64,000 nucleotides of DNA from a bacterium (GCA_038128225.1 JAYPJF010000002.1:39451-103450), one strand, 5' to 3'. Shown: positions 1 through 64,000, numbered from the stretch's first letter. A program made the numbers and translations. The notes: generated by a model from the letters alone, not told the origin.

Positions 1-141
1 GTATGGCTCTCCCGAAAAGCGTTTCTGTCCCTCGTGTGCACGCTGTGCACATTCATACGCCTTGGTGACTAGTGCAACTGCATCACCGTCACGGTCGCGC
101 ATGTGTTGCACAATCTCGTTAAGCGATTTGATTGCGGTCAT
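1..141 (-). CDS. Partial CDS: N-terminus of a RelA/SpoT-family (p)ppGpp synthetase/hydrolase; continues beyond the left window edge
   Basis: Minus-strand ATG at 139-141. Translation reads MTAIKSLNEIVQHMRDRDGDAVALVTKAYECAQRAHEGQKRFSGEPY, matching the conserved HD-domain opening (AH.GQ.R.SGEPY) of RelA/SpoT homologues. Not in the ORF track because it is truncated by the window edge. Confidence 0.55.
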   Translation of the reverse strand, partial: MTAIKSLNEIVQHMRDRDGDAVALVTKAYECAQRAHEGQKRFSGEPY

Positions 142-263
142 CTTGTCATCATACTGCGCGGTGGGGTACCTATGCAAAGAAAATCTATTCGTAGTGACAT
201 ACGGTATGATACACTCAAAAATGGACCCTTGAAGGGGTTCGGCAAAGAGAGAAGGAGTTGCCA

Positions 264-683
264 ATGTCAACAGCAACGGCGCGCATGCAAGCGCCACGGG
301 TCGCGGTGGCTCTCGAGACCACCGAAGAGGTGCTCGGCCGGCTCGGGTATTCCCCGGACCAGAAAAGGGCCCGGTGCATGATGGAGGCCGGCCTTCTTGG
401 CCTTGATCCGAACAGGGCGCACTGGTCGAAGAACCTGATCACCAGAATGCTCTCCGGCGGACAGGTGCGCGAGCAGTTTGCGTACGACAAGTACGCCGCG
501 ACCGCCCCTCTTTGGGAAGTGTACGGAGAAGTTCCCGACACCATCAAAAGTGCGGTTGCGCGCATTCGGGCGGCACTTCCGAACGCGAGGGTCGTGGTGC
601 ACACTGCGCGGTCCGATCCGTGGATCACAGTTGACGAACTCGTCGTCTTCGGCTGGGATTCCCGAGGCTCCTATTTGATCTGA
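264..683 (+). CDS. Hypothetical protein of about 139 aa, with high GC (about 60%+) relative to its neighbours
   Basis: The ORF-track frame 258..683 has GGAG 8 nt upstream of the ATG at 264 (MSTATARMQ...). A rho-independent terminator follows immediately. No family recognised. Confidence 0.4.
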   Translation: MSTATARMQAPRVAVALETTEEVLGRLGYSPDQKRARCMMEAGLLGLDPNRAHWSKNLITRMLSGGQVREQFAYDKYAATAPLWEVYGEVPDTIKSAVARIRAALPNARVVVHTARSDPWITVDELVVFGWDSRGSYLI

Positions 684-697
684 GCCTCAACGACTTT

Positions 698-733
698 GCG
701 GCGGCCGGTTCTTCCGGCCGCCGTTATTTTTTG
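698..733 (+). terminator. Rho-independent terminator after the 264..683 ORF (hairpin plus T-run), abutting the topA stop
   Basis: GCGGCGGCCGG-TTCTT-CCGGCCGCCG hairpin at 698-723 followed by TTATTTTTTG. Confidence 0.5.
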
Positions 734-2892
734 TGCGGATTATGATTGGGGCAGATTTTACTACTGCACCGCTCGGGAATTGTTTTTGTGCCCGCCATCA
801 TCAGAGATCCGCACATGGAGCAGAGTTCACCTGTAGGGCGAGCTTTAATTGCAAGTTTGCAATCAGGATAGTTTGAGCAAGAGAAAAATGGGCCAAAGCG
901 ACCACGTCGCTCAACCATCTCTCCGTTTGCACGACTCGCTTTGAGGCAGTCTGGGCATGTAACCCCCGTTGAATTTAGAAGGGCGTCACGTTTTATGTAC
1001 TTACACTTCGGGTAGCGAGAGCAGGCAATAAACTTCCCAAATCGTCCCTCGCGCTCAATCAGCTGCCCACCATGTTTTTCGTTGCATTCTGGACATGGCT
1101 CACCGATTTCTTTCGGGGGTTCAATTATTGAACCATCTTCTTTGCGCGAACCACTACACTCGGGGAATTTTTTACAGCTCATAAATTTTCCCGTGCGTGA
1201 AAGTTTATACTCCATGGGGCCACCGCAGAGGGGACATACGAATTCCTCAGGAACATCACCGAGCGAGGTAAGTTTCGGTACGTCTTTTTTACTTTTCACT
1301 TCTTTAGTGAACGGCCCATAAAACTCTTTGAGTGTTTTGCCATATTCGCGCTTTCCGTCTGCAATTTCATCAAGTTCGTCTTCCATTTCTGAAGTGAACG
1401 AGTCGCTGATGTAGTCAGCAAAATGTTTTTCTAAAAATGAGGAAACCACGTCGCCGGTATCGGTGGGGAAAAGCGTGCGGCCTTCGCGTGTCACGTACCC
1501 CCGATCTTGCAGAGTCTTAATGATTGATGCGTACGTTGATGGGCGACCAATGCCGCGTTTTTCAAGCTCTTTCACCAGTCCTGCTTCGGTGTATCGAGGA
1601 GGTGGTTGTGTTTGTTTATGTTCACTCTCTGCGTGCATGAGAGTAAGCGGGTCGTCGGGGCTCATTTTGGGTAACTCAACTTCTTCGCCGCGTGCTGCGG
1701 GGTCTGCTTTGAGCCAGCCTTCAAACATGATGCGTGAACCGTGCGCAGCAAATACCGGCGCGGTTCCAGAGTGGGCAGTGCTGGTTGTTCTCATAACGCG
1801 CGCGTCTGCCATCTGGGACGCAAGTGCTCGTGCGCGAATGAGCGAATAGAGTTTCTTCTGCTCTTCATTTGTTCCCGCTGATGCTTTGCCTGGGTTTGTG
1901 GGGCGGATTGCTTCGTGTGCTTCTTGGGCGGATTTGCTTTTTGTTTTAAAAGTGCGCGGCTGTGCAAAAGATTCTCCAAATTCTCGGTGTACCGTTCCTA
2001 AGAGTGCGGCGCGGGCTTCTTTTGCGAGGTTTGTTGAATCTGTACGCATATAGGTGATGTGGCCTGACTCATACAGTTTTTGGGCGATGCCCATGGTGCG
2101 TGAAGGCGAGAATCCGAATCGCGTTGACGCAACTTGTTGAAGAGTTGATGTCGTAAACGGCGCCCGGGGTGCGCGTGCCTGCTCTTTTTCTTCTACCGAA
2201 AGGACGCCCCAAGGTTTCGCCCGTACCTCTTCGAGAATTGAAAGAGCTGTTTTTTCATCCTTCGGCTCTTCACTACAGGTAAACGTAACCACGTGCCCAT
2301 CTTTTGTTTTTACGTCAGCAGTGAGCACCCAAAAATCTTCAGGTACAAAGGCGCGAATCTCTCGCTCCCGTTCCATGAGGATTCTCAATGCGGGGGATTG
2401 CACACGGCCTGCGGAAAGGCCGTAGCGTACTTTTTGCCAGATGAGTCCCGACAAATCATACCCAAACAGACGATCGAGCACACGGCGGGCTTCCTGCGCT
2501 TCCCGCAATTTGGTGTCGATTGCACGCGGATGCGTGAGCGCTTCTTTTATGGCGTTCTCGGTTATTTCGTGGAACACAATACGGTGTGCTTTTTTGAGGT
2601 GCAGTGTTTGTGACAAATGCCACGCGATCGCTTCTCCTTCGCGATCGGGGTCGGTTGCCAGAATAACGTTGTCTGCTTTTTTCGCTGCTTTTGACAGTTC
2701 TTCGATAACCGCTTCTTTGCCTTTTACAATCTGGTAGTTTGGTGCAAAGTCATTTTTTATATCGATTGCGTTTTTGTTACTTTTCGGCAAATCGCGAATA
2801 TGGCCGACTGACGCGCGAACGACATACCCCTTGCCGAGGTATTTCTCAATCGTCTTTGCTTTTGACGGTGACTCAACAATAACGAGCTCCAT
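724..2892 (-). CDS. topA: DNA topoisomerase I with C-terminal zinc-ribbon repeats
   Basis: 722-aa ORF. N-terminal Toprim motif (MELVIVESPSKAKTIEKYLG...GHIRDLP), TOP1A core, and multiple C-terminal CxxC...CxxC zinc-ribbon modules. Confidence 0.95.
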   Translation of the reverse strand: MELVIVESPSKAKTIEKYLGKGYVVRASVGHIRDLPKSNKNAIDIKNDFAPNYQIVKGKEAVIEELSKAAKKADNVILATDPDREGEAIAWHLSQTLHLKKAHRIVFHEITENAIKEALTHPRAIDTKLREAQEARRVLDRLFGYDLSGLIWQKVRYGLSAGRVQSPALRILMEREREIRAFVPEDFWVLTADVKTKDGHVVTFTCSEEPKDEKTALSILEEVRAKPWGVLSVEEKEQARAPRAPFTTSTLQQVASTRFGFSPSRTMGIAQKLYESGHITYMRTDSTNLAKEARAALLGTVHREFGESFAQPRTFKTKSKSAQEAHEAIRPTNPGKASAGTNEEQKKLYSLIRARALASQMADARVMRTTSTAHSGTAPVFAAHGSRIMFEGWLKADPAARGEEVELPKMSPDDPLTLMHAESEHKQTQPPPRYTEAGLVKELEKRGIGRPSTYASIIKTLQDRGYVTREGRTLFPTDTGDVVSSFLEKHFADYISDSFTSEMEDELDEIADGKREYGKTLKEFYGPFTKEVKSKKDVPKLTSLGDVPEEFVCPLCGGPMEYKLSRTGKFMSCKKFPECSGSRKEDGSIIEPPKEIGEPCPECNEKHGGQLIEREGRFGKFIACSRYPKCKYIKRDALLNSTGVTCPDCLKASRANGEMVERRGRFGPFFSCSNYPDCKLAIKARPTGELCSMCGSLMMAGTKTIPERCSSKICPNHNPHKK

Positions 2893-3040
2893 AGGTCAAT
2901 AGAAGTACCTCATTAGCCTACCATGTGTCAAGAGAGAAGGCGGGGACGGGCCTGCATGGTACCCATAAGAAACAGCAGTTCATTGACATCTCGCGTTTCT
3001 GTGGAATCATATAGCTAGTTACAGAGGACAGGAGGACTGT

Positions 3041-3148
3041 ATGGAAATTTTAGTTATTAAGTCGCTGGTTGCGATTGCGATTGGCGGTGGCATCGGTTTA
3101 TTCGCGTTCTGTCTGGGGCTCGCCGTGAGCCCTAAGAAGGAACGGTGA
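3041..3148 (+). CDS. Putative 35-aa hydrophobic micro-protein
   Basis: GGAGGA RBS 7 nt upstream of the ATG at 3041. Translation MEILVIKSLVAIAIGGGIGLFAFCLGLAVSPKKER forms a single TM helix. A perfect palindromic terminator follows. Confidence 0.3.
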   Translation: MEILVIKSLVAIAIGGGIGLFAFCLGLAVSPKKER

Positions 3149-3155
3149 CAAGTTT

Positions 3156-3181
3156 GAAACCGGCAGCATGCTGCCGGTTTC
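3156..3181. terminator. Bidirectional hairpin terminator between the micro-ORF (+) and dprA (-)
   Basis: Perfect palindrome GAAACCGGCAGC-ATG-CTGCCGGTTTC lying directly between the two convergent stop codons. Confidence 0.5.
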
Positions 3182-4048
3182 TCATTTCATGCGAACCACC
3201 CCGAGTTCTTCAGCGATGAGTCCTTTGATTTCCATCATGGAAAGGAGCGCGTTTGCCTCTGCTGCTTGTTTCTGAAGCGTTTTGATTAATACGTCACGCT
3301 CGGTAGGCTGGCCTCCAAGAATATCGAGCACCATGCGCTCATCTGGGGTGAGACTACTCCAGTCAATCGAGTGATTTTTCGCTTCGTGTTCAAACCCGAG
3401 TGTATCGAGAATGTCCTGGGGTGAGGTAACTAGCGTTGCGCCGAGCTTTAGAAATTGATGCGCGCCTTTGGAGGCGGCGCTAAAAATCGACCCGGGCACC
3501 ACCAAAAGCTCTCGATTGTAGTCACTCGCTAATCGCGCAGTAATGAGCGTGCCTGATCGTTCTTCTGCCTCAATCACAAGCACGGCGTGACTCAGGCCAA
3601 CCATGACCCGATTACGTTGCGGAAAAGTCCAGGGAGCTGCGCGTAACTTCGGTTCGAATTCAGAAACAAGTGCGCCTCCGCGGTCGAGTATTGTACGCGC
3701 AAGGTTTACATTCGTGCGTGGATATAAAACATCCCAGTCAAGCCCCGAGCCAGGCACGGCTACACAGGTAAGATCGGCATGCAAAGCTGCCTTATGTGCA
3801 CACGCATCAATACCAAGCGCCAGCCCCGAGACAATAACGATGGGAAAACCTCGCAGACCCTCAATGAGATGTTCACATACTTGCTTGCCGTACGGTGTGT
3901 ACTTGCGAGATCCAACCACGGCAAGCCAACGCGCCTCAGTGCTTTGAGGTAATGAACCGCGGATCCATAACTGCTCCGGAGGTTTTGGAATCTCGTGCAG
4001 TAAAGGTGGAAAAGCACTTTTTGGGCAGCGGGTGATTTCATCGCTCAT
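3182..4048 (-). CDS. dprA: DNA processing protein DprA (Smf)
   Basis: 288-aa ORF with a Rossmann-like DprA core (VVGSRKYTPYGKQV..., SGLALGIDACAHKAAL) and a C-terminal winged-helix-like tail. Confidence 0.85.
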   Translation of the reverse strand: MSDEITRCPKSAFPPLLHEIPKPPEQLWIRGSLPQSTEARWLAVVGSRKYTPYGKQVCEHLIEGLRGFPIVIVSGLALGIDACAHKAALHADLTCVAVPGSGLDWDVLYPRTNVNLARTILDRGGALVSEFEPKLRAAPWTFPQRNRVMVGLSHAVLVIEAEERSGTLITARLASDYNRELLVVPGSIFSAASKGAHQFLKLGATLVTSPQDILDTLGFEHEAKNHSIDWSSLTPDERMVLDILGGQPTERDVLIKTLQKQAAEANALLSMMEIKGLIAEELGVVRMK

Positions 4049-4195
4049 ACTGCAAGCCTAACACCTGGGTGCGCCAGTATAGTATTAGTTTTTCTTTTCT
4101 GGTGGTACAAGTCCAATTCACAACTGAAAAGAAGAACCTCGCGCGCTTGTGTGTAGCGCATTGCGAAGCGGCAAGATGCGTATACAATCACGTCT

Positions 4196-5467
4196 ATGCT
4201 CGATATTAAATTCATACGCGAAAATAAAGAACTCATAGCGGCTGGCGCACAAAAGAAACGCATGCAAGTCGATCTTGATCGCTTAGTCGCTGTTGACGAC
4301 CAGCGGAAAGAATTGCAGGCTCGCATTGACGAAAAACGGGCACAACAAAATGAAGCGAGTACGCGTGTGGCGAGCGCAAAGGACGATGCAACAAAACAGG
4401 CGATCATTGCTGACATGCAGCGCATTAAGGATGCGCTTAAGAGTGAAGAAGAAGAGCTGAAACCGATTATGGAAGAGTGGCGCGCCTTAATGGTGCGTGT
4501 TCCTAATATTCCCGACATGTCCGTACCGGAAGGAGATAGTGATGCTGACAACCAAGAAGTGAAAGCGTGGGGCGAAAAAACGAAATTTTCATTCACACCT
4601 AAAAGTCACATCGAGCTTATGACCGCGCTCGATATGGTGGACCTTGACCGTGGTGCAAAAGTTTCCGGATTTCGTGGGTACTTTCTCAAAAACGACGGAG
4701 CGATACTGAGCTGGGCGATCTGGCGCTATGCGCAGGATTTCTTTTTGAAAAAACAATTCACTCCCATGATCGTTCCTTCACTGGTGCGCAAGGAATCATT
4801 CTTTGGGACTGGATATTTGCCACAAGGAGAGGAGGATTTGTATAAAACACAAGACGGTGAATATCTAGCCGGTACCGCGGAGGTGGCGACCATGGGCTAC
4901 TACATGGACGAAGTTGTCGATGCCGCGGCGTTGCCCATAAAATTTATTTCGTTTTCTCCATGTTTTCGCCGGGAGGCAGGAGCGCACAGTAAAGATGTAA
5001 AAGGATTGATTCGCGTGCACGAATTCTACAAATGGGAGCAAGTCGTTTTGTGTGAGGCGAGCCACGAAGAGTCGGTGCGCTGGCATGAGTGGATTAACCG
5101 CAACACTGAAGAGTTCATTGAGTCGCTCGGCATTCCGTATCATACGGTAGCAAACTGCGGTGGTGATTTGGGACAAGGCCAGGTAAAAAAATACGATATT
5201 GAATTGTGGGTACCTGGGGAAGAAAAGTATCGAGAAATCAGCTCCGCGTCGTATTTTCATGATTTCCAAACGCGTCGTCTTAATATTCGCTACAAAGACA
5301 AAGAAGGCAAGATGCGTTTTGTACACTCATTGAACTCAACTGCTGTACCAACGCCTCGCGTGCTTGTCTCTTTGGTAGAAAACTTTCAGCAGGCGGATGG
5401 CTCGATTATGATTCCGGAAGTGCTCCGGCCATACGTTGGGAAAGATGCCATCACATCGAAGTCATAA
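4196..5467 (+). CDS. serS: Seryl-tRNA synthetase
   Basis: 423-aa ORF with an N-terminal coiled-coil arm (MLDIKFIREN...) and class-II aaRS core motifs (FRREAGAHSKD, GGDLGQGQVKKYDIELWVP). Confidence 0.95.
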   Translation: MLDIKFIRENKELIAAGAQKKRMQVDLDRLVAVDDQRKELQARIDEKRAQQNEASTRVASAKDDATKQAIIADMQRIKDALKSEEEELKPIMEEWRALMVRVPNIPDMSVPEGDSDADNQEVKAWGEKTKFSFTPKSHIELMTALDMVDLDRGAKVSGFRGYFLKNDGAILSWAIWRYAQDFFLKKQFTPMIVPSLVRKESFFGTGYLPQGEEDLYKTQDGEYLAGTAEVATMGYYMDEVVDAAALPIKFISFSPCFRREAGAHSKDVKGLIRVHEFYKWEQVVLCEASHEESVRWHEWINRNTEEFIESLGIPYHTVANCGGDLGQGQVKKYDIELWVPGEEKYREISSASYFHDFQTRRLNIRYKDKEGKMRFVHSLNSTAVPTPRVLVSLVENFQQADGSIMIPEVLRPYVGKDAITSKS

Positions 5468-5483
5468 AACAAAGAGAAGTGAC

Positions 5484-6338
5484 GTGTGGCAGGCGTCCCT
5501 TCCTTTGACTGAACGTCCAAAAAAGAAGCGGTCGCTTGCCGTGGAGAGGCGTCGTCGCCGAGTTTTCATGGCCGGCATTGCAAGCGTGCTGCTTTGTGTT
5601 GGTGTAGGTTTGCTCGCGTACGCTTCGCATCATCCGTGGATAGTAATTCGGCACATTACCGTTGAAGGCACTGCGCGCATTGATCCGAAGCGTATTGAGG
5701 CGGACATTGCATTGCAGCTCCAGGCGCACGCGCAGCACCTATTTTCTCGCAGTACGGTATTCTTTTTTGGTGGCTCAACACTCGCTTCGAATATTGAACA
5801 AAGCATCCCCGCGATTAAAGAAGCGCAAGTAGCACTTGTATCGATCACTGACCCTGCGATTCGCGTGCGAGTCGAGGAACGCACCGAGTATGCGCGGTGG
5901 TGTAATGATGGTAACGAATGTTTCGTCCTTGACGATACGGGGTTTGCATTCGCTCCATACCACGAGCAGGTGTATACGAGCGGGGTAACGTTCCGCGGCG
6001 GTTTTGAGGGGAGCCAAAATCCGATTGGCATGCATTTTGTGGTACCGGCGTTTCGAGAGATTAAAAAGATTCTCACGGCGTTTAAAAACGAAACGTATCC
6101 GATCGCCGAGTTTGAAATAGTAAACGAGCGGGATGCGCGCCTTGTGCTTCAAAACGGCATCACGATCTACGTTACTCTCGGGCAAGTTCCTGAGGAGGCC
6201 GCAAGCATTTTTAAAACTGCACTCACCGCCTCTACTCTCGAAAAGCGATTGCTCGATCTGGAGTATGTTGATTTGCGATTTGGAAACCGCGTTTACTATA
6301 AATACAAAAGGGAGGCGTCAGTACCGTTACAAGACTAA
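5484..6338 (+). CDS. FtsQ/DivIB-like cell-division protein (TM anchor plus POTRA-like domain); start uncertain (GTG 5484 or ATG 5568)
   Basis: N-terminal basic stretch, a TM helix (MAGIASVLLCVGVGLLAYA) and a beta-rich periplasmic domain (IRHITVEGTARIDPKRIEADIALQ...), as in FtsQ. The listed ORF start at 5436 overlaps the serS end. Confidence 0.5.
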   Translation: MWQASLPLTERPKKKRSLAVERRRRRVFMAGIASVLLCVGVGLLAYASHHPWIVIRHITVEGTARIDPKRIEADIALQLQAHAQHLFSRSTVFFFGGSTLASNIEQSIPAIKEAQVALVSITDPAIRVRVEERTEYARWCNDGNECFVLDDTGFAFAPYHEQVYTSGVTFRGGFEGSQNPIGMHFVVPAFREIKKILTAFKNETYPIAEFEIVNERDARLVLQNGITIYVTLGQVPEEAASIFKTALTASTLEKRLLDLEYVDLRFGNRVYYKYKREASVPLQD

Positions 6339-6358
6339 GAGCGGCCAATGGCCGCTCT
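6338..6358. terminator. Hairpin between the ftsQ-like gene (+) and the 6363..6668 gene (-)
   Basis: AGAGCGGCC-AAT-GGCCGCTCT. Confidence 0.4.
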
Positions 6359-6362
6359 TGTG

Positions 6363-6668
6363 TCATGGTGTTCCCGCTTCTGCGTCTGACGCCACTTCCA
6401 CGAGGGCGAACTTGGTGAGAAAGGCTGAACCCGCATCGGGGCTCAAGAGAACCAGGAGCCGCAGCGCGTTCGTGTGAACTGGCTCTGCGGATTTTGCTGT
6501 TGCAAGAACCAGCGCTTCTGCAAGAAGCACGTGCCTCTCGAGTGTTCTCGGGTTGGCTAGCAACTTCTCCACAAGTGCATCCAACTCATTCTCGAGAACT
6601 CCACGTGAATGCGGCGCGGCGTTTTGGCCGGCAAAAAACCCTACGAATCCTTGCAGACTCATGCCCAT
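6363..6668 (-). CDS. Hypothetical 101-aa protein
   Basis: AGGAGG RBS 6 nt upstream of the ATG (minus strand, 6675-6680). Alpha-helical, Leu/Ala-rich translation. Flanked by terminator hairpins. Confidence 0.45.
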   Translation of the reverse strand: MGMSLQGFVGFFAGQNAAPHSRGVLENELDALVEKLLANPRTLERHVLLAEALVLATAKSAEPVHTNALRLLVLLSPDAGSAFLTKFALVEVASDAEAGTP

Positions 6669-6740
6669 AGCGTTCCTCCTGGAAGCGGTGTATCTACGTG
6701 CAGCTTAACGCTGCAATTTTTATTGCGCAAGTAACATAGA

Positions 6741-6761
6741 GCCGCGGCCAAAGGCCGCGGC
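6741..6761 (-). terminator. Hairpin terminator downstream of the 6766..7059 gene
   Basis: GCCGCGGCC-AAA-GGCCGCGGC, followed on the minus strand by an A/T-rich stretch. Confidence 0.4.
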
Positions 6762-6765
6762 GGAA

Positions 6766-7059
6766 TCATTTGAAAACATAGATGCGGCTACCACCGGTGA
6801 CAGCCGCTTTTACCAGTGCCAAATCGACGACAATACCTGGCCGCACCTGAACGGTGCTACTGGGGTGTTGCAGGGCAAAAACTTTGTGCAATGGGGCGTT
6901 TTTAAAGAATCGCCTTTTGACAAACAACACCCACTGGTACCCTTTGCCATTTTCAGCATCTACGCAGTGCACAACTTGATATTCACCAGTAAGTGGCTCC
7001 TGAGGCGACGGCCGACTCTTCGTTTTGGGTGTGCTAGGAAATGTGATCACTTTCGCCAT
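6766..7059 (-). CDS. Hypothetical 97-aa protein
   Basis: Internal ATG at 7059 preceded by AGGAGGGA (revcomp of 7061-7068). Translation MAKVITFPSTPKTKSRPSPQEPLTGEYQVVHCVDAENGKGYQWVL... The longer listed ORF would overlap the dus promoter region. Confidence 0.45.
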   Translation of the reverse strand: MAKVITFPSTPKTKSRPSPQEPLTGEYQVVHCVDAENGKGYQWVLFVKRRFFKNAPLHKVFALQHPSSTVQVRPGIVVDLALVKAAVTGGSRIYVFK

Positions 7060-7152
7060 GCGTCCCTCCTTTGGGCACGTTCTATTTCCAACAAAAAAAT
7101 AGAATGAACATGCTATGTAGTCAAGGAGTGTAACTGTTGCTATAGTCGCCGC

Positions 7153-8106
7153 ATGCAATCGTTTTGGGATAAACTCCAAAAGCCATTTTTTGTGCTTGCG
7201 CCCATGGAAGATGTTACCGATACAGCATTTCGTCGGATCATTTGTGAGCATGGAAAACCGGATGTGACCTGGACCGAGTTTACTTCTGCGGATGGACTCA
7301 TGTTGGCCAATCCAAAAGGTAAAAAGAAATTATTGAGAAAACTTTCTTTTGGAGAAGGGGAGCGACCAATTGTTGCGCAGCTTTTTACTTCACAGTGCGA
7401 ACGCATGGAACAGGCAGCGGCGCTCTGTGAACAGCTTGGCTTTGACGGTATAGATATCAACATGGGTTGTCCCGACAATGCAGTGGAGCGCCAGCGGTGT
7501 GGTGCTGCACTCATTAAATATCCAGAGCAGGCGGTTGCGCTCATTCGTGCGGCGAAAAGCGGCGCACCTCGTACTCCTATTTCAGTGAAAACACGCGCAG
7601 GATACAAAAGTGATAGTGAACTCGAGAAGTGGATTACGACATTACTCCAGGAAAAACCGGCGGCGCTGACACTACACGCGCGCACACGCAAAGATATGTC
7701 GAAAGTGCCAGCACGGTGGCACTTGGTGGCTCAGACGGTCGCACTTCGGGACGCACTGAGCCCACACACGCGTGTGATCGGCAATGGCGACGCGCTTACT
7801 CTAGAGGATGCCCGGCAAAAAGCTGAGGCGAGTGGGGCCGACGGCGTGATGCTCGGCCGTGCTATTTTTGGCAACCCGTGGCTTTTTTCAGAACATATAC
7901 CCACGCCAGAAGAGCGTCTCAGGGCTCTCGAAAAACATATTCGCTATTTTGAAGAAATGATGGCTGACGTGGCCGCGTATGCAGTCATGAAAAAGCACTT
8001 CAAAGCATATATAACAGGATGGGACGGTGCGAAAGATTTACGCGCGCAGCTTATGGAAACAACTAATGCTCGGGAAGCACTTGCATTACTTGCCAAAGCG
8101 GCATAG
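7153..8106 (+). CDS. dus: tRNA-dihydrouridine synthase
   Basis: 317-aa ORF with the Dus TIM-barrel signature (LAPMEDVTDTAFRRI..., VAQLFTSQ..., DINMGCP, HARTR). Confidence 0.85.
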   Translation: MQSFWDKLQKPFFVLAPMEDVTDTAFRRIICEHGKPDVTWTEFTSADGLMLANPKGKKKLLRKLSFGEGERPIVAQLFTSQCERMEQAAALCEQLGFDGIDINMGCPDNAVERQRCGAALIKYPEQAVALIRAAKSGAPRTPISVKTRAGYKSDSELEKWITTLLQEKPAALTLHARTRKDMSKVPARWHLVAQTVALRDALSPHTRVIGNGDALTLEDARQKAEASGADGVMLGRAIFGNPWLFSEHIPTPEERLRALEKHIRYFEEMMADVAAYAVMKKHFKAYITGWDGAKDLRAQLMETTNAREALALLAKAA

Positions 8107-8145
8107 GGTAGCGCAAGTTAATTACGGTAGAGGAGCAAACAAGTC

Positions 8146-8889
8146 ATGCCGCGTGCGGCCAATTCTCGAACTGCAGTGCGTCGCTTTATGATCGACGGCA
8201 GTGTTCCGTCAACACATGATGTGGCGTATGTGACTAACGACGGTTACGACACTGCTCGACGGGGTTTGCGTCGAGTCGGAGTGCATATGCGCACACAGGA
8301 AGAAGTGCTGTTATTGAAGTATCGTGCTGCTGTGCTTTTGGCGCAAGTTGCGCATCCACAAAAAATTGCAACTTTTGAAGGGATTGCGCGGGTACGAAAA
8401 GTAAGGCTTGGGACGGTACACAAATTCTTCAGTGACCCAAAGCGAGAAGAGCTCTGCGAAAAGTGGGGTGTCGTATGCGAGAAAGAGGTAACAAGAATCA
8501 TACTTGAGCGAGCAGCGCGTCGGTGGCGCAAGAAAAATCCCGGCAAAATACTAACGCGCAAAAGACTTGCGTATGAAAGCAAGCTGTCATACGCGTGTGT
8601 TTCTGAACGATTGCACGCACACCCAGATTTGTGTCAAGAAATTGGTGTTGTGTATACCTATAGTGGCTATGAAAAGACTGATAGCGCACATCTAAAAAGC
8701 AAAGAAACGTTGTGGCGTTCGAAAAATCCAGGGGTTGCCCTGACGAGAAAAAAGTTCGCGTGTGCCCTGAACTGGGAGTACGACCGGTTGGTCTCTGTTT
8801 TGCGTCGGCACCCCAGGCTGCTTGATGAATTAGGAATTGTGGGGCGTGTGACAAGGCGACGCAAGAAACTCCAGCTGCCGTGCACGTAA
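8146..8889 (+). CDS. Hypothetical basic protein with 3 internal ~45-50 aa repeats each ending HPxLxxE(I/L)G(V/I)V
   Basis: Repeats KNPGKILTRKRLAYESKLSYACVSERLHAHPDLCQEIGVV and KNPGVALTRKKFACALNWEYDRLVSVLRRHPRLLDELGIVG, plus a degenerate N-terminal copy (HPQKIATFEGIARV). Followed by a terminator hairpin. Confidence 0.55.
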   Translation: MPRAANSRTAVRRFMIDGSVPSTHDVAYVTNDGYDTARRGLRRVGVHMRTQEEVLLLKYRAAVLLAQVAHPQKIATFEGIARVRKVRLGTVHKFFSDPKREELCEKWGVVCEKEVTRIILERAARRWRKKNPGKILTRKRLAYESKLSYACVSERLHAHPDLCQEIGVVYTYSGYEKTDSAHLKSKETLWRSKNPGVALTRKKFACALNWEYDRLVSVLRRHPRLLDELGIVGRVTRRRKKLQLPCT

Positions 8890-8894
8890 TGCCG

Positions 8895-8921
8895 GACCGC
8901 GCGAATCTTCGCGCGGTCTTT
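8895..8921 (+). terminator. Hairpin terminator after the 8146..8889 gene; abuts a TATAAT box (8924-8929) 7 nt before the dnaX ATG
   Basis: GACCGCGCG-AATCTT-CGCGCGGTC followed by TTT, then TATAAT. Confidence 0.45.
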
Positions 8922-8935
8922 GCTATAATCCGGCC

Positions 8936-9973
8936 ATGCAAAAAACTGGACTTGCGCTCTACCGTACCTATCGGCCGCATACCTTTAAAGAAGTGAGAGG
9001 ACAAGAACATATTACTGACGTGCTTTCAGCTGCAGTGAAAAATAAAACGATCGCGCACGCGTATTTATTTGCGGGTACGCGAGGCACAGGGAAGACATCA
9101 GTTGCGCGTATTTTAGCGCGAGAAATCGGTTGCACCGACAAAGATTTATACGAAATGGATGCGGCATCGAACCGTGGTGTAGACGACATTCGAGAGGTGC
9201 GCGAAGGCGTGTACTCACTTCCGTTTGAGTCGCCATACAAAGTGTATATCGTGGATGAGGCGCATATGCTCACCAAGGAGGCATGGAATGCGCTCCTCAA
9301 AACGCTCGAAGAACCGCCTTCGCATGTGGTTTTTATACTTGCGACTACCGAGCTTCATAAAGTACCCGACACCATTCAATCTCGCTGCGAGACATATATT
9401 TTCCGAGAACCATCACGTGATGTAATTGCTGATGCGGTTGAAGCGGTTGCAAAAGCAGAAAAATGCACGCTTGAACGATCTGCTGCTGATCTCATTGCCA
9501 CTCTTGCTGAAGGATCGTTTCGCGACGCGCTTAGTATCCTGCAAAAAGTACTTACGATTTCGAAAGACAAAAAAGTTGATGTCGAGGAGGTTGAGCGTGT
9601 GACCGGAGCTCCAACGGGGGAACTGCTGCGCCGAGTGCTGAGCGCACTCGCTTCGCGCGATTACGAAACTGCGTTAGCCTCAGTGCGTAACGCACAAGAA
9701 GTGAGCGCCGATGCAAAATTGTTTACCCGATTTCTAATACAGCGAGTCCGAAACACACTCCTGCTTCGTCTTGCTCCAAAAATGAAAGAATCGCTCGCGC
9801 AAGAACATACTAAGGCCGATTTCGAATTACTTGAGCGATTGGCGACAGAGAAGGATAATGGAATCACGCTTGTACTTTTGCGCGGATTGTTGCGCGCGTA
9901 TGAAGATATAACACTCGCTGCAGTTCCGTATCTTCCGCTCGAAATTGCGCTGATGGAAAGTACAACATCGTAG
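8936..9973 (+). CDS. dnaX: DNA polymerase III subunit gamma/tau, short form (345 aa)
   Basis: AAA+ clamp-loader motifs (AYLFAGTRGTGKTS Walker A, IVDEAHML, SRCE sensor). Lacks the tau C-terminal domains. Confidence 0.9.
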   Translation: MQKTGLALYRTYRPHTFKEVRGQEHITDVLSAAVKNKTIAHAYLFAGTRGTGKTSVARILAREIGCTDKDLYEMDAASNRGVDDIREVREGVYSLPFESPYKVYIVDEAHMLTKEAWNALLKTLEEPPSHVVFILATTELHKVPDTIQSRCETYIFREPSRDVIADAVEAVAKAEKCTLERSAADLIATLAEGSFRDALSILQKVLTISKDKKVDVEEVERVTGAPTGELLRRVLSALASRDYETALASVRNAQEVSADAKLFTRFLIQRVRNTLLLRLAPKMKESLAQEHTKADFELLERLATEKDNGITLVLLRGLLRAYEDITLAAVPYLPLEIALMESTTS

Positions 9974-10024
9974 TTGTGCACGCGTAGAGATTGAGCTGTT
10001 GGCACCGGATGGTAAGGTGTTTTT

Positions 10025-10552
10025 ATGAATAATCCTTGGATGTGGGTTTTGCTTATCATTATCGTTGGCATGTTCTTCTATTATCAAGGCGGTGCATTAT
10101 TTAACTCGCAGATGTCTGGCCCTGATACGCAGGCGACCACGACTGATGGGATGATAGAAGAAGACTCCGCAGCTTTTGAAGAAAAGCCCGCTGCCACCCC
10201 GGCAGCAACCGCCCCGCGCACGAGCACGCCGCAGCGACCGGCCGCGGCATCTGTTCCTGCGAATACTGTGTGGTATACCGACACAGGGTTCGTTCCGAAT
10301 CTTTTCGAGGTGCGCGCGGGTACGTCAATCACCTTTGTGAACAAGAGCAGCAAGACGATGCGTGTCACTTCGGACAAACAGTACACAGGCGCGGACCAGT
10401 ACTATCCTGAATTTGGGCAGACTTCGACCGTTGCCCCCGGCGGTACATTTGTATTCTTGTTCACTAAAACAGGTTCATGGGTGTACGCAAACCTCAACTA
10501 CCAACAGCATAAAGCGACCGTTGTCGTATTGCCGCAAAAACTTCAACAATAA
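10025..10552 (+). CDS. Membrane-anchored cupredoxin-like domain protein lacking Cu ligands
   Basis: N-terminal TM helix, a Pro/Ala/Thr-rich linker, and a C-terminal beta-sandwich resembling cupredoxin-fold proteins (VWYTDTGFVPNLFEVRAGTSITFVNKSS...). No Cys/His/Met copper-site residues. Confidence 0.5.
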   Translation: MNNPWMWVLLIIIVGMFFYYQGGALFNSQMSGPDTQATTTDGMIEEDSAAFEEKPAATPAATAPRTSTPQRPAAASVPANTVWYTDTGFVPNLFEVRAGTSITFVNKSSKTMRVTSDKQYTGADQYYPEFGQTSTVAPGGTFVFLFTKTGSWVYANLNYQQHKATVVVLPQKLQQ

Positions 10553-10569
10553 AAACCTAAGCACAAAAA

Positions 10570-10589
10570 GGGCGGCCCAGTGGCCGCCC
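10570..10589. terminator. Bidirectional hairpin between convergent genes
   Basis: GGGCGGCC-CAGT-GGCCGCCC. Confidence 0.45.
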
Positions 10590-10595
10590 AGCAGA

Positions 10596-11087
10596 TCAAA
10601 TTCCGAAATACGCATCGAGCATTGTGAGAGTTTCTTCGATGCCCTCGTCGAGTGTATCGAAGATTGGTGCGTCGGGGTACCGCATGCGAAGCAGTCTCTT
10701 GATTGCTTCAGCGGCTTTGAGTGCATGACCACTGAGTTCGGTGGTGTCGATGACGATAACTGTTTTCCCCGGATGCTGCGCGAGCGTGATCGCTGCCTCA
10801 ACATACGAGTACGATGAATCCTCGTTTCCACCCTGTTTTGGGTCACCGATGTAGAACACATAGTGCGTTGCGTGCTCCTTTGCTTTATTTTCCTCAATCT
10901 CACGTTCCGCACCCCATTGACCAGGATTTACCTGTGGATTAAAAAAGTAACTAGAAAGTATGCCAGCCTCGGTCATCTCATCGAGAAACAGCAAGCGCCA
11001 GTAGTTGTTCCCGCACGTTCCTGCGAGGAAAACGAGCGGTTCTTTCCTCTTGCGACCGAAAAGTCCCTTCAGCATTGTGATCTCCAT
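10596..11087 (-). CDS. Nucleoside 2-deoxyribosyltransferase-like (flavodoxin-fold) protein
   Basis: 163-aa ORF. LVFLAGTCGNNYW...YFFNPQ pattern and length are typical of the Nuc_deoxyribosyltransferase-like/DUF4406 fold. Family-level assignment only. Confidence 0.4.
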   Translation of the reverse strand: MEITMLKGLFGRKRKEPLVFLAGTCGNNYWRLLFLDEMTEAGILSSYFFNPQVNPGQWGAEREIEENKAKEHATHYVFYIGDPKQGGNEDSSYSYVEAAITLAQHPGKTVIVIDTTELSGHALKAAEAIKRLLRMRYPDAPIFDTLDEGIEETLTMLDAYFGI

Positions 11088-11126
11088 GACTGATATTCCG
11101 GCAGCATTCTACAATTGGTGTTCTTT

Positions 11127-11154
11127 TTGTCAAAGTTCGATAAATCTGTATACT
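11127..11154 (+). promoter_or_regulatory. Sigma70-like promoter for tRNA-Gln
   Basis: TTGTCA -16 nt- TATACT, ending 8 nt before the tRNA 5' end. Confidence 0.5.
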
Positions 11155-11162
11155 GGGCCCAT

Positions 11163-11236
11163 TGCCGGATCGTCTAATGGTAGGACAGCAGCCTTTGAAG
11201 CTGTTTATCTTGGTTCGAATCCAAGTCCGGCAGCCA
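11163..11236 (+). tRNA. tRNA-Gln (anticodon UUG), CCA encoded
   Basis: Manual cloverleaf: acceptor TGCCGGA/TCCGGCA, D-arm GTCT-AATGGTA-GGAC, anticodon stem GCAGC/GCTGT with loop CTTTGAA (U33, UUG, A37), T-arm CTTGG-TTCGAAT-CCAAG, discriminator G, CCA. Confidence 0.85.
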
Positions 11237-11266
11237 GTTTGAGATAGGTTCGGACTCCGAGGAGCA
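11231..11266 (+). repeat. 36-bp direct repeat copy 1 (att-like), overlapping the tRNA-Gln 3' end
   Basis: CAGCCAGTTTGAGATAGGTTCGGACTCCGAGGAGCA. Matches 12631-12666 except for one C/T difference (35/36). Confidence 0.75.
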
Positions 11267-11301
11267 TCCTATTTATATAGTTTTTAAAAAGTAATAAAAT
11301 T

Positions 11302-11490
11302 ATGGATATGCAAAATTTATCATGGATATTTGATGGAATTGGCACAGCGGGAGTAACTTTCGTACTCGGCTTACTGGTCGGTGGTACTGCTGGTTATAAA
11401 ATTGCGATCAGGAAAACTATAAAACAAAAGCAAAAAGCTGGCGATAATTCTAGTCAGTTCCAGATCGGTGAGATTAAAAATGACCGATAA
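11302..11490 (+). CDS. 62-aa single-TM peptide, probably the detached N-terminus of the downstream gene
   Basis: MDMQNLSWIFDGIGTAGVTFVLGLLVGGTAGYKIAIRK... has a TM helix. The C-terminal KQKQKAGDNSSQFQIGE duplicates the N-terminal motif KQTQKAGDNSQLIQAG of the next ORF. Confidence 0.4.
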   Translation: MDMQNLSWIFDGIGTAGVTFVLGLLVGGTAGYKIAIRKTIKQKQKAGDNSSQFQIGEIKNDR

Positions 11491-11539
11491 ACAGACACAA
11501 AAAGCTGGCGACAATTCTCAACTTATCCAAGCAGGGACT
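11421..11539 (+). repeat. Diverged tandem duplication (about 51 bp units, 67-bp period) spanning the junction of the two cassette-1 ORFs
   Basis: The core CAAAAAGCTGGCGA(T/C)AATTCT occurs at 11431-11451 and 11498-11518. The 67-bp offset is not a multiple of 3, so the reading frame changes by +1. Confidence 0.7.
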
Positions 11540-12535
11540 GTTATTGTTGGTATTGATGAAAAAAGAGCACGCGAAATTGTTGATGAGAAATTAAATTCGG
11601 TCTTAAAGAGTTTTACGGCAGAAGCAACGGAAGAAGCAAATAAACGAAATAGGCTTTTCGAAGACTCACTCATTCCAAGAATGATTAAAGAAAATGCTCT
11701 GTCGGCTTTTTCAGACCCTTCATTTCAAATGCTACTTATTGAAGCACAAAAAAGAGCAGCTTCAACCGAAAGAAAAGAGGATTATGATTTACTTTCAGAA
11801 TTGATGGTTCATCGTTTTGAAAAAGGTTCTAATAGGACTATTAGGGCAGGTATTTCCAGAGCAGTTGAGATTGTGGATCAAATCTCAGATGAAGCACTGC
11901 TTGCAATAACTGTCTTTCATTCGGTTGCACAGTTTGTACCTGTTACAGGTAATATGTCAGATGGCTTACAGGTCTTAGATGGTTTATTTAGTAAGGTTAT
12001 TTATGGCACTTTACCCACAAATGATAGTTGGCTTGATCATCTAGATATTCTAGATGCTATAAGAGTAACTACCTTTGGAAGTACTAAGTTATTGGAAGAC
12101 TATTGGTATGAACAATTTGATGGATATGTAAAAAATGGAATTGAAGAAAATCACGAAAAACATACCGAAGCAAAAGAGTTGCTAGTAAAAGCTCGTCTCG
12201 ACCAAAACTCTTTGGTGAAAAATCCATTTAATGAAAAATATGTAAAACTTTTAGTATTAAACAAACGCCGAATACCAAAGCTTACTTTTGTAAGTGGTCA
12301 CTCGATCACTGATGATGAAAAAGATGCTCTTGAAAAGATATACGACTTATATGATGGCACTTCAATGTCTAAAGAAGATTTTATTAAAGAAATAGAAAAA
12401 TACCCTAATCTTAAAAAACTTCGGGAATGGTGGAATAAGTTGAACAAACAATCAATTCAAATTACCTCTGTTGGTAGAGTCTTGGCTCATTCTAACGCTC
12501 AACGAGTCGATAAAACTCTACCGCCGCTCGATTAA
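11480..12535 (+). CDS. Hypothetical 352-aa protein (alternative GTG start at 11468); possibly an LPO_1073/Vpar_1526-like family member, low confidence
   Basis: Long ORF in low-GC DNA. N-terminal QKAGDNSQLIQAGTVIVG motif and C-terminal IQITSVGRVLAHSNAQ motif. I vaguely recall similar end motifs from an uncharacterised family seen in mobile or defence contexts, but cannot confirm this without a search. Confidence 0.55.
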   Translation: MTDKQTQKAGDNSQLIQAGTVIVGIDEKRAREIVDEKLNSVLKSFTAEATEEANKRNRLFEDSLIPRMIKENALSAFSDPSFQMLLIEAQKRAASTERKEDYDLLSELMVHRFEKGSNRTIRAGISRAVEIVDQISDEALLAITVFHSVAQFVPVTGNMSDGLQVLDGLFSKVIYGTLPTNDSWLDHLDILDAIRVTTFGSTKLLEDYWYEQFDGYVKNGIEENHEKHTEAKELLVKARLDQNSLVKNPFNEKYVKLLVLNKRRIPKLTFVSGHSITDDEKDALEKIYDLYDGTSMSKEDFIKEIEKYPNLKKLREWWNKLNKQSIQITSVGRVLAHSNAQRVDKTLPPLD

Positions 12536-12543
12536 AAATTGTT

Positions 12544-12607
12544 ATTCCGAGGAGCGTCGAAATGGTAGACTAAAAAGCGTCAGGAAAGCCTTGTAGGGCT
12601 TGATGGG
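12544..12607 (+). repeat. 63-bp element-associated repeat, copy A
   Basis: ATTCCGAGGAGCGTCGAAATGGTAGACTAAAAAGCGTCAGGAAAGCCTTGTAGGGCTTGATGG. Repeated at 12958-13020 with about 90% identity. Confidence 0.7.
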
Positions 12608-12630
12608 TAAATTTACGAGACCGAAGAGAC

Positions 12631-12666
12631 CAGCCAGTTTGAGATAGGTTCGGATTCCGAGGAGCA
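12631..12666 (+). repeat. 36-bp direct repeat copy 2 (att-like), preceded by a degenerate copy of the tRNA 3' acceptor/T-arm
   Basis: CAGCCAGTTTGAGATAGGTTCGGATTCCGAGGAGCA. The upstream CCGAAGAGACCAGCCA resembles the tRNA sequence CCAAGTCCGGCAGCCA. Confidence 0.75.
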
Positions 12667-12711
12667 GAGGAAAAGTGATATATTGCGGCCACTTTTGTTT
12701 ATATTCTACCT

Positions 12712-12930
12712 ATGAGTAAATATGATCCACTGTGGAAGTTCATTCGAAGGAAAGGCAGCCCATCACTCACGCTGACGTTCGACGAAATACATAAGATTGC
12801 AGGAGTCAAATTGGATCATTCGTTTCTGAACTACAAAAAGGAGTTGCTTGAATATGGGTATCAAGTCGGGAAGATTTCTTTGAAAAAACATACAGTACTA
12901 TTCTCTGTGGCAAAGAAGCAAAGAAAATAA
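12712..12930 (+). CDS. Hypothetical 72-aa protein
   Basis: MSKYDPLWKFIRRKGSPSLTLTFDEIHKIAGVKLDHSFLNYKKELLEYGYQVGKISLKKHTVLFSV. A small alpha/beta protein that may be a standalone copy of a domain seen at N-termini of larger accessory proteins. Family not identified. Confidence 0.45.
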   Translation: MSKYDPLWKFIRRKGSPSLTLTFDEIHKIAGVKLDHSFLNYKKELLEYGYQVGKISLKKHTVLFSVAKKQRK

Positions 12931-12957
12931 TTGAGGGGTTAATGTCGCATTTTGATC

Positions 12958-13020
12958 ATTCCGAGGAGCGTCGAAATGGTAGACTAAAAAGCGTCAGAGA
13001 AACCTTGCGGGGCTTTATGG
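12958..13020 (+). repeat. 63-bp element-associated repeat, copy B
   Basis: ATTCCGAGGAGCGTCGAAATGGTAGACTAAAAAGCGTCAGAGAAACCTTGCGGGGCTTTATGG. Confidence 0.7.
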
Positions 13021-13112
13021 AGATTTATCCGAATCCGAAGAGGCCAGCTGGCTAAAAATCTAAGCGATGTGATCGTCTTGGGTGTTCAGTTACTCGAAGT
13101 AATGATAGGCGT

Positions 13113-14576
13113 ATGGGGAAAGAAGAAGCACTAATCCGATTCGAAGATGTTTCGTTTGAATACAGTTCTACAAAACCAATACTCCACGAGGTAAATTTTG
13201 CGGTACGCCGTGGCATGAAGTTGGCCATCATGGGCCAGAACGGCGCCGGAAAGAGCACCATCTTGTCTTTAATTACTGGCGAACACATGCCTGAGTCGGG
13301 ATCGATTCATACACAGTCGCACCTTTTGATAGCAACTGCAAAGCAAGTGATACCGCGCGATCAGTTAGACCTTACGGTCCGAGAGTTTTTTGAAAAATGC
13401 TTTGTCGAAAAAATATACAATATTGATCCGCGTATCAACGAAGTGTTAGACATCGTGCATCTGACAGCACCGCACGATCGCATTGTCCGGTCATTTTCGG
13501 GTGGCCAGCAGGCTCGACTTTTGCTTGCCTCGGCATTGATCCAAGACCCCGACCTTCTTCTGCTTGATGAGCCGACAAATAACCTCGATGCGGCCGGTGT
13601 CGAACATCTCACAAAGTTTCTCGTCGAGTACACCAAGACCGTCATAGTTATTTCGCACGATACGGAATTTTTGAACGCGTTTACGCACGGCGTGTTGTAT
13701 CTCGACGTTCACACGCGACAAGTGGAGCGGTATCCCGGCAATTACCACACGGTTCTCCGGCACATCGCTGCACGCATCGAAACAGAAAACCGCAAGAACG
13801 CTCAACTCGCTAAAGAGATCCAAGCAAACAAAGACAAAGCAAACTTTTTCGCACAGAAAGGTGGCAAGATGCGCTTGGTCGCAAAGAAAATGCGTACCAA
13901 GGCGGAGGAGATGGAAGAGGAAAAAGTGAATGTTAAAAAAGAAGATCGAACGATCCGTGCATTCACAATTCCGGTGCAGGAAGATCTACCAATCGAAATC
14001 GTCAGAATCAGCTCAGTGACAGTGATTAAGGACCACACTCCGAGGCATAAAAAAGTCGTGCTGCGACTGAAAAAAAACCAACACCTGCTCCTCAAAGGTC
14101 CGAACGGTATCGGGAAATCTACCTTGTTACAATCGATTGTCGATCGTACTGCGCGAGGCGTGACGGTGCCGGGTGAAGTGCGGGTCGGCTACTATCGTCA
14201 GGATTTTTCGACACTTGATTTCGAAATGACTGTTTTTGAATCACTCATGTCGGTACAGAAAGTCAAAAACGAAGAAGCGATGCGCGCAACTGCCGCAGGG
14301 CTCCTCCTTACTGCGGATATCATGCAGGCGAAAGTGGGAAACCTCTCGGAAGGTCAAAAAGGACTCTTGTCATTCGCGCGACTTATTATTGAACGTCCCG
14401 GCCTTCTTATTCTCGACGAACCAACCAACCATATCAATTTTCGCCACGTTCCTGTCATCGCGAAAGCACTCGATACTTATCAGGGTGCCTTGATTCTCGT
14501 CTCACACGTTCCAGAGTTTGTAGCACAGATTCGCATCGACGAAACTCTTGATTTGGGAAAGCTGGTGTCACAATGA
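13113..14576 (+). CDS. ABC-F family ATPase (two tandem ABC domains, no TMD), short form
   Basis: Two Walker A motifs (GQNGAGKST, GPNGIGKST), two ABC signature motifs (FSGGQQARL, LSEGQKGLL) and two Walker B motifs (LLLLDEPTN, LLILDEPTN), separated by a charged linker. Confidence 0.85.
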   Translation: MGKEEALIRFEDVSFEYSSTKPILHEVNFAVRRGMKLAIMGQNGAGKSTILSLITGEHMPESGSIHTQSHLLIATAKQVIPRDQLDLTVREFFEKCFVEKIYNIDPRINEVLDIVHLTAPHDRIVRSFSGGQQARLLLASALIQDPDLLLLDEPTNNLDAAGVEHLTKFLVEYTKTVIVISHDTEFLNAFTHGVLYLDVHTRQVERYPGNYHTVLRHIAARIETENRKNAQLAKEIQANKDKANFFAQKGGKMRLVAKKMRTKAEEMEEEKVNVKKEDRTIRAFTIPVQEDLPIEIVRISSVTVIKDHTPRHKKVVLRLKKNQHLLLKGPNGIGKSTLLQSIVDRTARGVTVPGEVRVGYYRQDFSTLDFEMTVFESLMSVQKVKNEEAMRATAAGLLLTADIMQAKVGNLSEGQKGLLSFARLIIERPGLLILDEPTNHINFRHVPVIAKALDTYQGALILVSHVPEFVAQIRIDETLDLGKLVSQ

Positions 14577-14801
14577 TCGGTATTAAGAACCAGGAACGTG
14601 GTCCTGGATCCTCATCGGGGATCAACCCAGTTTTACAGATCTCCTTGCACGCACAACAAGATGTCAAACAGCGCACTTTAGCGCAATGGAGGTAGGGAAA
14701 GCGAAGAAGCATCGGCTTGAAATAGGGTCCGCGCCCAGATATTGACATGTCCTAATATACGTGATCTGATTACCGCAGACCATGTTCGAGAGGAGGTGAT
14801 T

Positions 14802-15458
14802 ATGAAAGCGGTTTTTATAGACGGACCGTCCTTATATCATTTGGGGCGGGTACTCGGCATTGCGCAATTTGATCTTTCTGCACTCAAAAAGTTTCTAACA
14901 GAAAGTACGGGGGAAGAGAAGGAGCTTGTGCAACCCATCTTTGTTACCGTGACAGCGGTGATGGGAAAAGGAGCAGCTTACGCATGGAGAGCCGCCGGTT
15001 TCGACGTTCTCGAAACCGTGAGCACCGGTAGCATTGACGACCAGGAGCTCATTAAAAAAATCGCCGCGCTCGACCCTGACAAGGTCAGCGAGGTAGTCTT
15101 GGTAAGTACGGATCAAGATTATCTCACGGTCCTCCGTCAAAAGGCTTCCCAAGGGCTCAGTGTGTGCTGGGTTGGGTCCCTCGTGAAGGGGGGAAACAAC
15201 ACCCCGTTGATGAGCACGAGTCTAAAACCCCTTTTGGGTTCGGAGTTCGACTTCGTCGATCTAGAACCTCATAAAGAGAAACTCATGCTCGTGCCAAAAA
15301 AAATGCCGCCGGTGCCTAACCCCGATGCGCCTAACAACAGGCATATGAAGATTGAATTGATCGGACCGATTGGACCTAAAGAGCGCAATACGTTTCTTCG
15401 GGCACTTGATCGAGTCCTCACAGAAAATCCTCGCCTGAGGTACAAGATTGAGGGTTAA
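14802..15458 (+). CDS. NYN-domain (LabA-like) protein
   Basis: GAGGAGG RBS upstream of the ATG at 14802. MKAVFIDGPSLYH... and the downstream acidic residues are typical of NYN/LabA-like predicted RNases. Confidence 0.6.
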   Translation: MKAVFIDGPSLYHLGRVLGIAQFDLSALKKFLTESTGEEKELVQPIFVTVTAVMGKGAAYAWRAAGFDVLETVSTGSIDDQELIKKIAALDPDKVSEVVLVSTDQDYLTVLRQKASQGLSVCWVGSLVKGGNNTPLMSTSLKPLLGSEFDFVDLEPHKEKLMLVPKKMPPVPNPDAPNNRHMKIELIGPIGPKERNTFLRALDRVLTENPRLRYKIEG

Positions 15459-15540
15459 GGGTTCGGCTTTCTGCCCCGGCATACACTGCTGGGGCTTTTC
15501 ATTTCAAAAATAACCACAACAGCCAAGATAAAATTTTATG

Positions 15541-15567
15541 CATGAGTTTGCTCAAAATAAACTCATG
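15541..15567. promoter_or_regulatory. Perfect 9-bp inverted repeat (candidate operator) upstream of the 15600 gene
   Basis: CATGAGTTT-N9-AAACTCATG. TATACT lies 8 nt upstream of the ATG at 15600. Confidence 0.3.
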
Positions 15568-15599
15568 ATTTCTACACAATACACTGTATACTAGACACT

Positions 15600-15941
15600 A
15601 TGAAAAAATATCTAGCGGTTTTTGTGGCACCCATTGAAGCGTACGATGCGATGAAAACTACGATGAAAAACAGGACTGCAGAAGATCGGCAAAAAGAAAT
15701 GGACGCATGGATGCGGTGGATGAAAATACATGAAGGAAATATTGTGGATCATGGCGGCGGCGTAGGTGCAGCAAAGAGAGTTTCGGAAGGCGGTGAAATT
15801 ACTGATGTGCGTAATGAGATTGGTGGCTACATGATTATTCAAGCAGGAAGTGCTGATGAAGCGGCGGCCATTTTTACGGACAGCCCGCATTTTGGTGTCG
15901 AGGGTGGGGCGATCGAGGTAATGGAAATTATTGACATGTAA
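15600..15941 (+). CDS. Small alpha+beta protein, YciI-like/dimeric alpha-beta-barrel candidate
   Basis: 113-aa ORF with a MKKYLAVFVAP... ferredoxin-like pattern. Weak family call. Confidence 0.35.
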   Translation: MKKYLAVFVAPIEAYDAMKTTMKNRTAEDRQKEMDAWMRWMKIHEGNIVDHGGGVGAAKRVSEGGEITDVRNEIGGYMIIQAGSADEAAAIFTDSPHFGVEGGAIEVMEIIDM

Positions 15942-15956
15942 ATAGTAGTAAAACGT

Positions 15957-16355
15957 ATGGTTAAGAAAAACGAGGTGAAATACGTGGACGGGTTTGTGCT
16001 TGTGATTGCGAAAAATAAGGTGGCAGCATACCGCAAGATGGCGAGCGAGGCGGGCACATTTTGGATGAAGCATGGGGCGCTCGGGTACAAAGAGTGTATC
16101 GGTGACGATCTTAAGCCGAACACTGGTGGGTTTCCGATACTTCTTTTCCCAACATTGGTGAAGTTGAAACCGACTGAAACAGTGTGGTTTTCATATATCG
16201 AATATAAATCGAAAGCGCATCGCAATTCGGTAAACAAAAAAGTGATGAAGGAAATGGAGAAGGCGCAAAAGAAAAACCCCGATCATATGAAAGACATGCC
16301 GTTTGATATGAAGCGCATGTCATTTGGTGGATTTAACGTCGAAGTCGGGTATTAG
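15957..16355 (+). CDS. DUF1428-family (YbaA-like) protein
   Basis: 132-aa ORF. The N-terminal VDGFVLVIAKNKVAAYRKMA pattern matches my recollection of DUF1428 proteins. Confidence 0.5.
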   Translation: MVKKNEVKYVDGFVLVIAKNKVAAYRKMASEAGTFWMKHGALGYKECIGDDLKPNTGGFPILLFPTLVKLKPTETVWFSYIEYKSKAHRNSVNKKVMKEMEKAQKKNPDHMKDMPFDMKRMSFGGFNVEVGY

Positions 16356-16417
16356 TCTCGCTCTTGCGTCTTGCGGCGTGACTTTGGCGGCGCTTGTTTC
16401 ATTGCTATACTGCGCTC

Positions 16418-16990
16418 ATGAAGAAGAGCACTCGCGGCTTAGCCGCATTGTGGATACTTATTGGCATTGTCGTTGTGGCGGCACTCTATGTTGCTGTGAC
16501 GTACAACTCACTCGTGCGCACAAACGAGAGCGTGGATGCGCAGTGGGCACAGGTTGAAACACAGTATCAGCGACGCCTTGATCTTATTCCTAATCTGGTT
16601 TCGAGTGTACGGGGCGTACTCACCCAAGAGCAAGAAGTTTTTGGACGGATTGCCGATGCGCGCACTAGATACGCAGGTGCACAAACAGTAGAAGAACGTG
16701 TGCAAGCAGTGGGTGAAGTAGAATCAGCACTCGCACGTCTTCTGGTGGTGATGGAAAATTATCCGCAGTTGCGTTCGGTGGAAGCGGTACAGAGTCTCAT
16801 GGCGGAATTGGCTGGAACGGAAAATCGTATTTCAGTGGAGCGTGGAAGATATAACGAGATTGTTCGTGATTACAACGTGTCGGTAAAAACATTTCCCGGC
16901 GCATTAACCGCGTCGCTATTTGGCTTTGAGCCGCGCACCATGTTTGAATCTGTAGAAGGGGCAGCTGTTCCTCCGTCAGTAGAACTATAG
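16418..16990 (+). CDS. lemA: LemA family protein
   Basis: N-terminal TM helix followed by YNSLVRTNESVDAQWAQVETQYQRRLDLIPNLV and RYNEIVRDYNVSVKTFPG, which are classic LemA motifs. Confidence 0.8.
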   Translation: MKKSTRGLAALWILIGIVVVAALYVAVTYNSLVRTNESVDAQWAQVETQYQRRLDLIPNLVSSVRGVLTQEQEVFGRIADARTRYAGAQTVEERVQAVGEVESALARLLVVMENYPQLRSVEAVQSLMAELAGTENRISVERGRYNEIVRDYNVSVKTFPGALTASLFGFEPRTMFESVEGAAVPPSVEL

Positions 16991-16992
16991 TC

Positions 16993-17874
16993 ATGAAGCA
17001 CGTACTCGTGCTTTTAGGGTTTTTGCTTTTGCCGAGCTTCGCGCTGGCGTACGTATCGCCCGGAACTCCCGGCGGGTATGTAAATGACTTTGCCGGAGTC
17101 CTCACGGAGGAAACGCGAACACATCTAGAAGAAACACTTCTCGCATACAGCGCTTCGACAACCAACGAAATTGCGGTGGTTACCGTGCGCTCACTTGAGG
17201 GAGATTACATTGAGCACTACGCGGTCGAGCTTTTCGAAGAATGGGGAATCGGTAAAGAAAAAAGTGACAACGGCGTACTACTGTTGCTGGCGATCGAGGA
17301 CAGGGCGGTGCGGATCGAAGTCGGGTACGGACTTGAAGGCGCGATCCCGGACAGTGTCGCCGATCGCATTATTCGCGAAGAAATGATCCCGTTACTTAAA
17401 GAGAGTGCGTATGGTATGGCGGTCAGTAATGCTGTCGCGCGCCTTCAGGAAGCTGCGGCAGGTGAGTATCAGGCAAAGCCAGATGTTGGCTTCTCGTTCA
17501 CATTTTCCGATACATTTATTGCGGTGTTTATTTTTGTGACGCTTGTCGTGCAATGGATCGCTTCGATTTTGGCACGCACCAAGTCGTGGTGGCTCGGCGG
17601 CATCGTAGGTGCGGCCGTTGGAGTACTGGTGAGTACGTTGTTTTCTTGGTGGGTCTTGCTTGGGGGCGTTGTTACGGTAGGGTTATTTTTATTTGGGCTT
17701 TTTCTTGATTTTGTTGTTTCGAGTACCTATTCGCATAGTAAAAAATATAATGTAAGTCCGCCGTGGTGGGCGGGCGGTTCGAGTGGCGGGAGTTTTGGGG
17801 GTAGCTCAGGAGGAGGTTTTGGGGGGTTTGGTGGCGGGTCTTCAGGAGGAGGCGGTGCTTCAGGAAGTTGGTAG
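16993..17874 (+). CDS. TPM-domain (YgcG-like) protein with a Gly/Ser-rich C-terminal tail
   Basis: Signal peptide, then YVNDFAGVLTEETRTHLEETL...NEIAVVTVRSLEG (TPM phosphatase-like domain), TM helices, and a GGSSGGSFGGSSGGGFGG tail. Lies immediately downstream of lemA, which is a conserved pairing. Confidence 0.75.
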   Translation: MKHVLVLLGFLLLPSFALAYVSPGTPGGYVNDFAGVLTEETRTHLEETLLAYSASTTNEIAVVTVRSLEGDYIEHYAVELFEEWGIGKEKSDNGVLLLLAIEDRAVRIEVGYGLEGAIPDSVADRIIREEMIPLLKESAYGMAVSNAVARLQEAAAGEYQAKPDVGFSFTFSDTFIAVFIFVTLVVQWIASILARTKSWWLGGIVGAAVGVLVSTLFSWWVLLGGVVTVGLFLFGLFLDFVVSSTYSHSKKYNVSPPWWAGGSSGGSFGGSSGGGFGGFGGGSSGGGGASGSW

Positions 17875-17961
17875 TGGTCAGTGAAAGGTGAGCCAAGCTC
17901 TTGAAAGAGTGTGGTATTAGTAACTTTCTCTTCTCTGGTGCGTCGTTGTTATACTGGCCAT

Positions 17962-18990
17962 ATGAAGATACTCACAGTAGTTTTGATACTCGGGGCCGTA
18001 CTTTTTGGAGGCTTTTTTCTCCTTAATAATTATATTTACAACGAGAAGCAGGCGGTGACTGCGTCTGACCCTCGCGATGCGCAGTACAGTATCGCGGGAA
18101 AGGAAGTACCGCTTACTAATGGTACGGGCGTACTTCAGGTAGAAGGTGGGTCTCATATAGTGCGTTACTTTGGTAACGAGGCGCGAGGTGACTTAAACGC
18201 GGATGGAATAAGTGACGTCGCGTTTTTGCTTGTACAAGAAATTCCGGAAGGGGAGCGTTTTTTCCTTGCCGCAGCGATTCAAAATACAGAAGCACGATTT
18301 CAAGGGACGCAGGCAATGATGATTGGTGACAATATCGCTCCACAAACCACGGCGTTTAAAGACGGGAAAGTAGTTGTGTACTATGCAGAGCGCAGAGCAG
18401 ATGGCGTGAGTGTTGGGAAAAATCTTTATGCGCTGTACGATCCTGTTGCGATGGAATTTGGAGAGGCAGTGCAAGATTTTGAAGGAGAGACCGGTGTTGT
18501 GGATGGGGAAATGAAGACGTATACCCTAGATCCGGGACTTAGCTTTTCATACCGCAATGAACCCGAAGGGTATCGCATAAGCGCATATCCGGAAAATAAC
18601 GACGCAGCTTTTGTAGACGGCGCAATACTTATGCTCAAAAGCGACGCGGCAGCGCTCGGCGAACGACAAAACGCAGAAGGTCCGCCGACAATTACCATCG
18701 CAGCGTATACAAATACCCAGAATTTGAGCGCAGACCTGTGGGCAGACCAGTACAGTATGCTCTCTCATAAAAATCTTCTGCGCGGCAATAGTATGAAAAC
18801 AAAACTCGCGGGGGTTGACGCGCTTCGCTATGGTGCCGACGGACTCTATCAAATGGATGTGGCAGTGATTGTGTATGACGGGTTTGCGTATGTGCTTTCA
18901 GGTTCGTACATGGAGTCACAGGCGCTCATTCGGCGCGATTTCGAAGCATTGCTCGAATCACTCACGTTTGCCCACGAAAAGAAACCATAA
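17962..18990 (+). CDS. Hypothetical membrane-anchored secreted protein (343 aa)
   Basis: The ATG at 17962 gives MKILTVVLILGAVLFGGFFLL (TM/signal). The remainder is beta-rich and matches no recognised family. Confidence 0.5.
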   Translation: MKILTVVLILGAVLFGGFFLLNNYIYNEKQAVTASDPRDAQYSIAGKEVPLTNGTGVLQVEGGSHIVRYFGNEARGDLNADGISDVAFLLVQEIPEGERFFLAAAIQNTEARFQGTQAMMIGDNIAPQTTAFKDGKVVVYYAERRADGVSVGKNLYALYDPVAMEFGEAVQDFEGETGVVDGEMKTYTLDPGLSFSYRNEPEGYRISAYPENNDAAFVDGAILMLKSDAAALGERQNAEGPPTITIAAYTNTQNLSADLWADQYSMLSHKNLLRGNSMKTKLAGVDALRYGADGLYQMDVAVIVYDGFAYVLSGSYMESQALIRRDFEALLESLTFAHEKKP

Positions 18991-19054
18991 CCGCGATTCG
19001 TTGGTATAAGAAGTCTTTGCTATACTTGGAGTTCTAGTAGTTAGCAAGCCACGT

Positions 19055-19558
19055 ATGCACACAATCTATACATTTACACTGCCGGTGTTTGCAAAAATGT
19101 TGGGAGGTCTAAAAAATGTACTCCAAAAAGCAAAAGAACACGGGCTCGACGAGAAAAAGCTTCTCGAAGACAGTTTAGCAGCTGACATGTTCCCGTTTGT
19201 GCGCCAAGTGCAGATTGCCTGTGATAACGCAAAAGGTGCAGCGGCTCGGCTTTCGGGCACCGAAGCGCCAAAATACGAAGATGCCGAAGCGAGCATTGAT
19301 GAACTTCTCGCGAGAATTGATAAAACTATCGGCTATATTCAAGGTTTTTCAGAGAGTGATTTTGAAGGAGCGGAAACACGACAGGTTACTTTGCCGTATT
19401 TTCCAGGCAAGTTCATGAGTGGATTTGATTACGCACGCGAGTATGCGATTCCCAACTTCTTCTTTCACACGGCAGTTGCGTACGCGATTGTTCGCAAGAA
19501 CGGAGTCTCAATAGGGAAAGCAGATTACATCAACGGGCTCCCGCTCCAAGACATGTAG
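19055..19558 (+). CDS. DUF1993-family protein
   Basis: 167-aa ORF with MHTIYTFTLPVFAKMLGGLKNVLQKA...GAETRQVTLPYFPGKFMSG, consistent with DUF1993 as recalled. Confidence 0.55.
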   Translation: MHTIYTFTLPVFAKMLGGLKNVLQKAKEHGLDEKKLLEDSLAADMFPFVRQVQIACDNAKGAAARLSGTEAPKYEDAEASIDELLARIDKTIGYIQGFSESDFEGAETRQVTLPYFPGKFMSGFDYAREYAIPNFFFHTAVAYAIVRKNGVSIGKADYINGLPLQDM

Positions 19559-19612
19559 GATTTCTCCACACGTCTGTCGTGCGGTTGCTTCGCAGCCGAT
19601 TATTATGAGGAC

Positions 19613-20668
19613 ATGGATTTTCTTCGTACAATTCAGTGGACGCCCATTAAAGTATTAAAAGCGCTTGGTGCAGTGTTTGCGGTGCTCATCATCCTTTCGG
19701 TTGCAACATACACATTGAAGCCAGTGGCTTCGATGATGGAGTATGGATCGTACTCGTATGATTCGTATCGATCAGGAATGGGAGGCGGCATGATGGCAAT
19801 TGAGCCGGGGTATGCATTTGATGAGGCGCAAGGATATGGAGGTAAAGACATGAGCCTGTCAGTGCGAAACGTTGCGGGTACGATCGCACCGGCCCCTTCG
19901 TATCCATCGAGCGTGGGTGGGGATGCAGAAGAATACGAAACAATGCAGTACAGCGTGAGTATTGAGGCGCGCACTGATGAAACATGTACTCAGATCGCAA
20001 AACTCAAAGAACACGCGTATGTGGTGTTCGAAAACGCCAATACGTACGATGCGGGTTGCTCATTCTCATTTAAAGTCGAACTTGCACATGTTGATGAAGT
20101 ACTCAGTATTCTTAGAAAATACGGGCCGAAGGAGTTGATTGAAAACACGCAAACTATCAAGCAGCAGATTGATGACTTTACTTCCGAAACTGAAATCCTT
20201 GAAAAGAAACTCGAATCAATTGACGAAACGCTACAGAGTGCACTCACTGCCTATAGTGAGATTACGGGAATCGCGACACGAACAGGAAATGCCGAGGCGC
20301 TCGCCAAGATTATTGAAAGTCGCCTCGCAATCATTGAACGTCTTACACAAGAGCGTATTACGGTGGCAGCCCAACTTGAACGGCTTGCCCGTAGCAAAGA
20401 GCAGCAACTCGATCGCCTCGTATACACATACTTCAGCGTTTCAGTGTACGAGCATCGGTATATTGACCCAGAGCAGATCAGTGATTCATGGAAGCAGGCG
20501 CTGCAAGAATTCGTCTATAGAGTAAATCGTGCCGTGCAAGACATCACTATTAATCTTGTGGTGTTTGTGCTTGCGGTAATCAAATACGGTCTCTACATAT
20601 TTGTGGTGCTCATCGCTTTGCTTGCCGCGTGGCGCGTGGTGAAGCGGGTGTGGCAGCGAATACTCTAG
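19613..20668 (+). CDS. DUF4349-like membrane protein (N-terminal and C-terminal TM, central coiled-coil)
   Basis: N-terminal TM helix, the YVVFENANTYDAGCSFSFKVELAHVDEVLSILRKYG region, coiled coils, and a C-terminal TM pair. Confidence 0.55.
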   Translation: MDFLRTIQWTPIKVLKALGAVFAVLIILSVATYTLKPVASMMEYGSYSYDSYRSGMGGGMMAIEPGYAFDEAQGYGGKDMSLSVRNVAGTIAPAPSYPSSVGGDAEEYETMQYSVSIEARTDETCTQIAKLKEHAYVVFENANTYDAGCSFSFKVELAHVDEVLSILRKYGPKELIENTQTIKQQIDDFTSETEILEKKLESIDETLQSALTAYSEITGIATRTGNAEALAKIIESRLAIIERLTQERITVAAQLERLARSKEQQLDRLVYTYFSVSVYEHRYIDPEQISDSWKQALQEFVYRVNRAVQDITINLVVFVLAVIKYGLYIFVVLIALLAAWRVVKRVWQRIL

Positions 20669-20727
20669 TATTTGACGTAGCTTTTCTCAAGTGGCATGCT
20701 CCTGTCGGGTAATAACAGGAGGTACGT

Positions 20728-21138
20728 ATGCCTGTACGAAGCGCGGGTTCATGGACAGTCATTATGGTTCGAAAAGGACCGGGAATGGTTAGTGATGACG
20801 TGCGGCATACTCTTGAAACTGCCGCGTACAAACTTACTCTTGACCGGCAAGATAAAAACCATTTTAAAAGCCGCACGTGTGAAGGGTATCTCGAAACTGG
20901 GTGGAGATCCGTGACCGTCGGGACTCGTACAGGGATACTTTTCAAAAGTGTTGTTGATAGTGGCGATGGGCCGTTCTCGGTCAACTTTCTTGTCAACAGT
21001 AAAGATCTTGATCGTGGCGCTGAGGTGCTCCGCGAAATCGAAAACGGGCGGAATGAATCAGTGAGGGTTTCGGAAGACGCGAAGCTTCCCGATGAGATGT
21101 ATGACTTCATAACGTTCTCCTCGGTACGCTCGAATTGA
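20728..21138 (+). CDS. Hypothetical 136-aa protein
   Basis: ORF with a strong downstream terminator. More protein-like than the overlapping antisense Ser-rich ORF. Confidence 0.35.
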   Translation: MPVRSAGSWTVIMVRKGPGMVSDDVRHTLETAAYKLTLDRQDKNHFKSRTCEGYLETGWRSVTVGTRTGILFKSVVDSGDGPFSVNFLVNSKDLDRGAEVLREIENGRNESVRVSEDAKLPDEMYDFITFSSVRSN

Positions 21139-21149
21139 AGATATGTACA

Positions 21150-21178
21150 AGGCCGGCTTTTGCCGGCCTCAGTTTTTT
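21150..21178 (+). terminator. Rho-independent terminator
   Basis: AGGCCGGC-TTTT-GCCGGCCT followed by CAGTTTTTT. It overlaps the listed start of the xfp ORF, which supports a later xfp start. Confidence 0.5.
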
Positions 21179-21213
21179 ACACAGCGGTAGTTGTAATGCG
21201 GTACAATAAATAC

Positions 21214-23568
21214 ATGGACAGATCACGGATCGAAGCAATCCAATCATACATTCGTGCCGCCGACTACATTTCCGCAGCGCAGATTTTTCTCAAAAAGAAC
21301 GCGCTGCTTACCGAACCGCTCAAGCGGGATGATTTGAAACCGCGACTGCTTGGTCATTGGGGTACGTGCCCGGGCATTAACTTCACGTATGCACATCTTA
21401 ATGAATATATTCGAACTCACGACGATGCAGATCTTTTATTTGTGCTCGGACCAGGGCATGGGTTTGCGGCACTGCAGGCGAATTTATATATTGAAGGAAC
21501 ACTTGCCCGATACTACCCTGAAGCAGCGCTCAACGCCCAGGGATTACAGTATGTTGTCCACGGTTTTAGTTGGCCGTATGAGTTTCCAAGCCATTCGAGC
21601 CCAGCCACTCCAGGGGTGATTCTCGAGGGCGGAGAACTCGGGTATGCGCTCGCAACTGCCTATGGAGCAGCGCTCGACAATCCGCACATGACCATCGTGT
21701 GCATGATTGGTGATGGAGAAGCGGAAACAGGACCCACCGCAACAGCGTGGCACTTGAATAAAATCGTCAACCCCGCCGACAACGGTCACGTACTCCCCAT
21801 CCTTCATCTCAATGAGTACAAGATCTCCGGCCCAACACTTTACGGGCGCATGAGCGATAGAGATCTCAAGGCTCTTTTTAAAGGGTACGGATACGAACCT
21901 ATTTTCGTCGAAGGCGTACGCATTCATCAGAAAATGGCGGCAGCGCTTGCGGTAAGCCGCACCCTTTTTGAGGCACGGCGCAAAGAAGCAGCACAGATTT
22001 CATCTGCAGGAATTTCGTCACGTCCCCCAATAATTATTCTTCGTACTCCAAAGGGGTGGGGTGGGATCAAGCGTCTCCACGGAGAAAAGATCGAAGGAAA
22101 CGCGCTCGCGCATCAAGTGGTCGCAACTGAGGCGCACACTGACGAGTTGCAGTTTAAGGCAGTAGCACAATGGCTTGCGTCGTATAAATTTCATGAGTTG
22201 TTTGACCCCGAACATGGGTTTGCCCGTGCGGTCTTGAGCGTTCTTCCGGAACCGAATCGACGCATGGGTTCTAACCGCCAGTGCTTTGGCGGGAAAAGTG
22301 TTTGTGTTGATTTGCTTGTTCCTCCAACGGTGCGGTATGTAAACAAGCAAATAACACGGGGTGTCTCGAAGGCGAGCTCGATGCTCGCCGCAGGAGAGTA
22401 CTTGCGCGACACGAGCGCACTGAATGCGCAAAATAAGAATTTTAGGTTTTTCTCACCTGACGAAACGTACTCAAATAAACTTCAGGCGATCTTCGAGCAC
22501 ACGCCGCGTGCATGGATGCAAAAAATCGAACCGTGGGATAAAGATCTTTCTCCGAGCGGGCGCGTGATTGAAATGTTGAGTGAGCATACCCTGCAAGGTC
22601 TTTTGCAGGGCTATGTACTTACGGGGCGGCACGGCGTTTTTGCTTCATACGAAGCGTTTTTACAGATTATCGCCAGCATGGCGGATCAGTACACGAAGTT
22701 CATACGAGTCGCAACCGAGATTCCGTGGCGAGGAAGCGTTTCGTCACTAAATTACATTTTGACCTCCCCAGGCTGGCGACAGGAGCATAATGGGTTCTCG
22801 CATCAGAATCCCGGGTTCATTGACGCAATGCTTCAGAAACATGGATGTTTTGTTCACGTTTATTTTCCTGCGGATCGGAACAGCACTATTCTTACACTTG
22901 AGCGCTGTTTGTCTTCAAAAAACCAAGTGAACCTTATTGTGGCAGGGAAGAGTATGGAGCCTGAGTGGCTTACACCCAAAGAAGCGGAAGAAGCCATGAA
23001 GCGAGGTGTGCTGGTATGGCATTTCGCAAGCGACGAAGACCCGCACGTGGTTCTTGCTGCTGCGGGCGACTATCTTACCGCTGAGACGCTTGCGGCACTT
23101 GAGCTTATTAAGCGTGACGCACCAGAAATCCGCGTACGTTTTGTAAATATTCTTGAGCTTTCGGCGCTTGGTATAGGGAATGAAGAATGCCGTGCCGAAT
23201 TTACGGAGTTTTCTGACTACTTCACTCCTGACAAGCCGGTAATTTTTAATTTTCATGGATACCCAGAAACGCTCAAACAAGCGTTGTTTGACCATCAGGA
23301 CGGGCAGCGCCGATTTCGTGTGCACGGATACCGAGAAGTGGGGAGTACCACGACGCCGTTTGACATGCATGTTCGAAATGGCACAAGCAGGTATCAGATC
23401 GCTAAAGAAGCGTTTGAGCTTATGAGTGAGCGCGGTGTTATTACGAAAGAAAAAGCGACACACAATATTGAACAAATCGAGACGTTACTCACTCGGCACC
23501 GTGCCTACATTAAAGAGTATGGTGTCGATATGGAGGATGTACAAACATGGCAATGGAAACAATCATAG
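21214..23568 (+). CDS. xfp: Phosphoketolase (xylulose-5-P/fructose-6-P phosphoketolase)
   Basis: Hallmark motifs GHWGTCPGINF, GPGHG and EGGELGYAL with a TPP-binding fold. About 785 aa from MDRSRIEAIQSYIRAADY. Confidence 0.9.
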   Translation: MDRSRIEAIQSYIRAADYISAAQIFLKKNALLTEPLKRDDLKPRLLGHWGTCPGINFTYAHLNEYIRTHDDADLLFVLGPGHGFAALQANLYIEGTLARYYPEAALNAQGLQYVVHGFSWPYEFPSHSSPATPGVILEGGELGYALATAYGAALDNPHMTIVCMIGDGEAETGPTATAWHLNKIVNPADNGHVLPILHLNEYKISGPTLYGRMSDRDLKALFKGYGYEPIFVEGVRIHQKMAAALAVSRTLFEARRKEAAQISSAGISSRPPIIILRTPKGWGGIKRLHGEKIEGNALAHQVVATEAHTDELQFKAVAQWLASYKFHELFDPEHGFARAVLSVLPEPNRRMGSNRQCFGGKSVCVDLLVPPTVRYVNKQITRGVSKASSMLAAGEYLRDTSALNAQNKNFRFFSPDETYSNKLQAIFEHTPRAWMQKIEPWDKDLSPSGRVIEMLSEHTLQGLLQGYVLTGRHGVFASYEAFLQIIASMADQYTKFIRVATEIPWRGSVSSLNYILTSPGWRQEHNGFSHQNPGFIDAMLQKHGCFVHVYFPADRNSTILTLERCLSSKNQVNLIVAGKSMEPEWLTPKEAEEAMKRGVLVWHFASDEDPHVVLAAAGDYLTAETLAALELIKRDAPEIRVRFVNILELSALGIGNEECRAEFTEFSDYFTPDKPVIFNFHGYPETLKQALFDHQDGQRRFRVHGYREVGSTTTPFDMHVRNGTSRYQIAKEAFELMSERGVITKEKATHNIEQIETLLTRHRAYIKEYGVDMEDVQTWQWKQS

Positions 23569-24683
23569 TACTTAATCCAGGGAGCGCCTCACATAAATTT
23601 GCGCTCTATCGAGGCTCCAGCTGCTTGTTGTCTGTGCATTACGAACGTACGGAACATGGATTTGCGCGCACGATACACGGTGCGCTGCCTGAGGCAATCA
23701 CCGAGGATGTTTTTTTGCACGCGCGGCAGGACATGATGAATTATCTCGAAGAGAGAGGTTTTTCGTGTGACATATATGTAGTGCGCGTTGTGGCGCCGGG
23801 CACGTACTTTACCGAACACCACCTTGTCGACGATTATTTTATCGAAAAACTCTCACAGGTTGCGCAGTATGACCCTGCACACACAGAGCCTACTCTGGCA
23901 CTTGTGCGCACGTTGCAGACCGAGTCTCCGCAGATTCCCATAGTTGCGGTTTCTGATAGCGCATTTCACACGTCGTTGCCAGAGTACGCACGGCGGATTC
24001 CGCTGCCGGAGTCACTCGTGGCAGAGTATGACATGGCACGATTTGGATATCATGGCATTGCGCTTTCGGCGCTTGCGGAAGATCCGGAACTTCCTTCGCG
24101 TGCAGTGGTGTGCCATTTAGGAAGCGGCTCAAGTGTCACAGGACTCAAGGATGGAAAAAGTATTGAAACTTCGATGGGGTACTCTCCTCTTGAAGGAGTT
24201 CCGATGAGCTCGCGCAGTGGCTCGGTGGACCCCGCGGTTATAGCCCGCCTGTCTCACCACATGACGCCAGAGGAGTTGATCGCACTCATGTATCAGAAAA
24301 GTGGTTTTCAAGCGTTGTGCGGTACTGATGATATGAGAGTAATGCTTCAGGCAGAAGCGACTAATTCGAGCGCGGCGCTTGCGATCGACATGTTCGTACG
24401 TCGTGTCGCGCAGTATGTTGGGGCGTACGCGATGATGCTCGGGGGGATCGATGCGATAGTATTTTCAGGGACGATTGGCGAACGCTCAGCGCCTATTCGC
24501 AGCAAAGTGTGTGCGTTACTTGCGCCATTAGGGGTTGTGCTTGACGCGACTAAAAATGAAAAAGCACAACCGCCTACGGAGGTCGCACATACAGATTCGC
24601 GTGTGCGCATACTAGTTCGTCACGCTGACGAAACAAGGGCAGCGGCACGCATTGCAGCACATACGGCACAACGTCTGGACTAG
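23547..24683 (+). CDS. ackA: Acetate kinase
   Basis: IIVLNPGSASHKFALY opening, CHLGSGSS, and length typical for the ASKHA fold. Confidence 0.9.
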   Translation: MAMETIIVLNPGSASHKFALYRGSSCLLSVHYERTEHGFARTIHGALPEAITEDVFLHARQDMMNYLEERGFSCDIYVVRVVAPGTYFTEHHLVDDYFIEKLSQVAQYDPAHTEPTLALVRTLQTESPQIPIVAVSDSAFHTSLPEYARRIPLPESLVAEYDMARFGYHGIALSALAEDPELPSRAVVCHLGSGSSVTGLKDGKSIETSMGYSPLEGVPMSSRSGSVDPAVIARLSHHMTPEELIALMYQKSGFQALCGTDDMRVMLQAEATNSSAALAIDMFVRRVAQYVGAYAMMLGGIDAIVFSGTIGERSAPIRSKVCALLAPLGVVLDATKNEKAQPPTEVAHTDSRVRILVRHADETRAAARIAAHTAQRLD

Positions 24684-24723
24684 TAAAGTTGCCCCACTTC
24701 TGTGCGCGTGTGATACTTGCGCT

Positions 24724-25716
24724 ATGCGCGTACTCGTAACTGGCGGAGCGGGATTTATTGGACACCACGTTGTTTCGTACATTCTTGAAACCACTGATTG
24801 GGATGTGGTCGTTCTTGATCGCCTTGATACTTCAGGGAATCTCAACAGGCTTGTCGATATACCGCAGTGGGAAACGCATAAAAAGCGGGTCTCGTTTGTT
24901 TTTCACGACCTCAAAGCGCCGCTTAATGAAGGTGTTGTCAATCGGATTGGTGCTGTTGAATATATTTTACATCTCGCAGCTTCAACACATGTTGATCGTT
25001 CTATTACAGATCCGATGCTCTTTGCGATGGACAATGTTATAGGAACGGTCACCATACTGGATTTTGCGCGATCACATGCACCTCTGAAGCGCTTCATTAA
25101 TTTCTCCACTGACGAAGTGTTTGGTCCGGCGTCAGTAGGATATGCGCACACGGAAGACGACCCGTACAAGCCATCGAATCCGTATTCGGCGGGGAAAGCC
25201 GGGGCTGCCTCGTTCGGGCATTCATATTTTGTGACGTACGGTACGCCAATAGTAACTGCGTATACGATGAACAATTTTGGTGAACGACAACATCCTGAAA
25301 AACTTGTGCCGAAGACCATTCGCTCGGTCGTGCGAGGCGAGCGGGTGCCCATTTTTGCGAGTCTCGATGCCTCCGGAAAACTCATGGCGGTGGGGAGTAG
25401 ATACTGGTTGCATGCGCGCAACACCGCTTCAGCAATCATGTTTATGCTCAATCATGGCGTTGTTGGCGAAGGCTACAATGTCGTGGGATTTGATGAATTG
25501 ACCAATCTTGAAATGGCGGAAAGAATCGCGGCGGTTCTTGGAAAGCCGCTTTTGTATGATCTGGTAGATTTTCACGCGATGCGTCCAGGGCACGATATGC
25601 GCTATGCACTTGACGGAGCGAAGCTCAGGGCGCTTGGTTGGAAACCTGAAGTTGATTTTGATGAATCTTTGAAGCGCACGGTGAAATTTTGTGTAGACCA
25701 TCCTGAATGGGTGTAA
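24724..25716 (+). CDS. NAD-dependent epimerase/dehydratase (dTDP-glucose 4,6-dehydratase / UDP-sugar epimerase family)
   Basis: MRVLVTGGAGFIGHHV (GxxGxxG Rossmann motif), STDEVFG, and a YSAGKAG (YxxxK) catalytic motif. Confidence 0.75.
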   Translation: MRVLVTGGAGFIGHHVVSYILETTDWDVVVLDRLDTSGNLNRLVDIPQWETHKKRVSFVFHDLKAPLNEGVVNRIGAVEYILHLAASTHVDRSITDPMLFAMDNVIGTVTILDFARSHAPLKRFINFSTDEVFGPASVGYAHTEDDPYKPSNPYSAGKAGAASFGHSYFVTYGTPIVTAYTMNNFGERQHPEKLVPKTIRSVVRGERVPIFASLDASGKLMAVGSRYWLHARNTASAIMFMLNHGVVGEGYNVVGFDELTNLEMAERIAAVLGKPLLYDLVDFHAMRPGHDMRYALDGAKLRALGWKPEVDFDESLKRTVKFCVDHPEWV

Positions 25717-25768
25717 GTTATACCCACGGTAAGCGCCTGCCGGAATTCTCTGCACGGTATACTGAAAG

Positions 25769-27343
25769 ATGATGCGTGTTTTCCATCTTGTACTCAAAGG
25801 AGGTGCTTTTTTGCTCGTATTTTTTGTTGTCGCGGTTTTTGTTCGATTAGCAACGCGCGGTGATATTGCGCAAGCCGACTCGGCTCTGTATAACCCTTCG
25901 TATTGTCTCGGAGCGTGGGGAAATCCAACGGGAGCAAGCGGGGCGCCACAGGCAAAAACAGGGGACCCCCTTCACCAATTTCCTCCTGAACAGGCCGCCT
26001 ATCTCGCGCCGGACTCTGTGTCACTTATTTTCTGCGGGTATTTCAATGTGGAAGCGAAGGATAATGCACCAAAAAGTGCGCGAGTTTCTTTTGTGTGGGC
26101 GCACGATGGGTCCTCGGCAAGCGCTCCGGTTTCCGAACATGAAGACCCGATCATAAACACAGAAGAGACCATAGAGATACAAAGCGAGACCCACACTGTC
26201 TCTGATCCTGCGACGGAACCATCTCAAGCGGATAGCGCAGATGCACAATCGTCAGAAACAGTAACAGTCGATGAAACTACAATTCAGCCGCCCGAAGAAA
26301 GTGACACTGAAAAGGGCGGTGTCGAGGAATCAGTGTCATCGCCGGAGATGCAATCAGAAACACATGAGCCTGGGCCAGCACCACAACCTTCCTCGCCAAC
26401 CGGAGAGAGTCCTTCTCAGACGGATACGCCCGCGCCTGTAGTTGAGTCCGCACCAGCCGCGTGGCTCACGATAATCGGGAACATACTCAGCCTGACTGCG
26501 ACAGAAGCGTACGCGACCGAAGAGGCGGAGCACGCATTTCTTAAAGTGAGTTACAGCTTTGATGGAGTGCGTTGGTTTACTGCGGGACAAGCACATACGG
26601 GTAATTGGGACACGTTTTCTGTCGATATTCCTGCGACGTCGTGGGAGGATTTGCATAATCTTCAAATAATGATCCTACCTTTGCCGGGCGAGCGACCATC
26701 GATTTATCTTGATGCGATTGAGCTTTCGGTGGAGAATGACCTTACACTCATAGAAACTGCCCTTGAGGGTGCAGAGGCAACGCTTGCTGTTGTTGATGCT
26801 GTGGCAGACTCGCTCATCGCAGTCACTGAAGACTTAACACACGTCTTCGTAACGGAAGAAACGAATCAACTAGCGGCGGTAGATGTCTCACAAACTCAGG
26901 AGAGTATAGAAGAGCCGCCTGTACCCGCACACAAGGAAACGCGGCTCGCGTTTTCGCTGGCGGGGCCATCAATAAAAGCCACACGAAATCTGGCATGGTA
27001 CGATCCTGAGTTTGCGGCGACACTTACTGACGAGCCGGAGTTGGTTGATCCAAAAGTTTCTATCACCGACGGTGTGATGACGGTCTCGGGTCAGTGCACG
27101 CGTGAATTTTTTGTAGTGCTTTTCACTAAGAACGTGGATGATTATACGGCACTTCCTCCTCGGCTTGCGTCGAATTACGCTGCTTCCTGCGTGAACAACT
27201 CGTTTTCATACACGGTTACACACCTACCGGCGAATACGCACGAAGGGCCGTATTACCTTTTGCTCGCCGAACAGGACGCAACGACTCCGTGGGTACCATT
27301 ATCGAACTTGCAGCCAGTCACCTTATCGCGGGTTGATTTGTAG
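25769..27343 (+). CDS. Hypothetical secreted/membrane-anchored protein with an acidic low-complexity region
   Basis: N-terminal TM helix, an E/S/T/P-rich acidic linker (aa ~130-220), then a beta-rich domain. Confidence 0.5.
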   Translation: MMRVFHLVLKGGAFLLVFFVVAVFVRLATRGDIAQADSALYNPSYCLGAWGNPTGASGAPQAKTGDPLHQFPPEQAAYLAPDSVSLIFCGYFNVEAKDNAPKSARVSFVWAHDGSSASAPVSEHEDPIINTEETIEIQSETHTVSDPATEPSQADSADAQSSETVTVDETTIQPPEESDTEKGGVEESVSSPEMQSETHEPGPAPQPSSPTGESPSQTDTPAPVVESAPAAWLTIIGNILSLTATEAYATEEAEHAFLKVSYSFDGVRWFTAGQAHTGNWDTFSVDIPATSWEDLHNLQIMILPLPGERPSIYLDAIELSVENDLTLIETALEGAEATLAVVDAVADSLIAVTEDLTHVFVTEETNQLAAVDVSQTQESIEEPPVPAHKETRLAFSLAGPSIKATRNLAWYDPEFAATLTDEPELVDPKVSITDGVMTVSGQCTREFFVVLFTKNVDDYTALPPRLASNYAASCVNNSFSYTVTHLPANTHEGPYYLLLAEQDATTPWVPLSNLQPVTLSRVDL

Positions 27344-27367
27344 TCGGTGACCCGGTAGGCTTTCACA

Positions 27368-27988
27368 ATGGCGATCGTTGCACGGAATCTTGAGGGGATT
27401 AATGCGGTGGCGGTATCTCCGGCACAGAGGCTTGCACTCCCGGAGCCGCAGCATGTTTTCGCGCTTTTTCCAGGCGCGGCATCGAAAGGCTCTCGGCTTC
27501 TTGATGATGCGGCACTTCATATGCGTGCATTTACATTTCCCGAACTATCGCTGCAGCTCATTTTTGAACCCACGCGTATTCGTCTTGAAGCTACGACCGC
27601 ACATAAGCCTGCGGAATTGCGTCTTGGCGAAATTTTACACACTGTCGAAAAAACGATATTTCCAAAAAACACGTTCGAACGACACGGGTTTAATTACGAC
27701 ATTGCGTATCAGTACGACGCTATCATCCCGCAAAGAGCGTTGTGGGAGCGTTTTGTTTCTAAGGATGTGCTGGAGAACATGACCCATTTCGGTTGGCAAA
27801 TGACTCTCCAAAAAGGGAAAGGGGAACAGAAAGAAACGTACTTCTTTAAGGTGGTCTCACCACTCGAGCTCCGGGTACTTGCTAACATCGAAATTGACCA
27901 CAAACACGGGGATTTTGATGCACAGCGGAAGTTTGAAGAGTGTTATACTTCATCTCAAGAGATCGTGAATCACCTCACGTTCTCTTAG
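27368..27988 (+). CDS. Hypothetical protein (206 aa)
   Basis: ORF only. No recognisable family. Confidence 0.4.
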   Translation: MAIVARNLEGINAVAVSPAQRLALPEPQHVFALFPGAASKGSRLLDDAALHMRAFTFPELSLQLIFEPTRIRLEATTAHKPAELRLGEILHTVEKTIFPKNTFERHGFNYDIAYQYDAIIPQRALWERFVSKDVLENMTHFGWQMTLQKGKGEQKETYFFKVVSPLELRVLANIEIDHKHGDFDAQRKFEECYTSSQEIVNHLTFS

Positions 27989-27991
27989 TCG

Positions 27992-29491
27992 ATGACGCTC
28001 TCACATAATGGGATAAAATTTCGGAGAACGACCCGGCGATCTGTCGCTGTGTTTTTCATTTTGTGTGTTGAAATAGTTCTTTCGTTTTTCTTATACGTAA
28101 CATTAACCGCGCACATGCTGTGGCCTGAAAAGTCAGGCGCAGCGGTTGGTGTTGCCAACATACTTTCATATGAAGGTCGGCTCATGGATGAAAACGGTTC
28201 GCCGCTGGGCGGAACAGGCGAGCCGTATTGTTTTCGATTCTCGATTTACGACGCGCAGTCTTCCGGTACTAAATTGTGGCCATCAGGAACACCCGCAACC
28301 ACCACTGCAACCACTACCGACGGAGTATTCACTGCACTCATCGGCCAAGCAGACACGCTCGATTACAATTTTTATTCAAGCGACACGGTGTTTCTGAATG
28401 TTGACGTATACACGGCGACATCAACAAACGGCACTAATTGTTTTAATGGATCGTGGGAAACGCTCGCGCCGAGGCAGCGGGTTGCGGCAACGGGATACGC
28501 ACGCGCCGCGGAAAATGTCTATAGTTCACTTTTCTCAACCAACGTCGCTTCGGGTATCGTACAAGTGGGGACCGGCGTTGGCGGGGCGTCACCAAAATTT
28601 CTCGGACTTGATGTAAAAAACACTAATGACTATATCGGGCAATCGTGTGCTACTTCAGGAACCGTATGGTACAACTCTGCGATCTCGAAGGCGCTCGTGT
28701 GCGAAAACGGCGTGATCCAAGCAATCAGTAACTCTTCGGCCACTACCACTATCGCGGCGTTAACAGCAAATGGAGGCACGCCCGTAACCACGGGCACGGT
28801 CGTATTTTCAAATTCGAACGGTGTCACTTTTGGCATCAACGGAAACACGATCACGGCAAGCGTAAATGCGGGGGGCGGCGGCACCACCTATAGTGGATAT
28901 GCACCAGAGTATCATGGAAAAGAGCAGGTCGCGGGGCAGCAGGGGCAAGGAACGTTTTTTGTTCAGCCAATGTGGAATGCTCCTTCATTTCAATTTGATC
29001 GATTTGTGATGCCGATCAACTTTTCCAATACATCAAACTCTTCGGGTAGCGCAACCCTTTCATTTTGGGTGGGAGTGTACTCAAAAAATGTTTCAACACT
29101 TTCACTGGTCATGAGCAGCTCAGTTTCGACGAATGTGACTATGTCGGGAACTGCAGGGAGTTATTCACTCTACGCGGGCCCAAGAAACTTGACTATACCG
29201 TGGACGAGCACTCTTAGCGGAAGTGATTATTGGATTGGCATTGGATCGCGCACCACGACTGGCGGCGCAAACATGTCGATTTCGCAATTTTTGGCATCAC
29301 AACCAAACTCAGTGTATTCAGGAAACTTTGGTGTCGCGAGTAACGCGACGAAAGGAGGCATCCTCGGGCAAGGGTTTTATAGCGCAACAACTTCCGCCGT
29401 GCCGGCATCGATTGCGTTTACTCAAATCAATGCCTCAGGTTCCCTAAACCGCAGGCCGCCCGTGTATTTTTTCATGAGTGACTCTATATGA
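27992..29491 (+). CDS. Thr/Ser/Gly-rich secreted surface protein (499 aa) with an N-terminal TM/signal anchor
   Basis: N-terminal hydrophobic helix. Extended T/S/G/N-rich beta-rich sequence (PATTTATTTDG, SNSSATTTIAALTANGGT...). Its end overlaps the next gene's start (ATGA), suggesting translational coupling. Confidence 0.55.
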   Translation: MTLSHNGIKFRRTTRRSVAVFFILCVEIVLSFFLYVTLTAHMLWPEKSGAAVGVANILSYEGRLMDENGSPLGGTGEPYCFRFSIYDAQSSGTKLWPSGTPATTTATTTDGVFTALIGQADTLDYNFYSSDTVFLNVDVYTATSTNGTNCFNGSWETLAPRQRVAATGYARAAENVYSSLFSTNVASGIVQVGTGVGGASPKFLGLDVKNTNDYIGQSCATSGTVWYNSAISKALVCENGVIQAISNSSATTTIAALTANGGTPVTTGTVVFSNSNGVTFGINGNTITASVNAGGGGTTYSGYAPEYHGKEQVAGQQGQGTFFVQPMWNAPSFQFDRFVMPINFSNTSNSSGSATLSFWVGVYSKNVSTLSLVMSSSVSTNVTMSGTAGSYSLYAGPRNLTIPWTSTLSGSDYWIGIGSRTTTGGANMSISQFLASQPNSVYSGNFGVASNATKGGILGQGFYSATTSAVPASIAFTQINASGSLNRRPPVYFFMSDSI

Positions 29492-30216
29492 AATCCGCAG
29501 TCATTATCGAAAACCTTGGTCTCGGCGTTCATAACACTGATCTTCAGGCAACGGTCGCACGTTTGGAAAAGGGAAAAACGTATCAAAATCTTTCAACGAT
29601 CATAGTGTGTCCGACGCGCGGTATGATTCCGGATCGTGTCGTGCAGTCATGGATGGGGCTCATAAAGCCCATGAATCAAAAGATCGTTGGCCCCATATTC
29701 TTTCGTGGATATGAAGTGGGGGAAGCGTATAACATGGCGGTGAATTTTATTCTCTCCAACCCCGAACTCAGTACTTGGAAATACATGCTCACGATTGAAG
29801 AAGATAACTTACCCCCGCAAGATGGGCTCATGCGTCTGTATGAGAACATGGATACCTATGATGTTGTCGGTGGTTTGTATTGGACAAAAGGCGAAGGTGG
29901 TCAACCTATGATATATGGGGATCCAACTGTCGAGCCACTGAACTTTATTCCCCAAAAACCTGTTCCAGATACTTTGGTGCCTGCACGGGGACTCGGAATG
30001 GGATTCAATCTTTGGAAGATTGAGATGTTCAAAGATGAACGTATTCCGAGGCCGTGGTTTAAGACGTGGAATGACATAACCCCGGGGCAGGGTGCACGCG
30101 TGTATACACAAGACCTCTATTTTTACGAGAACGCGGGGAAAGCAGGGTATCGATTTGCGTGCGATACGCGGGTCAAAGTGGGGCATCTCGATGTTACAAC
30201 TGATGTTGTTTGGTAG
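29488..30216 (+). CDS. Putative GT-A-fold glycosyltransferase
   Basis: 242-aa ORF with a TIIVCPTRG opening, an acidic EED motif (TIEEDNLPP) and size consistent with a single-domain GT-A enzyme. Family not resolved. Confidence 0.4.
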   Translation: MKSAVIIENLGLGVHNTDLQATVARLEKGKTYQNLSTIIVCPTRGMIPDRVVQSWMGLIKPMNQKIVGPIFFRGYEVGEAYNMAVNFILSNPELSTWKYMLTIEEDNLPPQDGLMRLYENMDTYDVVGGLYWTKGEGGQPMIYGDPTVEPLNFIPQKPVPDTLVPARGLGMGFNLWKIEMFKDERIPRPWFKTWNDITPGQGARVYTQDLYFYENAGKAGYRFACDTRVKVGHLDVTTDVVW

Positions 30217-30219
30217 TAT

Positions 30220-31176
30220 ATGAAAAAATACATTTTCGCTCTCTGTGCACTCGTGTTTGTAGCGATAGGCGGATTTTTTGCAGGTGCGTATCCGCACAAT
30301 TCTGCGGGAGCAGAAAGCGCTCTTGCGGTGAAGAAGTCGAGTGGACACCCACTCATAAACCCCACTGTAACCGCTGGGCTTGAAAAACACTTCATCATCA
30401 ATGTGCAACCGTTGAAAGAACAATTTATGAGTATACAAAAACAATACGCACATAAAACGTATCTGTATTTTGCCTATCTTAATAATGATTCATGGGTGGG
30501 GTTGAGCGAGCGAGAGTATTTCACCGCCGCATCGACAATCAAAATTCCTCTTGCGATGAGTGTTATGCGTGCTGTGGAAACAGGAAAACTCTCACTCGAA
30601 GACAAATACACTATTACCTTTGACGATTTGGACGTGGGTTTTGGCACGTTCCACGAGCGTGCGGAAGGGAAAACGGTGAGTATTCGAGAATTAGTACGCA
30701 TCATGCTTGAGGAATCTGACAATACTGCAATGCAGTCATTAATTCATGTATTGCAAAACAGTGGCAGCACCGATCCTTTCGAACAAGTTTACGCGTTTAT
30801 GGGATGGGACAATTATCCTGGGCTTGGGGAGGCACCGGAATACTTCGCCATCAATCTCAAAGTACTTTCCAATATGTTTCTTGCACTCTACAATGCACGG
30901 TACGTAAACGCTGATCATTCTCAAGAAATACTACACTATCTCGATAATGCGAATTTTAACGAACAAATTGTTGCAGGGGTTCCGCATTCGATTGCGGTTG
31001 CGCATAAAAGCGGCGTGCAGACAGAGTCTCAAACGTATTCAGATTGTGGGATAGTATATGTCCCAAACCGGCATTATCTCCTCTGTTTGGGTTCGGAGGG
31101 CTCGTCAAAAGATATTGCCGACGCATTCATGAAAGAAGCATCGAAGGCGGCATATGAGTTTGTCATCAATAACTAG
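30220..31176 (+). CDS. Class A beta-lactamase-like serine hydrolase (secreted)
   Basis: Signal peptide plus the three class-A motifs in the right order: S-T-I-K (AASTIK), S-D-N (EESDNTAMQ), K-S-G (AHKSG). Confidence 0.65.
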   Translation: MKKYIFALCALVFVAIGGFFAGAYPHNSAGAESALAVKKSSGHPLINPTVTAGLEKHFIINVQPLKEQFMSIQKQYAHKTYLYFAYLNNDSWVGLSEREYFTAASTIKIPLAMSVMRAVETGKLSLEDKYTITFDDLDVGFGTFHERAEGKTVSIRELVRIMLEESDNTAMQSLIHVLQNSGSTDPFEQVYAFMGWDNYPGLGEAPEYFAINLKVLSNMFLALYNARYVNADHSQEILHYLDNANFNEQIVAGVPHSIAVAHKSGVQTESQTYSDCGIVYVPNRHYLLCLGSEGSSKDIADAFMKEASKAAYEFVINN

Positions 31177-31247
31177 GACAGGATTCTCGTCACCGCGGGA
31201 TACAAGCACCAGTGGAAGGGTGTCGAAAGCACTAGTATACTGGCGCG

Positions 31248-31760
31248 ATGAAGTTAGATATCGCGTGCGGACAAAATAAGCGTGAGGGATTTATGGGAGT
31301 CGATATTGCGCCAGGACCTGGCGTTGATTTTGTGTGGGACTTAGAACAATTTCCCTGGAAACCGTTCGCGGACAATTCAGTGGAAGAAGCGCATGTGTCG
31401 CATTATGCGGAACACACTAAAGACCTGATGTCATTTATGAACGAAGTGTGGCGAATTTGCGAAGATGGCGCAAAAGTGACAATTATCGGGCCGTACTACA
31501 CGTCTATTCGTGCGTGGCAGGATCCTACTCATACGCGCGCGTTGAGTGAGGCAACGTGGCAGTACTTTCAAAAACCGTGGCGAGAGGTGAATAAACTCGA
31601 CCATTACCCAATTAGGTGCGATTTCGAAGTTACAAACATGCTTCTGTTTTTTAATGAACCGTGGAATCAAAAATCGGAAGAGGCGCGCGCGTTTGCGGCG
31701 CAACACTACTTTAATGTAGTCTCCGATATACTGGTTGAACTGAAAGTCAAAAAAGCGTGA
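31248..31760 (+). CDS. Small class I SAM-dependent methyltransferase
   Basis: LDIACGQNKREGFMGVDI resembles MTase motif I, with a downstream acidic motif II-like DLEQFP. 170 aa. Confidence 0.4.
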   Translation: MKLDIACGQNKREGFMGVDIAPGPGVDFVWDLEQFPWKPFADNSVEEAHVSHYAEHTKDLMSFMNEVWRICEDGAKVTIIGPYYTSIRAWQDPTHTRALSEATWQYFQKPWREVNKLDHYPIRCDFEVTNMLLFFNEPWNQKSEEARAFAAQHYFNVVSDILVELKVKKA

Positions 31761-31772
31761 TACCCTTACGCT

Positions 31773-32219
31773 GTGTCGCCTCGAATAATTCATATCGGAG
31801 CATTATGCGCGGCACTCCTCGCCTCTGGTGCGGCGTTTCTTTATCTGCACCCGTTCGGATCGGAATCAGTTGTGTATGAGCGCATCGCATCTATTCCTGC
31901 GGCGCCGACGTTGCCACCGTCACCGCTTATGACCTATCCAGATCCTGATACCTACCAGCAGTTCGTGTTTGCTGCGCGCGCTGAGGCGGTGGTCGATATA
32001 ACGTGTGAGGATGCCTACGCGACGGTTCTGATCTATCCGCGCGACGTTGATTATCGGAAAAATCCCACGGGCGCAAAACACAACATCGCGTATCTGTGTG
32101 AAGAAAAAGGGGATACAGCGTTGTCGATTGATCTCCATGGCAAACCATTTACCGTGGGCGAGACCTACTACATTGTTCGCGCGCACCAAGGTAGCGGTGA
32201 ATGGTATAATCCCTATTAA
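31773..32219 (+). CDS. Hypothetical secreted protein (148 aa)
   Basis: Signal peptide (MSPRIIHIGALCAALLASGAAFLY), then a Pro-rich stretch. Confidence 0.4.
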   Translation: MSPRIIHIGALCAALLASGAAFLYLHPFGSESVVYERIASIPAAPTLPPSPLMTYPDPDTYQQFVFAARAEAVVDITCEDAYATVLIYPRDVDYRKNPTGAKHNIAYLCEEKGDTALSIDLHGKPFTVGETYYIVRAHQGSGEWYNPY

Positions 32220-32221
32220 GT

Positions 32222-32611
32222 ATGTGGCACTGGGTACAGTCATTCGTTTGGATATTTATTTTCGTGATGGTTTTTGGTGTCTTTGTGCTGTGGGGGCCTG
32301 CGCTAGGGCCGTTTCTATCTCTTCACACCGCGCCGTATACGCATGATGTATATGGAGTGTACTTAGAAAGTGGTCACGTGTTCTATGGAGAAATCAGATC
32401 AGTAGGATGGCACTCATTAGTGCTCGAAAATGTCCACTCGTTCCAGAATGTTACCGTGGGCGAAACTTCGACAAGTAATTTCCAGGCACAAAAAGATAAT
32501 CCGCTCACGCGGCCTGAAAACTGGTTGGTGATCGAACGAGACGCGATTCTTTTTTACGAGAAACTCACTCCTGCTGCAAAAATAATGTCGCTTATTCGTG
32601 GGGAATCATGA
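32222..32611 (+). CDS. Hypothetical membrane-anchored protein (129 aa)
   Basis: N-terminal TM helix. 4-nt overlap with the next gene. Confidence 0.4.
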   Translation: MWHWVQSFVWIFIFVMVFGVFVLWGPALGPFLSLHTAPYTHDVYGVYLESGHVFYGEIRSVGWHSLVLENVHSFQNVTVGETSTSNFQAQKDNPLTRPENWLVIERDAILFYEKLTPAAKIMSLIRGES

Positions 32612-34218
32612 ACTATGTAGTCGGTTTTATACTCGCAGGGTGCGTAGTGCCAACGATTGTGTTTGGATTCACCGCAACATCAACAAATTTTCACGTAAAT
32701 CAGGCAATTGTTTCGATCGGCGGCGGAAACCCCACAAGCTCAGTAAGTACATCGACCAACTTCCAGCTTTTTGGCGCTGGCGGGCAAACAGGCACGGGGA
32801 CGTCAACAATCGGTTCGTCATTTACGTTGTACGGTGGCTTTCTGCGCTCGATGTTCAAAAGTGTTCGTCCAACGTATACGCTCGAGCATTTTCATTGGCG
32901 CAATGATGATGGCACGGAAACATCAGCGACCTCGGGAACGTTGGGTGTGCAAGATACGGCAACGTCGTCGGTGCCAAAATCGGCAGCAAAACGATTGCGC
33001 ATTGCAGTTTCAAACGAAGGTGGGACTCAGGCAAACTACAGTGCTACCCAGTTTCGACTTGAGTACGGCCTTAAATCAACAACGTGTGGAGCGATAAGCT
33101 CGTGGAGTGATGTTGGTGCCGGTGCAGGGGATTGGGATATGTCAGATTCGAGCAATGTAACCAATGGAGGAAATACAACCAATATCGCGCTAGGTAGTGG
33201 AGGCGTCGGTGACGAGAACAAATACTTTATTGGAGATGGAGGTGTTCGCGATACCGCAAGCGAAACGAGCGCACAATTTGTTGAGAGTCACTCGTTTTAT
33301 GAAATCGAATATTCCATTCAGGCGCTCGCTGCTGCAACCGACAGTGGTACATATTGTTTTCGAGTGACCGCATCGGGTACCGATACGCTCTTTGTGTATG
33401 ACGTATACCCTGAAGCAACTCTTGCGGCAGGAGCGGGAACGCGGCCGATTGCTTCTGCGGTTTCGATTGACTCCGGTGCTGCCGCGGTGACACTCACCGA
33501 AAACACGATAAAAAACGTATCGTGCGTAGGCACGGTAACTGATACTGACGAATTTGCTGACATCACTTCGGTAACTGCAGATTTGTATCGAACTTCGGTG
33601 GGAGTCGGCGGGGGAGAGGATGACAATAACTACTACCAACTCGCAGGAGATGCGGAATGTGTTCCTTCAGGGGGCTCTGGAAACTCTGAAACATATACGT
33701 GTACATTTGCCGTGCAATATTTTGCCGACCCGACCGATACAGGTTCTCCAAATGCGAGTGACACATGGACGTGCACGATGACTCCTTCTGACGGCGTGGG
33801 AGCAGGAACTGCCGCGTCAGACACAATCGAAATGAATTCTCTCATGGCGCTCACGGTGACTGCGACGATTGCGTACGGAAGCGTGAATGCAAATGCCGAC
33901 ACGGGGAGTGTGAACCAAACGACAACGGTCACTAATACCGGCAATCGCGACATGGATCCAGAACTTTCAGGCGTCACCATGGCGGACGGAGGGAACTCCA
34001 TCGCCGTTGGTCAACAAAAGTACGCGGACGCTGCATTTACCTACACATCCGGAGGTGTCGCGCTTTCTACTACGCCGACAGCGATCAATGTAACTTTGCC
34101 TCAGCGGACCGGAGGAGCAATTAGCGACGATGTACTCTGGGGTCTTGGAGTTCCTAACGGTACACCGATCGGAAGTTACACAGGAACAAATACATTTACC
34201 GCAGTAGCGGGGTTGTAG
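32608..34218 (+). CDS. Thr/Gly-rich secreted surface protein, paralogue A (536 aa)
   Basis: N-terminal hydrophobic anchor. Shares with the 34273 gene the domain signatures TLTENT..., (I)A(Y/F)G(S/T)V(N/S)ANADTG..NQ..T.TNTGN, and a C-terminal (W)G(L/I)..PNG...G.YTG.NTFTAVA(G/D) motif. Confidence 0.55.
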   Translation: MNYVVGFILAGCVVPTIVFGFTATSTNFHVNQAIVSIGGGNPTSSVSTSTNFQLFGAGGQTGTGTSTIGSSFTLYGGFLRSMFKSVRPTYTLEHFHWRNDDGTETSATSGTLGVQDTATSSVPKSAAKRLRIAVSNEGGTQANYSATQFRLEYGLKSTTCGAISSWSDVGAGAGDWDMSDSSNVTNGGNTTNIALGSGGVGDENKYFIGDGGVRDTASETSAQFVESHSFYEIEYSIQALAAATDSGTYCFRVTASGTDTLFVYDVYPEATLAAGAGTRPIASAVSIDSGAAAVTLTENTIKNVSCVGTVTDTDEFADITSVTADLYRTSVGVGGGEDDNNYYQLAGDAECVPSGGSGNSETYTCTFAVQYFADPTDTGSPNASDTWTCTMTPSDGVGAGTAASDTIEMNSLMALTVTATIAYGSVNANADTGSVNQTTTVTNTGNRDMDPELSGVTMADGGNSIAVGQQKYADAAFTYTSGGVALSTTPTAINVTLPQRTGGAISDDVLWGLGVPNGTPIGSYTGTNTFTAVAGL

Positions 34219-34272
34219 GTGTGGATAACTACAGAGAGCGGCGACGCTTCACTATATACTTGATGAGTAACT

Positions 34273-35244
34273 ATGATGCGCCGTGCACGATCGCTCAACT
34301 TCAACGCGTGGACAATTTCCGCGGTAGTTTTTGCAGCAGGCGTTTTGGTCTCTGCAACTATCGTGCTCGCGGATACTGCATCAACTTCGGTTACGGTAGG
34401 TAACTCATCTCCTACCGTGAGTGCTGTGTCGATGAATGGCGGCACAAACATTACTCTTACCGAAAACACGTTTGTGAATGCCACAACAACGTTTACGGTA
34501 ACTGATGGGAACGGATGCAGTACGATTTCAAGTGTCTCGGCGCAGTTTGCCTTTGCTTCAACGAGCGCGGCGCTCTACGGAGCCAATTGTTCCTACAATG
34601 CGCAAGTGTGTTATTTCCCAACACTCTGTGCAGCAACAACGACAGGAAATACATGCACTGGTGGTTCTGATACTTCAGTACAGTATGATTGTGGCTACAA
34701 AATTTGGTATCCTGCGCGACCCACCGACGGCTCCTCCCCGGGTCTTTCGAGTGCGCAGTGGTACGTCTCAGCAACCGCGACGGACGCAAGCGCAGCAACA
34801 GGAAATGCAACAAATACCGGCGAAACCATTGAGGTTGTTACTTTGAATGCACTTAATGTGAGCGGATCCATTGGCTTTGGAACCGTCTCCGCAAACGCAG
34901 ACACTGGCGGCACGAATCAAAGCGTCACCCACACCAATACTGGAAATACCGCGATTGATAATCAGGTGTCTGGTGACGTAATGTGTACTGACTACTCGAC
35001 GTGTGTTGGTGGTGTACTGCAGCCATCGCAGCAGAAGTTTGGATTGAGTGACGTAACGTACGCTTCACTCACGAGTACACTCGCTGCAACCACATCGCCT
35101 GCATCAATTGAATTTGATCTGGCGACTTCCTCAGCAACCACCACTGCAATCACTGATTTGTCATATTGGGGTATTGCGATTCCAAACGGTCAGACCACTG
35201 GCGCGTATACGGGACAAAACACTTTTACCGCGGTTGCTGACTAG
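34273..35244 (+). CDS. Thr/Gly-rich secreted surface protein, paralogue B (323 aa)
   Basis: Signal peptide, the same motif set as paralogue A, and the C-terminal ...IPNGQTTGAYTGQNTFTAVAD. Confidence 0.55.
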   Translation: MMRRARSLNFNAWTISAVVFAAGVLVSATIVLADTASTSVTVGNSSPTVSAVSMNGGTNITLTENTFVNATTTFTVTDGNGCSTISSVSAQFAFASTSAALYGANCSYNAQVCYFPTLCAATTTGNTCTGGSDTSVQYDCGYKIWYPARPTDGSSPGLSSAQWYVSATATDASAATGNATNTGETIEVVTLNALNVSGSIGFGTVSANADTGGTNQSVTHTNTGNTAIDNQVSGDVMCTDYSTCVGGVLQPSQQKFGLSDVTYASLTSTLAATTSPASIEFDLATSSATTTAITDLSYWGIAIPNGQTTGAYTGQNTFTAVAD

Positions 35245-35276
35245 GTTTCCTGTCGCGCTCGTGTACACTTAAGCGC

Positions 35277-36167
35277 ATGTATCGAGGCTTACTTTTTTCA
35301 CTGGTACTGGTAGCCTTAACTGTCCCTTGGATTGCGGATGCCGGATTTGGTGTTTCGCCCCCACTTGTTAAAGAAGACCGCCTTGTTCCAGGTATTACGC
35401 TTGAGCGAATTGTGTACTTGGTCCAGGGTAGCCCTGAGCGCGATCTGCAAGTTGAGTTGTTTGTTGAATCTGATATCAGCGACTGGATACGCTTTCCGCA
35501 AGGTAACCCGATCACGATTCCAAAAGGTGTGCAACAATTTCCTCTTGCTGTGCAGGTGAGTGTGCCCGCTGACGCGCAGCTCGGTGTATATAAAGGCTCT
35601 ATTCGCATCACCACGGTACCTGAAAAAGCTGACGAGGCAGGTGAAGTAGCGATCGCGATTGGCGGATTGGTTGAACTGGATCTCACGGTTGGTAATGACG
35701 TTATTGTCGATTTGAAAGTGCGTACGATTAAGATTTTGAATGTGAAGGAAGGCGATGACGCTGAAGCAGATGTCACTATCGTTAATAGCGGCAACGCACC
35801 GGCTGCACCAGACGCGGCGACGTTTGAATTATTCAACAAATTTGGTGAGCTACGACTAGCGTATGGTGAGACGCAAGAGTTCAAGCTTGTGCCCGCGTTT
35901 GGCGAGCTCGTTGAACATCTTTCGTTTCCTATCGATATTCATCTTGCTCCTGGAGAATACTGGGGCCACGTTAAAGTGTACAAAGATAAGGAGTTAATTG
36001 GAGAGTTGCGTACGGTGTTTAATGTTACGGAAAAAACCTTTTTGGAAAAATACCAGTGGTATCTCGTGGGTGCATTGGGGCTTCTTGCATCCATACTCCT
36101 CCTTGTATTTGTTGTCATGATGCGGCGCCAGAACAGACCCGTATACTACGAGCAACCTATACGATGA
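35277..36167 (+). CDS. Secreted protein with a C-terminal TM anchor (architecture reminiscent of DUF916/DUF3324-type cell-surface proteins, low confidence)
   Basis: Signal peptide, a GFGVSPPLV... beta-rich ectodomain, then a C-terminal TM helix (WYLVGALGLLASILLLVFVVMM) plus a basic tail. Confidence 0.45.
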   Translation: MYRGLLFSLVLVALTVPWIADAGFGVSPPLVKEDRLVPGITLERIVYLVQGSPERDLQVELFVESDISDWIRFPQGNPITIPKGVQQFPLAVQVSVPADAQLGVYKGSIRITTVPEKADEAGEVAIAIGGLVELDLTVGNDVIVDLKVRTIKILNVKEGDDAEADVTIVNSGNAPAAPDAATFELFNKFGELRLAYGETQEFKLVPAFGELVEHLSFPIDIHLAPGEYWGHVKVYKDKELIGELRTVFNVTEKTFLEKYQWYLVGALGLLASILLLVFVVMMRRQNRPVYYEQPIR

Positions 36168-36170
36168 AAC

Positions 36171-37265
36171 ATGCGCGTTGCAGCATTGCTACTTATTGTG
36201 TGCTTCATAAGCACGTGGGTGTATGCGGACACGGCGTCGATAACGGTAACGGTGATTATCGCACAGTGTACTGACGGGTCTGATAATGATGGCGATACGC
36301 TGATTGACTACCCTTCTGACCCAGGGTGTTCTTCGACTGGGGATAATGATGAATCAAACGCTGCCCCGCACTGCTCGGACACTCTGGATAATGATTCTGA
36401 CGGTCTTACTGATTACCCCGCAGATCCTGGGTGCTATAAAACCAGTTATATTTCCGAGGCAATGGCTGCGGGGGGCGGCGGTGGTGGCGGGGGGGGTGGA
36501 GGAGGCGGAGGTGGGGTGGTATCGAGTGGGTCAGCGGTGACTCTAACCGGGTACGCCTATCCAAATAGCGTTGTGCACGTATACCAAGACGGACGACGGG
36601 TATTAGAAGTGTATGCGGGTTCCGATGCGCGCTTTACTGCAACGATACAAAATCTTTCTGCGGGTATTTATACGTTTGGTGTAAGTGCGCAAGATGAAGA
36701 CGGAAGACGTTCGGCGCTGTTTAATATTCCACTCTCCGTCTCTGTTTCATCACAAACAAGTATTGGCGGCACCGTACTCGCACCAACGATAACATCGGAT
36801 TACGAAAAAATTCGTCACGGTGACACTTTGACGCTTTTTGGAGCAACGATTCCGAACGCGCAAGTGACTGTTGAAGTCAATTCTGAGACACAGCTCTTTG
36901 TTCGCGCTGAATCAAATGCTGATGGCGCGTATCTCGCGAGATTTGATACGTCACAGATCGAGCGCGGAGATCACGTCGCGCGCGCGAAAGCCGAGTCTGA
37001 AACTCTTTCGATTCCGTATGGGACGGCGATAGGGTTTGTTGTTGGCGATGTAAACGTGCCGCGTGTTGAGGCGTCTGGTTCGGTGCGTAAAGGCGATCTC
37101 ACAAGTGATGGAAAAGTTGATATTCGAGATTTTTCAGTTGCTGCGTACTGGTATCGACGAACACTTACCGCCGAGTTTGCGCTCATCGAGTCTGAAAGGC
37201 TCAATGGCGATGGAAAAATTGATCTGAAAGATTTTAGTATCATGGCGTATTATTGGACCTCATAA
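36171..37265 (+). CDS. Secreted dockerin-domain protein with two Cys/Asp-rich Ca-binding-like repeats and a Gly15 linker
   Basis: Signal peptide. Two copies of C(T/S)DxxDNDxDxLxDYPxDPGC (thrombospondin-type-3-like DxDxDG). GGGGGGGGGGGGGGG linker. Beta-rich domain. C-terminal duplicated dockerin-like segments GDLTSDGKVDIRDFSVAAYWY / LNGDGKIDLKDFSIMAYYW. Confidence 0.55.
   Translation: MRVAALLLIVCFISTWVYADTASITVTVIIAQCTDGSDNDGDTLIDYPSDPGCSSTGDNDESNAAPHCSDTLDNDSDGLTDYPADPGCYKTSYISEAMAAGGGGGGGGGGGGGGGVVSSGSAVTLTGYAYPNSVVHVYQDGRRVLEVYAGSDARFTATIQNLSAGIYTFGVSAQDEDGRRSALFNIPLSVSVSSQTSIGGTVLAPTITSDYEKIRHGDTLTLFGATIPNAQVTVEVNSETQLFVRAESNADGAYLARFDTSQIERGDHVARAKAESETLSIPYGTAIGFVVGDVNVPRVEASGSVRKGDLTSDGKVDIRDFSVAAYWYRRTLTAEFALIESERLNGDGKIDLKDFSIMAYYWTS
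36468..36525 (+). repeat. Poly-glycine codon tract containing G6 and G8 homopolymers
   Basis: GCGGGGGGCGGCGGTGGTGGCGGGGGGGGTGGAGGAGGCGGAGGTGGGG, with G8 at 36489-36496. Confidence 0.8.
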
Positions 37266-38113
37266 CTATGCGTATCTGTTTTCGACCATTTCTCTTCGCC
37301 GCGTTAATAGCTGTGTTTGTTATAGTCCCAGACCAGGCGATTGCCGCATCAGTTGAAGCACGTGTCGCTCGAGACGGGGCCCTGTGGAGAGTCACATATA
37401 TTTTGCACGCAGAGGGGGCTGCGTTAAACGTACTTGCGGGGACGTTTCCTTTTTCTTCTGATCTAAAAGTAGAGCGCATAGAAACTGGACGTAGTATCAT
37501 CCAGCTTTGGGTTACTTCTCCCAAAAATGACCGTGCTGGCGTAACGTTTGAAGGAGTTGTTCCGGGCGGATTTTTGGGGAGCGCAATCCCGTCCCGAGGA
37601 TTGACTGGCTCGGGAGAAATAATGACTGCCGTCTTTTCATCAGAAAAGGATCATGGGATATTGGCGGGTGGTTCTATTAGAGGGTATCTTCACGATGGCA
37701 GTGGGACGGAGGTTTCGCTTCCGTTTGCTGAAGTCACGTTTGATGCACGAACTCCTGAAGAAAACGTTTCTGATGACCGTACACCTCCCGCACGTATTTT
37801 TTTTGAAATTCTAAACGAGCCTTCAATGCTCGTGCTTGACGCTCAAGATAAAGAAACAGGCATCGATCGCTACGAGGTGAAGATAGGGCGCACTGAATGG
37901 AAGACTGTCGAGCCGCCGGTGCCGCTTTCGCAGGCGGAGCGAGATGCGCGCATTGCCGTGCGTGCATTTGATAACGCCGGAAATTTTCGTGAAGCCCTTG
38001 TTCAGGAATCATCTCCGAACGAAACATACAAGCGCATCTTAGGTATTATTGGCATACTCGTGATCGTCCTCGTACTGGCGGCGGTATATATGCGCGTGAT
38101 GCACAGGGAGTAG
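37253..38113 (+). CDS. Hypothetical secreted protein with a C-terminal TM anchor (286 aa)
   Basis: Signal peptide (FLFAALIAVFVIVPDQAIA), a beta-rich ectodomain, and a C-terminal TM helix (ILGIIGILVIVLVLAAVYM). Confidence 0.45.
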   Translation: MDLITMRICFRPFLFAALIAVFVIVPDQAIAASVEARVARDGALWRVTYILHAEGAALNVLAGTFPFSSDLKVERIETGRSIIQLWVTSPKNDRAGVTFEGVVPGGFLGSAIPSRGLTGSGEIMTAVFSSEKDHGILAGGSIRGYLHDGSGTEVSLPFAEVTFDARTPEENVSDDRTPPARIFFEILNEPSMLVLDAQDKETGIDRYEVKIGRTEWKTVEPPVPLSQAERDARIAVRAFDNAGNFREALVQESSPNETYKRILGIIGILVIVLVLAAVYMRVMHRE

Positions 38114-38137
38114 TTTCAGAACTTCTCTATACCGTCT

Positions 38138-39115
38138 ATGATACGTTTTATGAAGCACGCATTATTCTCTGGGATGCTCGGTGCGCTCTACTTCTGTGTA
38201 GGGGCGCTACCGTTAGTTGCAGATGCTGCAACACTCCAATTTGGTGGCGCAACGCAGGGGACTGTTGGAAGCACGCTCACGATTCCGATTACCGTGAGCG
38301 CAGCACAAGGAGAATCGGTTAACGCGGTTTCTGCAACAGTGCGTTTTCCCGCTGCGCTACTTGAGGCGACCTCAATGTCTTCTTCGGGGAGCATCGTAAA
38401 TTTTTGGGTGCAGCAACCAAGTTTTTCAGCCTCAGCGGGGACAGCAGAACTTGAGGGGGTAATACTCAATCCAGGTTTTAGCTCTCAGCAAGGAATAGTT
38501 GCAACACTGACGTTTCGAGTTCGCGCTGCTGGAGCAGCAACACTCTCATTTTCTTCGGCTTCAGTTTTAGCGAATGATGGGGCGGGGAGTAACATACTCA
38601 CCGCGTCTCCGTCAAAAACACTCACCCTTACTGCTCCTGAGGTAAAGAAAGAAGAGCAAAAGAAGATCGAGCCGACGACAGGAAGCGCTGAAGAGAAAAA
38701 ACCAATCGAGGTTGTGCCGCCACCACTACGTGAAGCAACAAGCGCTCTTGAGATTTCGCCGATACAGGACGATGTCCCCGCGACGTCGACTTACCAGACG
38801 CATCCGGCACCGTCGTTCGGGTATGCACTTCCTTTAGCAACGGGGCTCGCGATCCTTGGCTGGCTCATAATACTTGCACGGTTCCTTTTCGATCGGAGAG
38901 CTAAGGTGCCGCCTTTGAAACGTATCGCTGCAGCCGACCGCGCACTCCACCAAGCGCTTAAAGACCTACGATCTGACCTCTCGCACGAACTGAAACATTT
39001 GCGCGCAAAAGAGGGCGCAGGCACGCTAACGGTCGAGGAACGGCATATTTTGAAGCGTTTTGCAGGAGCGATGAACGAATTTGATAAAATTGACTCCGAC
39101 TCGGAGCGAGCGTAA
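38138..39115 (+). CDS. Membrane-anchored cohesin-like domain protein with a cytoplasmic coiled-coil tail
   Basis: Signal peptide. ATLQFGGATQGTVGSTLTIPITVSAAQGESVNAVSATVRFPAALLEATS...GIVATLTFRVRAAGAATLSFSSASVLANDGAG matches the cohesin beta-sandwich pattern (GxT(V/L)xIPVx(V/F)S...VNAxxxx(V/I)xF(D/P)..LE...). Then a Pro/Glu linker, a TM helix (LATGLAILGWLIILARFLF), and a basic/coiled tail. Confidence 0.55.
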   Translation: MIRFMKHALFSGMLGALYFCVGALPLVADAATLQFGGATQGTVGSTLTIPITVSAAQGESVNAVSATVRFPAALLEATSMSSSGSIVNFWVQQPSFSASAGTAELEGVILNPGFSSQQGIVATLTFRVRAAGAATLSFSSASVLANDGAGSNILTASPSKTLTLTAPEVKKEEQKKIEPTTGSAEEKKPIEVVPPPLREATSALEISPIQDDVPATSTYQTHPAPSFGYALPLATGLAILGWLIILARFLFDRRAKVPPLKRIAAADRALHQALKDLRSDLSHELKHLRAKEGAGTLTVEERHILKRFAGAMNEFDKIDSDSERA

Positions 39116-39150
39116 GAAGACCACTTGCTTTTGGAAGAAGAGCGAGTAGA

Positions 39151-39528
39151 GTGCCGTACATGAAATACAAATACACAGCCATCGTCGGGGCGATTCTTAT
39201 TCTTGCGGGATTGTTTGTATGGGGTTCTTTTGGGCGTGCTGCACAACCACAAGCAGAAGAGCCAGTGCGCCACCTGGTCGAGGTATCAGGTAACATTGTT
39301 CATGGTGAGCCGCAGAGAACTAAGCATGGGTGGCGTTTTAAAGAAAATGGCAACGTATTTGAGCTCGCTTTTTCTTCTCAAAGCATATGTGCAGGAAAAA
39401 CATCTTCTGGTATTTGTAACCCCACAAAGTTTATTGATGGACGTGCGGCGGATCTAGAAGGAGAACTTGTTGATGGGCTTTTGCGTGTGTACAAGCTTAC
39501 ATTTACTGAACCAGTAACGACTCAATAA
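39151..39528 (+). CDS. Hypothetical membrane-anchored small protein (125 aa)
   Basis: N-terminal TM helix. Two Cys residues in the ectodomain. Confidence 0.4.
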   Translation: MPYMKYKYTAIVGAILILAGLFVWGSFGRAAQPQAEEPVRHLVEVSGNIVHGEPQRTKHGWRFKENGNVFELAFSSQSICAGKTSSGICNPTKFIDGRAADLEGELVDGLLRVYKLTFTEPVTTQ

Positions 39529-39529
39529 T

Positions 39530-39970
39530 ATGCGCCTCCGCGTCGTTTTGAGCATTCTCGCGGCACTACTCATATGTACGGGAGTGTACTTGTTGCTTCT
39601 GAAACCTGATCACGATGGTGTGCAAAAGACCTCTTCTGTCATCATGCCGCCGACGGTTACGTGGCTTTTTGCAGAAAGTGCTGCCGCTGGTCCGGAAACT
39701 CCACCCAAAACGAAAGTGATTATCCGAACAGAACGAGGCCTTAAAGATGTAGGCATGTATGACGGAACATGTTTTGATGTTGCAGGCTCGAACTGGGAAT
39801 TAGTCAGTGGAGAAATATCCGCCGTGATTTGTTATTGGGCAGGAGGCGGCACGGAAATTGGTGTGTTTGAAGAAAATGGAGAGTATGTGGTGAAAGAAGG
39901 GGTTATTGAGGAGCCCACCGAAGAAACCGACGGCATTCGAGGTGTATTTAAGACACTCTTTGTGCTTTAA
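39530..39970 (+). CDS. Hypothetical membrane-anchored small protein (146 aa)
   Basis: N-terminal TM helix and an acidic C-terminus. Confidence 0.4.
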   Translation: MRLRVVLSILAALLICTGVYLLLLKPDHDGVQKTSSVIMPPTVTWLFAESAAAGPETPPKTKVIIRTERGLKDVGMYDGTCFDVAGSNWELVSGEISAVICYWAGGGTEIGVFEENGEYVVKEGVIEEPTEETDGIRGVFKTLFVL

Positions 39971-39997
39971 AGGGAATGGGTAATTGAACTGAAAACA

Positions 39998-40024
39998 AAA
40001 ACACCCAGCAGCGCTGGGTGTTTT
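39998..40024. terminator. Bidirectional hairpin terminator between the surface operon (+) and the LTD gene (-)
   Basis: AAAACACCCAGC-AGC-GCTGGGTGTTTT followed by T. Confidence 0.5.
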
Positions 40025-40037
40025 TGGTACGAGTCGT

Positions 40038-41717
40038 TTATAAACCTGGTGTCGGTGTTTCTCGGTCTACCCAATCACTTGCGGTATTGGTGTCAGTAGT
40101 TACTGACGATCGAGCAATCGAGTGACCGTCTGCGACTGACGCGGTTGATGGATCAAACGCTGTTGTATTTGACCCCCACGAAACTGCGTCAACCACAGTG
40201 TCTCCGCTTTTTAGAAACACTCCGTCGCTCGAATTACTCAAACCGTTGCCGATTGAGCCGCCCAGAACAACTACCGGTACACCCCCGGGGAAACTCCAGA
40301 AGTTCGCGGTTGTGCTGGTGCCGGTGACAATGAGGTATCCTCCTGCTGCGATCGTTGTTGTTGCAGGGAAGGCATCAGTTGAAGTAGCGTCCATGATAGA
40401 CCATCCGCTTATGTCGACAGGGGAAGCTGTGGGGTTATAAAGTTCCACCCACTCATTTCCGGGGTCGTCACCGTGAGCCGTGTCAGGATTATAGTACGCC
40501 TCACTGATAATGACATGAGCAACTTGCGGCGCGGGTTCAAGTACCGTCACCACGACGCTGTCCGCCGCTTCACCGCCCAATCCAGAGCACGTGAGCGTGT
40601 ATGTGCTTGTAGTCGCTGGACTTGCTGCAATCGAACTGTTGAGCGGAACTGCGCCACTCCATGCTCCTGAGCCTGTGCAGGTTGTTGCCTGTGTTGACGC
40701 CCACGAAAGCGTCGTAGTTCCGCCACGGGTAATAGTTGTTGGGTTGGCCGTCAAATCCACCGTCGGCATTGGGTGTGGACTTACGGTCACGGTTTCCGAT
40801 TCAGATACTGAACCTCCCGCGCCCGTACAGGTGAGCGTGTACGTTGTTGTCGTTGCAGGGGTAACTACCATGGAGCCTGAGGTGTCTTTTGACCCCGACC
40901 AGCCATCTGAGGCGGTGCACGCGGTGGTGTTTGTTGAACTCCAGCTGATAAGCGAGCTTGTGCCTACAAGGATACTCGCCGGGTTAACGGTAAGCGAAAG
41001 AGTTGGTGTGGGCGCTGGTGTAACCGTAACCGTTGTTGTGCCCGAAACCGATCCTCCGTTTCCTGTGCACGTAAGAACATACTGCGCGGTTGTGGTAGGA
41101 GAGACGCCCTCGCTGCCTGAAGTTGTTTTTAACCCACTCCAATTGCCTGATGCGGTGCAGCCGTTTGCGTTTGCAGCAGTCCATGAGAGTGTCGCGCTGT
41201 TGCCGGACACTATCGTTGTTGGGCTAGCGCCGAAGGTAAGAGTTGGCTGCGAGGGCGGCGCCGCGTTTACGGTAACCGTTGCGGAATCGCTTGTGGATCC
41301 AGTCGCATTACTGCAGGTGAGTGTGTATGTAGTCGTTGTTGCTGGGGAGACACTCAGAGAGCCATTTTTTTCTTGAGCGCCACTCCAACCACCGGAAGCC
41401 GTACACGTTTCGGCGTTTGCACTTGACCAGGTAAGTAACGATGAGCTGCCCACAGTAATCGACTCTGGGTTACTTACGTGAGATACGGTAGGTACAGGCA
41501 GCGGCGGAGTCTCACGACACATCCATAACTGCACGTGACTCGGGAACCGTTGTTTCAGCGGTTTAAGACCTTCGCACACTTGATCGTAAATATGGTTACG
41601 CAGATCATCGTATCGAAGTGGCGAATGATACGCGGAGCCAGCCTCAAGGACACCGACTCCTGCCGATAAAAACACAAGAGTTAATAAACCAAGCCAAGAA
41701 GCACGAAGTAATGCCAT
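40038..41717 (-). CDS. Secreted protein with 4 tandem Ig-like repeats and a C-terminal lamin-tail domain (LTD)
   Basis: Signal peptide. Four repeats of ~90 aa (T(L/V)T.NP..I..G.S..L.W.S.NA..CTASG.WSG.K..SGS..VSPATTTTYTLTC.G.GGS.S.S.TVTV). C-terminal HVIISEAYYNPDTAHGDDPGNEWVELYNPTASPVDISGW...SNSSDGVFLKSGDTVVDAVSWG is the LTD signature. Confidence 0.7.
   Translation of the reverse strand: MALLRASWLGLLTLVFLSAGVGVLEAGSAYHSPLRYDDLRNHIYDQVCEGLKPLKQRFPSHVQLWMCRETPPLPVPTVSHVSNPESITVGSSSLLTWSSANAETCTASGGWSGAQEKNGSLSVSPATTTTYTLTCSNATGSTSDSATVTVNAAPPSQPTLTFGASPTTIVSGNSATLSWTAANANGCTASGNWSGLKTTSGSEGVSPTTTAQYVLTCTGNGGSVSGTTTVTVTPAPTPTLSLTVNPASILVGTSSLISWSSTNTTACTASDGWSGSKDTSGSMVVTPATTTTYTLTCTGAGGSVSESETVTVSPHPMPTVDLTANPTTITRGGTTTLSWASTQATTCTGSGAWSGAVPLNSSIAASPATTSTYTLTCSGLGGEAADSVVVTVLEPAPQVAHVIISEAYYNPDTAHGDDPGNEWVELYNPTASPVDISGWSIMDATSTDAFPATTTIAAGGYLIVTGTSTTANFWSFPGGVPVVVLGGSIGNGLSNSSDGVFLKSGDTVVDAVSWGSNTTAFDPSTASVADGHSIARSSVTTDTNTASDWVDRETPTPGL
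40400..41495 (-). repeat. Tandem ~270-bp coding repeats (4 copies) encoding the Ig-like modules
   Basis: Visible protein-level periodicity, and recurrent DNA blocks (e.g. GTGAGCGTGTA...GTTGTCGTTGCAGG, ACGGTAACCGTTG...). Confidence 0.65.
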
Positions 41718-41827
41718 ACGGGGACTTGCCTAGCTTAATAATAGGTCGTTTAAGACCAGAAACTCTATTGGTAAGTATCGCACGAGTATATGAAAACAAC
41801 GTGTGGACATGGGTTATGATGTAAAAC

Positions 41828-42451
41828 ATGAAGCTTGTCTACTTCGTGCGCCATGGACAAAGCGAGGCAAATGTCGGGGCGGTATTTCAAGGAGCCGAAT
41901 CGCCGCTTACGGCGACTGGAAGAAAACAAGCGTCTCGGATTGCGGCACGCGTGGCGAGACTGCCTGTCGAAGTGGTGATTGTAAGTCCTCTGAAGCGAGC
42001 ACAGGAAACCGCAGAATGTATTAAAGCACATACTACGGCCCCGATCATTACAAGCCCGTTATTCCAGGAACGAAAGAAACCTCGTGGTCTTGAAGGGAAG
42101 TCGCTCCATGACCCGAAAGCGCAGCATGTATACCACGCGTGGGTGCGAACATTGTTTGCACGCAACCGAGAGCTTCACAGTGGCGAAAATTACGAACGCT
42201 TAGTAAAGCGAGCTCAACAGGCGCTGCGTTTTCTCGAGAAACGCTCTGAGCAGCATATCGCTGTGGTGACCCACGGTTTCTTTATGCGAATACTCGCTGC
42301 GATAGTGATACATGGGAAGGCAAACCCCGACATTGTGCGTGTGTTTGCCAAAGGGCTTGAGATGGAAAACACAGGTTTAACCGTATTTCGCTTCACTCCT
42401 GAACGCGGGTGGCAGCTATGGATTTGGAATGACCATTCACACCTCGGCTGA
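41828..42451 (+). CDS. Histidine phosphatase family protein (phosphoglycerate mutase-like)
   Basis: VRHGQSEAN catalytic RHG motif near the N-terminus, and a downstream HG (VTHGFFMR). Confidence 0.75.
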   Translation: MKLVYFVRHGQSEANVGAVFQGAESPLTATGRKQASRIAARVARLPVEVVIVSPLKRAQETAECIKAHTTAPIITSPLFQERKKPRGLEGKSLHDPKAQHVYHAWVRTLFARNRELHSGENYERLVKRAQQALRFLEKRSEQHIAVVTHGFFMRILAAIVIHGKANPDIVRVFAKGLEMENTGLTVFRFTPERGWQLWIWNDHSHLG

Positions 42452-42538
42452 GTTGTACACAGAACCTGCTGGCAGTGGGGTGTGAGTGCGTTAGCATTAA
42501 CCCAAGGTCGATTTTATGCCTTTTCTAAAGGAAAAAGT

Positions 42539-42769
42539 ATGAATACGAAAATGCTCCACATGGCCGCGTTTCTGTTGGTGATTGTAGGCGCCCTCAATTG
42601 GCTCCTCGTCGGCCTTGCTGGATGGGATATTGGCCAGATCTTCGGCGGCATGGATGCGGTAATTTCTCGCATCGTGTATGTGCTCGTTGGTCTCTCAGGC
42701 ATTTATCTCCTTGTTACCCACAAAAAAGATTGCAAACATTGTGGTAGTAACAATACTGCGATGATGTAA
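42539..42769 (+). CDS. DUF378-family small membrane protein
   Basis: The ATG at 42539 has the A-rich RBS AAAGGAAAAAG upstream. MNTKMLHMAAFLLVIVGALNWLLVGLAGWDIGQIFGG is the DUF378 two-helix signature. Confidence 0.55.
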   Translation: MNTKMLHMAAFLLVIVGALNWLLVGLAGWDIGQIFGGMDAVISRIVYVLVGLSGIYLLVTHKKDCKHCGSNNTAMM

Positions 42770-42833
42770 TGCATCGAACGCTTTGGGAACAACACGGCCC
42801 TCTGCGGCCGTGTTGTGCTATGCTTTGAATACC

Positions 42834-43904
42834 ATGTCAATATTTCGGATGCCGAAAGCACCTTCGTGGTTTGAGCCATACGTGCGCTACATCCCAACTG
42901 TTGCGCTTGTTTGGGGTATTATTTGGGACTCGCTCACACTGAGCCGCCCGGATCGCATTTTTGATAATCTTGTCGTACTTGCATACCTCACGCTTTCCGC
43001 GGGGATAATAGTACTCCTCAACATGGAACATAAGCGGCGCAGCATAGAACCGCTACTTCTTTTAGGCGTTCTTCAGTTTAGTTTTGGCAACCTGACAAGT
43101 GCACTCCTAATTTTGTACACAAAAAGTGGCACTATCATCGGAGGGGCGCTTTTTCTCGGGTTACTTGCACTTCTTTTGGTGAGTAACGAAGTGTTGCGTG
43201 AACGATATCAGCGCCTTCAGGTTCATATTGCGGTATGGTACCTTCTTGTACTTGCATACGCCGTTCTTATTGTGCCGGTACTCGTGGGCTCGATCGAATG
43301 GTATATGTTTTTTATGAGTCTTGGGGTTGCCCTCGGTGCCGCCATCGGACTTTTAAGTGTTGTGCACGCGGTAAGCCCGACAACAGTATGGAATCGTGTG
43401 CGGAATGTCGGTCCTTCAATAACTGCAGTTTCAATTGCGGTTATCGGACTCTACGCATTTAACTGGATTCCACCGGTCCCTCTCGCGCTTAAACATGTTG
43501 GTGTATATCACGCGGTGACTCGCACGGCAGAGGGATATGAGCTTACATACGAGGCGCCTTCGCGGCTCGCTTTTTGGCGATCCACAAGCGCAACGTATAA
43601 CCATCAAGGACAGCCAGCTTTTTGCGTCAGTGCCATATTTGCTCCAAAAAATCTGTCGCTTACGATCTACCATCGGTGGGAAAAGTGGAGTGAGGAACGA
43701 GAAGATTGGGACACCGTAAGCCTGATTCCATTTTCTATGAACGGGGGACGTGATGAGGGTTACCGTGGCTATTCTGAAACGAACCGTCTTACTCCAGGGT
43801 TGTGGCGCTGCGATGTTGAAACAGAACGGGGAGCCCTTATCGGCCGGGTAAAATTTTTTGTTCAGGAGGGTACTCCGACAGAATTATTTACCCGAGCGCT
43901 ATAA
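42834..43904 (+). CDS. Polytopic membrane protein with a C-terminal soluble domain (DUF2914-like, low confidence); start uncertain
   Basis: 5-6 TM helices, then a ...TIYHRWEKWSEE...TPGLWRCDVETERGALIGRVKFFV beta-rich domain. Confidence 0.4.
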   Translation: MSIFRMPKAPSWFEPYVRYIPTVALVWGIIWDSLTLSRPDRIFDNLVVLAYLTLSAGIIVLLNMEHKRRSIEPLLLLGVLQFSFGNLTSALLILYTKSGTIIGGALFLGLLALLLVSNEVLRERYQRLQVHIAVWYLLVLAYAVLIVPVLVGSIEWYMFFMSLGVALGAAIGLLSVVHAVSPTTVWNRVRNVGPSITAVSIAVIGLYAFNWIPPVPLALKHVGVYHAVTRTAEGYELTYEAPSRLAFWRSTSATYNHQGQPAFCVSAIFAPKNLSLTIYHRWEKWSEEREDWDTVSLIPFSMNGGRDEGYRGYSETNRLTPGLWRCDVETERGALIGRVKFFVQEGTPTELFTRAL

Positions 43905-45053
43905 AGGTTGTTCGATACCCACTTCAATCTGGAGGTGGGTCTCGACAGATGTCGTAGCGGTCGTAGTTGCAGTGCTTGTGGCTGTGGGCAATGTATCATC
44001 GTCCGCCTGCTCAGACACTTCGCTCTCACCGTCTTCTTGTACTGCGAGCATAAGATCAAGCGATCGCTCGAAACGGGTTTCAGCTTCCTCGAGGCGTCCT
44101 TCCGCAAACGCTGAGGCTCCAACGATACGTTCTCGTTCAGCTTCGTTGAAGCGTTCGCGCGCCGATTGTGCGACATCGCTTCCTAAACGTTTCTCGAGGC
44201 GCGATACGACACGGTCAGTATTTTTTGAACGTTCATGGGCCGTTTCAATGAGTCCTGCAACTCGGCCGCGCAATTCTTCGCGTGGCGGTTCTGATGCGGT
44301 AAGCGTGCTAAGTTCCGCGGCATTTGGTGCGGTGTCGGTTGCGGTGGGCGGCTCGATAGTGAGCGCCATTGTTCTTACCTCAGCCGCGTCCTCGGTGCTC
44401 GCTTTTGCCTGGGCCATCTCTGCGTGAGGTGTAGCGGAGAAGGCAAGGCGGACGGAAGAGCGTATGATGCGGTCACGTGCTTTTTCAGCAGCCAAGATGC
44501 GTGACTGGATATGTGCTTGTAGCTCTCGGGTGCCCGTGTCGGCCATACGTGATTCGGATGTTTCTGGTGTGGTTTCCACGTTATCTACAGCGCGGTGGGC
44601 GTCTTCTGCGTGTGCAGTAATATGTGCGTCGAGCTCGGTGCGGATTTCTGGTGTGAGGCGGTCCTCTGCCATGAGAAGTGTTGCTTCCGCGATCCTTCGC
44701 TCTGCGCGCTCAACCGCCCATAACGCTTGTTTTTCGCTCGAGACAATGAGTGCCGCGCGCACTTCTTCGGTGATAGAGACCTTGATTGGATACAGGGCGT
44801 CGCCAGGCAGTGCGTGTTCTGCAGCAAAAACAGTTCCACCAGACAATAGGATAATGAGAGAGAATGCGATGAGCGGAAGAGGGCGCAAGAAAGCAATGCC
44901 GATGAACCATGGAGACCGCTCTATAGCTTTGGTACGTATAGGTTTGTGCGCGATGTACGAAGTAAGAAACGTGTACATTCTCTCTTTTTCAGCGCTGGTC
45001 AACTGCTCGCGGCGCGCTTGGTCAAAAAATGTATCCGTGTGATCGTACTTCAT
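43899..45053 (-). CDS. Anti-sigma factor-like membrane protein (DUF5667-like periplasmic domain)
   Basis: Overlaps the upstream ECF sigma gene by 4 nt. Cytoplasmic N-terminus, TM helix, then LPGDALYPIK (the DUF5667 hallmark as I recall it) and a long helical/charged region. Confidence 0.55.
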   Translation of the reverse strand: MKYDHTDTFFDQARREQLTSAEKERMYTFLTSYIAHKPIRTKAIERSPWFIGIAFLRPLPLIAFSLIILLSGGTVFAAEHALPGDALYPIKVSITEEVRAALIVSSEKQALWAVERAERRIAEATLLMAEDRLTPEIRTELDAHITAHAEDAHRAVDNVETTPETSESRMADTGTRELQAHIQSRILAAEKARDRIIRSSVRLAFSATPHAEMAQAKASTEDAAEVRTMALTIEPPTATDTAPNAAELSTLTASEPPREELRGRVAGLIETAHERSKNTDRVVSRLEKRLGSDVAQSARERFNEAERERIVGASAFAEGRLEEAETRFERSLDLMLAVQEDGESEVSEQADDDTLPTATSTATTTATTSVETHLQIEVGIEQPL

Positions 45054-45550
45054 ATGATGTGTAATTTTGTTCGTAGTTGCGCGAGGCCACGATTAATACG
45101 TACTGAAACGACGTTCGGTGTCAGTGAAAGCACTCGCGCAATCTCCGCAGGCGTTAACCCTTCCATATAGCGTAAGGTGAGCGGCACGCGGTACGTTTCA
45201 TCGAGGGAAGACAACACGGAGCGGATATGCGCAAACTCAGCGGTGGTGTGTTGGGCCTCATTGGTTGAGGGTTCGAACCCGCTTTCCTCGAGCACGTCGA
45301 GAGAAACGCTTTTCTTTTTCCGATAAAAATCAATAATTGCGTTATGGGCCGTACGGTACAAAAACGCCTTCCACGAGTCGATAGCCCCTCCTTCGCGGAC
45401 GTAGTCCCATGTCTTTGCGAATACATCTTGAGTGAGGTCAAGCGCCTGCTCGCGCGCGCCCACACGGCTTAAACAAAAGCGGAAAATGCCATCGGCGTGT
45501 TCTTTGTGTGCTGCCAGGAATGCTTCTTCACTCTGAGACGGTTTACCCAT
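45050..45550 (-). CDS. ECF-type RNA polymerase sigma factor (sigma-70 family, regions 2 and 4)
   Basis: 166-aa ORF. Region 2 (DLTQDVFAKTWDYV) and region 4 HTH (LTPAEIARVLSLTPNVVSVRINRGLAQLR). Confidence 0.8.
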   Translation of the reverse strand: MGKPSQSEEAFLAAHKEHADGIFRFCLSRVGAREQALDLTQDVFAKTWDYVREGGAIDSWKAFLYRTAHNAIIDFYRKKKSVSLDVLEESGFEPSTNEAQHTTAEFAHIRSVLSSLDETYRVPLTLRYMEGLTPAEIARVLSLTPNVVSVRINRGLAQLRTKLHII

Positions 45551-45598
45551 ACATTCCTTACCATCCTACGTGAAATATTACATGCTACAATCCCCCCG

Positions 45599-46435
45599 AT
45601 GCGTATCGTAATCGGCGTTCTCTGTATAGGGTGTATCGTTTTCTCGTTTTTTGCCGTTGAGTCGTTGCGACGTGATCTTGAGTGGGAAACCACAATGGTG
45701 CGTACACAACACGCAGAGGAGCCGAGTGTCGTTACTGGAGTTACTACAGAAACAGACGCACGGATCCCAAAAAGTCTCGGTGTTCAAGAAGTGATCGTTG
45801 ACGAGGAGCATAAAACTTCAGAAAACACATCGCAGACACCCATAATGCAACAAGCCGAAAAGGGCGAATCATTTGCGAGCGCGTGGAAACATGCAAAAGC
45901 GACCATGTTTTGGGTTGGCGAGGATGCAACTTCTGACAATGGGTTTATTCACAATAGCGCGAGTGCGTGGGATGAAATCTGGGAGACGCATTTTGGGGGC
46001 GTTGATGACCCAGAGACCCGTTGTGGGTATCATCCGTGCGGGTTCACGCCAAAACAAAACCCTTTCTACGTTGCGCTTCCTTATAATGATTTTGATGATG
46101 AGGGGAATCGGAAGGCAAACGCGTCACGCGTGCCGTGGTTTGATGATAGGTCATCGGGATCATTGCTTGAAAATCGATGGGTTGAGGTACGCCGAAATGG
46201 CGTCTCGTGTTTTGGTCAGTGGCAGGATGTTGGACCGTTTGAGGAAGACGACGTTGAGTATGTGTTCGGTGATGCGGCTGCGCCGAAAAATACCACCATT
46301 GTTGGGGCGGGCATCGATCTCTCCCCGGCGCTTTCAGATTGCCTAAGCCTTGGCGGTTTGGGCGAGGTGGAATGGAGGCATGTGGCCACAGAGCGTGTAG
46401 TTCGTGGACCTTGGACCGACATCGTCACCCATTAA
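45599..46435 (+). CDS. Hypothetical secreted protein (278 aa from the internal ATG)
   Basis: The start at 45599 gives the signal/TM MRIVIGVLCIGCIVFSFFAV. Divergent from the ECF sigma gene, so possibly part of its regulon. Confidence 0.45.
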   Translation: MRIVIGVLCIGCIVFSFFAVESLRRDLEWETTMVRTQHAEEPSVVTGVTTETDARIPKSLGVQEVIVDEEHKTSENTSQTPIMQQAEKGESFASAWKHAKATMFWVGEDATSDNGFIHNSASAWDEIWETHFGGVDDPETRCGYHPCGFTPKQNPFYVALPYNDFDDEGNRKANASRVPWFDDRSSGSLLENRWVEVRRNGVSCFGQWQDVGPFEEDDVEYVFGDAAAPKNTTIVGAGIDLSPALSDCLSLGGLGEVEWRHVATERVVRGPWTDIVTH

Positions 46436-48572
46436 GGGTAAATGGTGCGATGCGGAGTCGCATGAGCGCGACATGGCAATCACCGTGGCGCTTTTGTACA
46501 CCCCAATGGAAGAGCGAGCCAGTGAGTGCAAGCCACACACTTTTGAGTACGATCGCGGCGATAAGGTATCGATAAAAAAGACGCTGTAACAAGAGTGTTG
46601 TGAACAACAGTCGGTAATGAGGGTGTTTTTCATCGCGTAGCGCAACTGCAGCAATGAGCATGTCGAAAAGTGTATAAGCCAGAAATGGGATGAGTATCAG
46701 CGATATATAAGACTGAGTAACAATTCCAATAATGAGCGCGATATCCAAAAGCGGGAGACACATCGGAAGGAGGACATTGAAGGTTATGGTGTATGGAAGT
46801 ACTAGAAAACCTAGCCACGGCCGAGAAGTCGAGGCAAACCAAGGGAGATACTTCCATACACACTGCACGGTTCCATACATCCAGCGCATCCGCTGCTTGA
46901 AAAATGCGCGAACCGTATGGGGCGTTTCAGTAAACGCATACGCGCGCGCATCATAACGAACCGAATATCCTTCCGAAAGCAGCTTGAATGTAAGATCCTG
47001 GTCTTCCACCACCGTGTCGGTCGAGTATCCTCCAAGACGCTCGATTACGTCCTTGCGCCATGCGCCGAGGGCTCCGGGCACGATATGAACTGCGTTTCCA
47101 AGTGCAAAAACCGTTTTATCAATGTTCTGTCCTTGTGTGTACTCAAGATACTGGAACGCACTCAAAAGGGTTTTGATTGCAGCAGGGTAGATTTTTCCGG
47201 ATACGGCGCCAACATGAGGGTCGCTGAAATGCGTCACCAGGTGTGTGATTGCGTCAGGGGCAACGATTGTATCGGCATCAATGCAGACGACGATGTTGTG
47301 TTGCGCATGGGGAAGTGCAAATGAAAGCGCTTTTGCTTTCGCCCCCTCGTTTTCTTTCTGAAGTAGTCGCAAGTGCGAGCCGATGAATGGAATTAGTGCA
47401 AGTACCCGAGCGCTGGTTTCATCGGTCGAACCGTCGTCGACGACAATTATTTCGTCGCCAGGGCGGATCGCTTTCGCTGCCGAGTGAATGGTCGCCTCGA
47501 TGTTGAGTGCCTCGTTGAAGGCTGGGATGAGCACTGACACCGGCTCGGTATGTGCTTCAAGGGGGGCGCGGCGAGCTCGTGCCCATGGCACATAGAGAAA
47601 ACGTAGAAGGAGAACCGTCCACATACGGGTAAGTCCGAGAATCACCAAAATACCGATAATACCCCAAAGAAGGGATGATCCTTGTGTGTATGCAACAGCG
47701 GCCCCAGCAAGAAGCGCATCCCGCCCAATGCCAAGTGGTGCGGCTGGCATGACATCGGCTTTAGTTAGACCGAGTTGCTGAGAAATTGGCACGAAGGTGT
47801 ATCCTTCAGCTTTCATTGTTGCAATGAATCCAGGGAGCGCCTCAAGTGTCGTTCCGCTTCCAGCCTCTTCGTGAAGAAGCACTACGTTATGTTTGCGATT
47901 TGATTGATTGTACACACCTTCTATAAGGCGTCGCTCGAGGCGCGCTTTCCCAGTTTTCGGGTCCGACTCCAACCAATCAAGTGAATCGATTGTGGTACCA
48001 ATAACAAGAAAACCCGCTTTCTCTGCCCAGCGGAACGCCTCTGCGTTTTGGGTGCTGCCATCGAGTTCCCATGATTCAAAGTCAATCAAAAAAGGAGGGC
48101 GGTATAGATATGATGTATGCCCAGTAATATTCCTCAATACTCGGTCTGCGGCACTTAATTCCGCACGGAGCCGGCGTTCATTGGCATGCACCTCACGAGA
48201 GTGGGTAAATGTGTGGTTCCCGATTTCAAAAAGAGGCGAAGTAGCAACACGGCGAACGATATCCGGATGCTTCACCATATACTCTCCTATGAAGAAAAAA
48301 GTCGCAGGCACGTGTTCGCGTTCGAGAAGGTCGAGAAGCTGTGGCGTATACACTTCGTGTGGGCCGTCATCAAAAGATAACGAGATCCATTTATCGGAGT
48401 TTTCCGCAGTAGTATTTGCGGTGAGTTGTGGCGCAACATGAGTATCGCGCACCACCGCTTCCATTGAATAGGGAATTGAAACTAAAAACAGTATGGTGAT
48501 TCCGATGACCGCACACGCACTAAGGCCGTACACAAACCATTTTCTCCATCCGTGACGGTCATAAAAAATCAT
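46425..48572 (-). CDS. Fusion protein: polysaccharide deacetylase (NodB/CE4) plus processive family-2 glycosyltransferase (PgaB/PgaC- or IcaB/IcaA-like)
   Basis: N-terminal TM. The CE4 motifs ISLSFDDGP and FFFIGEYMVKHPDIVRRV...GNHTFTH. TM segments. The GT2 motifs VLIPAFNEA, VVDDGSTDETS, and QxxRW (QRMRWMYG). A C-terminal TM bundle. Confidence 0.8.
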   Translation of the reverse strand: MIFYDRHGWRKWFVYGLSACAVIGITILFLVSIPYSMEAVVRDTHVAPQLTANTTAENSDKWISLSFDDGPHEVYTPQLLDLLEREHVPATFFFIGEYMVKHPDIVRRVATSPLFEIGNHTFTHSREVHANERRLRAELSAADRVLRNITGHTSYLYRPPFLIDFESWELDGSTQNAEAFRWAEKAGFLVIGTTIDSLDWLESDPKTGKARLERRLIEGVYNQSNRKHNVVLLHEEAGSGTTLEALPGFIATMKAEGYTFVPISQQLGLTKADVMPAAPLGIGRDALLAGAAVAYTQGSSLLWGIIGILVILGLTRMWTVLLLRFLYVPWARARRAPLEAHTEPVSVLIPAFNEALNIEATIHSAAKAIRPGDEIIVVDDGSTDETSARVLALIPFIGSHLRLLQKENEGAKAKALSFALPHAQHNIVVCIDADTIVAPDAITHLVTHFSDPHVGAVSGKIYPAAIKTLLSAFQYLEYTQGQNIDKTVFALGNAVHIVPGALGAWRKDVIERLGGYSTDTVVEDQDLTFKLLSEGYSVRYDARAYAFTETPHTVRAFFKQRMRWMYGTVQCVWKYLPWFASTSRPWLGFLVLPYTITFNVLLPMCLPLLDIALIIGIVTQSYISLILIPFLAYTLFDMLIAAVALRDEKHPHYRLLFTTLLLQRLFYRYLIAAIVLKSVWLALTGSLFHWGVQKRHGDCHVALMRLRIAPFTLNG

Positions 48573-48654
48573 GCAACATCAGCCTATCATAAGCGCCACC
48601 ACGAAACGTCAATCACAACACGGGTTTGGTATCAGGCAATGATTGTTGTACTAT

Positions 48655-48993
48655 ATGCAGATGATCATAAAACAGCTCTTGGTGTCGGTCGTAGCAATTT
48701 TTCTTGGTGCATACCTCATTCCCGGTGTCAGTATTACCGTTGCGGGTGCGCTAGTGCTTTCGCTTGTTTTAGGAATCATCAACATGTTCATTAAGCCTAT
48801 CGTGCAGCTTGTGGCTTTGCCGCTCACCATCATGACATTCGGGCTTTTTGCACTCGTCATTAATGCGCTTTTGATCATGCTCGCCGATTATTTTGTGGCA
48901 GGCTTTGCGGTTTCTGGTTTTTGGGTGGCGCTCTTGTTTGCGCTGCTTATATCAGTTGTGACCGCATTGTTCGGCTCCTTCATTCGCGGGTAA
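48655..48993 (+). CDS. Phage-holin-family-4 / DUF360-like small membrane protein
   Basis: 3-4 TM helices in ~113 aa (IIKQLLVSVVAIFLGAYLIPGVSI..., ...NALLIMLADYF...), typical of the YvlD/DUF360 holin-like family. Confidence 0.5.
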   Translation: MQMIIKQLLVSVVAIFLGAYLIPGVSITVAGALVLSLVLGIINMFIKPIVQLVALPLTIMTFGLFALVINALLIMLADYFVAGFAVSGFWVALLFALLISVVTALFGSFIRG

Positions 48994-49057
48994 TAAATCT
49001 CAGTTCATTCACTGCGCTCTAATTGCTGGAGTGCGCTAGAGGTGATACGGTTTAGCT

Positions 49058-49966
49058 ATGCAAAAAACGATTATAGGCGTACTCGTTCTTGGAATCATTG
49101 CAGGCGGAATATACGTTGCGCTCAAGAACGCGTCCCTCGTGGAAAACGTAGACTCTTCTCGAAGCGCTGAGACTGCACTGAAACGTACAACTATCGACAT
49201 GTCCGAATTTGGCGCTGGCATGGTTACACTTACCGACGGGGAAGCCACATTCAAAGTGGATGGTCAGGAGACCCCCACCGGATATGTTTCAGTGAACGGC
49301 GCGCGCGGGGAGATTCGCAGTGGCGACGACAGTGAATTTTTTGTGCCGATGAGTGTGAGTGGTGGCGGTACTGGAGTGTTTCAATTTCTCGTTCACTTTA
49401 CATATGAACATGACACTGATCAAGTTGTCGAACGGCAGCGCATACTACTCGGAGATCGAATTTTGGTAACCGCAATCAATGTTGAACAAACTGCACCGAC
49501 CGCATACGAAGTCTTAGTTTCGGTGAAGGATCGTGGCGTGTTCGACGCAATGGCTTCAGTGCCATCACAGGATCGGGTATTACACTTTAAGAGAGGAAGT
49601 GACGGGCAGTTTGAACTTGCGCACGTCATTTACGGAACGCTCGAAGACTACACTATAGTTGTCGTGTGGCCCTTGCCCAATGCACAAGTCGGCAAATCGT
49701 TTACGGTGCAGGGGGCAGCGCGCGGGCCGTGGTATTTTGAGGCTAGTTTTCCGGCGGTGGTAAAAAATGCGGAGGGAGACATTGTCGGACAAGGTATTGC
49801 CCAAGCTGAAGGAGAGTGGATGACTGAAGAACTTGTTCCTTTTGTGGCGCCGGTCACTTTGCCTGACGATGCCCACGGCGTATACGCGCTTGTACTCCAA
49901 AAGGACAACCCTTCCGGATTGCCTGAGAACGAGGCGTCAATCGAGTTTCCAATTTTCGTACAATAA
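49058..49966 (+). CDS. Secreted protein with a C-terminal Gmad2-like Ig-fold domain
   Basis: N-terminal TM/signal. The C-terminal FTVQGAARGPWYFEASFPAVVKNAEGDIVGQGIAQAEGEWMTEE matches the Gmad2/GerM-associated Ig-like domain pattern. Confidence 0.5.
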   Translation: MQKTIIGVLVLGIIAGGIYVALKNASLVENVDSSRSAETALKRTTIDMSEFGAGMVTLTDGEATFKVDGQETPTGYVSVNGARGEIRSGDDSEFFVPMSVSGGGTGVFQFLVHFTYEHDTDQVVERQRILLGDRILVTAINVEQTAPTAYEVLVSVKDRGVFDAMASVPSQDRVLHFKRGSDGQFELAHVIYGTLEDYTIVVVWPLPNAQVGKSFTVQGAARGPWYFEASFPAVVKNAEGDIVGQGIAQAEGEWMTEELVPFVAPVTLPDDAHGVYALVLQKDNPSGLPENEASIEFPIFVQ

Positions 49967-50132
49967 CCCAAGGAAACTTGTCCTATTGACCTACCGCTTT
50001 CCAAGCGGTACGTTTTCAATAGCCGCGGCGTCTTTCTCGTTTTCCTGGCGCCCGGCCCTCTCTTAGGAGAGGTTCCTCCCACAACTTGGGCCGTCTGTGC
50101 GACGGCCCATTTTTTCGTGATATAGTCAGCGT

Positions 50133-51371
50133 ATGCAGCTTTCTGAAATACTTACTGCACGGGGTTTTGTGCACCAGTATTCAACTAAAACACTTGGTGA
50201 AATTACCGACGGTGACGCACGTGTTGTCTATTTGGGAGTTGATCCAACGGCGGATTCAATACATGTGGGAAACCTTGCGGGGTTTATGATGCTCCGTCAT
50301 TTTGTTGAACATGGGCACAGGATAGTTCTTTTGATCGGCGGAGGAACAGGAATGATTGGAGACCCAAAACCCGATGTTGAACGCCCGCTCACGCCACCTG
50401 AAGAAGTTGCGGGGCGAGCTGAAAAAATAAAAAAACAAGCGCAACGCCTTTTTGGGGGAGTGGAAGTTGAAGTGGTCAACAATCATGATTGGCTCTCGAA
50501 ACTTGACCTCATTTCATTTCTACGCGACATCGGCAAGCACTTTACCGTGAACGCGCTCATGAAAAAGGACGCAATCGCGGCGCGCCTAAAAAGTGAAGAA
50601 GGGATCTCGTACACGGAGTTCGCGTACCCACTTTTGCAGGCATACGATTTTTGGCACCTCTTTAAAGAAAAATCATGCACCGTACAAATTGGCGGATCAG
50701 ATCAGTGGGGGAATATCACTGCGGGGGTTGAGCTTATCAGACGAAAAGAAAACGCCGCGGCGTTTGCGCTCACCCTGCCTCTTATTGTGGATAAAAGTGG
50801 AAAAAAGTTTGGAAAAAGTGAAGGAAATGCCGTGTGGCTGGATGCGACAAAAACAACCCCATTTGCTTTCTATCAGTTTTGGCTCCAAGTTGATGACGAC
50901 CAAGTAGAGGCACTCTTGAAACAATTTACATTGCTTTCGCTTAGCGACATTGAACATATGATTGCCGAGCATGTAAAAGATCCAGGAAAGCGCGCAGCTC
51001 AGAAAGCTCTTGCGCATGCAGTTACTGAGCTCGTGCACGGCAAACCAGAAGCGGATGCAATTGCGCGCGCGTCGGAAATTTTGTATAGTACGGACACAAT
51101 TCAAGTTACCCCTGTGGAGCGAGAAGTGTTGCTCGCACAAGCGCCTAAAACACATGTTGCAGAAGGGGATTCAATTGTCGACGTGCTTGTTGCAGTAGGA
51201 TTTGCAACTTCGAAACGAGAAGCACGCGAGTTTCTTGATAATGGCAGCGTGACCTTGCAAGGAAAAAAAATAGGCAGTGAGTACGTGCTTACCGATAAGG
51301 ACTTTGTTGAAGAGTTTGCGATTTTGCGGCGTGGCAAACGCAACTCGTGTCTACTTACAACGGTGTTATGA
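50133..51371 (+). CDS. tyrS: Tyrosyl-tRNA synthetase
   Basis: HIGN (HIGH-class motif), KFGKS (KMSKS), and a C-terminal S4-like domain. 412 aa. Confidence 0.9.
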   Translation: MQLSEILTARGFVHQYSTKTLGEITDGDARVVYLGVDPTADSIHVGNLAGFMMLRHFVEHGHRIVLLIGGGTGMIGDPKPDVERPLTPPEEVAGRAEKIKKQAQRLFGGVEVEVVNNHDWLSKLDLISFLRDIGKHFTVNALMKKDAIAARLKSEEGISYTEFAYPLLQAYDFWHLFKEKSCTVQIGGSDQWGNITAGVELIRRKENAAAFALTLPLIVDKSGKKFGKSEGNAVWLDATKTTPFAFYQFWLQVDDDQVEALLKQFTLLSLSDIEHMIAEHVKDPGKRAAQKALAHAVTELVHGKPEADAIARASEILYSTDTIQVTPVEREVLLAQAPKTHVAEGDSIVDVLVAVGFATSKREAREFLDNGSVTLQGKKIGSEYVLTDKDFVEEFAILRRGKRNSCLLTTVL

Positions 51372-51838
51372 GACAAGAGCGACCGGCTCCACAGGACCCT
51401 GGAGTTTCAGGTCCTGGTGACGTGACGCACTCCGAAATCATTCTTCCGCGCTCTGGTGAGAATAAAGAACAAACAGAGGAGCGACGGCGTTTGCTCAAAC
51501 TACTCAGCGTTTTCAGAACGCAGGCACCAGACTATATTCCGCAAACGCACGGGAAAACGATGCCGCGCGAAAATTTCATTCACGGTTTGCAAACGCTCAT
51601 AGCACAGGAACCGGCAGAGGTGGGGAAGTTTGTATTGTATCGATGGTTCTCTTTTTGGAGTAACAACGCAGATCAGGAAGTGTGGCACAGCATGATCGAT
51701 AAGTTGGGTATTCCTGTGGATAGTCGAAAGGTGCTGGATGAGGCAATCAGTAAAAAGCTGAGTAATAGAGAGACCCTGGAATGGGTCAGCAAAAATTACC
51801 CTCGTCTCGATTTCGGATCGGTTCCGCTAGAACAGTAA
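51347..51838 (+). CDS. Hypothetical protein (start uncertain)
   Basis: ORF only. Overlaps the tyrS end by 25 nt. Confidence 0.3.
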   Translation: MSTYNGVMRQERPAPQDPGVSGPGDVTHSEIILPRSGENKEQTEERRRLLKLLSVFRTQAPDYIPQTHGKTMPRENFIHGLQTLIAQEPAEVGKFVLYRWFSFWSNNADQEVWHSMIDKLGIPVDSRKVLDEAISKKLSNRETLEWVSKNYPRLDFGSVPLEQ

Positions 51839-51898
51839 TTCTTGACTCGCACACTGTTCGTCATAGAATGTGAGTGTTAAAAGCTAACAAAACATTGT

Positions 51899-52321
51899 AT
51901 GTCGTCACTTATCAGGTGGGAACCATTCGATGAATTTGATCGCTTTTTTAACGATCGTTTGCCTAGCATGATGCAACAGTTTCCGTCGGTCAGCTGGGAT
52001 TTGGCAGTAGATCTCTACGAAGAGGGTGATGTGCTGATCGCAGAGATGCAAATTCCGGGGATGGACAAAGAATTGATTAAAGTTGCGATTAAAGATGGAC
52101 ATCTGCGTGTTTCCGGCGTTCGCGAAGAGAAAAAAGAAGAGAAGAAGAAAAATTATTTCCATCGCGAAATGCGACGCGGTTCGTTCGAGCGCACAATCAA
52201 GCTCCCGGTTTCGGTAGATAAGAAAAAAGTGAAAGCAGAGTACAAAGGGGGTATATTAAAAGTAATGATGCCTAAAGCCGACGCGAAAGAAGATGAGGTA
52301 AAGGTATCGGTAGCAGAATAA
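51899..52321 (+). CDS. Hsp20/alpha-crystallin family small heat-shock protein
   Basis: The alpha-crystallin domain pattern (AVDLYEEGDVLIAEMQIPGMDKELIKVAIKDGHLRVSG..., FERTIKLP, GILKV). Confidence 0.8.
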   Translation: MSSLIRWEPFDEFDRFFNDRLPSMMQQFPSVSWDLAVDLYEEGDVLIAEMQIPGMDKELIKVAIKDGHLRVSGVREEKKEEKKKNYFHREMRRGSFERTIKLPVSVDKKKVKAEYKGGILKVMMPKADAKEDEVKVSVAE

Positions 52322-52323
52322 GT

Positions 52324-52788
52324 ATGATGAACTGGTACATGATTGGAGGGGCTGTAGTCCTTGCGTTGATCGTGTTCGGAACGTGGTTTTATTCAAAAAA
52401 TTCAAACCTCATGGCAAACAGTGATGTGAACGCTCAAGTTGCAGCGGCAGCTGCACAAGGCTTAAAGCTCGAAGATGTAACCGTAGGAGCAGGTGACGAA
52501 GCGCAAACAGGGCAAACTGTCGCGGTACACTATGTGGGCAAGCTTCAAGACGGCACGGTGTTTGATTCTTCCGTTGCGCGCGGTACACCATTTACATTCA
52601 CGCTGGGCACGGGGCAAGTGATTAAAGGATGGGATCAGGGTGTTGCCGGCATGCGGGTCGGTGGCGTTCGTAAGTTAGAAATTCCACCCGAGCTTGGATA
52701 TGGCGATCGTGACTTGGGCGCAATTCCTCCTAATTCAACGTTGTTCTTTGACGTTGAGCTTTTGGGCGTCGTTGATTCAAAAGGATAA
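52324..52788 (+). CDS. FKBP-type peptidyl-prolyl cis-trans isomerase, membrane-anchored
   Basis: N-terminal TM helix, then VAVHYVGKLQDGTVFDSS...FTLGTGQVIKGWDQGVAGMRVGGVRKLEIPPELGYG...LFFDVELL. Confidence 0.8.
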   Translation: MMNWYMIGGAVVLALIVFGTWFYSKNSNLMANSDVNAQVAAAAAQGLKLEDVTVGAGDEAQTGQTVAVHYVGKLQDGTVFDSSVARGTPFTFTLGTGQVIKGWDQGVAGMRVGGVRKLEIPPELGYGDRDLGAIPPNSTLFFDVELLGVVDSKG

Positions 52789-52812
52789 TTCTTCAAGAAG
52801 AAACGCAAACAG

Positions 52813-52836
52813 AAACGGCGGCCTTGGCCGCCGTTT
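52813..52836. terminator. Bidirectional hairpin terminator
   Basis: AAACGGCGGCC-TT-GGCCGCCGTTT between convergent genes. Confidence 0.5.
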
Positions 52837-52843
52837 CGCGTGA

Positions 52844-53257
52844 CTATTCGTCGCAGTCGTCGTCGAAGTTGACTGCGGCGAATGCGCGTGTCGCTATACA
52901 CTCCGCGCATGACTCGGGGACCTCAAGCTCATGCAGTGCCCTCACAGCGCTTGCGCGCGCTTCGTCGATTGCGTCGCCAGCATCGTGAGTTCCGCACTCC
53001 CACAAGCTGTCATCATCCAAAAAGGTGTATGCAACCGAAATACCGGTTTTCACGCAATTCTTCAGACGCTCGAGCCGTTCTATGACCGCGACCGGCGCTT
53101 TCCTAAGCGCAAGTTGTGCCGCACGCTTGGGGCGCTTCTTTTCGGGGGCCCATGCATGGAATATCAAACTCGCCGAAGGCAGAAGCCCGCTGATGGGGTT
53201 TGTTTCCACACAGCGCTTGTTCCCGCACGGGCGATTGATTTTTTCGAGCCTCATCAC
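52844..53257 (-). CDS. Hypothetical Cys-rich acidic protein (137 aa)
   Basis: ORF with 8 Cys (CGNKRC, WECGTHD, CAEC) and an acidic C-terminus (DDDCDE). No confident family. Confidence 0.35.
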   Translation of the reverse strand: MMRLEKINRPCGNKRCVETNPISGLLPSASLIFHAWAPEKKRPKRAAQLALRKAPVAVIERLERLKNCVKTGISVAYTFLDDDSLWECGTHDAGDAIDEARASAVRALHELEVPESCAECIATRAFAAVNFDDDCDE

Positions 53258-53380
53258 ACCCTCCTCTTTTACCCAAAATCACTATACAATCGAAACAAGA
53301 TTTGGCAATGACGGACCATACTCACGTAGTTGATAAGTGAAAAAGTTGCATTTTAGAGGTTTTCTCAGCACACTGGGTAT

Positions 53381-55405
53381 ATGAATTTTAAGCTTGAGTC
53401 GTCGTATGCGCCGGCAGGCGACCAGCCAAAGGCGATCGAATCCCTAGTTGACGGACTGCATGCAGGTAAAAATCACCAAACATTGCTTGGCGTGACTGGT
53501 TCAGGGAAAACATTCACGGTTGGAAATGTCATTGCGCGCATTGATAAACCCACCTTGGTTATCGCGCACAACAAGACGCTTGCGGCGCAACTTGCTGCAG
53601 AGTATCGGGAGTTCTTTCCGCACAGTGCAGTGCACTATTTTGTTTCCTACTATGACTACTATCAGCCGGAGGCGTATGTGCCGGTTTCAGATACTTACAT
53701 CGAAAAGGAGGCAATGGTGAACGAAGACATTGAGCGACTTCGGCACGCGGCGACGCAGGCACTACTTACGCGCAAGGATGTGATCATTGTGGCGTCAGTT
53801 TCGTGCATTTATGGCCTCGGATCGCCCGAGGAATATGAGAAAGTAAATCTAAAGCTTGTAGTGGGAGAAAAACAATCGCGCTCAGATTTAATTCGTGCGC
53901 TTGTCGGGATATATTTTGAACGCACCAATGCGGACCTTTCTCCTGGCACATTCCGCGCTCTCGGAAACACTGTTGAAGTGATGCCTGCGAACGAGCGCGC
54001 ACTGTATCGCATCCAGCTCAGTCCGGCAGGTATCGCGCGCATCGAAGAACAAGACCCGCTTACGCGAAAGACGACGGTGGAACATTCTTCACTTTTTATT
54101 TTTCCCGCGCGGCACTACGTAACACCAAAAGATATACAAGATGCAGCTGTAAGCGACATTGAAGCCGAGCTTGCTCAACAGCTTTCGCTGTTCGAAAAAC
54201 AAGGAAAGTTACTGGAAGCTGACCGTCTAAAACGTCGCACCAAGCAAGATATTGCAATGATTCGCGAATTTGGGTATTGCAACGGCATTGAAAATTACTC
54301 GCGGCACTTTGATCGGCGCAAATCAGGGGAGCCGCCCTACACCTTGCTCTCGTATTTTCCGCGCACTAAAGAGGGGGGCGCCGATTTTCTTACGGTCATC
54401 GATGAGTCTCATGTCACCGTACCGCAAATTGGGGGTATGTATGCAGGTGATCGCTCGCGCAAAAACGTGCTTGTGGAACACGGATTTCGGCTGCCCAGTG
54501 CCGTTGACAACCGGCCGCTCACGTTTGATGAATTTTCTGCGCGTGTAGGGCAAGTAATTTATACGAGTGCCACACCTGCAGAGTACGAACGCATTAAAAG
54601 TGGCAAGCCAGTCGAAATGATTGTACGGCCAACAGGACTTGTTGACCCTGAAATATGCGTGCGCCCCGTGATCGAAAAAGGAAGTTATCCAGGACAAGTA
54701 CATGACTTTATCAACGAGGCTGACGCAACAACAAAGCGCGGCGCTCGCTCAATGGTAACGGTACTAACCAAAAAGATGGCGGAAGACCTCGCTGCATTTC
54801 TGATTGAGCGGGGTATTAAAGCAAAATATTTACATAGCGATGTTAAAACGGTTGAGCGCATAGAAATTCTTACCGACTTTCGCAAAGGGGTGTTCGATGT
54901 GCTTGTCGGAGTGAACCTGCTGCGCGAAGGACTTGATTTGCCCGAAGTTGAATTAGTGGGCATTCTTGACGCCGACAAAGAAGGATTCTTGCGGAGTGAG
55001 ACATCACTGATTCAAACTATCGGCCGCGCGGCGCGAAATGTACACGGACGGGTATTGCTGTATGCCGACACAATGACTGGTTCGCTTGAGCGCGCGATTG
55101 GTGAGACAGAGCGACGTCGCGTGCTGCAGAAAGCGTACAATGAAAAACATGGCATCACGCCGCAAACTATCAAAAAGAAAATCGCAGACATTACCGGAGA
55201 TATTCAAAAAGCGCGCGCCAAGGCTATAACAAAACTTTCCGAACTTGACCAAAAGGCGTATGAAGGAAAATCGCTTGCTCAAATCATTGAGGCAAAGCGA
55301 CGCGAAATGCATGATGCCGCCGACGATCTCGACTTCGAGACCGCAGCGATTCTTCGAGATGAGATTCATGAGCTGGAAAAGCGTGCTCCGAAATCAAAAA
55401 AGTAA
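53381..55405 (+). CDS. uvrB: Excinuclease ABC subunit B
   Basis: 674-aa ORF with helicase motif I (GVTGSGKT), a beta-hairpin region, and a C-terminal UVR domain (ADDLDFETAAILRDEIHELE). Confidence 0.95.
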   Translation: MNFKLESSYAPAGDQPKAIESLVDGLHAGKNHQTLLGVTGSGKTFTVGNVIARIDKPTLVIAHNKTLAAQLAAEYREFFPHSAVHYFVSYYDYYQPEAYVPVSDTYIEKEAMVNEDIERLRHAATQALLTRKDVIIVASVSCIYGLGSPEEYEKVNLKLVVGEKQSRSDLIRALVGIYFERTNADLSPGTFRALGNTVEVMPANERALYRIQLSPAGIARIEEQDPLTRKTTVEHSSLFIFPARHYVTPKDIQDAAVSDIEAELAQQLSLFEKQGKLLEADRLKRRTKQDIAMIREFGYCNGIENYSRHFDRRKSGEPPYTLLSYFPRTKEGGADFLTVIDESHVTVPQIGGMYAGDRSRKNVLVEHGFRLPSAVDNRPLTFDEFSARVGQVIYTSATPAEYERIKSGKPVEMIVRPTGLVDPEICVRPVIEKGSYPGQVHDFINEADATTKRGARSMVTVLTKKMAEDLAAFLIERGIKAKYLHSDVKTVERIEILTDFRKGVFDVLVGVNLLREGLDLPEVELVGILDADKEGFLRSETSLIQTIGRAARNVHGRVLLYADTMTGSLERAIGETERRRVLQKAYNEKHGITPQTIKKKIADITGDIQKARAKAITKLSELDQKAYEGKSLAQIIEAKRREMHDAADDLDFETAAILRDEIHELEKRAPKSKK

Positions 55406-55480
55406 ATTTGGCGCTGAGGCATTTCTTCAAACAACGGTGCTCTTGATGTTTTTTGATGCCGTGTGCTAAGCTAGCGCCTC

Positions 55481-56614
55481 ATGCGAATTGTAATGGTTGC
55501 ATCGCCATGGTTAGGGGGAAGCGGAACCGTCGCCTCTCGTTTGGCTCGCGCCCTTGCGAGAAACGAACATGTGGTGCGGCTTGTTACGTATCCAACGGCG
55601 AGCTCCGCACAAACTAATGCGGAAATGCCTGCAAGTCTTGTTGAGCCGTTTGAATTTCCCTTGTTTCCGTTCCCGTTATACGAGCTTGCGCTTGCGGAAA
55701 AAATTGCGGAGGAAGTGCTTTCAATTAACGCCGAAGTTATCCATGCGCATTACGGGATACTTTTTGGTCACGCGGCCTTTTTAGCACAACAGAGTTTGCG
55801 GATTCGAGGCTACGAAGTACCGATTGTGCTTACATTGCACGGAACAGATGTGCTCGGGCTTGATCTCGCTCGCCCTGGCGCAGTTGCTCCCAAGCATCTT
55901 AATACGCTCATCATTCGCTCCGCCGATGCAGTCTCGGCGGTGTCAGATAATTTGGCAGCGTACGCAAAAGATCTTTATGGGGTCGCCAACTCACATATAC
56001 ATGTAGTACACAACGCTATAAATACAAAGGTTTTCTCGCCACAATTTGATGTTGAGCGCTCGTGCGAGAACCCAATAGTAATCCACGCTTCTAATTTTCG
56101 CTCCGTCAAACGCCCGCTGCTTGTTCTTGAGGTGTTTGAACTTCTGCGAAAAAAGCGAGCAGTTCAGATGCGGTTTGTCGGCGAAGGTCCAGAACTCAGC
56201 GCGGTAAAAGAACAAGTACGCATTCGTTCAATTCCCGATGTAAGTTTTTCTGGGGTCCTTTCTGAGCGCGAACTTGCAAAAAGTTTTGCGCGCAGCCGAG
56301 CGCTTATTTTGCCGTCAACTTATGAAAGTTTCTCCCTCGTAGCACTTGAAGCACACGCGACCGGTACGCCTGTTGTTGCGTCACGGGTAGGAGGGATCGA
56401 TGAGGTTGTGCGCCATGAAGAAACAGGTTACTTGGTTGATCCTTGCGCGCCTGCATCAGTGTACGCTGCTACTGTAGAACGAATCCTCTCAGCTTCTCCA
56501 CATGAGTATCAGCGCATGAGCGACGCGGCATGGGAACATGCGCGGAAATTTGATGAAGAGATAATTACCGCACAATATCTCTCATTGTATCAACGTACGC
56601 TTAAAAAAGATTAG
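55481..56614 (+). CDS. GT4-family glycosyltransferase, BshA/MshA-like (N-acetylglucosaminyl transferase type)
   Basis: MRIVMVASPWLGGSGTVASRLARALARNEHVVRLVTYP mirrors the BshA/MshA N-terminal signature. The C-terminal GT-B half contains E...E motifs (EGPEL..., ESFSLVALEAHATGTPVVAS). Confidence 0.65.
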   Translation: MRIVMVASPWLGGSGTVASRLARALARNEHVVRLVTYPTASSAQTNAEMPASLVEPFEFPLFPFPLYELALAEKIAEEVLSINAEVIHAHYGILFGHAAFLAQQSLRIRGYEVPIVLTLHGTDVLGLDLARPGAVAPKHLNTLIIRSADAVSAVSDNLAAYAKDLYGVANSHIHVVHNAINTKVFSPQFDVERSCENPIVIHASNFRSVKRPLLVLEVFELLRKKRAVQMRFVGEGPELSAVKEQVRIRSIPDVSFSGVLSERELAKSFARSRALILPSTYESFSLVALEAHATGTPVVASRVGGIDEVVRHEETGYLVDPCAPASVYAATVERILSASPHEYQRMSDAAWEHARKFDEEIITAQYLSLYQRTLKKD

Positions 56615-57329
56615 GGAGAAATTGGAAAGGATCCGCCAAACCGATTGGTGAATATACTGAACGGTACGCTTCCCCAAACGTCCGATTAATTAGAAAACCG
56701 TTTCGACGCGCGCGCGCCTCCCACATTTTTTTTACTGAATCGCTTGTGTCTACTGTTTGCACCGTATCTGGGCGAGTGCTGAATTGTGATTCGTGTGCAA
56801 GCAATGCTTTCATTTTTGTTTCCCACACGTCAGAAATATCAAGAATAAAGGAGGGCTCAAATTCCTGCCACATTTCATAATAGAGAATATGGGTAGGGCG
56901 GTGGCGCTCCTGCCCGGTTTCATACTTGCGCAACCCAGCAGTAAAAACTGCTTCTCGCACCAACTTGGGTGTGTTCTCATGATCTGGATGTCGATCAAAT
57001 TCATGGGGGATCAATATCATCCGCGGTTTGTGTTTTCTTATTGTTCGTATGAAAACATCTTGTGTTTCTCTCGAGTTAAAAAGAAAATTGTTAGGGAGGC
57101 CCAAGTTTTCTCGGACCGATACGCCAAGGATTTCCGCTGCACGCGCTGCCTCTGTCTGGCGTTCGTCTACGGTTCCGTTTGTAGAAAGTTCTCCTTTTGT
57201 TACGTCGATAATGCACGTCGTGTATTCGAGTTTGTGCGCGAGTGCGAGTAGGCCACCACAACCAAACTCGACATCGTCAGGATGGGGGCCGATTGCCATT
57301 ATGTCGACATCGTCGGGACTGTCTCTCAT
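56601..57329 (-). CDS. PIG-L/LmbE family N-acetylglucosaminyl deacetylase (BshB-like)
   Basis: AIGPHPDDVEFGCGG and a HxxH-type metal-binding motif (HPDHENT), which define the PIG-L family. Confidence 0.65.
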   Translation of the reverse strand: MRDSPDDVDIMAIGPHPDDVEFGCGGLLALAHKLEYTTCIIDVTKGELSTNGTVDERQTEAARAAEILGVSVRENLGLPNNFLFNSRETQDVFIRTIRKHKPRMILIPHEFDRHPDHENTPKLVREAVFTAGLRKYETGQERHRPTHILYYEMWQEFEPSFILDISDVWETKMKALLAHESQFSTRPDTVQTVDTSDSVKKMWEARARRNGFLINRTFGEAYRSVYSPIGLADPFQFLPNLF

Positions 57330-57364
57330 AAACGCAGTCTGCCTAACTGTTACATAAAAAGCAA

Positions 57365-57386
57365 GAGAGGCGCCGAAGCGCCTCTC
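57365..57386 (-). terminator. Terminator hairpin directly after the stop of the 57390..58391 gene
   Basis: GAGAGGCGC-CGAA-GCGCCTCTC, followed on the minus strand by TTGCTTTTTATG. Confidence 0.5.
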
Positions 57387-57389
57387 GAA

Positions 57390-58391
57390 TTACAGCTCGT
57401 GATGAGTGAACCGCGGACGCAGTTCGCCACCAAGGATTGCGTATGAAACATCAGTGGGCCGACTGTTCCAGTATCGTGCGATTGAGTCTACAACAGCGTG
57501 CGAAATATCAGGCGGCTGTTCACCGCGTCGCCGTTTGCGCTCATCATATGCACGGATCATCGCTCGGATAGGATTCACGGCGACTCGCCAATCGAACTCG
57601 ACTTGCAGTACATGCACTTTCATACGCGGCAAGTACCGATCCCTCAACTCAAGAGACTGAGCAGTGTATCCAAGCATAGTGCACGCGACATGATAGCCTC
57701 GTGCATTGTACTCAAGCAAGAGAAACATTCCTCGTGGCACAAGAACGTCCCGTTTCGAGATGGTCTCACCATGGTACGGGTGTCTCTTATAGTCTTCGTC
57801 AATCCTCCAGAACCCGTTTCTAGCGGTACGGAGGTCACGAAACAAAACGGGGGGACTCTCGCGGAAAAACTCGATAAGACCCCGGTCGACGCCTGCGTTT
57901 GAATGGAGCATTTCTCGTACACTTCGGGCTTTCGGCATGTCTGACGGTTTAACGTGGGGAGTAACTCCGCATGTCTCAGCAACACGCATCGCCCATGAGC
58001 ACTCCATATCGTGGATGCTTTGAACTAGTGGACCCACGATTGTTGAATCATCGTAGCAGGCTTTGATGGTCGCTTCTGTAGGAGGACCACTGAGATATGC
58101 GAGTTCTCTCGGGCTCTTGAAGGTTCCGGCAATGTTTGGCAACTGATGTCCAGGAGCATATAAGGTCCAGGGAATGCGACATCCCAGAGACCAGTAGTCA
58201 GTCCACTTGTTGATAACACGAGGCTCACTGAGTCCCGTGCTGATCCATGGAGTATCGGCATCTTGTGCAAGGTACATCACGTCTGCTGACGGGAACGCGC
58301 TCCTCACCGCTTTCGCGCGAAGCAGCCCTCCGCCAGCAGGCCATTGATCACCGAGCACGATCTTTCGCGGCGCGGCCTGTGTTTCGGTCAC
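57390..58391 (-). CDS. Hypothetical conserved-looking protein (333 aa)
   Basis: Long ORF with ordinary codon usage and its own terminator. No family recognised. Confidence 0.5.
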   Translation of the reverse strand: MTETQAAPRKIVLGDQWPAGGGLLRAKAVRSAFPSADVMYLAQDADTPWISTGLSEPRVINKWTDYWSLGCRIPWTLYAPGHQLPNIAGTFKSPRELAYLSGPPTEATIKACYDDSTIVGPLVQSIHDMECSWAMRVAETCGVTPHVKPSDMPKARSVREMLHSNAGVDRGLIEFFRESPPVLFRDLRTARNGFWRIDEDYKRHPYHGETISKRDVLVPRGMFLLLEYNARGYHVACTMLGYTAQSLELRDRYLPRMKVHVLQVEFDWRVAVNPIRAMIRAYDERKRRRGEQPPDISHAVVDSIARYWNSRPTDVSYAILGGELRPRFTHHEL

Positions 58392-58461
58392 AATTTAGTT
58401 CCTTTCTCATTATGGCACCATGTGTGACGTTACTATATACAGCGATTCTTGGCAAAGGGTT

Positions 58462-59631
58462 TCAAAACGCCTGCGTCACATGCCGACGCACCAGCGCAAG
58501 CCAGAGTGGAGAAAAAGCGAGCGATAACGCGATTACGGAGAGTGCAATTTGGTAATCAGTGTTCTTGATAAAGCCATTAGCTGCACCTAGGGTAATTAGC
58601 ACAAACGAAAACTCTCCAATTTGTCCCAACACGGCGCTCAATATCAAAGCGGATTTGAAAGGTATGTGAAGCGCACGGAGAATGATCGTGTTACACAATG
58701 TTTTCATAATAAGCACGATACCGAGTATGGCGGAAATTGTGAGTATGTTTTCGAGTATGAATGAGGGGTTGAGCATCAAGCCAATCGAGAGAAAGAACAC
58801 CATGATCAGCAGATCGTGAATAGAGTGGATGGCGTTTCGATAGGCAACACCGAGCGTGCCCACGTTTCCTAAGAGGAGTCCCATTGAAAACGCACCGTAT
58901 GCAGCGGAGAGTCCAACAGCACCACTTACCGCCGCGGCGCCGAAACAAAGTGCCATGCCGGCGACCACCGGCTGTGCGTGGCCTATACCGAGAACGCGTT
59001 CTGCACGGGTAAGCAGTCCCGGATGTTTTTGTATGTAGCCGATGGCAACGATGCTTCCTACGATGACAACAATTGCAAAAATAATGCGCAGACTATCTTC
59101 AAAGGTGACACTATCGCCTCCAAGCGTTGCGACAATTAGGAGCATCGGAATTACTGCAAGATCTTGCGCGATTAAGATTGCCGTAGCAAGTCTACCGGCA
59201 GAAGATTGGCTCGCGCGGAGCTCCCACAGCATACTCATCGCAACTGCTGTGGACGAAAGAGAAACAACAAAGCCCAATAGAATGCCCAATTGCCAACTCC
59301 ACCCCAGTAGCGAGCTAAACCCCAACATAAACATGAGGCCAATACTGATTTGGAGTCCAGTGATGATTAGTGCCGGGCGCATAGAGCGCCTAAACTGCTT
59401 GATATCAAGTTCGAGACCGAGCATGAACATCAACAAGATCACGGCGAGCTCTGCGAGCTCGTGGACCAGCGGGTCGTTTCCTTGAAGGCCTAAAAGTCCG
59501 GGCCCAATAAGCATACCGACAACGATGTATCCGACCAGCGTTGGCTGGCGGAGTCGCTGGAGGAATAGCCCACCAACAAAGGCGAGGAAAAGAATGAGTG
59601 CCAAGTGTGAAAGTGTAAACACATGTTCCAC
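58462..59631 (-). CDS. Cation:proton antiporter (CPA2/KefB-like Na+/H+ exchanger membrane domain)
   Basis: About 12 TM helices and the typical N-terminal LALILFLAFVGGLFLQRLRQPTLVGYIVVGMLIGP. Confidence 0.75.
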   Translation of the reverse strand: MEHVFTLSHLALILFLAFVGGLFLQRLRQPTLVGYIVVGMLIGPGLLGLQGNDPLVHELAELAVILLMFMLGLELDIKQFRRSMRPALIITGLQISIGLMFMLGFSSLLGWSWQLGILLGFVVSLSSTAVAMSMLWELRASQSSAGRLATAILIAQDLAVIPMLLIVATLGGDSVTFEDSLRIIFAIVVIVGSIVAIGYIQKHPGLLTRAERVLGIGHAQPVVAGMALCFGAAAVSGAVGLSAAYGAFSMGLLLGNVGTLGVAYRNAIHSIHDLLIMVFFLSIGLMLNPSFILENILTISAILGIVLIMKTLCNTIILRALHIPFKSALILSAVLGQIGEFSFVLITLGAANGFIKNTDYQIALSVIALSLAFSPLWLALVRRHVTQAF

Positions 59632-59741
59632 AAATGCACTATACTAGGCACATTTTGAGTTATCCCCACATGCGCGCGCCGTTGACTTGCCGCGCATTAA
59701 AAAGTAAAAGAGAGGAAGGCGTGTGAATAGGGAGAACGGGA

Positions 59742-60038
59742 ATGAACGCCAATCTGTTCGACTATCTGTCGGAGGCCGCGCGGCGCGCAGGTCGGTATTG
59801 CTGGATGGTCCACACGGATGTGCCTGGGATCATCGTTACATTTTCGATCGCGCTCTTTTTTGTAGTGAAAGGAGGAGGCGCCTTTCCCGAGTTACCGCTT
59901 TTCGCCGACAGTCTTTGTACAGCACTGCTGTCACTCTACCTGATGTGGCTTTTGGTGGCACTTGTCTGGATGATACTTCCCGACGCCGCCAAAATCTACC
60001 TCATGGGATCTCAGGATACTCAAGACGACGATGAGTAA
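59742..60038 (+). CDS. Small membrane protein (98 aa) with an acidic C-terminus
   Basis: Two predicted TM helices. Followed by a terminator hairpin. Confidence 0.4.
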
Positions 60039-60046
60039 GCGTCTCC

Positions 60047-60070
60047 AGACCGCGGCTTCGGCCGCGGTCT
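60047..60070 (+). terminator. Rho-independent terminator
   Basis: AGACCGCGGC-TTCG-GCCGCGGTCT followed by TCTGTGTG. Confidence 0.45.
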
Positions 60071-60125
60071 TCTGTGTGCTATAGTGCACAGGTACCCCCA
60101 CAGGAACATACGGGGGTTCGTTTCT

Positions 60126-62708
60126 ATGGAAGACGTGATTGTTGTAAAAGGCGCGCGCACGCACAATCTGAAAAATGTGTCGGTAGAGATGCCGCGTAAT
60201 AAATTAGTTGTCTTTACAGGCCTCTCCGGCTCGGGCAAATCGTCGCTCGCCTTCGATACGATCTTTGCGGAAGGGCAGCGCAAGTATGTCGAGTCACTTT
60301 CAGCGTACGCGCGACAGTTTTTGAATAAGATGCAAAAACCTGATGTCGACGAGATCAGCGGGCTCTCCCCAGCAATTTCGATTGATCAGAAGAGCCGTTC
60401 GAACAACCCACGCTCAACCGTTGCCACTATCACCGAAATCTATGATTATCTCCGTGTTTTGTACGCCCGTGTAGGCAAACCACATTGTCTTGCCTGTGGG
60501 CATGAAGTGCGCAAGATGTCGAACGAAGAAATTCTTGGCTCGGTACTCGAGATTGTAAAAGAGGCGCGCAAGACAGGAACGAAAAAAGTAATGGATGTGG
60601 CAATTTCAGATGCAAAAATTGCGATTGTCTCTCCAGTGGTTGTCGGACGCAAGGGAGAATACTATCAGCTCTTGTACGACATGCTTGGGAAAGGGTATGA
60701 GGCCGCCTATGTTGATGGAGAGCGCAAGTCACTCCGCGAGCGCGTTGTTCTTGAGAAACAAAAAAAGCACACGATCGATATCGTGGTCGACGAAATATTT
60801 CTGACCGAGTTTAGCGATGATCCAAAAAACTCACACGAACGCGCGAGCGAAGCGATCGAGCGGGCACTTCATGAATCGGATGGGCTTGTTAGAATTATCG
60901 GTCCTGACGGTGGCGCAAAAACTGTATCGAGCAAATTCATGTGCCCACATGACGGCTTCTCTTTTCCTGAAGTTGAGCCGCGACTTTTCTCATTCAATTC
61001 TCCGTATGGCGCCTGTCCTGTGTGTAACGGCATCGGGACCAAATTCTTGTACGGTGACGAGCCGTGTGAAGCATGCGGCGGGGCGCGACTTCGCCCCGAG
61101 GCGCTTAATGTTTTTCTCGGCGGGGGCCCTACTGAAGGCAAAAACATCGTGGCAGTAAGCTCGATGTCAATCGAAGAAGCGAGTAATTTTTTCAAGAAGT
61201 TGAAGTTAACGAAGAAGGAGCAGGAAATTTCACACGCGGTTGTTAAGGAGATAACCAATCGCCTTACGTTTATGCTTGATGTCGGGATCGAGTATCTTAC
61301 CCTTGATCGGCGCGCGAATACGCTTTCAGGAGGAGAAGCACAGCGCATTCGACTCGCGTCGCAACTTGGTTCTGGTCTTGTGGGCGCATTGTATGTTTTA
61401 GATGAGCCAACTATCGGACTCCATCAGCGCGATAATGATCGCCTGATCACGACACTTAAGAATTTGCGCGATCTCGGCAACACCGTAATTGTTGTTGAGC
61501 ATGACGAAGACACTATTTATGCAGCGGATTACATCGTCGACATCGGACCCGGTGCCGGCGTGCATGGCGGTACGATTGTGGTTTCTGGGTGGCTCGAGAA
61601 ACTTCTGACTGCAAAAAAGAACGAATCAGGATCGGAGACACTGGCGTATCTGCGCGGCGAAAAAAGTATAGAGTTGCCCGAAAAACGACGCACGACAGAC
61701 AAAGGGAAAATCAAAATCCGCGGTGCAAATAAATTCAATATAAAGAATCTCTCAGTTGATGTCCCGTTGGGGAAACTCGTCTGTGTGACGGGTGTTTCCG
61801 GCTCAGGCAAGTCCACGTTTTTATACGAAATTCTTGATCGCAATTTGCGTGCGAAACTTGATCGGCGTTACCGAACCGCAAAAGTGTACAATGTAGGCAC
61901 ATTTGAGGGTACGGAGTATCTTGGCCGCACAATTTTGATAGATCAGTCGCCCATTGGCCGCACGCCCCGCTCGAATCCAGCAACGTACACGGGCGCGTTT
62001 ACCCACATTCGCGATATGTTTGCAATGACCGAAGAAGCGCGCGCGCGAGGTTGGTCTCCTGGACGCTTCAGTTTTAACGTAAAAGGCGGGAGGTGTGAGT
62101 CGTGTGAAGGCAATGGCCTCATCGCGGTTGAAATGCACTTTTTGCCCACAGTCTATGTGACCTGCGATGTGTGCAACGGAAAGCGTTTTATGAAAGAAAC
62201 GCTCGAAGTAAAGTATAAAAAGAAAAGCATTCACGATGTCCTCTCGATGACCATCGAAGAAGCACTCGCGTTTTTTGAAGATATTCCTGCGATTTCAGAT
62301 CGTCTGCAAACACTTGCCGATGTGGGACTTGGATACCTTGAGCTTGGACAAAGCGCGACGACGCTTTCTGGCGGTGAGGCCCAACGAGTCAAAATTGCTT
62401 CCGAATTGTACCGACCGCACACAACAAAGACGATGTATCTTTTGGATGAGCCAACCGTCGGGCTTCACTATGAGGACGTTCGTAAACTGATCGAAATACT
62501 TCAAAAATTGGTTGACCGCGGTAATACGGTGGTGGTTATCGAACACAACCTTGACCTGATTAAATGCGCCGACTACATCATCGACATGGGACCTGAAGGC
62601 GGTGTTGGTGGTGGCTCAATTGTCGCGAAAGGAACACCAGAAGATGTTGCCCGCGCCAAAGGATCGTTTACTGCCACTTATCTTGCACGTGCACTTAAAA
62701 AGAAGTAA
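60126..62708 (+). CDS. uvrA: Excinuclease ABC subunit A
   Basis: Two ABC ATPase modules ([25 protein letters not shown]), zinc-finger CxxC pairs, and signature motifs [12 protein letters not shown] / [12 protein letters not shown]. 861 aa from MEDVIVV. Confidence 0.95.
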
Positions 62709-62717
62709 CGTCCACCT

Positions 62718-63182
62718 ATGCGAATATACACGATTGTCGGAATTATTCTTTTCGTAATCATTGGACTTTTTGCGTGGGGCCAATTTAACGCAGCGCAAAA
62801 ACCTGTTTCGTACTGGGAAAGCACGCCGATCGCATGCCTCTCAAATGGGCACGAAAATCTCTCGCTTCATATACACCAAGAATTATTTGTGCTTGTTGAT
62901 GGAGTAGAAGAGACAGTTCCGGCGAATATCGGCATTACTCCTTCATGCATGGCGGAAGTGCACACACACGACACAACGGGGAAACTACACGTAGAGGCAA
63001 CTCGCAGCGACAAAAAGTTTACTCTTGAAGATTTGTTCACCATTCAGCACATGCCGATAGAACGGAGTGGGTATTCACTTGCGATTGACGTTGATGGAAA
63101 GAAAGTCTCATCCGCGAAAGAAGTTGAACTCAGGGACGGGCAGCGCATTGTTATGGCGTATACCTCTGTCCCCACGCAATAG
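62718..63182 (+). CDS. Hypothetical membrane-anchored protein (154 aa)
   Basis: N-terminal TM helix. 2 Cys in the ectodomain. Confidence 0.45.
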   Translation: MRIYTIVGIILFVIIGLFAWGQFNAAQKPVSYWESTPIACLSNGHENLSLHIHQELFVLVDGVEETVPANIGITPSCMAEVHTHDTTGKLHVEATRSDKKFTLEDLFTIQHMPIERSGYSLAIDVDGKKVSSAKEVELRDGQRIVMAYTSVPTQ

Positions 63183-63243
63183 TTGCCGGCTTTGTAACGC
63201 TTGGTACAGTCAGAGTCTAGAGTGTCACGCGGAGGAAGAAGTG

Positions 63244-63645
63244 ATGGGTGAAAACCACAGGCTGTCTCTGGCGGAAATTTGTGAGCGAGTCGAGGTGATC
63301 AATGCTTCGATAGAGCGGTGGAAAGGGCGGCCGCATGTACCGACTTTGCACACAAGTCGCGGACGAGAACGCAAAACCAGCGAATATTACGCTGGGCGCT
63401 TTTATGCGCGGAAGGACGTGTTACTGTACCTTGAAATACATTTTGGTGTTGCCGATCTCGGGGCGCTGTTTCTTTTGTGCCAGCGGCATATGAGCGGGCC
63501 GTTAAGTGTGCGCACGAGGCGCATGGTAGCGCAAACGCTTGCCGACTACCATAACGGGAGTGCGCTACCGTGTTTTGTGCTCGCAACATATGTCATGCTT
63601 CGGGAAGAAGGGCAAAAAATCCCTGCGTTGGCAGCAGCGGAGTAG
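63244..63645 (+). CDS. Hypothetical protein (133 aa from the internal ATG)
   Basis: GGAGGAAGAAGTG RBS-like sequence before the ATG at 63244. The upstream part of the listed ORF overlaps the preceding gene. Confidence 0.35.
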   Translation: MGENHRLSLAEICERVEVINASIERWKGRPHVPTLHTSRGRERKTSEYYAGRFYARKDVLLYLEIHFGVADLGALFLLCQRHMSGPLSVRTRRMVAQTLADYHNGSALPCFVLATYVMLREEGQKIPALAAAE

Positions 63646-63731
63646 TTGCGGCCTTCACGCGAAAACTTCTTGCCTTTTTCATGTTTTATCCTATAGAATT
63701 AGGGCAGCTGGGGAAAACAGATGAGGCTAGT

Positions 63732-64000
63732 ATGAGACTGCGTCGCAAGCATCCGTCGGCGCTGAGGGCGTCGACGTCACCTATTGCCGTGTTGTATGTA
63801 GCGTATGATACGGCGTCGGCGCCCGAGATATTCAATCGGGCGTATGAGCATTCGACTGGGTGTTCGAGATGGCGCAAAGGCGCGCAGCCTCGGATCCACC
63901 AGGATCTCGATGTCTTTTACGAGGAAGGCGTGTTGCCAGACTACGTGGAGGCACAGCGTCTGCTCCACTGTGAGAAACTGCTCTCGCGGCGAATGCAAAC
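63732..64000 (+). CDS. Possible partial CDS running off the right edge
   Basis: The ATG at 63732 is preceded by GAGG. The open frame MRLRRKHPSALRASTSPIAVLYVAYDTASAPEIF... reaches the window end with no stop. Confidence 0.25.
   Translation, partial: MRLRRKHPSALRASTSPIAVLYVAYDTASAPEIFNRAYEHSTGCSRWRKGAQPRIHQDLDVFYEEGVLPDYVEAQRLLHCEKLLSRRMQ

What the first reader, a model, noticed from the sequence alone, without database searches (positions are those of the whole stretch)
46425..48993. Polysaccharide deacetylase fused to a processive family-2 glycosyltransferase (PNAG/chitin-synthase-like), adjacent to a holin-like membrane protein
A single 715-aa polytopic protein has an N-terminal CE4/NodB deacetylase domain (DDGP, H..H motifs) and a C-terminal GT2 with QxxRW, the processive beta-glycan synthase hallmark. 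In PgaBC/IcaAB systems these functions are separate proteins. A fusion would synthesise and partly deacetylate an exopolysaccharide in one polypeptide. The divergently transcribed DUF360/holin-family-4-like protein could be unrelated, or could be a membrane partner in the way PgaD/IcaD are small membrane partners of the synthases.
Basis: partly seen in the sequence, partly recalled or inferred. Interest (0 to 1): 0.55.

Follow-up and report, generated by a model that had tools for sequence, protein, structure and literature searches.

The report
Known-type poly-GlcNAc synthase–deacetylase fusion
One membrane protein of a Patescibacteria-like bacterium joins an outward-facing sugar deacetylase to an inward-facing polymer-making glycosyltransferase, but it belongs to a widespread, already named family (the Streptomyces MatB type); the 'holin-like' neighbour is not its partner, whereas a conserved secreted protein on the other side probably is.

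Summary
Window 46425..48572 (-) is one uninterrupted 715-aa ORF. It has an N-terminal CE4/NodB deacetylase with all five catalytic motifs and a C-terminal GT2 with D, DxD, ED and QRMRW. The positive-inside rule across 34 homologues puts CE4 outside and GT2 inside. The architecture is not new. Streptomyces MatB (2015, 2018) has the same domain order and is required for production of PNAG. [quoted passage not shown] More than 1,700 homologues turned up, across Patescibacteria, Bacteroidota, Alphaproteobacteria and Actinomycetota. The GT2 half is closest to PgaC/IcaA (32% identity to E. coli PgaC) but scores far below the equivalog cutoff. The CE4 half resembles NodB/PgdA, not PgaB/IcaB. The product is therefore most likely a partly de-N-acetylated poly-GlcNAc, with the linkage undetermined. 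The DUF360/PF04020 neighbour is not linked to the synthase in any of about 90 related loci. The convergent gene at 45599..46435 (+) is different: it encodes a membrane-anchored protein with a double-psi beta-barrel domain and no Pfam family, and it sits next to the synthase in many Patescibacteria relatives. It is the better candidate partner. Verdict: ordinary new member of a known kind, with a modestly interesting conserved neighbour.

The parts
46425..48572 (-). Gene for the 715-aa bifunctional CE4 deacetylase / GT2 synthase (MatB type)
   Evidence: Single ORF. Pfam and NCBIfam domain hits. Collinear homologues. Identical gene call in public assemblies. AF2 model pLDDT 87.2, pTM 0.79.
48474..48536 (-). 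TM1 (aa 13-33), N-terminus cytoplasmic
   Evidence: Hydropathy 2.4. AF2 helix 9-42. Mean K+R in the 15-aa flanks across 34 homologues: 2.9 N-side versus 0.7 C-side.
47763..48404 (-). Extracytoplasmic CE4/NodB deacetylase domain (aa 57-270) with motifs MT1-MT5
   Evidence: PF01522 1.1e-27. Motifs. Invariant D68, D69, H120, H124, R158, D199, W200, H234. Foldseek matches Bc1960 and SpPgdA. Lies between TM1 and TM2.
47607..47681 (-). TM2 (aa 298-322), followed by an Arg-rich cytoplasmic stretch; aligns with TM2 of E. coli PgaC
   Evidence: Hydropathy 2.29. K+R 0.9 outside versus 3.9 inside. The BLASTP alignment to PgaC starts at query 306 = PgaC 41.
46848..47543 (-). Cytoplasmic GT2 catalytic domain (aa 344-575) with DDG379, DAD432, VED522, QRMRW560
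   Evidence: Pfam GT2 families. PgaC_IcaA HMM 175.9 bits. 32% identity to PgaC, E 1e-40. Invariant residues. Foldseek matches HAS, BcsA and Chs1.
46509..46820 (-). C-terminal membrane region (aa 585-688): TM3, TM4 and a weakly hydrophobic third helix that is probably an interface helix
   Evidence: AF2 helices 585-619, 623-646 and 654-684. K+R: TM3 4.0 in / 0.1 out; TM4 0.03 out / 2.5 in. The third helix has 3.2 / 2.8 and a mean hydropathy of only 1.1.
45599..46435 (+). Convergent gene whose 3' end overlaps the synthase gene by 11 nt. It encodes a 278-aa protein: an N-terminal TM anchor, a variable linker, and a conserved domain of about 180 aa with a double-psi beta-barrel fold. Candidate extracellular partner.
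   Evidence: Gene call of 278 aa. No Pfam or PDB sequence match. The best-ranked Foldseek matches (kiwellin, PA4485, cerato-platanin, expansin, barwin-like) are double-psi beta-barrel proteins. Adjacent to the synthase gene in L084, L085, L086, L091, L092 and L093. 20 exact contig-length matches with synthase homologues.
48661..48993 (+). Divergent DUF360/PF04020 ('phage holin 4_2') membrane protein, inside the finding's coordinates but not linked to the synthase
   Evidence: PF04020 8.3e-27. No homologue in the flanks of any related locus. No shared contig lengths with synthase homologues.

Best explanation
The gene encodes a MatB-type bifunctional exopolysaccharide enzyme of a Patescibacteria-like (Paceibacteria/Kaiserbacteria-related) bacterium.

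Proposed mechanism:
- The cytoplasmic PgaC-like GT2 domain polymerises UDP-GlcNAc processively, using D, DxD, ED and QRMRW.
- The chain leaves through the membrane part of the same protein, a minimal cellulose-synthase-like fold with four TM helices plus interface helices, perhaps as an oligomer or with a helper.
- The CE4 domain sits in the extracytoplasmic loop between TM1 and TM2. It removes some N-acetyl groups from the emerging chain, giving a partly cationic, adhesive surface polymer.
- A beta-1,6 linkage (PNAG) is favoured but not established.
- The conserved convergent neighbour, a membrane-anchored double-psi beta-barrel protein, is inferred to bind or trim the polymer outside the cell.
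- The DUF360 gene is an unrelated neighbour.

Shown here: the single ORF, the domains, complete and conserved catalytic motifs, the family distribution, and the gene linkage. Inferred: topology (positive-inside rule plus AF2), substrate, product, and the partner's role.
For: - Single ORF and domains.
- All CE4 (MT1-5) and GT2 (D, DxD, ED, QxxRW) motifs are present and invariant in 34 homologues.
- The GT2 half is 32% identical to E. coli PgaC over 287 aa, E 1e-40. PgaC_IcaA is the best NCBIfam model at 175.9 bits, against 76.5 for NodC and 64.7 for CelA.
- Fusion proteins from Micromonospora, Lentzea, Elizabethkingia, Prevotella and an alphaproteobacterium score much the same on that model, 183-210 bits.
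[quoted passage not shown] It is needed for dispersin-B-sensitive, mAb F598-reactive PNAG (PMC5972031).
- Topology: K+R counts across the family are 2.9/0.7, 0.9/3.9, 4.0/0.1 and 0.03/2.5 for TM1-4, and the AF2 helices agree.
- The AF2 model matches hyaluronan synthase (1e-16), PcManGT, BcsA and chitin synthases; its CE4 part matches Bc1960.
- Partner linkage.
Against: - Nothing has been tested biochemically for this protein or any Patescibacteria homologue.
- The PgaC_IcaA score is far below the equivalog cutoff (175.9 versus 422.3).
- The CE4 half resembles NodB/PdaB/PgdA, which act on beta-1,4-linked GlcNAc substrates. It scores only 17 bits on PgaB and does not match IcaB.
- Relatives carry GH18 and CBM_4_9+CE4 genes nearby, and larger family members have a fused GH18 domain. 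This points towards a chitin-like product.
- Four TM helices may be too few for a channel. PgaC, IcaA and MatB each need a second membrane protein (PMC7112194, PMC5972031), and no PgaD homologue is in the window.
- One protein carrying this family name, IgtG, glycosylates a lasso peptide rather than making an EPS (PMC11912497).
- The beta-barrel partner is absent next to some close relatives (L082, L087, L088, L024).
Confidence: 0.75

Rival explanations
1. Same machine, different product: the enzyme makes a beta-1,4-linked GlcNAc polymer or oligomer (chitin- or chitosan-like, a fused NodC/NodB analogue) rather than beta-1,6 PNAG.
For: - The CE4 domain's best models are PdaB, NodB and PgdA (107, 94 and 94 bits), against PgaB at 17 bits and no IcaB match.
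- GH18 genes lie 1-5 kb from the synthase in L082/L083 and L084. CBM_4_9+CE4 genes lie nearby in L084 and L091.
- Family members of about 1,100 aa carry a fused GH18 domain.
- The linked beta-barrel protein resembles barwin, cerato-platanin and expansin folds. From general knowledge, those bind chitin, cellulose or peptidoglycan.
- There are weak Chitin_synth_2 hits.
Against: - The GT2 half scores 100 bits higher on PgaC_IcaA than on NodC.
- For MatB, the CE4 domain also looked like beta-1,4-type enzymes, yet the polymer behaved as PNAG and calcofluor staining was unaffected (PMC5972031).
- The window itself has no GH18 gene.
Confidence: 0.25
2. The protein is not an exopolysaccharide synthase. 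It is an iterative glycosyltransferase that decorates a peptide, protein or lipid acceptor, as IgtG does with a lasso peptide, and the CE4 domain is accessory.
For: IgtG carries the same NCBI family name and has four predicted TM helices (PMC11912497). The minimal four-TM fold also matches PcManGT, a mannosyltransferase (TM-score 0.71-0.76 on the target).
Against: - No RiPP precursor, cyclase or protease genes lie near the gene.
- The QxxRW motif and interface helix are conserved.
- The outward-facing CE4 domain keeps a complete active site, which only makes sense if an acetylated glycan reaches the outside.
- The linked neighbours in relatives are glycan-active (CE4, GH18, CBM).
Confidence: 0.07
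3. One reading: the divergent DUF360/holin-family protein is a small membrane partner of the synthase, analogous to PgaD or IcaD.
For: The gene is adjacent, separated by an intergenic region of about 70-88 nt, and encodes a small polytopic membrane protein.
Against: - No DUF360 homologue was found by tblastn in the flanks of any of about 88 loci that encode relatives of the synthase.
- None of the 120 closest DUF360 homologues shares a contig length with the listed synthase homologues, against 20 of 80 tabulated for the beta-barrel gene.
- It is divergently transcribed, and a same-strand Gmad2-domain gene follows it.
- The family also occurs in unrelated phyla, for example Lutibacter.
Confidence: 0.04
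4. The CE4 domain works on the cell's own peptidoglycan (PgdA-like) rather than on the nascent polymer, and the fusion only tethers it to the membrane.
For: The CE4 half is most similar in sequence and fold to peptidoglycan GlcNAc deacetylases. Some family members carry a PG_binding_1 domain.
Against: - The fusion is conserved in order and length across at least four phyla, with both active sites invariant. That argues for sequential action on one substrate.
- MatB is read as IcaA plus IcaB in one protein (PMC5972031).
Confidence: 0.1

Closest known systems
Streptomyces MatB (SCO2962 / SLI_3306), the bifunctional PNAG synthase/deacetylase of the matAB locus
   Same: Same domain order (N-terminal NodB-like CE4, C-terminal PgaC-like GT2). 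Similar size: the deletion construct's downstream arm starts at +2190 of SCO2962, against 2,148 bp here. Same predicted topology, CE4 outside and GT2 inside. The CE4 domain looks like beta-1,4-type enzymes while the GT2 looks like PgaC. Actinomycete fusion proteins align collinearly with residues 54-699 at 32-38% identity.
   Different: MatB is translationally coupled to the upstream membrane protein MatA and followed by an IcaC-like acyltransferase. Here the upstream gene is divergent (DUF360), and the linked gene is a convergent, membrane-anchored beta-barrel protein. The host is a Patescibacteria-like organism, not an actinomycete.
PgaC/PgaD + PgaB (E. coli) and IcaA/IcaD + IcaB (Staphylococcus) PNAG systems
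   Same: The GT2 half is 32% identical to PgaC with all catalytic motifs. TM2 aligns with PgaC TM2. A CE4 deacetylase acts outside the membrane.
   Different: The functions are fused. The PgaC_IcaA score is below the equivalog cutoff. The CE4 half is not PgaB/IcaB-like. No PgaD, PgaA or PgaB homologue is in the window, and no c-di-GMP module was detected.
IgtG, a 'bifunctional polysaccharide deacetylase/GT2 family protein' that iteratively glycosylates a lasso peptide (PMC11912497)
   Same: Same NCBI family name and architecture ID, with four predicted TM helices.
   Different: IgtG sits in a RiPP gene cluster. No such cluster is present here.
Membrane-integrated processive GT2 synthases (BcsA, hyaluronan synthase, chitin synthase) and the minimal-fold PcManGT
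   Same: GT-A domain with QxxRW on an interface helix, packed against TM helices. Foldseek E 1e-16 to 1e-12.
   Different: Only four TM helices. No PilZ or other regulatory domain. An extracytoplasmic enzyme domain is inserted between TM1 and TM2.
NodC / NodB chitooligosaccharide synthase and deacetylase
   Same: GT2 plus CE4 chemistry on GlcNAc chains. The CE4 half scores 94 bits on NodB.
   Different: Both halves are below the NodC (76.5 versus 550) and NodB (94.9 versus 240) cutoffs. From general knowledge, NodB is cytoplasmic, whereas this CE4 domain is predicted to be outside.

Membership tests
[quoted passage not shown] | N-terminal CE4 domain and C-terminal GT2 domain in one uninterrupted polypeptide | tested here: met
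   Collinear with homologues that carry this name (P0004, P0012, P0063).
[quoted passage not shown] | Complete CE4 active site (MT1 DD, MT2 HxxxH, MT3 RxPY/F, MT4 DxxDW, MT5 LxH) | tested here: met
   invariant in A1.
[quoted passage not shown] | GT2 motifs D, DxD, ED and QxxRW | tested here: met
   DDG379, DAD432, VED522, QRMRW560; invariant.
[quoted passage not shown] | CE4 extracytoplasmic and GT2 cytoplasmic | tested here: met
   By prediction only: positive-inside counts over 34 sequences and AF2 helices. No experiment.
[quoted passage not shown] | Co-transcribed MatA-like membrane protein upstream | tested here: inconclusive
   No co-directional upstream gene. A different linked membrane-anchored protein lies at 45599..46435.
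[quoted passage not shown] | Product is partly deacetylated PNAG | not testable with these tools
   Needs biochemistry.
PgaC/IcaA equivalog (TIGR03937) | Score at or above the curated cutoff of 422.3 bits | tested here: not met
   175.9 bits. It is the best-scoring family but only a homologue, not an equivalog.
PgaC/IcaA equivalog (TIGR03937) | Small membrane partner PgaD or IcaD encoded alongside | tested here: not met
   tblastn of E. coli PgaD against the window found nothing below E = 5. IcaD was not tested because no sequence was available.
PgaB / IcaB PNAG deacetylases | CE4 domain matches the PgaB (TIGR03938) or IcaB model | tested here: not met
   PgaB 17.2 bits against a cutoff of 321.9; no IcaB hit.
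NodC / NodB | Scores above the curated cutoffs (550 and 240 bits) | tested here: not met
   76.5 and 94.9 bits.
Membrane-embedded processive GT2 synthase fold (BcsA/HAS/Chs) | GT-A domain plus a QxxRW interface helix packed on a TM bundle | tested here: met
   Foldseek: 7sp7 9.7e-17, 4p00 1e-13, 8k3v 1.5e-12. Model pLDDT 87.
PF04020 (Phage_holin_4_2 / DUF360), for the neighbour | Pfam gathering score | tested here: met
   94.3 bits against 28.8. Whether it acts as a holin was not tested. No phage genes were among the window genes scanned with Pfam (36-62.7 kb and 724-2892).
Double-psi beta-barrel (barwin-like / RlpA / expansin D1) superfamily, for the 45599..46435 protein | Fold match to solved double-psi beta-barrel proteins | tested here: inconclusive
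   The best-ranked Foldseek hits are double-psi beta-barrel proteins, but E-values are only 3e-4 to 2e-2 and TM-scores 0.45-0.69 on the target. Model pLDDT is above 88 only for about aa 160-270. No sequence-level Pfam or PDB hit.

The most novel reading that the evidence does not exclude
In a clade of Patescibacteria, the MatB-type synthase works as a minimal two-gene surface-polymer system with a so-far undescribed protein family (at least 851 members, no Pfam model). That protein has a single TM anchor and an extracellular double-psi beta-barrel domain rich in invariant Asp, Glu and Trp residues. It would bind, cut or anchor the nascent, possibly chitosan-like, GlcNAc polymer. Its TM helix might also serve the PgaD/IcaD/MatA-like helper role. 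The polymer could be the glue these small-genome bacteria use to attach to host cells.
Probability: 0.3. Interest if true: 0.5.

Novelty: new member of a known kind. Interest (0 to 1): 0.25.

Why it matters
The fusion alone adds little, because this architecture is described, named and common. Two modest points remain.

1. The gene suggests that this Patescibacteria-like organism, with its small genome, can make a cationic GlcNAc exopolysaccharide with a single enzyme. That bears on how such bacteria adhere to surfaces or hosts.

2. The conserved beta-barrel neighbour is an unannotated family with strong gene linkage to the synthase. It gives a concrete, testable candidate for the missing accessory component of fused PNAG-type systems.

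Tried and rejected
- **DUF360 as partner:** rejected. tblastn against about 88 related loci found nothing, and there were no contig-length matches.
- **Pga system components:** E. coli PgaD, PgaA and PgaB were searched against the window and none was found.
- **GH18 or further CE4 genes in the window:** searched with relatives' neighbours as queries; none was found apart from the fusion itself.
- **Beta-barrel protein outside Patescibacteria:** searched by HMM over the 88 loci fetched up to that point. It was found only next to Patescibacteria synthases.
- **MatA-like gene next to an actinomycete homologue (L019):** the flanks hold a peptidase-like gene and an ECF sigma-like gene, which was not informative.
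- **Promoter and terminator scan around the gene:** no more sites than shuffled sequence gives.
- **Rfam scan of the window:** only one tRNA.
- **Direct comparison with MatB and MatA:** not possible, because their sequences could not be retrieved.
- **Full phylogeny against IcaA, NodC, BcsA and HAS:** not built for lack of reference sequences. NCBIfam model scores were used as a proxy.
Full report
**1. The observation**

The window has one uninterrupted ORF at 46425..48572 on the minus strand (715 aa, ATG start). Public assemblies that carry the identical sequence call the same 715-aa product. Pfam finds Polysacc_deac_1 at aa 57-161 (1.1e-27) and several overlapping GT2 models at aa 344-633 (3e-28 to 7e-27).

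A regular-expression scan finds all five CE4 motifs: SFDDG66, HTFTH120, RPPF158, DSLDW196 and LLH232. It also finds the GT2 signature DDG379, DAD432, VED522 and QRMRW560. In an alignment of 34 family members at 33-50% identity, these catalytic residues are invariant. The alignment runs from a conserved N-terminus (M1, F3, R10) to near the C-terminus. The start codon is therefore right, and no frameshift or hidden stop splits the domains.

**2. Topology**

Hydropathy gives strong TM segments at aa 13-33 and 298-322 flanking the CE4 domain, and further segments after the GT2 domain. An AlphaFold2 model built on the 34-sequence alignment is confident (mean pLDDT 87.2, pTM 0.79). It has long helices at 9-42, 283-334, 554-574 (carrying QRMRW), 585-619, 623-646 and 654-684.

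I counted Lys+Arg in the 15 residues on each side of each segment over all 34 sequences:

| Segment | N-side K+R | C-side K+R |
|---|---|---|
| TM1 | 2.9 | 0.7 |
| TM2 | 0.9 | 3.9 |
| TM3 | 4.0 | 0.1 |
| TM4 | 0.03 | 2.5 |
| Fifth helix | 3.2 | 2.8 |

The fifth helix is positive on both sides and only weakly hydrophobic (mean 1.1). By the positive-inside rule this gives four TM helices: N-terminus in, CE4 out, GT2 in, C-terminus in. The last helix is probably an interface helix. This is a prediction, not a measurement. It agrees with the four TM helices reported for the family member IgtG (PMC11912497).

The BLASTP alignment to E. coli PgaC begins at query 306 = PgaC 41. The protein can therefore be read as a PgaC-like synthase with a CE4 domain inserted in the outside loop between its first two TM helices. 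That reading is an inference.

**3. What it is related to**

The GT2 half is 32% identical to E. coli PgaC over 287 aa (E 1e-40). Among NCBIfam models, PgaC_IcaA scores best at 175.9 bits. MftF scores 88, NodC 76.5 and CelA 64.7. The PgaC_IcaA equivalog cutoff is 422.3, so the protein is a homologue and not an equivalog.

The CE4 half on its own scores best on PdaB (107 bits), NodB (94) and PgdA (94). It scores only 17 bits on PgaB and nothing on IcaB. The solved structures closest in sequence are Bacillus peptidoglycan deacetylases for the CE4 half. For the GT2 half they are PcManGT, BcsA, hyaluronan synthase and chitin synthase. No fused protein has been solved. Foldseek on the model agrees: hyaluronan synthase 1e-16, PcManGT 6e-15 (TM-score 0.71-0.76 on the target), BcsA 1e-13, Chs1 1e-12 and Bc1960 9e-12.

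**4. Is the fusion new? No.**

- The homology search returned 1,772 proteins at E <= 1e-10 from only 8,000 scored candidates, and all 120 listed carry both domains.
- Variants add PG_binding_1 (about 800 aa) or GH18 (about 1,100 aa; Bacillus relatives, Spirosoma).
- A scan of one genome per species found full-length collinear relatives in Kaiserbacteria, Paceibacterota, Elizabethkingia meningoseptica, Prevotella denticola, many Rhizomicrobium and other alphaproteobacterial MAGs, Micromonospora, Dactylosporangium and Lentzea.
- In 2018 matAB was shown to be required for a polymer that is sensitive to dispersin B and periodate and reacts with mAb F598, namely PNAG. The CE4 domain was predicted to be extracellular and the GT2 intracellular (PMC5972031).
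- Deacetylase-GT fusions were also noted in a survey of EPS operons (PMC7112194).

Fusion proteins from five other genera score 183-210 bits on PgaC_IcaA, much like the window protein. It is therefore a typical member. The nearest non-self homologues are only 49-51% identical, so I classify it as a new member of a known kind.

**5. The DUF360 neighbour**

The gene at 48643/48661..48993 (+) is a solid PF04020 member. tblastn with it found no homologue in any of the about 88 loci fetched around relatives of the synthase.

As a wider test, I compared the 'longest contig' lengths of the 120 closest DUF360 homologues with those of 75 of the listed synthase homologues. There were no exact matches. 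The gene is divergent, and a same-strand Gmad2-domain gene follows it. The PgaD/IcaD-like partner idea is not supported.

**6. The neighbour that is conserved**

On the other side lies a convergent ORF (45497..46435). Its real start is almost certainly Met35, giving 45599..46435 and 278 aa. That matches the public gene calls and the length of the 98%-identical cluster representative P0121. Its 3' end overlaps the synthase gene's 3' end by 11 nt.

The protein has three parts:
- an N-terminal TM helix;
- a variable, low-confidence linker;
- a conserved domain of about 180 aa with 48 invariant positions, including E108, D125, D136, D210, D217, D218 and D240, five Trp and three Cys.

It has no Pfam family and no sequence match in the PDB. 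851 homologues were found, and every one of the listed hits that carries a source name is called hypothetical. The AF2 model is confident only for about aa 160-270. Its best-ranked Foldseek matches are double-psi beta-barrel proteins: kiwellin 3e-4, PA4485, Streptomyces papain inhibitor, cerato-platanin, bacterial expansins and barwin-like proteins. The fold assignment is therefore probable but not secure.

Linkage to the synthase is strong:
- A homologue lies directly next to the synthase gene in L084, L085, L086 and L091 (a Kaiserbacteria MAG).
- It does so in L092, with the same 11-nt convergent overlap.
- It also does so, in a rearranged position beside an extra CE4 gene, in L093, whose synthase is only 36% identical to the query.
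- Twenty of the 80 beta-barrel homologues whose contig lengths were tabulated share an exact contig length with a synthase homologue.

It is absent next to some relatives (L082/83, L087, L088, L024) and outside Patescibacteria. I infer an extracellular glycan-binding or glycan-cleaving accessory protein. Its function is not shown.

**7. Which polymer?**

For PNAG: the GT2 domain's affinity to PgaC/IcaA and the MatB precedent.

For a beta-1,4 chitin- or chitosan-like product:
- the NodB/PgdA-like CE4 domain;
- GH18 genes 1-5 kb away in L082/83 and L084;
- CBM_4_9+CE4 genes in L084 and L091;
- GH18 fused in the long family members;
- the barwin/expansin-like partner.

The same CE4 ambiguity was noted for MatB, whose product nevertheless behaved as PNAG. 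The window itself has no GH18 gene or second CE4 gene and no PgaA, PgaB or PgaD homologue. I therefore commit only to 'partly de-N-acetylated poly-GlcNAc', with beta-1,6 favoured roughly 2:1 over beta-1,4.

**8. Context**

The nearest homologues of all three genes come from Patescibacteria (Paceibacterota, Kaiserbacteria, Parcubacteria) MAGs. Surrounding genes are housekeeping or envelope genes:
- an ECF sigma factor plus a DUF5667 protein;
- a DUF2914 protein;
- TyrRS, Hsp20 and FKBP;
- UvrB and UvrA;
- GT4 and PIG-L genes;
- surface proteins with Ig-like, cohesin and LTD domains.

Nothing among the genes scanned points to a phage or a RiPP cluster.

**9. Verdict**

The architecture is already known and common, and the proposed holin-like partner is not supported. 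The one item of some novelty is the conserved, unannotated beta-barrel neighbour.

Noticed in passing
window 45599..46435 (+): Unannotated protein family (at least 851 homologues, no Pfam, no PDB sequence match). It has a TM anchor plus a conserved Cys/Trp/Asp-rich domain with a probable double-psi beta-barrel fold. It is tightly linked to MatB-type synthase genes in Patescibacteria, often with overlapping convergent 3' ends (11 nt here and in L092).
   Followed up: yes
L082/L083 9236-10447, L084 12580-13791, L084 9285-10748, L091 6029-7546: Relatives' synthase neighbourhoods carry a 403-aa GH18 protein and a CBM_4_9+CE4 protein. Long family members (about 1,100 aa, Bacillus/Metabacillus/Spirosoma) have GH18 fused to CE4-GT2. 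This may hint at a beta-1,4 GlcNAc polymer.
   Followed up: partly
window 43899..45550 (-): An ECF-type sigma factor (45050..45550) sits in an apparent operon with a DUF5667 protein (43899..45053), divergent from the beta-barrel gene. An ECF sigma-like gene also lies just downstream of the fusion gene in the Dactylosporangium loci L019/L036. This may be coincidental.
   Followed up: partly
window 40038..41717 (-): A 559-aa protein with a Lamin Tail Domain. It contains three tandem segments of about 74 aa (about 40542-41471) that are 51-61% identical to a segment of the CBM_4_9+CE4 protein of L084. Probably a surface protein.
   Followed up: no
window 36171..39115 (+): A run of probable surface proteins with Big_6 and cohesin domains, plus several ORFs with no family.
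   Followed up: no
window 55481..57329: A GT4 glycosyltransferase (55481..56614, +) converges on a PIG-L/LmbE-type GlcNAc de-N-acetylase (56601..57329, -). This is a second, unrelated GlcNAc-deacetylating function in the window.
   Followed up: no
window 48661..49966 (+): A same-strand Gmad2 (Ig-like) domain protein of 302 aa follows the DUF360 gene. This pair, rather than the synthase, may be the DUF360 gene's own unit.
   Followed up: no
whole window: GC skew is positive in every 2-kb bin, and most ORFs chosen by a greedy longest-ORF pass are on the + strand. This is consistent with one replication arm. Rfam finds only one tRNA (11163..11233).
   Followed up: no
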